Below are positions 1 to 41,833 of a stretch of 41,833 nt of DNA, in pieces. Origin of the DNA: a virus. Its lineage: Duplodnaviria > Caudoviricetes. A program made the translations under genes and the position numbers. The notes beneath the pieces were generated by a model, which was given only the letters and a program-made list of their open reading frames with translations, had not been told where the DNA came from and searched no databases. The stretch is taken from IMG/VR virus record IMGVR_UViG_3300017909_003587, positions 1 through 41,833 of that record. One strand, written 5' to 3'. Numbering within the stretch: position 1 is the first letter of the stretch; every line of letters begins with the position of its first letter.

Positions 1-1217
1 ATTACTGAATGATTATTAGATGAATTATGAAATATTCTTAAATCATCATTACCAAATCTTAATCTTTTGTCACTAGGTAAAGTTATACCATGCGAAAAAT
101 CAAACTCGTCATTGGTGGCATCCCATAAGATAGTCGCATCAGTAGAAGCATCAACAGCATCTTGAATAGTGATACCAGCTCCATTGGCACTTGCTGAAGA
201 ATCGCCTGTAGAGTAATTAAGCGTGATGTTGTTGTCTTCGACATTTAGATTGGTTGTGTCGATTGTGGTAGTTGTGCCATTGACTGTGAGGTTGCCGCTT
301 ATAGTAACATCATTAGCTGTAATATTTCTACTAGCATCAACAAAAGCTGAACCACCAACTTCAACTGCACCCCCTGCAGCTACTCTAAAGTAGTGTCCAC
401 TACCATTCTCTACTCTTATGGCATAACCACTATCTTGTCTAATATCTAATTTTGCACCAGCACTTGTATTTCCTAAACAAAGGTTGCCTGAGCTGTCTAT
501 TCTCATGCGTTCTGAACCAGTAGTTGTTGTGCCATTGGCAGCAGTCATAAATGAAATTCTGGTTGCAGCATTGAAAGTGCTAGTACCACCACCAACTAAA
601 ACTGCGTTTTCTGAAGAACTAGAAAAACCACCAAGACCTAAGAAGCCTTCTTCATCAGCATCATGTTGTTCAAAACTTAAGCCTGAGTATTTGTTTATAT
701 TGTCTGTAACAGAAAATGCCAATCGTAATTGCTTGTAAGCAGCACCACCAACTATTTCGGTTTTGAAATCTGGCGAAGTAGTTCCTATACCAACGTTGCC
801 TGAATTGTTAATGTGCATCCTATCTGCATCATTAACCTTAAAGGTCATACATGAACCACTACCATGTGTTTGGTCTCTTCCTAATATTTCAGTATCATCA
901 CTATCAGAGAATTTAATTCTACCACTTGAAGTTGTACCAACTCTTAAATTGCCATACACATGAAGCATTTCATCTGGCGAAGTAGTTCCGATACCAACTT
1001 TAGGATTTGTTCCTGTTGTACTTGAACCTGTTGTGTCTGAATCTATATGGAGGATAGTATTATCATGTGCTGTGATAATTGTTCCGTCGGATTTTTTGAA
1101 ATATAAAGCACCACTACCAGTGTTTATGGCTAATTCGCCATCACTTAAATTTGCGCTTGTTGGAATCTTCCCAGCCGTGTCAGAACGCCTGAGCCTAATG
1201 TCTGTTTTCTGTGCCAA
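1..1217 (-). CDS. Tail fibre protein, partial (runs off the window start; missing from the ORF track)
   Basis: TTG start at 1217 with GGAG at 1227-1230. Manual translation MAQKTDIRLRRSDTAGKIPTSANLSDGELAINTGSGALYFK matches the typical T4-like fibre N-terminus. It also has VGIGTTSP and ERMRIDSSGN repeats and a GNLTVNGTTTTIDTTNLNVEDNNITL module. The frame is open to the window edge. Confidence 0.88.
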   Translation of the reverse strand, partial: MAQKTDIRLRRSDTAGKIPTSANLSDGELAINTGSGALYFKKSDGTIITAHDNTILHIDSDTTGSSTTGTNPKVGIGTTSPDEMLHVYGNLRVGTTSSGRIKFSDSDDTEILGRDQTHGSGSCMTFKVNDADRMHINNSGNVGIGTTSPDFKTEIVGGAAYKQLRLAFSVTDNINKYSGLSFEQHDADEEGFLGLGGFSSSSENAVLVGGGTSTFNAATRISFMTAANGTTTTGSERMRIDSSGNLCLGNTSAGAKLDIRQDSGYAIRVENGSGHYFRVAAGGAVEVGGSAFVDASRNITANDVTISGNLTVNGTTTTIDTTNLNVEDNNITLNYSTGDSSASANGAGITIQDAVDASTDATILWDATNDEFDFSHGITLPSDKRLRFGNDDLRIFHNSSNNHSV

Positions 1218-1294
1218 TTTTGGCTTCTCCTATCAATCTCTATATAGAGTTTATTTAATTCTTTTTCACCCTGTATATACAGGTTATATAATTT

Positions 1295-1302
1295 TATTTA
1301 TA
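1295..1302 (-). promoter_or_regulatory. T4-type late promoter TATAAATA
   Basis: Exact consensus in the intergenic gap upstream of the fibre gene at 1217. Confidence 0.8.
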
Positions 1303-2751
1303 TTAGTAAGTTCCGCAATCTATGACATTACTAAATGCAGGAGCAGCACCAGAGTTAGCTTGTAATAATGAACCATTTGCTGATGAAGCAGCTGTAACAT
1401 CTAATGCACCAGTACCATCACCATATAATACACCATTATCAGTAAATGAAGTATTACCTGTACCACCTTCTGCTACTGCAAGAGCTGTACCTAATGTTAA
1501 TGCTCCTGATACATCCAAGCTACCATTTAAATCTACAGTATCATTTAGTACAATACTATTTGACCCTGCGGCTTCAAGTGTTAAGTTACCTGATACACTT
1601 TGTAATTTACTTGCATAGACTTCGTTAAATTCTGCATCTCCCCACGGTGAATCTAAATCATCATCGTCGGTTGTAATAACTTTCTTAAATACAAACCTTT
1701 CTGTTCCAGCGTTGGAAGCTCCACCGTCGAAACCAAAGAAACCTTGTTTTACAGAACTTGATGCGTCATCATAGTATTTAAATTTAACACCTCTGTCCAA
1801 TCCATCATCTGAACTAGTACCATCGGCTAATACCATTACTGGGTCATCAATAGAAACTACAGTAGAGTTTACAGTTGTTGTTGTACCATTAACTGTAAGA
1901 TCACCAGTAACTGTTAAATCATTTCCGATTGTTACATCATTAGGTAATCCAATTGTAATTTGGTTATTAGAAACTGCTGTTTCAATTTCGTTATTAGTAC
2001 CAGAAATTGTAAGTGTTTCACCATTATTAAATGTATCATTAGTACCACTATCAGCAGCTAGTGTAAAGCTTGAAGATATTGATGCAGTTCCAGCTGCAGT
2101 TAATCTACCTTGAGCATCTACTGTAAATGTTGGAATCTGTGTTGCTGAACCATAGTCCCCTGCTGTTACAGCTGTATCATCAAGATTAATTGTTAATGTA
2201 TTACCTGCAGCGGCTGATGTTAATCCTGTACCACCTGAGATAGTCAATGTTTCACCATCTAGGTCAATAGCAATAGTACCACTATTACCTGATAAATCTA
2301 AATCTTGGCCAGTATTTTGATCATCTATATATGTTTTGATTGCAAGTGCTGAAGCTAATTGAGCGTTACTTGCACCTGATAGTGTAGTGTTAGTATTGAT
2401 AGATGTTACAACTTGTCCAGTACCACCTGATGAATCAATTCTAAGGTTACCAATATTAAGTGCATCAATATGACTATTGGCATTTACTATTACGGCACTA
2501 CTTGCTGTAAGTGTACCAGGCTCGTGGGCTAATTTACTTGTAAAATACTTACCACCGATAACATCCTGAGCTGCAGCAACTCCACCTGACTCTGTCCCGG
2601 TACCGATGTATAATCTATCACCGCCGTTTGACGTTGTTCCGCTTAAGCTGGAATACGCCATCTCACCGGTTTTTAGTATTCGGTTACCGCTATTTAACGG
2701 TACCCCACTAGTATCCGATGTTAATATCTTAATTCTTGTTTTTTGTGCCAT
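1303..2751 (-). CDS. Tail fibre / virion structural protein (482 aa)
   Basis: N-terminal GEMAYS...GGDRLYIG...VIGGKYFT motif seen in T4-like marine phage fibres, G/T/S-rich beta repeats, C-terminal IDCGTY. Confidence 0.8.
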   Translation of the reverse strand: MAQKTRIKILTSDTSGVPLNSGNRILKTGEMAYSSLSGTTSNGGDRLYIGTGTESGGVAAAQDVIGGKYFTSKLAHEPGTLTASSAVIVNANSHIDALNIGNLRIDSSGGTGQVVTSINTNTTLSGASNAQLASALAIKTYIDDQNTGQDLDLSGNSGTIAIDLDGETLTISGGTGLTSAAAGNTLTINLDDTAVTAGDYGSATQIPTFTVDAQGRLTAAGTASISSSFTLAADSGTNDTFNNGETLTISGTNNEIETAVSNNQITIGLPNDVTIGNDLTVTGDLTVNGTTTTVNSTVVSIDDPVMVLADGTSSDDGLDRGVKFKYYDDASSSVKQGFFGFDGGASNAGTERFVFKKVITTDDDDLDSPWGDAEFNEVYASKLQSVSGNLTLEAAGSNSIVLNDTVDLNGSLDVSGALTLGTALAVAEGGTGNTSFTDNGVLYGDGTGALDVTAASSANGSLLQANSGAAPAFSNVIDCGTY

Positions 2752-2753
2752 CT

Positions 2754-2999
2754 CTAAAATACTCCTCCGCCTATTACTAGGTTTTCATTCTCCAACTCTT
2801 GTTTATTTTCGTATTGGTTTGTAGTTCCATTATACATTAACATAGCCCCATCTGATTTATTCGCAGTATTCACATCTGCTAAATCTCCAAGACTTAATGT
2901 TTGTGAGTTAAGTGCAACAGTTTGAGCTACGATTTCTTTTTTACCATGAACCGTAGTTTTAATGTTATTCTGTTGTCTTACTGAACCCTTTATAGCCAT
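2754..2999 (-). CDS. Small virion/fibre-associated protein (81 aa)
   Basis: LGDLADVN...DGAMLMYN motif and GGGVF terminus; start overlaps the upstream stop (TAATG). Confidence 0.7.
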   Translation of the reverse strand: MAIKGSVRQQNNIKTTVHGKKEIVAQTVALNSQTLSLGDLADVNTANKSDGAMLMYNGTTNQYENKQELENENLVIGGGVF

Positions 3000-3346
3000 T
3001 AATATGTTACTCCTGGCGTTACTTCAATCTGTCCTTCAACTATTCTTGTTACAGCATTTGTTGAATTATGTTCTATCTCAACATCATACACATATCTTCC
3101 AGGCTTTAAACCATTTGTCTGTGTAGCTGATAAAGCTATATTTACAACACCACCAGATTCATTACTAATAGCACATGTAAAACTGGTTGCTGTTGAAGAG
3201 GTATATGTTTTTCTCATCATACCTCTAACATTACCGACGTTATTATAGTTTGCTAAATTTAAAGCATCACCATCAGCATCAGTAACATCTATATCTACAC
3301 TAAATGTTGACCCTTGGTCTATTGTTAAGTTTGAAATAATCGCCAT
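2999..3346 (-). CDS. Virion structural protein, BppU-N-like fold (115 aa)
   Basis: LTIDQGSTF...GRYVYDVEI...RIVEGQIEVTPGVT is a conserved T4-like phage family pattern; late promoter upstream. Confidence 0.8.
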   Translation of the reverse strand: MAIISNLTIDQGSTFSVDIDVTDADGDALNLANYNNVGNVRGMMRKTYTSSTATSFTCAISNESGGVVNIALSATQTNGLKPGRYVYDVEIEHNSTNAVTRIVEGQIEVTPGVTY

Positions 3347-3357
3347 ATTATAATTCC

Positions 3358-6300
3358 TTAACTATTACTATTTATACTTTTGAGCTTTTCAACCTCAGCT
3401 TTTAACTCAATATTTTGTTCTTTTAATTCATTAATTGCGTTAATTAAAAGAGGAACTAATTTTTCGTATTTAACAGCTTTATAGCCGTCATGTCCTCTTG
3501 TTTCGACAATTTCTGGTACTACCTTCTCGACTTCTTGAGCAATCACACCAACATCATGTCCTTCGTAAACTTCTTGTTTATCATTCCAATCAAATTCATA
3601 TCCTTTTAATTGTCCAACTTTCTCTAATGAATTTTTAATTGGAGTAATATTATCTTTTAATCTTTTATCTGATGATGCAAAAGCAATAATATCGCCTACG
3701 CAACGTATTGTATTTGAAGTTGTAGTAGTACCAACACCAAGTCCACCAAATCGAACGTTGTCTGTATTATCAAGTTGTACTACAATTTTATCATCAGTTC
3801 CACTTGACTGAAAAATAATACCAGTTCCAGAATCAAAACTAAAAGTATCACTTACTGCATCTGCAGTATATTGCGCACTAAGTGAACCACTATTTAAAAA
3901 AGTCATACCACTAAATGCATTTTGGTTTTCTTCAGCTGTTGTTGATATTGTTAGTGTATCACCAGTTGATGTTAAATCAATATTAGTACCTTCTTTAAAT
4001 GTAAAGGTATCCTGAATTACATCGGCCACAATAGAGTTAATAAAATTATCACTTGCATCAACTAAGTTAAATGTTTTATATGATTTAAAGCTATCGTTTA
4101 AAGAGGCTGTAATACTTCTAGAACCTACTGAACCTGTCAGCCTTAAATTTACATATGTACTATCAGCTACACCAAATGAATCATTCTGAGTTATAACTTC
4201 ATTTGTAGAGTTAGGGTCAGTGATTGTAAACTGTGTCATATCACCGGCACCGATAGCTGTTCTAACTTCCGCTCCAGTAATACCTGTATTTAATGTTGCG
4301 TTACCGCCTGTACCCAATATAGCTGGGACACCAGTATCAGATGTAATTCCTGTAACTGCAATATTAAATGCTCCAGCACTTCCTTCAGTAATTGCAATGT
4401 TACTACCATTTACTAAATTAATATTACCAGTTCTGTATGTACCTGTATTATTTTGTCTAACTTGTGTTATAGTATCATCATTAGTATCAGTAGCATTAAT
4501 TGTGGTACCACTGATTGTTAAATTACTACCAGGAGTTAAGAACTTCATTGAACCTGCTGAATCATCCCAGAACATAATCCTATCAGCATTAGGGTCTGTT
4601 AAATCTTCAATACCTAAATGGTCTAAATTAATTGTTTGGAAATGGTCACCTGATGTTGTATCAACATTACCTGATAAACCTTCACCAGCTGTAATATTAA
4701 CTCTTGTAATATCACCTGTGTTTGTTGTAAATCCTTTACTATCAATTCTATCATCAATTGCTTTAGCTGTCATTAAGACTGTATCTGAATCACTAAATGA
4801 TTCTGAACTTAGCTGAATAGCTGCACCTGCAAAATCACTAACCGCTAGGTTAGGTAATCTTGCTGAAGCTAATGTACCTGAACTTATATTACTTGCATTA
4901 AGATTAGAACTTGATGTTAGTTTACCATCTAACTGTGTTTGTATAGAACTTGTGACACCATCTAAATGATCAAATTCAGCGGATGTAACTCCTGTAGCTC
5001 TTAAATCTTTTGCATAATTAAGGTCAGCTACAACACCTGTAAATCCATCAAGTTTATTTAGTTCAGCCGCAGTAGATGTAATACTTAAATCACTGAGACT
5101 TGAAACTGTTCCTGTGTTATTAGTAAATCCTGTTGCTGAATTATCAAATGCACTTAAGTTAACATTTGAGAAAGCAATCTTTTTCTGTGTTCCGTTATCG
5201 ATATAAACAAGATGGTCAGTTCCTGCAACATCTGCAGTTTCTAAAGCAAGCTCTGTTAAATCAACATCAACATTAATTGTTTGAGCACCACTTTGGTTAA
5301 GTGTAAAGTTATTATCAGCACTAACATCTATAAGAGCTCCAGCTCCGATTGTAATTTGTGGGTTATTAACGGTTGCTTGTGTTGAAGCAATTGTAATTGT
5401 ATCACCACTTTCTGTAAGTGTTATATTACTACCAGCTTGTAAAGTAATGTCATCGGTTGTAGAATCACTGCCTGTTAGCCTGATGATTGATGTATTACCC
5501 GCACCAGCTTGTACACTTACACCATAAGTTGTATTAGTATCTGTAAATGATATTGTTGTCCATTCTAATCCACCGCCTGATGAATATGTTATTGCCTTAC
5601 CTACACTAGGTGAGCCTGATACATTTAGTTCTGCAACATCAACTGTGTTTTCATCAATAGACGCAATTAAATTAACTCCGCCTGAACCATTGAATGATAC
5701 TGCACTAGCCGTAATGTCTCCAGTAATTTCAAAGTCTCTAGCAGTTGCTAATGTTGTTGCTGTATCAGCGTTCCCAGTTACATCACCTGTTATATTAGAT
5801 GTAATTGTATTTGGTAATCTTGCATCTGAAATAGTTCCAGTTAATTGACCTGCTGGTAATGATGTTAAGTTAGAACCATCACCATGGAATTGTGGTGCAT
5901 GGAAATTTTTGTTACTTTCTAATTTTGTTCCGCTGTGAACATAGTTTAATGTTGCTGCAGCTGCGTATTCACCAAATGTAATACCTGTTCCATTGTTAGC
6001 AGTACTTGTAGATGAACCCTTACCTAATAAAATATTCTTATCAGTAATTTCTAAGTCGGTTGTTTGAAGACTTGTTGTAGTTCCTTGAACTGTTAGGTTG
6101 CCCGCAATAGTTACATCATCTGGTAAACCAATAGTTACTGTACCAGAATTTTCCGCAACAGTTACTTCACTAGCAGTTCCTTGAATTGTTAATGTATCAT
6201 TTAATGCAATGTCAGTTGTATTTGAACCATCACTTATTGTAAAATGATCGTGTTGTAATTTAGCATTAGTTACTGCATCATTTGCAATCTTAGCAGTTGT

Positions 6301-9300
6301 TACCGCTGCAGTATTAATCTTTCCTGTTGTAACAGCACTTGATGCAAGTTTATTTGCAGTAATACCATTATTTTTTAATTGTAAATTACCTGAGCTAATT
6401 TCTATTGTACTATCATCTACTTGAACAGCAAAGTCATATCTGTTATTAGTATCATCAAAGGTTACATTAATACCATTTTCAGTACCTGAGATTAATCCCC
6501 TAGCATTTTCAAATGTTAATAATGGTGATGTTATACTTCCACCATCATCAGATGTATTTGGATATACAACTTCCCAACCTTGAGCTTGGTCAGTTATACC
6601 TTCATTCCATCTAAGTTGAGCATCAGCTGCACCAGAACTTACCCCAGTAATACTTTCACGATTTACTCTAATACCTTGTTGGTTTGAATCTACATCTAAT
6701 TCAATAAACGCTGTATTAAATTGTAGAGTAGAACCACCGCCACCAAGTGTAAGTGTTGCACTTGATAAATCAAGAGTAGTACCTGACGCAAATGTCATGG
6801 TCTTACCACTACCTGTGAAATTTATATTAGAAGCGATGTTTTGATCACTACTAGATGATAAACTTAACTTACCAGATTGTAAATTAGATATATCTGTATC
6901 ATTTGAATTAATCTCACCATGTAATTCGTTTATTGCTGTTACTAAACTTGTAGCTGAAGTACCTAGGTTACCAATAGTTCCTATATTAGTATTAGTTGTT
7001 GTTTGGAATGTTTGTAATGAATCGACTTCATCTTCAACTGAATTAATAGCATTCACAATAGAATTTGTAGCTGATGTTGTTAAACTTCCTAATGAACCAA
7101 TGTTTGTGTTTATTGTTGCAATGTCTGTATCATTACTTGCAATGTTAGTTGCATTAGTATTAATTTCACCATGTAATTCATTTACTGCGGCTACTAGATT
7201 TCCTGCTGATGTTGCTAGTGAACCTATAGTTCCAATATTTGTTTGTGCTGTAGATATAGCACCTGTTACGTCTGCACCTGTATAACTTGTGTCTCCAATC
7301 TCAGCATCGATTGCATTAATAGCTGAAGTTAAATTAGATGGGTTAGCAGTATCAGCTGGGCCACCACTTACAAATGCATTTGCACCAACTTCAGTTTGTA
7401 ATTCGTTAAGCGCAGCAACTAGATTACTATCATTTGTAAATGTAGCATTTAATGAAGCAATGTCGCCAAGCTCTGTATGTAATTCGTTTATTGAACCTCT
7501 AACATGTTGTGATGAAGTATCAAGAGAACCGATAGTTAAGTTACCAGATATATCAGCAACACCGTTTACATCAAGAGAACCTGATTGCATTTCTCCAGAT
7601 ATTGTAATATTTCGTCCACCAGATATATCTTTATTAGAATCTGTAATGATAGCTTTACTTGCTATTACTGTTCCGTTTGTTATACCATCAATTAAATTAA
7701 TATCAGCTGCACTTGCGGTTACCCCGTCAAGTATATTTAGTTCTGAAGTAGTTGCTGTAACTCCATCAAGTAGATTTAATTCTGATGTACTTAATGTAGC
7801 ACCATCTAAAATATTGAGTTCATTAACATCTAGTGTTGCACCATCTAAAATATTTAGTTCTGCTGCAGTAGAAGATACAGTTGTACCATTAATAGATAGA
7901 GCATCTGTTTCAAGAGAACCATCAACATCTACATCTCCGGATATGTCTAGGTTTACAAATGTTGAAGTTCCTACCGCTATAATTGAATCATTAAATGTTG
8001 CTCTACCGTCGTTTGACATATCAAGTGTAAGAGCTGTAACACCAGATGGACCTGTTTTTAATCCTCTGAATACTAAATCACCATCAGCTATGTTAGATAG
8101 TAATTGTAAATCATTATTGTTTTTTCTAATAGAACCAAAGTGAGTCCCACCATCTTTAAACTGAATGTCTTGTCCGTTAGCATCTAATATTATATCACCT
8201 TCTACATCTAATGTAAAATCTGGAGTTGATACAATTCTTTTAGCCGATGCATCAAAGACTGCTTCAATTTCGTTAACAGCACCTGTTAAATTATTTGCTG
8301 AAGTATTTAAATCAGGAGTATTACCAATCTCTGTATGTAATTGTGTTAATGAACCAGATATTGTTGAAGCAATACCTGTGAAATCAATATCGCCTAACTG
8401 TGTTTCATGTTCGGCTATGGCACTACTTACTGTTGAAGCAGCAGTACCCATAGCTCCTGCGGTGATAGTACCTAGTTCAGCATCGTGTTCGTTTATAGCA
8501 CCTTGTAGCGTTGTTGCTGTTGTGGTTAAACTTTCAACTGAACCTATATCACTTTGTAATTCATTTAGTGCATCAACTAAATTTGCACTAAATATTTTAA
8601 TGTCATCATTCGCCGCAGCTGGAGTATTGAGTTCGATGGCATTTCCATAAGCTGTGTCGTATGAGACTATTGCACCTGTTTGTGCAGATGTTAAAGCGGT
8701 TGTATTATTAATATTATTATCAGGATGGTTCCTAATTGTTAAATCTTGGTTTGTGTTAAATGTACCAGTGACTGCTTTAAATAATACTTGAGATGATGAA
8801 GCATGTAATACAGTACCACTAAATCCATCTGTTTGATTAATAACAGACCCTTCTGTTATTTCAGAAACATCTGGTGAACCTGTCAATGGTAATCTAGCTG
8901 CCAATGTAGCAACATGGAATCCATCAGCACTTAAGTCTTGATTTAGTTCTGTATTATTTTTATATACTCTTACTACACCAACTGAGAATCCTTCAGAATG
9001 TACTCTATCATGGTTAGCTGCAGCAATAGTATTAGCACTATTATCTGTTATGTCTTGTGTACTATCATATTCGCCACTAGTATTTGTTAAAAGAATCTTT
9101 TCAGTTGTACTTGAAACAACTGTAGCACTAAATCCACCACTTTGTGATATTGTTGCACCAGCCGCAAATCCTGTTAGTGAAGAAACATCATTTAAAATTA
9201 AATACCCAGCAGTGTTATCAAGTGATTCTTCTGGTTTAATTTCAAATCTAATTGTTTTAGAATTATCATCATTACCAAAGAATCTTAATGAACCGGCTGA

Positions 9301-9447
9301 TACATTATCAAGGTTATAAACCTTATCAGCAAACTGACCACCTAGCTGTTCGTTATCGCCAAGGTGTAAAGATATCTCATTAGACTTCTGCCTAAATTGT
9401 TCTAGTGTATTACTTTTTAAAATTCTTGTTTCTTTATTAGCTGCCAT
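3358..9447 (-). CDS. Long tail fibre (2029 aa) with C-terminal peptidase S74 intramolecular chaperone
   Basis: C-terminal SDKRLKDNI...GYEFDWN...GVIAQEVEKVVPEIV...KAVKYEKLVPLLINAINEL is the S74 signature. Coiled-coil AINELH repeats and ELNILDG repeats are also present. Confidence 0.9.
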   Translation of the reverse strand: MAANKETRILKSNTLEQFRQKSNEISLHLGDNEQLGGQFADKVYNLDNVSAGSLRFFGNDDNSKTIRFEIKPEESLDNTAGYLILNDVSSLTGFAAGATISQSGGFSATVVSSTTEKILLTNTSGEYDSTQDITDNSANTIAAANHDRVHSEGFSVGVVRVYKNNTELNQDLSADGFHVATLAARLPLTGSPDVSEITEGSVINQTDGFSGTVLHASSSQVLFKAVTGTFNTNQDLTIRNHPDNNINNTTALTSAQTGAIVSYDTAYGNAIELNTPAAANDDIKIFSANLVDALNELQSDIGSVESLTTTATTLQGAINEHDAELGTITAGAMGTAASTVSSAIAEHETQLGDIDFTGIASTISGSLTQLHTEIGNTPDLNTSANNLTGAVNEIEAVFDASAKRIVSTPDFTLDVEGDIILDANGQDIQFKDGGTHFGSIRKNNNDLQLLSNIADGDLVFRGLKTGPSGVTALTLDMSNDGRATFNDSIIAVGTSTFVNLDISGDVDVDGSLETDALSINGTTVSSTAAELNILDGATLDVNELNILDGATLSTSELNLLDGVTATTSELNILDGVTASAADINLIDGITNGTVIASKAIITDSNKDISGGRNITISGEMQSGSLDVNGVADISGNLTIGSLDTSSQHVRGSINELHTELGDIASLNATFTNDSNLVAALNELQTEVGANAFVSGGPADTANPSNLTSAINAIDAEIGDTSYTGADVTGAISTAQTNIGTIGSLATSAGNLVAAVNELHGEINTNATNIASNDTDIATINTNIGSLGSLTTSATNSIVNAINSVEDEVDSLQTFQTTTNTNIGTIGNLGTSATSLVTAINELHGEINSNDTDISNLQSGKLSLSSSSDQNIASNINFTGSGKTMTFASGTTLDLSSATLTLGGGGSTLQFNTAFIELDVDSNQQGIRVNRESITGVSSGAADAQLRWNEGITDQAQGWEVVYPNTSDDGGSITSPLLTFENARGLISGTENGINVTFDDTNNRYDFAVQVDDSTIEISSGNLQLKNNGITANKLASSAVTTGKINTAAVTTAKIANDAVTNAKLQHDHFTISDGSNTTDIALNDTLTIQGTASEVTVAENSGTVTIGLPDDVTIAGNLTVQGTTTSLQTTDLEITDKNILLGKGSSTSTANNGTGITFGEYAAAATLNYVHSGTKLESNKNFHAPQFHGDGSNLTSLPAGQLTGTISDARLPNTITSNITGDVTGNADTATTLATARDFEITGDITASAVSFNGSGGVNLIASIDENTVDVAELNVSGSPSVGKAITYSSGGGLEWTTISFTDTNTTYGVSVQAGAGNTSIIRLTGSDSTTDDITLQAGSNITLTESGDTITIASTQATVNNPQITIGAGALIDVSADNNFTLNQSGAQTINVDVDLTELALETADVAGTDHLVYIDNGTQKKIAFSNVNLSAFDNSATGFTNNTGTVSSLSDLSITSTAAELNKLDGFTGVVADLNYAKDLRATGVTSAEFDHLDGVTSSIQTQLDGKLTSSSNLNASNISSGTLASARLPNLAVSDFAGAAIQLSSESFSDSDTVLMTAKAIDDRIDSKGFTTNTGDITRVNITAGEGLSGNVDTTSGDHFQTINLDHLGIEDLTDPNADRIMFWDDSAGSMKFLTPGSNLTISGTTINATDTNDDTITQVRQNNTGTYRTGNINLVNGSNIAITEGSAGAFNIAVTGITSDTGVPAILGTGGNATLNTGITGAEVRTAIGAGDMTQFTITDPNSTNEVITQNDSFGVADSTYVNLRLTGSVGSRSITASLNDSFKSYKTFNLVDASDNFINSIVADVIQDTFTFKEGTNIDLTSTGDTLTISTTAEENQNAFSGMTFLNSGSLSAQYTADAVSDTFSFDSGTGIIFQSSGTDDKIVVQLDNTDNVRFGGLGVGTTTTSNTIRCVGDIIAFASSDKRLKDNITPIKNSLEKVGQLKGYEFDWNDKQEVYEGHDVGVIAQEVEKVVPEIVETRGHDGYKAVKYEKLVPLLINAINELKEQNIELKAEVEKLKSINSNS
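3369..3376 (-). promoter_or_regulatory. T4-type late promoter TATAAATA
   Basis: Exact consensus in the last codons of the 2029-aa gene, 22 nt upstream of the ATG at 3346. Confidence 0.7.
7685..7880 (-). repeat. Five tandem 13-aa (39-nt) coding repeats, consensus xTxxxxELNILDG
   Basis: SSTAAELNILDG ATLDVNELNILDG ATLSTSELNLLDG VTATTSELNILDG VTASAADINLIDG. Confidence 0.8.
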
Positions 9448-9647
9448 TATTTTTTACTCAATCCTTTTACTAGTTTTTTTAATTCGTTTATATCATCTTG
9501 CATTTGAGCAATCTGATTATCTTTTTCTTGAACCATTTCCTTCTGTTTTCTACGAGCTTCAAATACAGAACTATTAGTATTTATAACAGCTCCAGTATCG
9601 CTATCTTTTACAAATCCTTTTAATTCTTTTACTTTTTTCTTAGCCAT
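9447..9647 (-). CDS. Conserved small T4-like phage protein (66 aa, coiled-coil C-terminus)
   Basis: GFVKDSDTGAVINTN...DINELKKLV pattern, typically found after the DUF4815 gene; TAATG coupling to the fibre gene. Confidence 0.75.
   Translation of the reverse strand: MAKKKVKELKGFVKDSDTGAVINTNSSVFEARRKQKEMVQEKDNQIAQMQDDINELKKLVKGLSKK
9578..9585 (-). promoter_or_regulatory. Possible late promoter TATAAATA for the 2029-aa fibre
   Basis: Exact consensus inside the 66-aa ORF, about 130 nt upstream of the fibre ATG; could be chance in AT-rich DNA. Confidence 0.45.
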
Positions 9648-9655
9648 ATTTTATC

Positions 9656-12600
9656 CTATGTAGTACATATCGCTCTAAAATCTCTAACTCTTGGAATACG
9701 GCTAGAGCTTGTAGCTGTTAAAACTAATTTAAACTGTATAGTACTGAAACTCTTATTACTTAAATCGTTTACACCACTATTACTTTCAACTACATCGTAT
9801 CTAACTTCTTCGAATCCAATCTCATTTACTGGGATATCACCAGTAACATGTATAAATGGTTTATCGTTTATATCTCCACTTTCACCGCCTTCTAATATTC
9901 TATAAAATAATTTAATGTCAGAACCTGAAGGTTTATTAGCATTGAATATTACAGTAAATGAATCAGCCTCTTCAGCTAGCTCAACCTTTCTTGTAATATA
10001 TCTACTGAGTTCAGAACCACCTCTTGCACTCAACTCATTACTTGATGCACCACTATTTGTTGCATTACCTGAGTCACTAATAATATTCTGTATAGTGTGT
10101 AATGATAATCTGTTCATATCAATTACAGGTGATAAAGCTTCATTAGTAGAAGTCATAGTTGCAGTAATTTCTACTGAACCAAGAGATAAGTCAGTTATAT
10201 TACTTTCATTAACTGGTGATGAGATTAACTTTGGTCTACTAAAGAAATAGTTTCTATTTGGTAACATAGGGAATGCATCAGCTGCTTGAGCTCCACCGTA
10301 TGAAACCTCTGATGTTGAACCAACACTTGTACCGTTTATTAATCTAGTAGAGAATGTAATTAATGTTCCTGGTAATTGTATATTTGAAATGTTTGGATAT
10401 AATACATTTATCAATCTATTCTCACTAGCTGTTACTGTTGAATCTCCACCCGCTCCAGTAGCTGAAGCTGTATCAGAATTCTTAGCTGTAATTTGATAAC
10501 TGTTATGTGTTACATTACTGATAGTAAAGTTACCTTCTAAATTACTATATGTGATACCGTTAATATCACCTGAACTTAATCCTGTAGCTAATGTCACCTG
10601 ATCATTTGATTCATACATACCATGATTAGGATGGTTAACAGTTACTACTGCACTACCACTTGTTGTTGTAAATGGATTACTTGGTAGCTTTCTTACAGGT
10701 AATGCATCATTAATAAATGTTATAGTATTTGTTTGTCCTGTCTTAAATGATGCTCTATGTAATTTAAATTTTAAATCTTTACTTTGTTCTGGAGTCCATG
10801 TTGAAGCATTTTGAGAACTAAAGAATACACCACCATAAGGTTGTTTTGCAATAGTAAAGTCTGCAGTAGTTAAATCTTGTCCACCCATTTCAGCAACATA
10901 TACTTCGTAGTTATCACATTGTGAAGTAATAACAACTGCATATTCTGTATCTTGTGCTAAGTATACAGGATAATCAAATGCAAAGTTTGTTGCAACATCA
11001 GCATTACCTAAACCACCATTTGCTGTAGAGTCTGATGGTAAATTAACATCAGCTGGATATAAAATCTTATCAGCTCCAGGTACAATCTTTTGAGTAGGTA
11101 TACCATTTTCTACAGATCTTATACTCACTCTTACAGGTATGGCAGCATCTTTTGTTCTAAAGAATAAATCTACTGACTTAACAAATATACCACCCTCTTT
11201 ATCTACCAAGAATGTTTCTGCTAATGGGTCAACCCATGTAGTTGTTTCTACTGTCCTATCTTCTATTAATTCAGTTTGAACTAATCTTGGAACTTTAGTA
11301 GATATAATTGTTTCTTCGATTGTTTCAATCAATCCTTGTGCTGAATACTGAGCTTCAGCAAATGTTGTTTCTGTTTGTTTATTATTTTCAGAACTATCAG
11401 ATAATCTAAATTCTCTTTTACCTGTTGCAAATTTTAATACATCATTCCTTGGTATAACAAATGATCCTGATAGTTTACCTGATGCATCTGTTGTTAAAGT
11501 TCCAGCTGTACTTGGATGGCTTGTAGCACCTTCATGAGTTACAACTGATGTTTGGTCAGAGAACTCAAATGGATTTGAATTACTGAATGTTTCTCCTCTT
11601 ACATAATCAGCAACATTAACTCCATCAAAGAATGCAAATACTCTTGTGTCAGGCTTCATTAGTTGAGCCTTAAAGTTAATTTCTCTAGACCTTATGAATG
11701 GTACAAAATTTATTTCAACAACTCTTGACCCTGTTGACCTTTCTACTGTATCAAAAGCTATCTCAGTGTTTATACCGCTTCTTGATTGGAATTGTGTTTC
11801 GGTTACAGCTTGAGCATTATTATTAAAGTCACCAAATTCATTCCACCAAAAATCTCTATCACCGGCATCCATCATACCTCTTTCATTTAACTCTGTACCT
11901 GTCCAGTTAGTTACCCATTCATTCCATACTGTACCAAGGATTCCTAACTCTTCTGCCATCTCTACAAATTGATCATATGTAGATGAATCATCGATAATAA
12001 TAGCAGGCCTTACATCTGTTTCTTTCCATTCATCAGAATCTGGTGAAAGCTCTATCATTCCACCCCATGTAAATACATTGTATGGGTTTACGTTAGAAGC
12101 AAATGATGAGTATGGTTGGTCAACAAATACCTTATCTGTACTTTCCATTTCCATAGTAACCATTGAACCATTCTTAACACAATTACCGCTATCACCTGTT
12201 TTTCTAATTAAGTTAACATTTCTTTCATCAAACTTTGGCCTTAATAATCCGTTTCTTTTATCAATAGAAACTGCATAGTCTGGATTAGATACATCACCAA
12301 CGTTATGTCCTCTAAATCCATCGACTATAAATCCATTCTTTGTTCTGCTAAAGTTACTTCCATCAAACAATGATACATCAGCAGCTGATTGTTCTAATAA
12401 AGATAAAGATGTATAATATTCTAGGTTCTTTATTCTTTTATCAAGATGACCGATATCTTTCATAGTATATCTTCTATTATCGATTATCTCTGGTTTTAAT
12501 TCGTTAAGATTAAATATATATGGCCCAAGTTTTAAATCGTATATACCCATACTATCTTTAGGTGTATCTGGAGCTTTAGGATTTAAATCTGATATACCTT

Positions 12601-15025
12601 TTTCTACTTTGTAATCACCTTCTCTAGTTACATAGAGTTTATCAATCCTTGGCATATAATGTGTTAGCTCTGATGATGTTGATGAATTAGGTTTAGGCGC
12701 TCTAGGATTTGTACCACCAGCACTGGTAAAGTTTGCACCTGTGTTATCTTTCCTTGGTCTGAAATCAATGGCGTCTCTTAATTTAATTGGACCATAGTTT
12801 GATTGAAATGTTGGAATCTCATCATATGTAGTACCATTACTTTCATCGTTTCTATATGAGTTTACAGTAAAATAATCACCAGTACCATGAGCCCAATATT
12901 TAAATGCTACTGTAACATTACCAGGGTCTGCAAATCCAGGCTTAAGAATAATTCTACCTACATCATAAAAGTTATCTCTTTGACCATTATCTAAAATAAA
13001 TCTATCTGTAATGTTTTTATTATTTGCATCTATTACAGAAGTAAGTTCAGCAATATCTGCTTTACCTAAACTACGGATTCCATTTGTTAATCCGCCTGAT
13101 GATAGAGTTCCGTTTGTTTTTGTTTTACTATTAGGTGAGAGGTTAACTTTAACATCAGCCATTACTTTAATTCTATGGGATGAACCATTTGGAGTTGTGC
13201 CACCAATATCTGTAAATGTTAAACTTGTTGCTCCATCAACTCCAGTAATAGTTGGAGTAACATCAATTACTCCTGTATCTAGCGATGCTACAATACTTGA
13301 AACATTTACAAAAGATTCACTACCTGGAGAGTTAACTGCTATTTGATTATCTACTAAATCAAAACTTTGTTTTACAATATATTCAATACTGTATGCTGAA
13401 GTTTCGTTATCACCTGACATTGTCTTTAATGTATATACCGCAGAAGCTGGTAATTTAAATACTAATCCGTTATGACCTACATCAAATAGATTACCTACAC
13501 TTGCCAAATCTCCTATGAATGCTTGACCTGCATCAGCAGTTTGTTTGACTGATTTAACAGAACTAAATACATTAGAGCCAGTCATACTAATATCAAATAA
13601 GTATAATCTTAATTCACCACTTACATATTCTAATGACCTTGCTCTTGCTGTACCAATTTTATTTCCTGAAGCTTGTCCTGTAGCAATTGTTTCGCTATGT
13701 AAATCTAATGTTCTAAAATCATTTACATTTGGTACACCTTTAACAGTACTTGCAGTTAGCTTGACATAGTTACCCACTGGTAAACTTGTAGTTGCATTTG
13801 CTATTGTTGTTCTATCAGAAGCAGCCCTTGGTTTTTCTACTGTGACAGCTCTAATAATATTTGTTTTAACTCTATGACCTTTTACGTATGCTGTATTACC
13901 TTCAATTAATACAGCTAACCTAGCCTTACCAAATGCAATAGCACCAGCATTATCTGATGCATCACCATCTGCAATAATTTGTGCAGTAGTTTTATAACCA
14001 TTATTTGTATTATCATTATAGTATTCTTTAACAGTAATTTGATATGGCTCAACACTATAATCACCACTTTCTTCAAATGTTCTTCGTGCTAATCTATCTG
14101 TCAGTTCAGTATTAAGAGTTTTATCTGTTTCATCAACTACAGCTAAACCATTTTTTACAGTTAATAGAGTTACGTATGAATCTTCACCTAGAGTTGCATT
14201 TGCTCTTGTAATTAAACCTGCAGGGTCAGCATCAGTGATTGCTTGTTTAATTAACTCTGTTCCAATTTTATATCTCTGTGCACCAGGCGCAGCTTCATTT
14301 GGAGTACCTGAAGCATTATCAAGTAGTGATGTATCAGTAGATGAATTAACTATTGACTCTGTAACTTTAAGTGCAACAAGATAATCGTTATGTGTTTCAT
14401 ATTTATCTAATATTAATGATTGACCTTGAACATATACAAAATTACCTGCAATAAAATAAACACCTTCTTCAATATTAACTACAACGCCTTGACCTGTTGG
14501 AGTATCTGATGTTGGTTTTACTTTACCATATAATACGGTACCTGATGTAGTTCTTATTTCTTCTCCACCAGTAAATGTTTTTGTTGTATTGTTTGTACCT
14601 GAGTTTACATATTTAATATATAAGGTTGCTGGTTCAGATGCTGATGATACTTCTTGAACTACAGCTTGTACTACAGCTCTCACACCAGATGTATCACCTA
14701 CAATTGTTTTACCAACATAGCTACTTAATTCTGTATTAGTAGTTTGAGAACCTTGTGTACTATGAGTAAATGTAGATTCTACTTTTAAAAATTCGTATTG
14801 ATTATTTAAGGTTACTTTACCATCGACAACTCTTGAACCATCTTTAAAATTATATTGACCAAATCTATCTAACTGAGCTTGAAGCAAAGTTTGTAATTGA
14901 GTTAGTTCTCTTGCTTGGACAGCATGTCCTGGTCTAAATAAAATACGATGAAAGTTTTTTGATTCAACAAAATCGTCAAATCCGCCAGTCGCATCATTCT
15001 TATGATATATATTTGTCGTTGCCAT
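9656..15025 (-). CDS. DUF4815 / VrlC-like large virion structural protein (1789 aa)
   Basis: DDFVESKNFHRILFRPGHAVQARELTQLQT, LARRTFEESGDY, RRYTMKDIGHLDKRIKNLEYYTSLSLLE, DPLAETF and SSQNASTWT motifs; follows gp8. Confidence 0.9.
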   Translation of the reverse strand: MATTNIYHKNDATGGFDDFVESKNFHRILFRPGHAVQARELTQLQTLLQAQLDRFGQYNFKDGSRVVDGKVTLNNQYEFLKVESTFTHSTQGSQTTNTELSSYVGKTIVGDTSGVRAVVQAVVQEVSSASEPATLYIKYVNSGTNNTTKTFTGGEEIRTTSGTVLYGKVKPTSDTPTGQGVVVNIEEGVYFIAGNFVYVQGQSLILDKYETHNDYLVALKVTESIVNSSTDTSLLDNASGTPNEAAPGAQRYKIGTELIKQAITDADPAGLITRANATLGEDSYVTLLTVKNGLAVVDETDKTLNTELTDRLARRTFEESGDYSVEPYQITVKEYYNDNTNNGYKTTAQIIADGDASDNAGAIAFGKARLAVLIEGNTAYVKGHRVKTNIIRAVTVEKPRAASDRTTIANATTSLPVGNYVKLTASTVKGVPNVNDFRTLDLHSETIATGQASGNKIGTARARSLEYVSGELRLYLFDISMTGSNVFSSVKSVKQTADAGQAFIGDLASVGNLFDVGHNGLVFKLPASAVYTLKTMSGDNETSAYSIEYIVKQSFDLVDNQIAVNSPGSESFVNVSSIVASLDTGVIDVTPTITGVDGATSLTFTDIGGTTPNGSSHRIKVMADVKVNLSPNSKTKTNGTLSSGGLTNGIRSLGKADIAELTSVIDANNKNITDRFILDNGQRDNFYDVGRIILKPGFADPGNVTVAFKYWAHGTGDYFTVNSYRNDESNGTTYDEIPTFQSNYGPIKLRDAIDFRPRKDNTGANFTSAGGTNPRAPKPNSSTSSELTHYMPRIDKLYVTREGDYKVEKGISDLNPKAPDTPKDSMGIYDLKLGPYIFNLNELKPEIIDNRRYTMKDIGHLDKRIKNLEYYTSLSLLEQSAADVSLFDGSNFSRTKNGFIVDGFRGHNVGDVSNPDYAVSIDKRNGLLRPKFDERNVNLIRKTGDSGNCVKNGSMVTMEMESTDKVFVDQPYSSFASNVNPYNVFTWGGMIELSPDSDEWKETDVRPAIIIDDSSTYDQFVEMAEELGILGTVWNEWVTNWTGTELNERGMMDAGDRDFWWNEFGDFNNNAQAVTETQFQSRSGINTEIAFDTVERSTGSRVVEINFVPFIRSREINFKAQLMKPDTRVFAFFDGVNVADYVRGETFSNSNPFEFSDQTSVVTHEGATSHPSTAGTLTTDASGKLSGSFVIPRNDVLKFATGKREFRLSDSSENNKQTETTFAEAQYSAQGLIETIEETIISTKVPRLVQTELIEDRTVETTTWVDPLAETFLVDKEGGIFVKSVDLFFRTKDAAIPVRVSIRSVENGIPTQKIVPGADKILYPADVNLPSDSTANGGLGNADVATNFAFDYPVYLAQDTEYAVVITSQCDNYEVYVAEMGGQDLTTADFTIAKQPYGGVFFSSQNASTWTPEQSKDLKFKLHRASFKTGQTNTITFINDALPVRKLPSNPFTTTSGSAVVTVNHPNHGMYESNDQVTLATGLSSGDINGITYSNLEGNFTISNVTHNSYQITAKNSDTASATGAGGDSTVTASENRLINVLYPNISNIQLPGTLITFSTRLINGTSVGSTSEVSYGGAQAADAFPMLPNRNYFFSRPKLISSPVNESNITDLSLGSVEITATMTSTNEALSPVIDMNRLSLHTIQNIISDSGNATNSGASSNELSARGGSELSRYITRKVELAEEADSFTVIFNANKPSGSDIKLFYRILEGGESGDINDKPFIHVTGDIPVNEIGFEEVRYDVVESNSGVNDLSNKSFSTIQFKLVLTATSSSRIPRVRDFRAICTT

Positions 15026-15040
15026 AAATGTTTCCTATTA

Positions 15041-16456
15041 TTAAAATTCTATAATAACTTTAATGTCTTCAATCTGTGTTGCACTTCTACTAATCGGTGC
15101 TCTATTTTCTAAGAATAGCATTTCACCGGATCTTCTGTCAACCCCGGTACTTGATACAACATTTGCATTAGATGATTCTAATACTAATGATGTACTCGAT
15201 GTTTGACCTTGAATTGTTTCACCATCATCAAATACCTCAAAGCCTGTCTTTTCGTTTTGATGGTAATAAACTATTCCGTTAGTTGTATCTACTTCTGTTA
15301 CAAATGCAGTAGGTGAATTATCACTATTACCAACAATTACTTCATCTACTTGTAAGTTAGCAATTGTACCTGATGCAATATCTAAACCACTCATCGGTTT
15401 AATTACATCTGCGGTAGCTGCAGCACCACCATATGCTGAAGCATTATGTACCTTAGGATCTTTAAGTAACATAATTTGTCTAAAGTCATTACCTACTGTA
15501 ATATCATCTCCTCCTGAGTTATCTAGTTTAGCATTAAGTGATATAAAGAATGATCCTAATTCTCTTACAGGGTCTACACCATGACCTTGTTTAGGTGCTA
15601 AGATTGCAGTTGCTTTTGCAACTATATCTGGAGTACCACCTGAGAAACTAACTTTAGCTACTCTGTAATCTGTTCCTTTTGCTGTAATAGTAAATCCTGA
15701 AACGGTTTGTGTTCCACCTGACCCTGCCATAACAGCTGTAGCTTCTGCACCAGTACCATCACCAGATATAGTAACGGTAGGAGCTGAATCATATCCTGTA
15801 CCACTTCCGCCAACATCTACTTGAATTCTTTCAATGCCTCCAGCATTAGCATGGTCTCTTGATGCTTTTTGATTTAAGTACTGAGCATAATCACCTTCTG
15901 ACAATGCAGCTTCTGCAGCATCATCATCTGCATAGTCTAGGGAAACTGTCTTAACAGGCATATAAGATGTTGTGAGAAACTTTTCAGCATCTGCTGTTGA
16001 TATTGTATACATGTACTTCCATATATATCCATCAGACTCAGCAGTCGGTGCGGTTAATGTTTGTACTGGTTGAATTGTAGATGCATTACCTGGAGCAAAG
16101 ATACATTTGTATACTTTAAACTCTGATGTTAATACATAAAACTTTTTATCGAAAATATCAGGATCTGTTGAATCCCAATCGTCGTATGTTGTTCCTGATG
16201 CCCAGTCATATCTGGTTACTACGTGTGATATATCACTTGCTGCGACTTTCTTTAAAGCTAATAGGTTAGCTCTTGCTAAACCTTCATCATTTAAATGATC
16301 ATTTGGATTAGGTGCTGTAGTATCTGTTGTATCTGAAGTAGAGTCAGACCATACATCTGCTTTACCAATACCAACATATACTTTATCAGTACCTACATCT
16401 GCCTTAAAGTTTTCAGCATTTAAAACTCTAAAATTTGATGTTACTATTGCTGCCAT
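15041..16456 (-). CDS. gp8: Baseplate wedge subunit gp8
   Basis: VTRYDWASGTTYD, FYVLTSEFKVYKC, DGYIWKYMY and C-terminal ENRAPISRSATQIEDIKVIIEF; synteny gp6-gp7-gp8. Confidence 0.93.
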   Translation of the reverse strand: MAAIVTSNFRVLNAENFKADVGTDKVYVGIGKADVWSDSTSDTTDTTAPNPNDHLNDEGLARANLLALKKVAASDISHVVTRYDWASGTTYDDWDSTDPDIFDKKFYVLTSEFKVYKCIFAPGNASTIQPVQTLTAPTAESDGYIWKYMYTISTADAEKFLTTSYMPVKTVSLDYADDDAAEAALSEGDYAQYLNQKASRDHANAGGIERIQVDVGGSGTGYDSAPTVTISGDGTGAEATAVMAGSGGTQTVSGFTITAKGTDYRVAKVSFSGGTPDIVAKATAILAPKQGHGVDPVRELGSFFISLNAKLDNSGGDDITVGNDFRQIMLLKDPKVHNASAYGGAAATADVIKPMSGLDIASGTIANLQVDEVIVGNSDNSPTAFVTEVDTTNGIVYYHQNEKTGFEVFDDGETIQGQTSSTSLVLESSNANVVSSTGVDRRSGEMLFLENRAPISRSATQIEDIKVIIEF

Positions 16457-16470
16457 AATTGTTTCCCTTC

Positions 16471-18588
16471 TTATTCAATGTCTATAAAAGTAGACGTGTT
16501 ATATTTATTTATACTTGTTGAGTCCAAAGTTTGCAGAGTATTGCTTCCTAAAAACTCAATTGTTTGGTTGCCATCAAGATACCTCGATGATGTAAAGAAG
16601 TTGTCTGTACCTCTTCTTTGCTTATATCCATTATTTATAATGGTTCTAAAATTGTTATTTCTTAACTTAACTTCATGTGCTGGTAGCTGTTTAGTATTAC
16701 CAGTAGACTGTTGAGTTACAGTCCAGTTTTGCCCTGAGTTTAATACACCGATTTTTAATAATCCACCATTATATAATGTCCTTGCTCTAACAGAACCCGG
16801 TCCTGTTGGATTTGTTTGTTTACCAGAATACGGCAAAACTTCTGCATGGTTTAATTGTAATTCAATAGTTTCAGGAGTTTCTTTTACTCTATTTTCATTC
16901 ATTGATGAACTATTGATTCTCAATCCAGGGTCTAGGATATATCCATTACCTGCATTTGTTATATTAACAGCAGATATTTCCCCTTCAGAATCTAAAGTAA
17001 ATGTAGCAGTAGCCTGAACATTACTTGATAATAAAACTCCATCTGCATCTTTAGATGTAGGAGCATCTAGTACAATAGTAGGTGCAGAGGAATATGTTTT
17101 ATTACCTCTACCTAACATATTAAGAGATGCTACTTTACCCGCATTTGTATTTGCCGCGACTGAAGCAAATAGCGAAGCCCAGTGTTGACCACCTGATGTT
17201 ATTGTAATAGCATCTTGGTCAAGTCTACCATTACTATCAATACCTATACTAATATTTGGATTCACTCCTGTTTGTCCAGATACAGCTGTTCCGTTAAATG
17301 TAATAGCGGGTGCTGAACTATAACCAAAGCCAGGGTTTAATATATCTACTGCTGTCACAGTACCTGAGTTATTTAATGTTAATGATATCTGAGCATTACG
17401 ATGTATCTTAGCTTCTACATTAGGTAAGAACTGAGAAGCAAAAGCCTCTATTACTAATGGTATATCTTCTGGTCCAATAATACCTGGTTGAATATCTGGC
17501 ATCCTACTAAGTAAATTAGTAATAGCATCTTCTATTAATTCTAAGAATATTAAAATCTCTGAAAAATATATAAACCCAGATGGATGTACTAATCTATCAT
17601 ATGCATATTCCCAATCGGATACATTAATACCTGACTTAATTAAATAACTAAACTTTTGATACCTGTGGCTATCATGCAATTTAATACTATCAGATAAGAA
17701 TCCTTTATTATCTAAATACTGTCCACCTCTAGGTAAAGAAGAATTAGTATCCCAGTTACCTGAAGATGGTATTAATGTATAGTCATAAGGAAACTCTACT
17801 TCTGCTGTATCATTAAACAATAATCTAAAAAAGATTTCAATAGAATCTCTTGAGCCTCTGAGTTTATAAAAGTCAATTATTTGTTTATAAAGATTTCTTT
17901 TATTAACTGTCAGTGACCTTGGAACTGTAGCTGCTATTTCTTTTTGCATTAGCTCCAAATAATTTAAACCGTTCTTATCTATATCCATTGCTTGTTCAAT
18001 GGTATTCATAACATAGGAAGGACCAGGCCCTACCCAGTTAGTAATAGGGGTTACTAATGTAGCAACCTGACCTTCATACAAGAATGGAGTGTTTATATCA
18101 TTATTATCTACTCTATCACCTAATGATTTACCATCCACCTCAACATTTTTAATAGTTAATGTTTTACCAGTTTGATTAGATGTTCCTGCTAATGAACCTG
18201 GTAATTCATTACCGTTTGTTATCTCTACGTTTCTACTACTAAGTGGAATAGTATCTATTTGATTGGTATTATTATTTAGAACAGTAAGAACTGAATCAGT
18301 GCCAGTAGGATCATTAAAGAATTTATTATTTTCATTCTTAGGGTCCGCTACTCTAACTCTTATTGAACCATTAGTAACTCTATCTGTAAATGTTTCATTC
18401 TCTGTGAATATGAATTCGTCCATATTCATAAATGTATAATAAGCTTCTAAAAATTTCTTTAGCTTATCGTTATCATTTACAATACTCTCTGGTAATAATT
18501 GGTCTAAACGAATATCTTCTTTAGTACCATCAAGTGTAGAAGTTTGGTTTTCTACAACGCCTGGAGAATATGAGTTTTTATATGGCAT
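16471..18588 (-). CDS. gp7: Baseplate wedge initiator gp7-like
   Basis: FLEAYYTFM, IDFYKLRGSRDSIEIFFRLLF and LHDSHRYQKFSYLIKS...VHPSG motifs; lies between gp6 and gp8. Confidence 0.85.
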   Translation of the reverse strand: MPYKNSYSPGVVENQTSTLDGTKEDIRLDQLLPESIVNDNDKLKKFLEAYYTFMNMDEFIFTENETFTDRVTNGSIRVRVADPKNENNKFFNDPTGTDSVLTVLNNNTNQIDTIPLSSRNVEITNGNELPGSLAGTSNQTGKTLTIKNVEVDGKSLGDRVDNNDINTPFLYEGQVATLVTPITNWVGPGPSYVMNTIEQAMDIDKNGLNYLELMQKEIAATVPRSLTVNKRNLYKQIIDFYKLRGSRDSIEIFFRLLFNDTAEVEFPYDYTLIPSSGNWDTNSSLPRGGQYLDNKGFLSDSIKLHDSHRYQKFSYLIKSGINVSDWEYAYDRLVHPSGFIYFSEILIFLELIEDAITNLLSRMPDIQPGIIGPEDIPLVIEAFASQFLPNVEAKIHRNAQISLTLNNSGTVTAVDILNPGFGYSSAPAITFNGTAVSGQTGVNPNISIGIDSNGRLDQDAITITSGGQHWASLFASVAANTNAGKVASLNMLGRGNKTYSSAPTIVLDAPTSKDADGVLLSSNVQATATFTLDSEGEISAVNITNAGNGYILDPGLRINSSSMNENRVKETPETIELQLNHAEVLPYSGKQTNPTGPGSVRARTLYNGGLLKIGVLNSGQNWTVTQQSTGNTKQLPAHEVKLRNNNFRTIINNGYKQRRGTDNFFTSSRYLDGNQTIEFLGSNTLQTLDSTSINKYNTSTFIDIE
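16506..16513 (-). promoter_or_regulatory. Late promoter TATAAATA upstream of gp8
   Basis: Exact consensus in the gp7 3' end, about 50 nt upstream of the gp8 ATG. Confidence 0.65.
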
Positions 18589-20444
18589 TATTTAAATCTC
18601 GATGTGGTTGTATAATCTACAGAACCTGAAGCTCCGCCTACTGCGATAGTATCAACCTGTGGAGTAATTACAACTTTGTCATTTGTTATTGCTAGTAGTT
18701 CATTACGCTTTGGTGCAATATCTAAACTGTTAGGGACTACAGTAACTGTAATAGCTGTAGCATCATCTGGAGTAAAATCATTTAAAAGAACTGTACCTTT
18801 CTCTGGATTTAATTCACCAGCATTTGGTATTACTGTTACGTTAACACCATCTACAACTTTATATACAATTACTTGTCTTTTTGTTTCACCTGCTATTGGT
18901 TTGTCTCCAAAGAAATGGTCAACACCTCCAATTTTAAATGCAGTCGTAGTCAAAATAAATTTAGTTGATTGACCTGATAGATAAAACGGCGCAGCAAAAG
19001 TTAATGTAACACTATTCTTTTGATTAGCTGTCGGCGTAAATGATTGAAACATTCTTGGACGTAATATTGAGTTAATAATTGATGGGTCAGAATTATCAAT
19101 TGCTTTTGTTAGCTGTGAGTATCTAAACACACCATCGAATTTATTTAAGTTATCAAAATTATAATCTGTAATAGTATCTCTCACAACAGATTCTAAATCA
19201 ACAGCAGTCCTGTCTGTAAGGTTAGGATTATATTTAAAGAACACATCTAGCTCTAAGTTTGTAAACACAGGGTCAACAATCTCTGGCGTAATTGAAACAA
19301 TGTTCTTACCTTTTAATATTGTATTTGTAATAGTTGTCTTTTCAGCTTGAGTTAATGTTGAAGCAAGTAATGGTTTAATTGATAAATAAACTTTGCCATA
19401 ATCAGGTGGATCATTATCTTCACCACCCCAAGTAGATATACTATCTATGTTTGAGAAATTCTTTTTAATAATAGATGCATAGTCTTCTGCGGTCACAGCT
19501 CTGTTCTGAGTAATAAATGTTAGCGGAGCGTTGAATCGAATACTTTCTGTTGTTTCTTTTTCAACTCCACCTACTGAAGCGGATACTGTAACTGGAGTAT
19601 CTGCACTATACCCTGATACTAAATCAACCATAGAGAACGATGTTGCTCCATTACTTTCGTCACCACTTGTGATAACATAATCGATTGTAACGATTTCGTT
19701 ATTTGTTGGTTTACGTCCAGTAACACCATCACCGAAGTATATCTCATAGAACCCTGATGGATTCTCTTGTAAATAATATACTTTAGAGTTTGAGTCTACA
19801 TTATCCAAAGATTCAAACTGAGTATAGATATCAAAACTATTACTGTTCTCATTACTTTGTACTCTGACTCTTAAAGTAGATGTATCTGCATTTACATCAG
19901 ATAGTTGGAACTTCTGGTTTTCAATATCGTTATCAACTCGATACTTGAGTTCTCTGAGCTCACCTTCTACTAAAGTAACATTATTAAAAATATATTTACG
20001 TCCTGTATCGTTTACTGTATTATTATTGAGAACAATATATTTGTATTCTTCACCATCAGGTAATACTGTTCTTAACTTAGTACCTCTCGCTAAAGTTAAT
20101 GGATTACCAAAGTTAACATTATCAAATTGCGAGTTTGTAAGGTCTACTGTAATATTGACTACGGCACGAGGAGATAAATCTGAACGAGGTATATACCCTA
20201 ATAGTTTCGCACGGGTAACAACATTACCTCTGATTTGTGCAGAATCCAAAAAGGATTCGTTTAAACTGTAATGAGCATTGAGCGCATTATAATGAGTATT
20301 ATATGCGAGCACATCTAATAATATATTTAAACCGCTACCTTCAAAATCATAACTTGTAAATTCGTTTTGACGTTTAAGGAAGTTCTTTAAATTATTTTTA
20401 ATATCATCGAAATCTAATTCTGTTACTTTTAAATTTGTTGCCAT
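18588..20444 (-). CDS. gp6: Baseplate wedge subunit gp6
   Basis: ELDFDDIKNNLKNFL, YDFEGSGLNILLDVLAYNTHYNA, ESFLDSAQIR, QNRAVTAEDY and WGGEDNDPPDYGKV motifs. Confidence 0.96.
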   Translation of the reverse strand: MATNLKVTELDFDDIKNNLKNFLKRQNEFTSYDFEGSGLNILLDVLAYNTHYNALNAHYSLNESFLDSAQIRGNVVTRAKLLGYIPRSDLSPRAVVNITVDLTNSQFDNVNFGNPLTLARGTKLRTVLPDGEEYKYIVLNNNTVNDTGRKYIFNNVTLVEGELRELKYRVDNDIENQKFQLSDVNADTSTLRVRVQSNENSNSFDIYTQFESLDNVDSNSKVYYLQENPSGFYEIYFGDGVTGRKPTNNEIVTIDYVITSGDESNGATSFSMVDLVSGYSADTPVTVSASVGGVEKETTESIRFNAPLTFITQNRAVTAEDYASIIKKNFSNIDSISTWGGEDNDPPDYGKVYLSIKPLLASTLTQAEKTTITNTILKGKNIVSITPEIVDPVFTNLELDVFFKYNPNLTDRTAVDLESVVRDTITDYNFDNLNKFDGVFRYSQLTKAIDNSDPSIINSILRPRMFQSFTPTANQKNSVTLTFAAPFYLSGQSTKFILTTTAFKIGGVDHFFGDKPIAGETKRQVIVYKVVDGVNVTVIPNAGELNPEKGTVLLNDFTPDDATAITVTVVPNSLDIAPKRNELLAITNDKVVITPQVDTIAVGGASGSVDYTTTSRFK

Positions 20445-20448
20445 AGTT

Positions 20449-20892
20449 CTACCTTAGTCTTCTGAGTACGATGTCTACCGTCTCCTCTATATTATTTTCC
20501 TTTATACGAAAAAGTATTGCAATCTTATATGCATTACTATCTCGTAAATCTTTAATCTGTATTGATTGTATCTCTACACGAGGTTCATATCTTTTAATCA
20601 CTCGCTTAATATTATCTCTGAGCATAATCTGAGTAAAGACATCAGCGGGCTCGAATAGTAACGAACGAAGGTTAGCACCTTTCGTTACTGCGAATGGTCG
20701 CTCATAGAAATTTGAAACGAGAAGATTTTTAATTGCATTCTTTATCGCTACATCATCACGTACCGGTATAATATCTTTACGGATTGGATGTATCGTCAGC
20801 GATAAATCTAAATCAGTCCACTGCTTTTTTCGCGAGTCGACCTTCGATTTTTTATAATCATCGTTTACTGTCTTGTCTGATAGATTTGCCAT
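20449..20892 (-). CDS. gp25: Baseplate wedge subunit gp25
   Basis: DLDLSL...AIKNAIKNLL...YERPF...LLFEP...RYEPRV; directly upstream of gp6. Confidence 0.93.
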   Translation of the reverse strand: MANLSDKTVNDDYKKSKVDSRKKQWTDLDLSLTIHPIRKDIIPVRDDVAIKNAIKNLLVSNFYERPFAVTKGANLRSLLFEPADVFTQIMLRDNIKRVIKRYEPRVEIQSIQIKDLRDSNAYKIAILFRIKENNIEETVDIVLRRLR

Positions 20893-20897
20893 ATAGT

Positions 20898-20905
20898 TAT
20901 TTATA
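20898..20905 (-). promoter_or_regulatory. Late promoter TATAAATA for the gp25-gp6 operon
   Basis: Exact consensus, intergenic, 5 nt before the gp25 ATG. Confidence 0.8.
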
Positions 20906-20922
20906 ATAATTATAATAGAGTT

Positions 20923-22200
20923 TTAATCTAAAATAAAAATACTATCTCCTTCTTTTGTTGCTGTCGATAATGTAATACTCTGTTCACTCTCGTTATAATA
21001 AGCTTCAGAACTCGGAATTTCTCCAGGGATTTTTTTTACGCCATTTACAAATAGGAATCTTGGTCTCGTATTTAAACCGCTAGTGCCATGCATATCTGGT
21101 CCAGAGAATACCGTTTGCCCTTCTGTTGCGATATATCGTAACGAACCACTACGGTCCACGGACACAGAACTAATAGTTGGCAGGGACGCAACGGACGAAT
21201 TAGAAAGCGCCGAAATTTCAATAATAGACTCCAGCGTAATTTGTTTTGGCATTCCGATGAGTTCGAGAAAGTCACAGAAGTCGAATGTAATAAACTCTAA
21301 TACCTCACCGAGACCGATTGCATCCAGGAACTTCGCAATCGTTTCTAAATACTTTTTATATAGATATGTTGGCCATTCTGATTCGAAGTCTTGTATCTTC
21401 TCTAAGAGTCTCTGCATATCGATTTCATCTATGGATATACCATGGTTTTCCAAATCCCCTCCAATCAAATCGCGTAGGGTAAAATCAGCTAGCGACAAAT
21501 TTTTCAATTCATCTATTTGTTCGCGTATATCTTTTGTTTCATCATCTATTATATTAGATAGCAAGGTAGGTATATCGGGAGGGAATGTCGTATCTTCTGA
21601 GAAACTCGGTAATCCAAGTTCGTCCCATATCTCTTTAAACTTGTCAATCACTTTTCCAATACCCGCTTTAATAAATCCAAGAGCACCTTGTTGTATAATA
21701 CTCATTATATAACTCCAAGCAACATCGCATTTCAATTCATGTGAGTCTAAACCAAATCGTCCATTCATTGTACGATAATGTTCTGGTACGAGTTCATAGT
21801 ATACATCTATGTTTTCGCAGACGCTATTTTTGATCGTGGTTATATAGTCGGGGTCTGACCATATATTTAAAACGCTAATATTTAAACCGCCAATAGACAC
21901 CTCAAAGTCCACTGAGACTACCTTATTAATAATCTCTAATATTTTGGTCTGTACATATATCTGGTATTCGGATTGGATAGCCTGGATCTTTCTCTCCCAT
22001 TCAATCTCAGGGACACTCAGATCATCGTATAGGGGATCGGGTATACTCATAGGGAAATCACCTAGAGCATCTTCAAGGTCATCTAATGCATCTCTGACTT
22101 CTTGTATCTCGCTACTGGCTAACTGCATTAACTTGTCGGCGAGTTCCCCTTTGGTCGGAAGGATCACTGCGGTACATGGTATATTAATAGTGGTTGGCAT
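20923..22200 (-). CDS. Hypothetical baseplate-associated protein (425 aa)
   Basis: Long acidic ORF coupled to gp5 (TAATG). The C-terminal YIATEGQTVFSG...FVNGVK...GDSIFI resembles beta-sandwich repeats of phage virion proteins. Confidence 0.75.
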   Translation of the reverse strand: MPTTINIPCTAVILPTKGELADKLMQLASSEIQEVRDALDDLEDALGDFPMSIPDPLYDDLSVPEIEWERKIQAIQSEYQIYVQTKILEIINKVVSVDFEVSIGGLNISVLNIWSDPDYITTIKNSVCENIDVYYELVPEHYRTMNGRFGLDSHELKCDVAWSYIMSIIQQGALGFIKAGIGKVIDKFKEIWDELGLPSFSEDTTFPPDIPTLLSNIIDDETKDIREQIDELKNLSLADFTLRDLIGGDLENHGISIDEIDMQRLLEKIQDFESEWPTYLYKKYLETIAKFLDAIGLGEVLEFITFDFCDFLELIGMPKQITLESIIEISALSNSSVASLPTISSVSVDRSGSLRYIATEGQTVFSGPDMHGTSGLNTRPRFLFVNGVKKIPGEIPSSEAYYNESEQSITLSTATKEGDSIFILD

Positions 22201-22730
22201 TATGTCTGTGGCTTTCCGTTAATCGATACAACGCCACCCTTTATATTAATGTTACCATCTGGCGTCATCTCAATAGAACACTTCTCAGGCTTAGTTCCGT
22301 GTTTGATAAGGATTGACTCACCGCCCTCCTTATTAGAGATGTGGAGTGTATGTCCGGAGGCCGTAGTGTATATTTTATTAAACTCGTCGGCGCCCGGTGG
22401 TATATCCTCTGTACCCTCTGTCATGCTCGCTAAGGACCCCATAATAATAGCATCCTGACAAGCAGGGGCATCCCTAAAGAACCCTACGACCCAGCTATCT
22501 ATTACTAACTGATGGTTACCACCTGTGCCCTTGTAGGACGCGAGAGTGTTTGGCATCAGTACTGTGGACCATGGTAATAAACTCTCCAGTGTATATTTAC
22601 CCTCTACTTTCTTTCCAGCCACGTCATCGTTATAGTAATCGTATGGTATTACCTTAACGCGATTGAGGCCCTCTGGATCATCGACACGTACTACCTTACC
22701 TATAAACCATGCAAACTGTTGGCCCTTCAT
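22200..22730 (-). CDS. gp5: Baseplate hub/spike gp5, short form (OB-fold plus short beta-helix, no lysozyme)
   Basis: WFIGKVVRVDDPEGLNRVKV, LPWSTV, WVVGFFRD...QDAIIMGS and NKIYTTASGH match the gp5/VgrG N-terminal OB-fold. Confidence 0.85.
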   Translation of the reverse strand: MKGQQFAWFIGKVVRVDDPEGLNRVKVIPYDYYNDDVAGKKVEGKYTLESLLPWSTVLMPNTLASYKGTGGNHQLVIDSWVVGFFRDAPACQDAIIMGSLASMTEGTEDIPPGADEFNKIYTTASGHTLHISNKEGGESILIKHGTKPEKCSIEMTPDGNINIKGGVVSINGKPQT

Positions 22731-24025
22731 ACTTCTTCTCCCTCTATTGCGATTCTTTTCGCATCTGTATCTACAGGGAAAGAATCTTTTTTAATCACCA
22801 TTTCCATAGTATACTCCGAATCAAAGTTATGGACAATATCTGTTATTATATATTTCCCTGTAAAGTATTGGTCTTTATCTGCATCAAGATCCTCTTGTCC
22901 TGTTGGTGGAACATTGAGTTGTATGATATTCCCTACAGATATATCAATATCGCCATAGACAACTATTCTTGCTCTGATAGTGTCGAGGTCGTGTTTATGA
23001 CCTTCGATGTTATGGATACTATTGTAACTATGGTGGTAATTCTCTTTTGCATCAAACGCTTTACTATTCACCGATACACTATAGGTCCTTGACTCTGGTT
23101 GGTTCTTGAAATCGAATTCGATATTGTTATTTGACACTGACTCACCAGGGTTCAGTAGGGCCCCACCATGTGCACCGTGAGGCTGAGTTGTAACTGTCTT
23201 ATTGGATATATCTACCGCAAATGTTTCAGAGGAATACACGCCGTTAGAGGAGGCCTCCAATTTTGATACATTGAGATTAGAAGAGAAGCGCAGAACCTTT
23301 TCCTGTTGTTCATCTCGGCTCTCTGTGGTCCCTATATCTTTTCGATAGAATGGCGATGTGGTATATGTAGATACGATGTCCTTAGAGACAAGCTCTGAAT
23401 GGCCCTTTAGATGCACGATTCCTTTAAGATTCTCATAGAAATATACCAGTTGATTGGCTGCCCTAAGCTGAAAAACTATGGCTTCTATTGGTTTTAAGGA
23501 CGGATATATACCCTGGATATCTCCGAAACTATCCGTTATATCTCTTAGTTTTTCAGGGATCTGAAGCTGTTGACTACATATATTCGCTATATTATTTCCC
23601 ACGGTTCCACTGAATTGTTTGTCTAAAATTGTGAACTGATTTAGGTATACATGCTTGGAAACACAGATAAGAGAGTATGCATCCGAACCCGGTTTTGACC
23701 TAGCGAAGTCTGTTATGTTCGATACATAGAGATTCAGTTCAAATTTTTTTTCGATACTCTCGTCGATTCCCCTTTGTATCACCTTTAAAAAAATTTTTTC
23801 ATTCCCCATTAATTTTAGATTGTCTAATAGATTTATACCATCGATTAGACGTATTTCTGCTCCAATACCTGCACTATATAATGATTCTTTGATTAAAATT
23901 TTTTGAATGATTGGAAATATATTGATTGGTACTTGATTTGTATGGTTTGTATAGAGTTTCGCTTCTAAAATTTCGTACGATGACTGTATAGAACTACCAT
24001 CTGTTTGTGATATATTATTACTCAT
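22727..24025 (-). CDS. Baseplate hub protein, gp27-like
   Basis: Lies between gp53 and gp5; IKESLY, FYENLKG and GD...SVGNII...TGKYIITDIVHNF...KDS motifs of hub proteins. Confidence 0.7.
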   Translation of the reverse strand: MSNNISQTDGSSIQSSYEILEAKLYTNHTNQVPINIFPIIQKILIKESLYSAGIGAEIRLIDGINLLDNLKLMGNEKIFLKVIQRGIDESIEKKFELNLYVSNITDFARSKPGSDAYSLICVSKHVYLNQFTILDKQFSGTVGNNIANICSQQLQIPEKLRDITDSFGDIQGIYPSLKPIEAIVFQLRAANQLVYFYENLKGIVHLKGHSELVSKDIVSTYTTSPFYRKDIGTTESRDEQQEKVLRFSSNLNVSKLEASSNGVYSSETFAVDISNKTVTTQPHGAHGGALLNPGESVSNNNIEFDFKNQPESRTYSVSVNSKAFDAKENYHHSYNSIHNIEGHKHDLDTIRARIVVYGDIDISVGNIIQLNVPPTGQEDLDADKDQYFTGKYIITDIVHNFDSEYTMEMVIKKDSFPVDTDAKRIAIEGEEV

Positions 24026-24830
24026 TGATTAGATTCTCGTATTTTTGAACGAAATCTTGTATATACTCAGGGTCAATATATCGTATAAAGGAACGTTCTT
24101 CATTCAATTCATGTTCGTATTGTCGATATGTTATAAATCGTATATTGACTTCATCTACTGTATTCGCTCTCCCCGCAGTTGTATCCTCAAACGCGTTGCT
24201 ATATGATACAGCACGCTTTTGACTATCGTTTTGATGATAGTATTGGTATGGTGCGTCGATATAATCATAGACTCTAAAGGTATCGACTGCATCGTCAGAT
24301 GTCAATCCTTTAATCTCTTCTGCAGCTTGGAATGTTCCTGTCACATTTTGTATGACAACCTGATGCATATCCACATTTTTTTGTTTGAGAATACCCTCAG
24401 CATTAGAATTTTGTCCGCGAATTGTTTCCCCTATACTAAATCTACCGCTCAAACTATGGTCAGTAGAGAGTACAATACCATCTGTATTGACTGTTGTATC
24501 TGGTCTTTTTGGTATAATCGCGACGCCTTCGTATTTTTTATCAAGGTATTCTGAGAAATCGATACTACTCATTGGCCATTCGCGATAGCCGTCATGTAAT
24601 CTTTCGTTGACAACAAAGAATGTCCAATAATAATTTGGTGTACCATAGAGATTTTGCGATACGATATCAGGTCTTTCGCCGTCTTGTATCTCATAAAAAC
24701 GATATGCTAAAGAGTTATCGATAAAATTTTCGAGGGGTTTGACATGACGAAAAATATCTGTCATCGATTGGAATATTCCATTTCTATCGAAATCGTATTG
24801 TACTGTTGGAAATTTTTTAAAAAAATTCAT
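24018..24830 (-). CDS. gp53: Baseplate wedge subunit gp53 (LysM-like)
   Basis: MNFFKKFP, YEIQDGERPDIVSQNLYGTPNYYWTFFVVN, EWPMS and YEHELNEERS motifs. Confidence 0.92.
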   Translation of the reverse strand: MNFFKKFPTVQYDFDRNGIFQSMTDIFRHVKPLENFIDNSLAYRFYEIQDGERPDIVSQNLYGTPNYYWTFFVVNERLHDGYREWPMSSIDFSEYLDKKYEGVAIIPKRPDTTVNTDGIVLSTDHSLSGRFSIGETIRGQNSNAEGILKQKNVDMHQVVIQNVTGTFQAAEEIKGLTSDDAVDTFRVYDYIDAPYQYYHQNDSQKRAVSYSNAFEDTTAGRANTVDEVNIRFITYRQYEHELNEERSFIRYIDPEYIQDFVQKYENLINE

Positions 24831-24841
24831 GCTCTCTCCTA

Positions 24842-25735
24842 TTAAATATCATTTACGTCTTGTTCTTCACCCGCAATAATATCTCCCTTCTCATCGCCTG
24901 TAAATTGTGAGAGTTTATTACCTTCGTTTGGTGCATCTGATATTGATATACCAGCATCCTTATAGAGTTCATGTAAATCTTCTCTCACTAAAGCTCTTGT
25001 TTCTCTAAACGAAAGTTGGACATCTACTTCTACTGGAGTTCCATCAGGGTGAAATGAGCTATGTGAAGGGTTATATGTTGTCTGTAATCCTGTACAATAT
25101 GCCGGTGCATATATTGGCATCAATGGTGTTCGTGTAATATCTAAATTTTCGTCTGGAGCATAGAATTCAATAAAAAATGTCGCAGGATATTGTAATGCGA
25201 ACTTACCAATTTTTTCAGGATACATAAAATTTTGTATACGATTAATAATTTTTCCAATCTCTGCTGATTCTTCTTTTGTTTCTGATATAAATTTTAAATT
25301 AATATCGAACTGTCTTATTTCTGTTGTATCAAATGTCACAACCGCTGATGGGTTCATAGCGATACCTTGCTTAGCGACCGCAACGTTATATCCACCTGTG
25401 ACATCAAATCCAACGAAATCACCAACATAAGATGTACCTCTGGATGCTGCAGCTATCAAGTCTTCTCTAGTCAATGCATAATTATTATTACCCAGTATTG
25501 TTTCCATGACTTGACCTGTCAAACCTCTTTCAAGAGTACCATAAGATATACCATCGTTTTGGAATATACCTATTGGGATATAAGTATAGATTGTTGTCGT
25601 AAATCCTTCATCACCCTTTAAAGCACGTTCATTAATCATAATCTTCATGAACGGATACATCCCGTCTTCTCCTAAATTTGAGGGATACACTAATCTTTCG
25701 TTTGCTGTCTTTCGATATTTTTCTAATTCTTCCAT
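24842..25735 (-). CDS. gp48: Baseplate tail-tube cap gp48
   Basis: LVYPSNL, MNP...F...RQF, QYPATFFIEF and CTGLQTTYNP...DGTPVEVDVQLSFRE motifs; upstream of gp53. Confidence 0.85.
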   Translation of the reverse strand: MEELEKYRKTANERLVYPSNLGEDGMYPFMKIMINERALKGDEGFTTTIYTYIPIGIFQNDGISYGTLERGLTGQVMETILGNNNYALTREDLIAAASRGTSYVGDFVGFDVTGGYNVAVAKQGIAMNPSAVVTFDTTEIRQFDINLKFISETKEESAEIGKIINRIQNFMYPEKIGKFALQYPATFFIEFYAPDENLDITRTPLMPIYAPAYCTGLQTTYNPSHSSFHPDGTPVEVDVQLSFRETRALVREDLHELYKDAGISISDAPNEGNKLSQFTGDEKGDIIAGEEQDVNDI

Positions 25736-25747
25736 ACTTTTTTACCT

Positions 25748-25755
25748 TATAAATA
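25748..25755 (+). promoter_or_regulatory. Late promoter TATAAATA for gp4
   Basis: Exact consensus in the divergent gp48/gp4 intergenic region. Confidence 0.75.
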
Positions 25756-25780
25756 CATATAGATTATTAATTATATAGAT

Positions 25781-25788
25781 TATTTATA
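25781..25788 (-). promoter_or_regulatory. Late promoter TATAAATA for the gp48 operon
   Basis: Exact consensus on the minus strand, 45 nt upstream of the gp48 ATG. Confidence 0.75.
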
Positions 25789-26234
25789 TGAGTTACAAAG
25801 GTAAATATACAATAAAAAAGCCAGAAAAGTATGCTGGTGATCCAACAAAAGTGACATATAGGTCATTATGGGAACGTAATGCTTTTAGGTGGTGTGAGAA
25901 TAATCCATCTGTAAAGTTGTGGAATTCTGAAGAAGTGGTTATACCCTATAAGTATAGCGTAGACCAAAGGTTACATAGGTATTATGTAGACTTATTAATT
26001 GAGATGGAGAATAAAAAAATCTATCTTGTTGAAATCAAACCAAAGAAAGAGACAATGCCACCTAAGAAAAAAACTAGAAGGTCAAAAAAATATATCAAAG
26101 AGTCATTGACATTCGTCAAAAATCAGGATAAGTGGAAAGCTGCCAAAGAATTTGCTGAACATAATGGATGGCAATTTCAAGTATGGACAGAAGAAACTTT
26201 AAAGAATCTAGGCATAAAAGTACTATCCAAGTAG
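25788..26234 (+). CDS. gp4: Head completion nuclease gp4 (TnsA-like)
   Basis: KYAGDPTKVTYRSLWE, WNSEEVVIPY, HRYYVD, EIKP, NQDKWKAA and FQVWTE motifs. Confidence 0.95.
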   Translation: MSYKGKYTIKKPEKYAGDPTKVTYRSLWERNAFRWCENNPSVKLWNSEEVVIPYKYSVDQRLHRYYVDLLIEMENKKIYLVEIKPKKETMPPKKKTRRSKKYIKESLTFVKNQDKWKAAKEFAEHNGWQFQVWTEETLKNLGIKVLSK

Positions 26235-26242
26235 TATAAATA
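26235..26242 (+). promoter_or_regulatory. Late promoter TATAAATA for gp2
   Basis: Exact consensus immediately after the gp4 stop. Confidence 0.8.
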
Positions 26243-26264
26243 TACTATATAGAAAGGATATTAT

Positions 26265-27101
26265 ATGTCACAATCAAGTAAGTTTAATAAGATTACAGTT
26301 GATACTTCAACAACAGATAAGCGAAAGGATAAGCTGAGTGGTACTACGCTTGGTGCTAAAGGTGGTAGAGATGTCGAAGGTGGTAATACTCCAGGGTCTT
26401 TGGATTTCGATACTAATTATGATCCTCGCCCTCAAGTATTTGGAAGAGGATTCTATGATTTAGAAACATCTCTTAATACACAATCAATTGCATTTTTTCA
26501 AAATCTTATTAAAGATCTTGGTAAGATGAGTCGTAGACGTATTATGACTGACCCAGGGATTAACCAAACTGATAGGACATTAATAGGGTCAATGTATTTT
26601 TTTGTTTATGAACCAGAAGGTAAAAAAACTTTACCTTATTATGATAGATTTCCATTAATTATTTTTATGAAACAAGTAAAAGGTGGATTTCATGGACTTA
26701 ATTTACATTATTTAAACTATAAAGAAAGGTTTAAATTATTAGTAGAAATTATGGACTTATATGGTGGGATTGAAGATTATTATGGCCAGACTGGTAAAAA
26801 CAAAAAGAAACAACTTGGTTCACAAAATCCATATACCGCATTCATCGAAGAAGAAGGTAAATATTTTACAGACTCTGCTAGGATTAAAAATTTAACATAT
26901 AATAGAATAAAAGATAAAGAAAAGTTTGAATATTATAAGCCTTGTTATAAACATTATAAGACAGCAAGAGTAAAGTCTAGATTTGCGAGAGTTCAAATGG
27001 CTGATTGGCCATTAGCTACTCTTTTACCTGTCGAGGCTTTTATTGGAGCACCAAAACAAAAAATATTTGTTAAAAGTAGAAATATTGCAAAGTATTCATA
27101 A
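26265..27101 (+). CDS. gp2: DNA end protector protein gp2
   Basis: GSMYFFVYEP, LPYYDRFPLI, GFHGLNLHYL, KPCYKHY and DWPLATLLP motifs. Confidence 0.92.
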   Translation: MSQSSKFNKITVDTSTTDKRKDKLSGTTLGAKGGRDVEGGNTPGSLDFDTNYDPRPQVFGRGFYDLETSLNTQSIAFFQNLIKDLGKMSRRRIMTDPGINQTDRTLIGSMYFFVYEPEGKKTLPYYDRFPLIIFMKQVKGGFHGLNLHYLNYKERFKLLVEIMDLYGGIEDYYGQTGKNKKKQLGSQNPYTAFIEEEGKYFTDSARIKNLTYNRIKDKEKFEYYKPCYKHYKTARVKSRFARVQMADWPLATLLPVEAFIGAPKQKIFVKSRNIAKYS

Positions 27102-27109
27102 GGAAAATT

Positions 27110-27760
27110 ATGGCACAAAACATAGATGATTTAAAAAGTTTAATTAGTCAAAAGGGCGGAGTAGCTAGAACTAATAACTTTAGAGTAATGTTTACTCCAC
27201 CAACACAAAGTCTTTTAAACATTGACCCAGAAGCTATCATAGGATCTTTATTAGGTGGAAGCTCTGGTAGTTTTTCAGCTAAAAATTTAATCAATGATCC
27301 TAGAGATATATCATTACTCTGTAATGGTGCTACACTACCTGGTGCTCAAATCCAAACTCTAGATTTTCCCGCTCAAAAACAATCAGTAAAAATCGCGAAT
27401 ACATATATTCACGAAGAAGTAACATGTAAGTTTATATTAACCAATGATTATTATATCAAAAAAATGTTTGATGATTGGCTTGAAAGTATAGTCCATTTTA
27501 AATATCATCAGGTTGGTTATAAAGGAGATTATAGTTGTGATGTGGTAATTCAACAACTTAATCCAAAAGGTAAAGTAGTGTATGGAGCTAAGCTAATTAA
27601 AGCTTTTCCTACAAGCGTTACCGGAATTGAATTCGACGGCGGAGCCGAAAATGCTTATGCGGAATTATCAGTAACATTTAGTTATGATAGATATAAACCG
27701 CAAGGTGCTGTATCAAGTACATTAGGTGGCATCGGTGCTGCGTTGGATATATTAACATAA
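27110..27760 (+). CDS. gp54: Baseplate-tail tube junction protein gp54 (tail-tube fold)
   Basis: GGVARTNNFRV, LCNGATLPG, KMFDDW, IQQL and AFPTSV...VTFSYDRY motifs. Confidence 0.8.
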   Translation: MAQNIDDLKSLISQKGGVARTNNFRVMFTPPTQSLLNIDPEAIIGSLLGGSSGSFSAKNLINDPRDISLLCNGATLPGAQIQTLDFPAQKQSVKIANTYIHEEVTCKFILTNDYYIKKMFDDWLESIVHFKYHQVGYKGDYSCDVVIQQLNPKGKVVYGAKLIKAFPTSVTGIEFDGGAENAYAELSVTFSYDRYKPQGAVSSTLGGIGAALDILT

Positions 27761-27775
27761 TAGGAGAAATATATA

Positions 27776-28495
27776 ATGGCATTACCAAAATTGAATGTTC
27801 CACAGTATAAGGTTAAAATACCTACAACTGGGGAAGTAATTAATATGAGACCATTTTTGGTCAGAGAAGAAAAGGTGTTAATGATAGCACTTGAATCACA
27901 GGATGTTGAGCAAATTTCTACAGCAGTTAGAGAAATAATTTTATCTTGCTGTAGTATAGATTCTATCGATAGGTTAGCATCAGTTGATATAGAATACTTA
28001 TTCTTACAACTTAGAGCTAAATCTGTAGGAGAAAAGATTGCATTACAAACTAAATGCGACGCTGAAGGCTGTGATGGACTAACAAAGTTTGAATTAAATT
28101 TAGAGGATGATATTGAATTGATTAATCTAGATGCTGAGAGAACTATAATGTTAGATAAAGAAAACGGTGTAGGTCTTACACTGCAATACCCAAACGTTGA
28201 AGCATTATCAAAAATGGAATTTAACGAAGGTAGTACTGCTAGTGAAACGATTATGGATATTATTACTGGATGTATTGAAACTATATTCGATAATGATACA
28301 GTTCATAATACTAAGGATGTACCAGTTGAAGAAGTTAGAGCATTTATTGAAAGTTTAAGTAACCAACAGTTTAATAAAGTACAAAGGTTTTTTCAAAATG
28401 CTCCATCAGTTTATTATGAGACTAAAACAAATTGTTTAAAATGTGAGAAAGAAATTAATGTAGAGCTGAAAGGGTTAGCCAATTTTTTTGGGTAA
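27776..28495 (+). CDS. gp26: Baseplate hub assembly protein gp26 (gp26/gp51 family)
   Basis: MALPKLNVPQY, RPFLVREEKVLMIA, DIEYLFLQLRAKSVGE, C-terminal CxxC and GLANFF. Confidence 0.92.
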   Translation: MALPKLNVPQYKVKIPTTGEVINMRPFLVREEKVLMIALESQDVEQISTAVREIILSCCSIDSIDRLASVDIEYLFLQLRAKSVGEKIALQTKCDAEGCDGLTKFELNLEDDIELINLDAERTIMLDKENGVGLTLQYPNVEALSKMEFNEGSTASETIMDIITGCIETIFDNDTVHNTKDVPVEEVRAFIESLSNQQFNKVQRFFQNAPSVYYETKTNCLKCEKEINVELKGLANFFG

Positions 28496-28683
28496 GCCTC
28501 TCACATGAAAGTTTAGAAGGTTATTACCAAACAAACTTTGCATTAATGCAACATCATAGTTATAGTCTCACAGAACTGGAAGATATGATGCCATGGGAGA
28601 GGGAGATTTATTTAGCTCTACTCAAGAATCATATACAAGAGGAAAATGATAAAATTAAACAACAAAAAATGAGGAGACGATAA
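28489..28683 (+). CDS. gp51: gp51-like hub assembly chaperone domain (not in the ORF track); probably reached by -1 frameshift from gp26, alternative ATG at 28546
   Basis: Manual translation WVSLSHESLEGYYQTNFALMQHHSYSLTELEDMMPWEREIYLALLKNHIQEEN matches the T4-like gp51 motif; stop TAA 28681-28683 overlaps the next ATG. Confidence 0.88.
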   Translation, partial: WVSLSHESLEGYYQTNFALMQHHSYSLTELEDMMPWEREIYLALLKNHIQEENDKIKQQKMRRR

Positions 28684-29057
28684 TGGCTGAAACAGATAAC
28701 AGTAGAAATGAAGTCGAAATAGATTTAGATAAGTATATGGCTATGATTGAGAAACTTGATGAACAAGAAGATAAAATCAAGGAGATGCAAGAGGAAGCCA
28801 AGAGAGCGAGAGACCAATTAGCTCCACCTAAACATAAGTTTATGGACTTATTCTTAGATGATAATATACTTAATGAAAAATCAATTATTGGTTTTATATC
28901 ATTTACACTAATGGTTATATTCGGTGTATGTGATTTAGTAACAGCATTCTTAGGACAAGATTTAGTTATTTCTGACACAATATACACATCATTCGTAGTG
29001 GTAACACTAGGATCATTTGGTATATCTGAGGCAGGAAAAGCATTTGGCGGGAAATAA
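28683..29057 (+). CDS. Small membrane protein with N-terminal coiled coil and two TM segments (124 aa)
   Basis: GGAG SD and TAATG coupling; hydrophobic IIGFISFTLMVIFGVCDLVTAFL and IYTSFVVVTLGSFGI. Confidence 0.8.
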   Translation: MAETDNSRNEVEIDLDKYMAMIEKLDEQEDKIKEMQEEAKRARDQLAPPKHKFMDLFLDDNILNEKSIIGFISFTLMVIFGVCDLVTAFLGQDLVISDTIYTSFVVVTLGSFGISEAGKAFGGK

Positions 29058-29059
29058 AA

Positions 29060-31255
29060 ATGGACGAAGAAAACGTAAACGGTAACGGCGAATCTTTAGG
29101 TAAAGGAGGGATATCCTATCTCATAGAATTGATGGAGAAGAATAATAAGTCTTCTCATGAGATTGAAAGAGATGGTAGAAATAGCCGTAGACATTTATTA
29201 GAAATTAAAAAGATATCGTTTACGATGGCAGATATGCAAGAGAAATATCTGTATGCCGTTCAAAACTTTCAAGAAGGACTTAATTCAGATAAGTTACAAA
29301 ACCTAGAAGATAGCAAAGAACAAAAAACAATATTTTCTGATATTAGAAAATCTCTAAAAAATATAGAAAAGAATACAGGTGGTTCCGGTGGCGGAGGCGA
29401 AGGCGGAAGCCGTTTTGGTAATGCATTCTTACCAGCATTTGGTGGAATAGCCGGAAACGTTATGGGTATAGCAACTATCGGTGCTGCTATACCAGCATTC
29501 TTTGGTGGATTATTAGCCGGTGAATCACTAATTGGTATGGCCGTTGGTGATATGGAAAATATTGATTTCGCGACCACTAAAAAATTAGCTTCTGAATTTA
29601 CTGGAATTATTGATGTAATGAGTCCTGCAAGTATGGTGGCTTTAGCTGGTTTAGTCGGCGCAGCTGTATTTACTAAAGATGCTAGAACAACTGGTTTAGC
29701 TATGGGTGCTATGGGTGTATCAATCACTGCTCTATTCGCAGGATTAATGTTAGGTGATGCTCTCTTAGAACAAGTTGCTAAAATTGATGGTGCCACAGAC
29801 TTTGGTGGATTTAAAACTATGGTGACTGCATTCGATGGATTAATCGGTGAGTTATCAGAGTCAAGTGCAGGTGTATTAGTAGGACTGATAGGAGTTGGTG
29901 GACTGCTAGGTTTAGTAAAAGGACCAGGTGGAGTATCAAAAATTGCATTTGGTATGGCTACCTTAGGTGCTGGTATTACTGGATTCTTTGCGGGTGTTGC
30001 TTTAGGAACCAAAATAGAAAATATGATAGGTGCTGATTATACAGGTTTAACAAAATCAGTAAAAGCTTTTGATGGTGCTATTGGAGAGTTATCAGAAGAT
30101 AGTACTAAACATCTTATTGCTTTATTAACAACTGGTGGAATAATTGGTACATTCGGAGCTGGAGTGGCTGGTAGAGCTGCTTTAGGTATGGCAGGACTAG
30201 GTGCCGGTATCGGTGGATTCCTAGGAGCCATGAATGCTGTAGGTCGTATAGGTGGCAACGGAGATAATTTTAAAAAATTAGTTGGTAATTTTAGTGACTC
30301 AGTTGGAATGCTAGATGATAAAACATTATTAATATTAGGTGGTCTTCTTGCTGTTGGTGGTATACTAGGTCCAGCTGGAAGTGCTACTGCTGCAGCTGGA
30401 ATGACAGCTCTCGGTACAGGTATTGCGGGATTCTTTGTAGGTATGGATAGTATCGCAGGTCTTGGATCTTTACTAGGTGCTGATGGTAGTAATATGAAAA
30501 ATCTACTAGAAAACTTTGCACATGGTATTAAAGAACTTGAAATTATAGATGCTAAACATTTAGGTGATCTTGTCGGTCCTTTAGCTTTAGTAGGACCAGC
30601 CATATTAGCATTATTTGGAACTAAAGGATTAGCAGGTATTACTGGTGGATTAGCTGACATTGGAAACTTTATTACATTTGGTTTATTTCAAGATGACAAA
30701 TCTATATTTGAAAGTTTAGTTGAAGCTTTGGATCCTTTAAAAGAAATTGATCCTAATTCATTAAGAGATATAACTGCTATCACAACAGGATTAGGGTTAT
30801 TTATGCAAGGTGCAAACTTTGCTTCAACGAAAAAAATATATGACTTAACCGATGCAATGGCTTTATTTGGTTTAACTATGGAAAAAGTTGTACAAGGTGG
30901 TTCAGGTAGATATAAAAATACACAAATTGTAGAACAGCTTGGTTTAAAAAATCTAAGAGGTGAAATTGATGCGATGACAGCATCACTTGAAGCTTTACAA
31001 GAAGCTGCCATAGTAGAAAATATCTCTACTGATTTTGAAGTAATCACTGGTAAAACAAATCTAGAAGTTCCATCAATGTCGGTAACAAATTTATCAGTAG
31101 AAAACGCAATGTTAAAACTACCAGATAATACAAATGGTACAGGCCAAATAAATCAAGTCAATAATGTCACAAACAGTAACCCAGTAAATACACTCGTATT
31201 AAATGGTGACAGTAGTACCATATTAAAAACAACTTCTCATTTATCCACAGTATAA
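29060..31255 (+). CDS. Putative tape measure protein (gp29-like, 731 aa)
   Basis: Located after gp26/gp51; charged helical N-terminus, G/A-rich hydrophobic ~70-aa repeats, N-rich C-terminal tail (QVNNVTNSNPVNT). Confidence 0.7.
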   Translation: MDEENVNGNGESLGKGGISYLIELMEKNNKSSHEIERDGRNSRRHLLEIKKISFTMADMQEKYLYAVQNFQEGLNSDKLQNLEDSKEQKTIFSDIRKSLKNIEKNTGGSGGGGEGGSRFGNAFLPAFGGIAGNVMGIATIGAAIPAFFGGLLAGESLIGMAVGDMENIDFATTKKLASEFTGIIDVMSPASMVALAGLVGAAVFTKDARTTGLAMGAMGVSITALFAGLMLGDALLEQVAKIDGATDFGGFKTMVTAFDGLIGELSESSAGVLVGLIGVGGLLGLVKGPGGVSKIAFGMATLGAGITGFFAGVALGTKIENMIGADYTGLTKSVKAFDGAIGELSEDSTKHLIALLTTGGIIGTFGAGVAGRAALGMAGLGAGIGGFLGAMNAVGRIGGNGDNFKKLVGNFSDSVGMLDDKTLLILGGLLAVGGILGPAGSATAAAGMTALGTGIAGFFVGMDSIAGLGSLLGADGSNMKNLLENFAHGIKELEIIDAKHLGDLVGPLALVGPAILALFGTKGLAGITGGLADIGNFITFGLFQDDKSIFESLVEALDPLKEIDPNSLRDITAITTGLGLFMQGANFASTKKIYDLTDAMALFGLTMEKVVQGGSGRYKNTQIVEQLGLKNLRGEIDAMTASLEALQEAAIVENISTDFEVITGKTNLEVPSMSVTNLSVENAMLKLPDNTNGTGQINQVNNVTNSNPVNTLVLNGDSSTILKTTSHLSTV

Positions 31256-31278
31256 AAAAAGGGGACCCGAAGGTCCCC
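31254..31278 (-). terminator. Rho-independent terminator with UUCG tetraloop (gp32; possibly bidirectional)
   Basis: Minus strand GGGGACC-TTCG-GGTCCCC-TTTTTTT between convergent genes. Confidence 0.93.
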
Positions 31279-31325
31279 ACTTTCGACCGCGTGTGCTGCA
31301 GCATCACCGGCCTGGCCCTTTCGGA

Positions 31326-32222
31326 CTACTCTTGAGCTAACTTAGCGAAATAACTCAATGTATCCTCTTCTTCCTTTTCCTGTGTAGGAGCTGGAGAAGG
31401 AGCATCAGCAAAAGGTTGTGCAGTTGCTTCTACTGAATCCATTACTGGAGCTTCAGCAACTGGAGCATCTGCTTCAATTCCTAATACTCTATTGAGTTTG
31501 AGCTTTAACTCATCGTATGATTTATAATTCTCAGGGCTTGTAAACTCTGTTAACGAATGTAATTGACCATACACTTCTTCTAGCCTTGTTTCATCACCAC
31601 CATGTAGTTGTGAAACAGGAGCAAACTCTGACTTATCATAGTTTACCCAACCTTCGACTTTTCTGATTTTAATTTTAAAATCTGCACCTTCCCAGAAATC
31701 GTATGGATTTACTGGTTGTTCATCTGCGAATTGTGGTTGCATAACATCCATAATCTTATCAAAGATTTTCTTTCCAAATTTATAAAGGAATACTTTACCT
31801 TCATTCTCTGGATTAGCTGGGTCAGATACAACAAGAATGTTTGACACATAGTGTAACCTTCTTTTTCTTTCCCTAGCGATTGCTTTATCCTCATCTCTAC
31901 CTGAGTTCCATAACACTGAGTTCATTTCTGAAACAGGGTCCTGTTGTCCAATAGACGTTAATGAGTTTTCTATATACCATAGACCAGTAGGTCCTTTGAA
32001 CCCGTGATCCCAGTATCTTACCCATGGAAGATCTTCACCTTCTTTTGCTGGTAAGAACCTAATCACAGCGAATCCATTCCCTGCTTTATCTCTGGTAGGT
32101 TTCCAAAATCTAGTATCCTCGTAAGAATTAGATTCTGTTTTAGTTGTGGACACAGCTTCCGCCGCCTTTACGAGTTTATCGATTGATGAGCCTCGCATGC
32201 TCTTAAGATTTTCTAAAGACAT
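31326..32222 (-). CDS. gp32: Single-stranded DNA-binding protein gp32
   Basis: DKAGNGFAVIRFLPA, WDHGFKGPTGLWYIENSLT, GKVFLYKFGKKIFDKI, NPYDFWEGADFKIKIRKVEG and TLSYFAKLA motifs. Confidence 0.97.
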   Translation of the reverse strand: MSLENLKSMRGSSIDKLVKAAEAVSTTKTESNSYEDTRFWKPTRDKAGNGFAVIRFLPAKEGEDLPWVRYWDHGFKGPTGLWYIENSLTSIGQQDPVSEMNSVLWNSGRDEDKAIARERKRRLHYVSNILVVSDPANPENEGKVFLYKFGKKIFDKIMDVMQPQFADEQPVNPYDFWEGADFKIKIRKVEGWVNYDKSEFAPVSQLHGGDETRLEEVYGQLHSLTEFTSPENYKSYDELKLKLNRVLGIEADAPVAEAPVMDSVEATAQPFADAPSPAPTQEKEEEDTLSYFAKLAQE

Positions 32223-32278
32223 ATTTTCTCCGTTATATTTACTGAATTATCCACTTTATACATAACAAAACAATTTAT

Positions 32279-32307
32279 ATTATACCACACTTTCATGTGG
32301 ATGTAAA
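32279..32307 (-). promoter_or_regulatory. Sigma70-like early promoter for gp32
   Basis: TTTACA-17 nt-TATAAT with TG extended -10. Confidence 0.8.
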
Positions 32308-32880
32308 GGCCTTTCTTAAGATAGTAATACACTTCTCTTGATTGAACTTTACGAATGGTTTATATTTAGTAATCTTTCGATAGATGTCAGGCCAAATAAT
32401 TGTTTCTGATATCTTCTTGGATTCTCTATCCATAAACCCAGTTATGGAATCGATGATTACAACCGTTTCCAATTGTATTTCATCTTGCATCCATAACTGT
32501 ATTACCAAAGGATGTTCATTATCATTCGCTTCTAAAAGAGAATCAAAATTATTTTCCTCTGATAATTTATTTATATCATTTTCAAACGTATATGTAATAC
32601 TTTCACACACTTTTTTGTGCTCTCGGTAATATCGTTCTCCACCTTCGTTGAGCATATCACCTACGTATTTTACATCATTTTTAAAGTTAGCTACATAGAA
32701 ATCCATTAGGTTATCGTATGTATTTGCTATTTTGGCGAAAAAATATTTATCTTTACGCTTAAAAAATGATTGAGGTTTCACTGAAGTCTTAAAGTTATAT
32801 TTAATTGCATCATAATTATCTGTTTCAAAATGTAACTTTAATGCATTATATAATTTATAGGATTCAAAAGGATCATTCAT
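32293..32880 (-). CDS. gp59: Helicase loader gp59
   Basis: YKLYNALKLHF, YDAIKYN, FFKRKDKYFF and KYKPF motifs; order gp33-gp59-gp32. Confidence 0.93.
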   Translation of the reverse strand: MNDPFESYKLYNALKLHFETDNYDAIKYNFKTSVKPQSFFKRKDKYFFAKIANTYDNLMDFYVANFKNDVKYVGDMLNEGGERYYREHKKVCESITYTFENDINKLSEENNFDSLLEANDNEHPLVIQLWMQDEIQLETVVIIDSITGFMDRESKKISETIIWPDIYRKITKYKPFVKFNQEKCITILRKAFTST

Positions 32881-33122
32881 ATTGGAAGTTTATTTCCCTT
32901 CTTTACTCTTAATAAGTTTAAGTTAGTTGCTTCCGCCTCTATCTTAGCCTTAAGTGAATCAGTTAATAACCTTTTCATACTTTTGTAATCCAAACCTCTT
33001 TGCTCTACCACATGGGAAGCTGCGTCTATATAACTCATATTCCCTGTGGCTACCAAGTTCTCTACAGCTGTAGAAAATCGCTTCTTGGTCATTATTTTTT
33101 CTTTTACTTCTGCGTCAACCAA
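32877..33122 (-). CDS. gp33: Late-promoter transcription coactivator gp33
   Basis: FSTAVENLV, SYIDA and SLKAKIEAEA..LNLL...LPI motifs. Start refined to TTG 33122 (GGAG 9 nt upstream); ATG 33092 is the alternative. Confidence 0.9.
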   Translation of the reverse strand: MVDAEVKEKIMTKKRFSTAVENLVATGNMSYIDAASHVVEQRGLDYKSMKRLLTDSLKAKIEAEATNLNLLRVKKGNKLPI

Positions 33123-33636
33123 CGAATTCTTCTCCTTCGTCCCAAGCACAACCTGTAAGGCCACCTGCTTGTAACGCTTTAAGAGTTCTCAATACTTCTT
33201 GAGAATTCCTACCTGTATCTAGTGCATTTACTGATACATGTTGAATTATTCTATCTTTATCGAATATAAAGGTTGCTCTATAACAAACACCTTCAGCTTC
33301 GTTGACAATACCTAATTCATGTGATAATCCAAGTCCACAGTCTGCGGCTAAAGCATGATTGATATTACCTATCAGTTCATTATCTTTTTTCCATGCAAGT
33401 TTGCAGAACTCATTATCTCCACTTATACCTATCACATTAGCATGTTCTACTAGTACATCCATACCAGCAATTTCTGTTGGACAGATAAAGGTAAAGTCTT
33501 TAGGATAGAAATAGACTACACTCCAATCTTTTTTCAAAGGTGTGTAACCTTCATCTACGTTGACATCAACAAAGTTATTATTTTCGTCAATTCCCTTAAG
33601 CGAAAACGCTGGGAATTTATCTCCTACGCTTAACAT
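33115..33636 (-). CDS. ahpC: Peroxiredoxin (AhpC/TSA family)
   Basis: VYFYPKDFTFICPTEI peroxidatic motif, RATFIFD, GRNSQEVLRTLKALQ and C-terminal GCAW. Confidence 0.95.
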   Translation of the reverse strand: MLSVGDKFPAFSLKGIDENNNFVDVNVDEGYTPLKKDWSVVYFYPKDFTFICPTEIAGMDVLVEHANVIGISGDNEFCKLAWKKDNELIGNINHALAADCGLGLSHELGIVNEAEGVCYRATFIFDKDRIIQHVSVNALDTGRNSQEVLRTLKALQAGGLTGCAWDEGEEFVG

Positions 33637-34748
33637 TAAAATACCCTCATTAATATACAGTCAGAATTAATTCTTCCTGTTGGTTTATTTATCTTTGTAG
33701 TGATTCCATCCCACACTTTTTCTATCTGTTTTTCAGTTTTCTTTAGTATGAGTGGTAACACTTCATCTGGTTTTCTCAAAGTCGCTGTTCGACTTGAGTC
33801 ATCAAAGTTCTTAATCGTTGTACCTGATACTTCAAACCCGTGTGCGGAGTCTGTTTTGTATTCAGTTAGCTTTCTTTGTTTGACATTATATACAAACAGT
33901 TTATGGCTACCTGGAATAAGTACAGGATTAATAGAAACAAGTTTAGAATCAATATCTTCTTGACAATATTTCATTCTTTGTACTTGTTGGTCTGATGACT
34001 TTGGTTTTCTCGCTCTTGGAGTTCTTGTTGCTTTAAATGCTGACCTTAGTTTTTCTAAATCATCGAAACATGTTTCAAACTGTTTCATTATTTTTCTTTT
34101 ATCAGCTTTACCAATATGTGAATAAGCTTCTACACATTGTTCACAATTCTTTTCATATGCATCTTTGATGTTTAAGTATTCTTCATCAAGCATTGATTTA
34201 AATATATTAATTGCATTACTTTTGAGCCCATGCATTTTAAATCTGTTATAGCATCCAAACTTTTCAGTATAGTTTCCATCGAACCATCCTTCAACTATAA
34301 TACTATCCCAGTCATGCCATATAGTATCTACTACCTTTCTTCTTGTTCTTTCCGCTGGTGTAATTACAACTACGTTCTTTTTCTTTTCAGCTATCTCAGC
34401 TTTAATTGTTAAGCCTTCTTTATAGCATTCAGCAATATTATCCTTTGCTCTTTGTAATGCTTTTTCATCAAATTTCCATCCACGAAAATGTAATTGAGCA
34501 ATCTTTTGAGCTGATAAAAATTTCCAATCTTTTACCTTTCTCAAGACTGATATTTTCTTTTTATCATAGCCCATCATTTCATCAGCAAATCGATATATTG
34601 CTGGTAAATAATCTTTACTCTTATAATAATAGTTATACCAATTAGTTGCCTTTTGATATAAACTCATATCAGTGAAATCTTCTTCACCAGTAAATAGGGG
34701 CTCCTTCCCTATGTACTTATCTTCTAACGTTAAGCCTCTTTTAGCCAT
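33636..34748 (-). CDS. Hypothetical phage protein (370 aa, Lys-rich)
   Basis: Strong SD TAAGGAGT, long ORF, TAATG coupling to the peroxiredoxin; function not recognised. Confidence 0.85.
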   Translation of the reverse strand: MAKRGLTLEDKYIGKEPLFTGEEDFTDMSLYQKATNWYNYYYKSKDYLPAIYRFADEMMGYDKKKISVLRKVKDWKFLSAQKIAQLHFRGWKFDEKALQRAKDNIAECYKEGLTIKAEIAEKKKNVVVITPAERTRRKVVDTIWHDWDSIIVEGWFDGNYTEKFGCYNRFKMHGLKSNAINIFKSMLDEEYLNIKDAYEKNCEQCVEAYSHIGKADKRKIMKQFETCFDDLEKLRSAFKATRTPRARKPKSSDQQVQRMKYCQEDIDSKLVSINPVLIPGSHKLFVYNVKQRKLTEYKTDSAHGFEVSGTTIKNFDDSSRTATLRKPDEVLPLILKKTEKQIEKVWDGITTKINKPTGRINSDCILMRVF

Positions 34749-34751
34749 AAT

Positions 34752-34810
34752 ACTCCTTAAAAATATGGGGTCCAGTGGTTGATGATAAGGAGTTGATGAT
34801 CACCGGACCC
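34752..34810 (-). promoter_or_regulatory. Structured leader RNA: hairpin with anti-SD loop (candidate pseudoknot)
   Basis: Stem GGGUCCGGUG/CACUGGACCC; loop ACUCCUUA is complementary to the SD UAAGGAGU at 34759-34752. Confidence 0.65.
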
Positions 34811-34816
34811 AGCATA

Positions 34817-35032
34817 TTATATAATCTTTATACCATCAACATAATTCTCGGCTGCGCTCTCTGCCCATGCCTCGCTTTTATCCTCATACGGTTCTCTCTT
34901 TAACAAAGTTCCATCTTTGTACATTTCAATTCCGTACACTCCATCTGATCTTTTAAATACTTCTGCTCTTAAGCCATCTCTCATATAAGTATGTAAATAG
35001 TTATATGTATACTTTTTCTCAAACCTAGTCAT
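34817..35032 (-). CDS. Hypothetical protein (~71 aa)
   Basis: ORF track 34817..35059; likely start MTRFEKK at 35032; SEAWAESAAENYVDGI C-terminus. Confidence 0.75.
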   Translation of the reverse strand: MTRFEKKYTYNYLHTYMRDGLRAEVFKRSDGVYGIEMYKDGTLLKREPYEDKSEAWAESAAENYVDGIKII

Positions 35033-35231
35033 TTTTTCTTCCCACCTTTTTTTGTTCATCTACTAATACACTACTCATATAAGCAAAATAACCTGTTGCT
35101 GATAATAGTATAAATCCAAAGAATTCTTCAATCCAACCTAAGTAAGTTAGTAATCCCCAGAATCCAAAACAAAATGTTAATATTATAAGCCAAGTTGAAG
35201 CTTTAAACCAATCAACACGATATCCTTTCAT
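35025..35231 (-). CDS. Small membrane protein (~68 aa, two TM segments)
   Basis: Start MKGYRV at 35231 via ATGA overlap; two hydrophobic stretches. Confidence 0.65.
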   Translation of the reverse strand: MKGYRVDWFKASTWLIILTFCFGFWGLLTYLGWIEEFFGFILLSATGYFAYMSSVLVDEQKKVGRKND

Positions 35232-35332
35232 ATATTCACCTTCCCAAATACAATTAATATTGAAGCACATATAAGAAATGCAATAGCAATCTTACCTAGT
35301 GTTTCAATTAATTTTACTAATACATCTTTCAT
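35228..35332 (-). CDS. 34-aa single-TM micropeptide (not in the ORF track)
   Basis: MKDVLVKLIETLGKIAIAFLICASILIVFGKVNI; TAATG and ATGA coupling on both sides, GAGGAG upstream. Confidence 0.65.
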   Translation of the reverse strand: MKDVLVKLIETLGKIAIAFLICASILIVFGKVNI

Positions 35333-35688
35333 TAACCTCTCCTCATTTTTGAAATGTCTTCAGCTTCTTGTTGGCTGATGACTGGAACAGCATTACTCTT
35401 ATGCATAGTGGCAATACCTTTTACCAATGTACCTGTATACTTTGGTGATTCTTTTTTTCTCATACCACCATCATCACCCATAAATGTACCATTCTTAATG
35501 GCTTCTTCCATAAGTGATTTATACTGTTTAGCTTGTTCTGCTCTGAGCTTATCCAATGTACTTTTTTGTTTTTCCATTGGTTTAAACTCAATAGGTTTTT
35601 TCTTAGAAGCATTAGCAAAATGATTCTTTCTCTTTTTTCCTGTCGGACCATATCTTAATGATCCCATATAAAAACTAGTCATTCCCAT
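35332..35688 (-). CDS. Conserved T4-like phage early protein (118 aa)
   Basis: KKESPKYTGTLVKGIATMHKSNAVPV C-terminal motif; directly downstream of an early promoter. Confidence 0.85.
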   Translation of the reverse strand: MGMTSFYMGSLRYGPTGKKRKNHFANASKKKPIEFKPMEKQKSTLDKLRAEQAKQYKSLMEEAIKNGTFMGDDGGMRKKESPKYTGTLVKGIATMHKSNAVPVISQQEAEDISKMRRG

Positions 35689-35698
35689 AATATATTAT

Positions 35699-35731
35699 AT
35701 TATACCACAGTTTTGTGGTAATGTAAATAGC
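35699..35731 (-). promoter_or_regulatory. Sigma70-like early promoter
   Basis: GCTATTTACA-17 nt-TATAAT with TG extended -10. Confidence 0.85.
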
Positions 35732-35734
35732 CAA

Positions 35735-35998
35735 TTAAGAAAATCTTAAATACTTATCTATAAGTTCATCGCCTTCAAGCTTCTCGCCAAGAACACGAAT
35801 TAACTTACCATCTATTCTTCTTTCAATCCTACCGTCATTAAAGGTAGTATCTACGACACGACCATCGTCTAAATGGTTGTCATATGCCATCGTAACTTTA
35901 CGTGTATCGAAAATGTGGATTCCTGCAACGCCATCCGCCCAGACTTCCGCCTCAAGTAAAGTTTTTTGTCTTTCTACAGCATTCTTAAATTCTGTCAT
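35735..35998 (-). CDS. Hypothetical protein (87 aa)
   Basis: GGAG SD and ATGA overlap with the upstream ORF. Confidence 0.75.
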   Translation of the reverse strand: MTEFKNAVERQKTLLEAEVWADGVAGIHIFDTRKVTMAYDNHLDDGRVVDTTFNDGRIERRIDGKLIRVLGEKLEGDELIDKYLRFS

Positions 35999-36120
35999 GT
36001 GTTATCTCCATCTCTTATATGAACTTGATGTTTCATAAAAAGTTTATCTGCTTGTCTTTGAAAAGACTTTTCTATTAACCTATCGATTAGTTTTCGCATC
36101 CATTGTCTTATCTTACCCAT
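35995..36120 (-). CDS. 41-aa basic peptide (not in the ORF track)
   Basis: MGKIRQWMRKLIDRLIEKSFQRQADKLFMKHQVHIRDGDNT; GGAG SD; fills the gap exactly. Confidence 0.65.
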   Translation of the reverse strand: MGKIRQWMRKLIDRLIEKSFQRQADKLFMKHQVHIRDGDNT

Positions 36121-36197
36121 AACCATACTCCGTAACAAACGGTAGCTGTAAATAAACAACCACCTAATATCCATAACAATTCAAATACTAATCCCAT
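36108..36197 (-). CDS. 29-aa hydrophobic micropeptide (not in the ORF track)
   Basis: MGLVFELLWILGGCLFTATVCYGVWLWVR; AAGGAG 8 nt upstream. Confidence 0.55.
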   Translation of the reverse strand: MGLVFELLWILGGCLFTATVCYGVWLWVR

Positions 36198-36490
36198 GAG
36201 TCTTGCTCCTTCATGGCAGAATAAGTATCATAATACGAACTACCTTCTAAATACCTTTGGGTATTTTCTGCTGAATAATGTCTATTCTCATCTTTGTGTA
36301 AATCTAATCCACCAGAATTAAGATGAGCACTCTTTTTCATAGATGCTGATAGTTTATTATAGTTAACCTTTGGCCTACTATAAACTCTTTTTACAGTTTC
36401 TTTAAACTCTTGTTCTTCATCATACTTTCTTTTTTCTTCTTGTAAGTATGCTCTGATTTGTTCAAATGTTAATTTTTTCTTATTTGCCAT
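36188..36490 (-). CDS. Hypothetical protein (~100 aa)
   Basis: Likely start MANKKK at 36490 with GGAG SD. Confidence 0.75.
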   Translation of the reverse strand: MANKKKLTFEQIRAYLQEEKRKYDEEQEFKETVKRVYSRPKVNYNKLSASMKKSAHLNSGGLDLHKDENRHYSAENTQRYLEGSSYYDTYSAMKEQDSWD

Positions 36491-36656
36491 TAGATACTCC
36501 ATCATAAAAATAATCGGCATCAAAGATATTGTTTTTACTCATTACTGAGTCGACAACTCTACCTTCATAGCCGAAGAAAATTAATACTCTTTCCTTGAAT
36601 GTTAATTTAACAGTCAACGGAATCCTTGTAGCGATATGTTCAAAATGCATATACAT
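36480..36656 (-). CDS. 58-aa hypothetical protein (not in the ORF track)
   Basis: MYMHFEHIATRIPLTVKLTFKERVLIFFGYEGRVVDSVMSKNNIFDADYFYDGVSNGK; AAGGAGG SD and TAATG coupling. Confidence 0.7.
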   Translation of the reverse strand: MYMHFEHIATRIPLTVKLTFKERVLIFFGYEGRVVDSVMSKNNIFDADYFYDGVSNGK

Positions 36657-37081
36657 TATATAGCCTCCTTATCAAAATTTAAATTATGTAAAACAGCATG
36701 TGCCATACATGCCTTATCTTGTGTATATCTGATGTCTGTTTTTTCAAATATAGTGAATGCATCAAGTGCATTCCAATAATCTTGGATGGATTTACCACCA
36801 ATGTTTACTGTCCATTCATGGTCATTCTGCCATGGTCTTGAACCTTTCCAATCATAGAGGGTGAATACTCCGTATTCTGTTCCACCATCTTCCATTGTTT
36901 TTTGAGTTTCAATAATCCATTCCATAGTAACTTTACCACCCATTTCATCTGGTGCATAACATATAGGATCACCGAACATTTCGATTAATTGATTAGTAGT
37001 TACATTCTCGATGTAACCTTGTCTTGATGTGCCAGTAGCAAAGGCACCGTAATCACATGGGATAAATTGAATACTTTCCAT
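36656..37081 (-). CDS. Hypothetical early protein (~141 aa)
   Basis: Start MESIQF at 37081 with AAGGAGG SD; GTSRQGYI...GKVTMEW...FTLYDWK...W.VNIGG pattern common in phage early proteins. Confidence 0.8.
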   Translation of the reverse strand: MESIQFIPCDYGAFATGTSRQGYIENVTTNQLIEMFGDPICYAPDEMGGKVTMEWIIETQKTMEDGGTEYGVFTLYDWKGSRPWQNDHEWTVNIGGKSIQDYWNALDAFTIFEKTDIRYTQDKACMAHAVLHNLNFDKEAI

Positions 37082-37380
37082 TATATAGCCTCCTTCATTT
37101 CTTTTCTGATATGATTTGCAACATTCCAAGAGTTAAAATCTCCACTAGCTGAAATGCCAAAATCAAATTGATTAATTACTAATTGGTAATATTTTGAACC
37201 TTCAATAAACATTGAGATTTTATCACCAACTCTTTTACCGTGAATCCAAAATTTGTTATCTGAACCTTGTACCGGCGAAAGTTTATAGTTAAGTTTTTCT
37301 TTTAAGAACTCAAGAACAGCTTCTTGATTTACAGTTTGAAACCCATCTTTGGATTTTACGATTTTTGTATAATTTTTCAT
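37081..37380 (-). CDS. Hypothetical early protein (~99 aa)
   Basis: Start MKNYTK at 37380 with AAGGAG SD, just downstream of an early promoter. Confidence 0.78.
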   Translation of the reverse strand: MKNYTKIVKSKDGFQTVNQEAVLEFLKEKLNYKLSPVQGSDNKFWIHGKRVGDKISMFIEGSKYYQLVINQFDFGISASGDFNSWNVANHIRKEMKEAI

Positions 37381-37409
37381 ATTCACTCCTTTCATCAAAT
37401 TATATAACC

Positions 37410-37442
37410 ATTATACTATAGTATGGCATAAATGTAAATAGC
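37410..37442 (-). promoter_or_regulatory. Sigma70-like early promoter
   Basis: GCTATTTACA-17 nt-TATAAT. Confidence 0.8.
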
Positions 37443-37483
37443 CAAAATGAAATTGTTACACAATTGTAACATTCCTGTAACAT

Positions 37484-37558
37484 TGGCGACCCCTAGGAGA
37501 TTCGAACTCCTGTTGCTGGGATGAAAACCCAGTGTCCTAACCACTAGACGAAGGGGTC
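37484..37558 (-). tRNA. trnE: tRNA-Glu (anticodon TTC) with encoded CCA
   Basis: GACCCCT acceptor pairs with AGGGGTC-G-CCA; D arm GTCT-AGTGGTT-AGGAC; anticodon arm CTGGG-TTTTCAT-CCCAG; T arm AGGAG-TTCGAAT-CTCCT. Confidence 0.97.
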
Positions 37559-37566
37559 GTAAGATT

Positions 37567-37755
37567 TGGTGGCATTTCAATGGCTTGGGTATTACCCCAA
37601 GTTCGACAGCGTGTCCTTCTAAGTCAGGCCTTACCTGAATTTTATCAAGGTCGGTAGCTAACGACCATAAAGAGTTTCGTTTACCATGATATCCCAATTG
37701 CTTATACAAAATTTCTATCACTTCTTTGTTAACCTTCTGTAATAATCTCAATGCC
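37567..37755 (-). ncRNA. Candidate ~189-nt structured RNA with tRNA-like acceptor stem and ACCA end
   Basis: 5' GGCAUU pairs with 3' AAUGCC-ACCA; internal hairpins GGUCG/CGACC, UCAGG/CCUGA and CUUGGG/CCCAAG; 8 nt upstream of tRNA-Glu. Confidence 0.55.
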
Positions 37756-37862
37756 ATATATCACGTCTTAATTGATTTTAACAACTATTACCAGGTATTT
37801 TCGTAGAGTTTCACAACAACCATCCATCTACAACTCTTCCTCAACTCCTGAATATAATAATC

Positions 37863-37895
37863 ATTATACCATAGTCGAGAGTAAATGTAAATAGC
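37863..37895 (-). promoter_or_regulatory. Sigma70-like promoter for the ncRNA/tRNA transcript
   Basis: GCTATTTACA-17 nt-TATAAT with TG extended -10. Confidence 0.82.
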
Positions 37896-37928
37896 TAAAG
37901 TGAAAAAAGTGTGACTTTTTTTAGAATA

Positions 37929-38507
37929 TTATAATATAAGGCCAGTGTCTTCTAATACTATAAAGTTATTAATAACAGCCATAGTAATTAATGTATTAGG
38001 AAATATTAAGTTATCTTTTTCATATGTATGGATTATTAAATTACCCCATACTAACTTGAATAGTATTAATCTATCTAGGTGAGGATCTTTACCAACAATT
38101 GGATTTAATTCATAAATTCTTGGATCTTTTAAACCACGATTTGTAGTCCATACATCAAGAGCATTGATTGCCCAGAAATAATAAAGTTCTTTTTGAGGAT
38201 ATTTTTCTTTAAACTGTATAGATAGTGACAGTTTCTGATTTTCCTTTAACTTTGATGCTATCAACTTTTGTGAGTAATCCGCTTTTACACTGTCCAGCAC
38301 TGGTTGGGCCCAGCAACATTCGAACCCCATCATAATTGCGTGTTTGTCCTTCGAGTCTAGCACCAAGGTTGACGGCATCTCCAATGACGGAATAGTCAAA
38401 TCGAGACTCTGATCCCATGTTTCCGACAATGCAGTCCCCGGTATTAATACCAATCCCAACATCAATCCTAGGTAAACCTTGTTCTTCAAGTTCTTGTATA
38501 AGTTCAT
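37929..38507 (-). CDS. Putative exported/membrane protein overlapping the cyclase 3' end (start uncertain)
   Basis: C-terminal LDVWTT..GL....YELNP pattern (DUF5658-like). The N-terminus reads as a signal peptide, with GAGG 6 nt upstream of ATG 38507. Confidence 0.7.
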   Translation of the reverse strand: MNLYKNLKNKVYLGLMLGLVLIPGTALSETWDQSLDLTIPSLEMPSTLVLDSKDKHAIMMGFECCWAQPVLDSVKADYSQKLIASKLKENQKLSLSIQFKEKYPQKELYYFWAINALDVWTTNRGLKDPRIYELNPIVGKDPHLDRLILFKLVWGNLIIHTYEKDNLIFPNTLITMAVINNFIVLEDTGLIL

Positions 38508-40044
38508 CTGCTGCCTCTAATATTTCTATTCCTGTCTTAATTGCTTTATCCGCATGGTCTTCACACGGTAACGGAGCATTCCAAAATGCCATAATACAAT
38601 CGCCCATATACTTATCGATTGTGCCATCATTCTTGAGAATGATTTTAGTCATACGGTCTAGATAATTATTTATAATCAATACTAAACCTTCTGGGTCGTT
38701 ATTATTCTTATAATGTTCTGATATAGGAGTAAACCCTACTATATCCATAAATAAGAATGTCATCTCTTTTCTTTCTCCACCAAGTTTTAATAATGATGGG
38801 TCTTTCTGTAATAGCATAACTTGTCTTGGGTCTAAATAAGTTTCAAATTGTTTCTTTATTTGTTGCCTTAACATAAACTGTTTATAAAAGTTATTTAATG
38901 CGCTTGAGAGATAAGTTATTATATATAATATTAGTGAATAACTAAGGTCGAGGAGTATAAAAAATTTATTCCAGATATAATACACGAGTCCGCCTGTCCC
39001 GGCGACAAGAACCAGAAAGGTTACAAAAGAAACCCAGATTGGTGCACGATATACCAAAAGAACCAGAAGCAGAGCAAGCAGAGTTGATACAATTACTTCT
39101 ACAAGAAATGCGTACTGAGGCCGAGAGATTGGATTCTCAGAAAGAATCGTCTGTAGAGTTGTCGCTTGTAATTGATGGGGATACTTTAGTCCACCGGGAG
39201 TAGGTACTTGTAGACTCAAACCTCTAGCGGTCACACCGACCAAAACTGTTTTGCCTTTTAAATCTGTAACATCTGATAGATTATTAATATACTCTATTTC
39301 TTCAAATTTTGTATTCCATTTTAACCATATAGAACCATCAGCATCTGTAGGTATTTCATAAGGTCTTAATACAATACTTTCAATTCCAGCTTCATTTGAT
39401 TTAATAGTATAAGATGGTTTATCGTTTAAAACTCTAATTGTTTCTAATGCAAATGATGGATATAACTGACCATTTACATTCGAAATGAGCGGTATTCTTC
39501 TTGTTATATTATCTACTTCTGGAGCACCATTAGATAACCCATGACCCCATGCACCTGATTCTATATCAGATATATTTGTTACTAAACCATTATATTTGTA
39601 TATAAAATCGAGAGGATCTGATGTACCAAATGTAGCATATCCAACATATGGAGCTGAATCACTCCTACCATATTCATCTGCTGTTTGTGTTAATATAATA
39701 CCATTATCTTTAATCCAAGATGCAAATACTTCATCACCACCAAACCTATCTGCTTCTGGAAACATAATAGTAAACCCTATCATTCCAGCATTTTTATTTC
39801 TCAAATCAGATATCATTTGAGCATAGTATTGTCTAGGCCATGGAAATTGACCTAACTCTTCTAAGGATTCCTCTCCTATATTGAGTAATACTATTTCGTT
39901 GGATTGTTCTTCGGGAAGTGTTTTAATTAATGAGTCAAATACATTTAATCTTGTTTGCTCTAATAAAGCGGGGTCTGCTATTCTCATTATAACCATGAGA
40001 ATAACTAAAGTTATAGTTGTCCAGATGGACGTTATATATTTCAT
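38209..40044 (-). CDS. CHASE2-domain class III adenylate/guanylate cyclase (611 aa)
   Basis: CHASE2 motifs GQFPWPR and DNITRRIPL; N-terminal TM plus three TMs; catalytic FMDIVGFT, DKYMGDCIMAFWNAP, GIGINTG, FDYSVIGDAVNLGARLEG and VKGK. Confidence 0.96.
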   Translation of the reverse strand: MKYITSIWTTITLVILMVIMRIADPALLEQTRLNVFDSLIKTLPEEQSNEIVLLNIGEESLEELGQFPWPRQYYAQMISDLRNKNAGMIGFTIMFPEADRFGGDEVFASWIKDNGIILTQTADEYGRSDSAPYVGYATFGTSDPLDFIYKYNGLVTNISDIESGAWGHGLSNGAPEVDNITRRIPLISNVNGQLYPSFALETIRVLNDKPSYTIKSNEAGIESIVLRPYEIPTDADGSIWLKWNTKFEEIEYINNLSDVTDLKGKTVLVGVTARGLSLQVPTPGGLKYPHQLQATTLQTILSENPISRPQYAFLVEVIVSTLLALLLVLLVYRAPIWVSFVTFLVLVAGTGGLVYYIWNKFFILLDLSYSLILYIITYLSSALNNFYKQFMLRQQIKKQFETYLDPRQVMLLQKDPSLLKLGGERKEMTFLFMDIVGFTPISEHYKNNNDPEGLVLIINNYLDRMTKIILKNDGTIDKYMGDCIMAFWNAPLPCEDHADKAIKTGIEILEAADELIQELEEQGLPRIDVGIGINTGDCIVGNMGSESRFDYSVIGDAVNLGARLEGQTRNYDGVRMLLGPTSAGQCKSGLLTKVDSIKVKGKSETVTIYTV

Positions 40045-40445
40045 TATTTATTTTTCTTATTTTCCCAATCTTCAATAGCCTTTTTAATACTATCTTCTGC
40101 TAAAACTGAGCAATGTAATTTGATTGGTGGTAATTCAAGTGCTTCTGCAATATCTTTATCTTTTACTAATTTTGCTTCTTCTATTGTTTTACCTTTTAAC
40201 ATTTCTACAAACATTGTGCTTGAAGCAATTGCTGAACCACAACCGTAAGTTTTAAACTTTACATCTATGATTCTTTCTTCTTCATCAAGTTTGAGTTGTA
40301 GCTTCATAACATCACCACATGCTGGTGCGCCTGTCATTCCTGTTGCTACATTTGGATCTTTAGGATCAAATCGACCTACATTAAACTGTTTAGGTGAGTT
40401 TAATACTTCATTGAATCTATCAATAACTTGTTTTGAATATGCCAT
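40044..40445 (-). CDS. iscU: Fe-S cluster scaffold IscU
   Basis: GAPACGDVMKLQL, FKTYGCGSAIASS and LPPIKLHCSVLAED (three Cys plus an LPPVK-like HscA motif). Confidence 0.96.
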   Translation of the reverse strand: MAYSKQVIDRFNEVLNSPKQFNVGRFDPKDPNVATGMTGAPACGDVMKLQLKLDEEERIIDVKFKTYGCGSAIASSTMFVEMLKGKTIEEAKLVKDKDIAEALELPPIKLHCSVLAEDSIKKAIEDWENKKNK

Positions 40446-41134
40446 TAATTACCTTGAGTAACATTAACTGTACAACCACCGACAGTATAACATGTATTCG
40501 TAATAGAATATGTTTGATTAGTTCCGCCCTGTTGTAATAAGTTTAATGTTGTTGGTTCAGTACCTTGTAATGTCACTTGAGCATTATGACTTGCATTACC
40601 TTTTTGCATTAAGTCAACGATTGAACCATCAGCTGTTCCATAAAAATATTGTTGTGCATAATGAGAACCTGTGCCTTCTTGCCATAAGTCGACTTGAGTA
40701 TCATCTGCGTGTATGTCTAAATTAAATGTATGTGTTCCGCTTTGGTAAACATCTACTGCATTATCGTTACCCCAAATATGTCTACCATAAGTTGCACCAT
40801 CGTATTGAACTACGCCTTCATTATTACCTGTGCCATCTACATCTCCACCCCAACTCTTACCTGAACCCCAATATGAAACCCAACCTATATAGTTACCTGA
40901 ACCATTTTGTTCAAAAGAAAATGTATTACTTGCGTGGTCAAATGAAAATCTTACTTCGTTATCATAACCTATTTGTGTTATACTTAAATTCACATCGTCA
41001 CCACTACCTACTTGTTCAACATGAATATGATTGTCATCTGATGGACCCGCAAATACAGGTGCAATCAGTAACATAAAGGGTGCCCATGGCATTACCCAAT
41101 ATTTAAAGAATAATTTTTTAAATTTATTTAGCAT
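40445..41134 (-). CDS. Secreted curlin-like / beta-solenoid repeat protein (229 aa)
   Basis: Signal peptide ending PVFA-G; repeated QxGxxN/H units (EQVGSGD, TQIGYDN, EQNGSGN, YQSGTH, WQEGTGSH, MQKGNASHN, LQQGGTN). Confidence 0.75.
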   Translation of the reverse strand: MLNKFKKLFFKYWVMPWAPFMLLIAPVFAGPSDDNHIHVEQVGSGDDVNLSITQIGYDNEVRFSFDHASNTFSFEQNGSGNYIGWVSYWGSGKSWGGDVDGTGNNEGVVQYDGATYGRHIWGNDNAVDVYQSGTHTFNLDIHADDTQVDLWQEGTGSHYAQQYFYGTADGSIVDLMQKGNASHNAQVTLQGTEPTTLNLLQQGGTNQTYSITNTCYTVGGCTVNVTQGN

Positions 41135-41483
41135 TTTTCTTTTTCGTTATAGCTTTTAATTTTTCTAAATGTGCTGTCCATATATTATAAGCCTTTCTTA
41201 AATTTTCTTTTTTCTCTGGATCTTTAGTATTTTTTATAGCTTCTTTTGCCCTTTGTTGCATTACTAAAGTTGCTTGTACTTTATGTGCATGTGTTCTTTT
41301 TGCTTTATTGATAATACCAATACCTTTATTTGCAGTGGCAGCATCTTTAAATCCTAAACCTTTTATTGTACCTTTAGGATTTTCATCAGTGTACAAGTCT
41401 GAATGACTAGAACTTCCGGTATGTTGGCCTTTTTTTCTAGGTGTTCTTTTTTCAGCTTCTAAAAAAATCTTAAATGTTTTCAT
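41124..41483 (-). CDS. Basic late protein (119 aa), possible internal head protein
   Basis: MKTFKIFLE N-terminus; HSDLYTDENPKGTIKGLGFKD motif; its own late promoter. Confidence 0.8.
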   Translation of the reverse strand: MKTFKIFLEAEKRTPRKKGQHTGSSSHSDLYTDENPKGTIKGLGFKDAATANKGIGIINKAKRTHAHKVQATLVMQQRAKEAIKNTKDPEKKENLRKAYNIWTAHLEKLKAITKKKNAK

Positions 41484-41489
41484 ATATAT

Positions 41490-41497
41490 TATTTATA
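41490..41497 (-). promoter_or_regulatory. Late promoter TATAAATA
   Basis: Exact consensus 6 nt before ATG 41483, overlapping the upstream stop codon. Confidence 0.78.
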
Positions 41498-41833
41498 ATT
41501 GTTTTATCCTTATATCTATACCATCACCATCATTTCCTATAATTACCCCTTGCCAAGATGGCGTATCTGTTTCTATTGTAAATGAATTACCTGTAGCTAT
41601 TGTTATTTCAATTAATCCTTGTACATTTCTATATAAAACCAAATCTCCATCTCTTAAAAATACATTATATTGTGATTCATCGTTTAAACCTCTCCTTGCT
41701 CCTTTAATATCAAACTCTCCTAATGTATCGAATAGGTCTCCAGAATCAACGATGTCTAATACATCTATTAAAAACTCTACATCAAGTTCATCAATATCAA
41801 GTTCAGTAAAATCTTCAAGTTCGTCTTCTTCTA
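41493..41833 (-). CDS. C-terminal part of a large acidic protein, probably FecR-domain family (partial; not in the ORF track)
   Basis: Manual translation EEDELEDFTELDIDELDVEFLIDVLDIVD...IDIRIKQL. The acidic ELDIDELDV-F-L pattern and position next to curlin and CHASE2-cyclase genes suggest FecR, but the FecR domain itself lies outside the window. Confidence 0.6.
   Translation of the reverse strand, partial: EEDELEDFTELDIDELDVEFLIDVLDIVDSGDLFDTLGEFDIKGARRGLNDESQYNVFLRDGDLVLYRNVQGLIEITIATGNSFTIETDTPSWQGVIIGNDGDGIDIRIKQL

Follow-up and report, generated by a model that had tools for sequence, protein, structure and literature searches.

What kind of element occupies the stretch directly ahead of the tRNA-Glu gene in this phage, where does it begin and end, and what might it do? 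The window, by which we mean the whole stretch of DNA analysed, spans 41,833 bases and is part of the genome of an uncultured T4-like phage. Its ssDNA-binding protein has 55–56% identity to the homologues of phage C48C1 and pelagiphage HTVC008M, and the sequencing runs that contain the element's stretch are mostly marine. On the minus strand, the element is flanked by a 192-codon ORF on one side and by a group of small genes on the other, several of them preceded by TTTACA-17-TATAAT promoters. The 192-codon ORF, upstream of the element, overlaps the final 299 bases of a CHASE2 cyclase gene in another frame (window 38209–38507). An earlier note on this DNA, made from the letters alone, had marked positions 37567–37755 as an unrecognised RNA of 189 nt with tRNA-like ends, co-transcribed with tRNA-Glu, and had set it beside the stable non-tRNA RNAs of T4 tRNA clusters and suggested that it might be a decoy for anticodon nucleases or another host factor.

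An uncatalogued RNA family of marine T4-like phages

Homologues were sought by pattern scans followed by a profile check. Of 181 profile hits, 152 were full length and represented 64 distinct sequences in 81 distinct contexts, while the other 29 were excluded as partial, unanchored or mis-anchored loci. The 64 full-length distinct homologues come from marine virus and metagenome contigs and fall into three types: A (window-like), B and C. True hits made up 6 of 43, 1 of 3, 15 of 32, 6 of 6 and 42 of 47 viral loci in the successive sets, and 92 of 108 metagenome loci by the profile check, with many cases in both of the same contig refetched. In the loosest viral pattern scan at least 17 of the 120 matches listed were true, and distant members are under-sampled. 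None of 11 GTDB pattern loci was true, plasmid records gave no match to the RNA, an exact 31-mer including ACCA was found in no viral contig, and blastn of three subtypes against cultured phages returned tRNA or chance hits only. A scan of genomes from the phylum of G071 matched 0 of 401, which shows little as it had no positive control.

At gathering and E-value thresholds, Rfam found only tRNAs on or beside the element (window and 10 loci at E up to 10, 7 loci at E up to 1), and a literature search returned no description of the double-pseudoknot RNA family. The accessible parts of 10.64898/2026.09.22.753630 and PMC9964418 do not cover it, and a fragment of the RNA may be among the 8,495 IMG/VR candidates of 29–151 nt described in the available part of PMC10690425. 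The RNA belongs to an uncatalogued structured family of marine T4-like phages, and its earlier designation as unrecognised stands: it is conserved, structured and non-coding, and has no Rfam match.

The RNA extends upstream of the proposed 5′ end

The terminal stem described earlier is present on the minus strand, where GGCAUU (37755–37750) pairs with AAUGCC (37576–37571), and the ACCA that follows ends at 37567, 8 nt ahead of tRNA-Glu(UUC) at 37558–37484. The 5′ end proposed at 37755 was not supported: pairing and conserved sequence carry on upstream for another 95 nt or so, with 39 of 94 positions invariant there versus 80 of 186 within the 189-nt span (35 homologues), and conservation stops just behind a promoter. 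The core of the RNA is 37849–37570 (minus strand), and the span of 189 nt amounts to the 3′ two-thirds of an RNA of about 290 nt. By itself the 189-mer folds modestly better than its shuffles (z −2.44; 2 of 200 as good), and folding of the plus strand gave nothing (z −0.70). We placed the predicted ends (Table 1) by the promoter for the start and by the expected RNase P cleavage at tRNA-Glu for the 3′ end; the RNA is likely transcribed early from its own promoter, and host RNase P likely frees it from tRNA-Glu by cutting at the tRNA 5′ end.

Contigs from RNA libraries cover part of the element in all six libraries compared; since the runs were chosen by the element's stretch and the data are contigs, they indicate presence in RNA libraries rather than ends, strand or level. 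A contig of X17 runs from 37574 to 37808 and so crosses 37755 by 53 nt. Contigs of X16 and X19 bridge the RNA and tRNA-Glu, which together with the placement of the two supports the earlier claim of co-transcription in this phage. Flanking genes are nearly uncovered in runs X15–X18, an observation that we discount, since these runs were selected by the stretch and X19 covers a flank. The X17 and X18 contigs end near 37808, at the loop of hairpin P2.

These data bear on the proposal of a 189-nt tRNA mimic that has an acceptor stem and CCA, is processed on either side by tRNA enzymes and serves as an anticodon-nuclease decoy. The stem (P5) is real and strongly covarying, and ACCA stands after it, ahead of tRNA-Glu, in the window and three L064-type contexts, but these are the only 4 of 81 contexts to have ACCA, and the closest homologues, L320 and L004, have AACA in its place. 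The supposed acceptor is an internal long-range helix: its 5′ base is internal, the 39 invariant upstream positions pair into the span, and the X17 contig continues past it. Moreover, U37756 pairs with A37570 in 32 of 35 sequences, which makes the stem one pair longer and the ‘discriminator’ A a paired base. A tRNA gene lies 12–21 nt downstream of the RNA in 20 of 81 contexts (Glu in 10 of type A, Asp in 2 of type B and 2 of type C, Arg in 6 of type C). The earlier statement that the RNA has no canonical T-loop, and is neither a normal tRNA nor a tmRNA, was borne out: there is no T-loop hairpin or conserved anticodon-like arm, the P9 loop is variable, ARAGORN and Rfam gave only tRNA-Glu in the window, and ARAGORN called no tmRNA in the window and 101 loci, and no conserved tag frame was seen. 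With CCA not conserved, no tRNA gene following in most contexts and no conserved anticodon-like arm, the tRNA-like ends and the decoy role lack support; we consider a tRNA mimic very unlikely.

Table 1. Features of the RNA and its surroundings in the window (P, helix).
Feature	Positions	Strand	Remarks
Sigma-70-type early promoter, TTTACA-17-TATAAT with TG extension	37863..37891	-	11/12 matches
Predicted whole RNA, ~290–298 nt	37559..37856	-	Profile match 37853–37562, E 2.6e-73, single in window
P1 5′ strand, partner 37679–37670	37842..37849	-	85.7% of cells paired; 2 pairs with double changes
P2 hairpin, 6-bp stem, 21-nt C-free loop	37805..37837	-	Six stem sequences, all fully paired, 63/63 copies
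UGGUUG in P2 loop, complement of CAACCA (initiator tRNA 3′ end)	37817..37822	-	63/63 loops
P3 5′ strand (P3.1 + P3.2), partner 37746–37732	37784..37796	-	97% of cells paired; 6 pairs with double changes
P4 hairpin, whose loop, AUUAAGACG, does not vary in types A and B	37760..37776	-	
P5 5′ strand, partner 37576–37570	37750..37756	-	98.8% of cells paired; 5/7 pairs with double changes
P6, conserved GAAA / GGRA internal loop, variable distal hairpin	37686..37721	-	98.3% of cells paired; 4/5 pairs with double changes
P7 hairpin; loop 37660–37657 pairs with 37610–37607 (pseudoknot 2), downstream of P8	37649..37666	-	
Invariant core: A-rich linker GAUAAAAU, P8 hairpin (37638–37624, loop UAAGG), linker GAAGGAC	37611..37648	-	63/63
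P9 hairpin, loop variable and expandable	37584..37601	-	
P5 3′ strand; CCA next in window, not conserved	37570..37576	-	
tRNA-Glu(UUC) gene with encoded CCA, directly downstream of RNA	37484..37558	-	
Insertion sites			After P3a: L145 (+95 nt) / L131; after P3.2b: L364; P9: L138, L272

A predicted two-pseudoknot fold is retained through compensatory changes

In the predicted fold the strands follow the order P1a, P2, P3a, P4, P5a, P3b, P6, P1b, P7 (whose loop is PKa), P8, PKb, P9 and P5b, and P5 crosses P1 and P3 to form pseudoknot 1. Across 35 type A and B sequences, 96.8% of the cells of the 47 pairs are paired and 25 pairs show double changes, against 32–43% of cells and 4–7 pairs in controls whose partners were slid by 1–3 columns. 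As the structure was derived from the same sequences, which gives it an advantage over slid versions, events were also counted on the tree: pair-state parsimony gave 63 double changes, spread across all ten helices counted, versus 2–5 in slid controls. P5 accounts for 13 of them on 11 branches, and the terminal stem, for which the earlier note had asked for conservation in related phages and a covariation test, is strongly covarying. For pseudoknot 2 we found a G-C/C-G swap (14:21), an A-U/G-C swap and 6 double changes on 6 branches. P1, the weakest helix, forms all 8 of its pairs in every one of the 11 type-C copies, where its sequence is different, and type C as a whole, with a quite different 5′ half, has the same helices in 11 of 11 copies.

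The alignment used, A3, comprises 35 of the 52 sequences of types A and B, and L131 was omitted from alignment A2. MAFFT shifts the register of P2 from one type to another, so this helix was counted separately. Clade effects overwhelmed an all-against-all scan of pairs, and per-column parsimony was ambiguous and was replaced by the pair-state version. Two candidate pairings were not kept. That of UAUUAC with the P9 loop was dropped, homologues pairing UAUUAC with 37791–37784, and a third pseudoknot, GUG/CAC, invariant in types A and B, went uncounted because it overlaps the covarying P4 and is lost in type C. The three clean hairpins of the earlier note were all found, at 37666–37649, 37638–37624 and 37601–37584, but the loop of the first is a pseudoknot strand.

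We put the probability that the RNA is a real structured noncoding RNA at about 0.95, and comparison of its homologues argues that the two-pseudoknot fold is retained through compensatory changes. Conservation of the region could alternatively be due to a 113-codon ORF (37757–37416) that passes through the span, its frame being open for 67–68 codons in the window clade (window, L019, L064 and L320). That frame, however, could be located in 9 sequences, 5 of which break it with stops; it also extends across the tRNA gene and has no PHROG or Pfam match, and substitutions follow the base pairs. An origin of the conservation in this ORF is hardly credible beside a structured RNA.

The near-invariant 3′ part of the fold invites a further reading, in which P7, pseudoknot 2, the A-rich linker and P8 would make up a catalytic or ligand pocket, the RNA being a new ribozyme or a trans-acting aptamer. 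Invariance is densest around pseudoknot 2, and by eye the P7 loop and A-rich linker resemble preQ1-I aptamers. But Rfam gave no ribozyme or riboswitch hit on the element in the window and 10 loci (E up to 10) or in 7 loci (E up to 1), and the invariance of the core is partly a selection effect, the search anchors having been placed within it; we rate such a pocket as quite unlikely.

Several observations concern the variability of the family. Insertions of about 20 to 95 nt (longer in L272) fall at three fixed sites and mark peripheral positions, and Rfam found no match on the inserted segments. One contig, L004, has a 94%-identical copy without the 59 nt that carry P1b, P7 and P8, the invariant core (junction at L004:2734–2735); either the copy has decayed or the assembly is wrong there. 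A fourth, more diverged subtype appears at the loose ends of runs X20, X4 and X6 at window 37746–37787; it retains UGGUUG, the P4 loop and a covaried P3, and was missed by the pattern anchors.

Genomic context suggests a free, accessory early product

A promoter lies 7–13 nt before P1 in 52 of the 75 contexts with enough flank (10 of 33 in type A, 30 of 30 in type B and 12 of 12 in type C), and in the remaining 23 the RNA is immediately preceded by the end of a gene or by a further structured stretch. In 18 of the 30 type-B contexts there is a terminator just downstream as well as the promoter, which suggests action in trans. Upstream and downstream neighbour proteins vary by clade, with none common to all, and the RNA is present as one copy per contig in 5 of 5 contigs. 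Relatives of the product of the 192-codon ORF are encoded in 17 viral loci, one of which has the RNA. At the two closest loci, L001 and L002, the same promoter leads directly into tRNA-Glu and the RNA is absent from the site; these two, L006 and L008 have no copy elsewhere on their contigs, which are 9–21% complete. We infer that the tRNA neighbour is one of several ways to finish the 3′ end, and that the RNA is a free, accessory early product.

Were the RNA instead a cis-acting leader or riboswitch for the downstream tRNA or gene, its position just after a promoter would fit, as would the small gene or tRNA that comes next in many copies. Such a role is nevertheless highly improbable: the 18 type-B copies stop at the terminator, many type-A copies precede a new promoter or trail a gene end, and the downstream genes are unrelated between clades.

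The surroundings of the RNA hold some further features. Short repeats, TGTTACA / TGTAACA, lie between tRNA-Glu and the following early promoter (window 37452–37483) and recur ahead of promoters in many related loci, possibly as an operator; the window has one match, which is not above chance. Downstream of the RNA in the L103 clade is a second gene-free stretch of about 110 nt with a 9-bp long-range closing helix (L103:1580–1690), possibly another ncRNA, and immediately upstream in L291 and L311 is a GC-rich, strongly folding stretch of about 200 nt (L291:500–750). Rfam searches of both stretches gave no match.

The P2 loop may grip the CCA ends of tRNAs

The most distinctive unpaired element of the RNA is the P2 loop, 21–24 nt long and nearly C-free, in which UGGUUG recurs in 63 of 63 copies under six different stems. 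Its exact complement, CAACCA, ends E. coli metZ (initiator tRNA). Within the loop, strict invariance is limited to G, UGG, G and G. The first motif is altered in 7 of 63 copies, and a second, intact UGGUUG is present in those 7; in 3 of 63, the window among them, the first motif as aligned is UGGAUG. UGGUAG, a variant found in 4 of the 63 loops, is complementary to the U72 form of initiator tRNA, and initiator-type tRNA genes end in CGCAA in 48 of 52 cases and in CGCTA in 4 of 52 (37 of 61 genomes had a match).

This complementarity leads us to speculate that the RNA possibly acts in trans, gripping the CCA ends of host tRNAs, initiator tRNA first, by means of the UGGUUG loop. NCCA, with A or G as the discriminator, would be read by UGGU in the manner of the T-box antiterminator bulge and loop 15 of RNase P, and the U and G that follow would pair with A72 and C71 of tRNA-fMet. 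The purpose, also speculative, could be to withhold uncharged or initiator tRNA from RelA or from defence enzymes whose target is the tRNA end.

An exact intramolecular complement of UGGUUG exists in only 1 of 63 copies; inside types A and B the motif has a wobble partner, CAAUUA, and a nested-only folding model leaves it unpaired 0.56 of the time on average. Composition-matched shuffled loops contain UGGUUG 7–16% of the time. Against the 6-nt tails of the 42 tRNAs of G080, a stand-in for the host, initiator tRNA shared the top rank with tRNA-Gln for 11 of 13 loop variants, compared with a first rank for 6–15% of shuffled loops; with 8-nt tails it was first for 8 of 13 variants, and with 5-nt and 11-nt tails never. 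The tRNA set of G004 is a poor stand-in, with no initiator-type gene found and a tRNA-Tyr that starts with C. As the motif was chosen post hoc and the loops share one ancestor, their agreement is near to a single observation, and we identified no second tRNA contact at the elbow or anticodon. Given the shuffle rate, the post hoc choice and the internal wobble partner, we offer a grip on tRNA CCA ends in trans through the UGGUUG loop as a tentative mechanism, suggested by base complementarity. Its fuller form, a trans-acting T-box counterpart in which a free-standing phage RNA would base-pair with the 3′ end of initiator (or uncharged) tRNA for early control of translation initiation, the stringent response or tRNA-attacking defences, is more doubtful.

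Level with the grip in our ranking, and held just as loosely, is the idea that the RNA works in trans as a sponge or scaffold that binds a host protein or complex (RNA polymerase, the ribosome or a defence enzyme), with UGGUUG unrelated to tRNA. The stand-alone early units accord with it, as do the many invariant unpaired purine-rich segments, which offer a possible binding surface, and the patchy presence of the RNA among close relatives, like that of accessory early genes; by eye only, UAAGG and GAAGGA are Shine-Dalgarno-like. Yet no partner protein is encoded adjacent to the RNA in all clades, and Rfam recognised no known protein-binding motif. After the tRNA grip and the protein scaffold we rank a multi-copy cage, taken up below, and then the ribozyme or aptamer.

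Comparison with known RNAs

The T-box riboswitch reads the NCCA end of tRNA with UGGN in an unpaired segment, and it acts in cis, with a specifier loop and an expression platform. Pairing of UGGN to a tRNA NCCA end is what the proposed grip would share with it, whereas the specifier loop, expression platform and cis role are not seen in the phage RNA, and Rfam gave no hit. Bacterial RNase P RNA is of similar size, its GGU pairs with tRNA RCC, and its P4 pseudoknot links the two ends by joining conserved regions I and V. Look-alike words (GAGGAAG, GGUAAAC and AGAUAAAAU) occur in the phage RNA, but it has no such P4 pseudoknot and no Rfam hit, and GAGGAAG is a segment of stem P2 that types B and C do not have; GAGGAAGAG, too, belongs to this local stem and is lost from those two types. 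No free-standing natural RNA other than RNase P and rRNA is known to bind tRNA CCA ends in trans, and a literature search for a phage RNA that does so found nothing.

T4 rnaC and rnaD (species 1 and 2) are non-tRNA RNAs of unknown function beside tRNA genes, according to the accessible parts of PMC3014915 and PMC9697503. They measure 139 and 119 nt (NC_000866.4 70908–71046 and 71053–71171), rnaC has at its 3′ end a T-arm, GGGUUCGAAUCCC, that is not seen in the RNA here, and both are reported as late, whereas the RNA here lies behind an early-type promoter and mostly has no tRNA neighbour. The family profile (nhmmer) had no hit at E up to 10 in the T4 tRNA region (70800–73200), and no homology to rnaC or rnaD was detectable. 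The manA and wcaG RNAs of marine T4-like cyanophages are structured 5′ UTR elements held in Rfam (PMC2864571, accessible part). The RNA here is likewise structured and from a marine T4-like phage, and no match to them was found.

ROOL and GOLLD, of 659 and over 800 nt, form cages and, like our RNA, are phage-encoded, carry multiple pseudoknots, have no established function and are often near tRNA genes, as given in the accessible part of 10.1101/2024.12.08.627333. The RNA here, at about 290 nt, differs from them in size and helix order and matches no Rfam model. By analogy it might form a homo-oligomer or cage, its invariant loops serving as contacts between copies, since it shares their lifestyle: phage-borne, pseudoknotted, often near tRNA genes and with variable inserts (L145 +95 nt, L364 and L138). 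However, it is under half their size and has no Rfam similarity to them, and the palindromic P7 loop of the window is not kept among homologues, where it covaries with its intramolecular partner; we regard a cage as unlikely. As a compact and well-resolved family, the RNA joins the short list of ornate phage RNAs, and its length of about 290 nt and defined ends make it easy to produce, probe and solve. The tRNA grip, if true, would tie phage ncRNAs to the contest between phage and host defences over tRNA.
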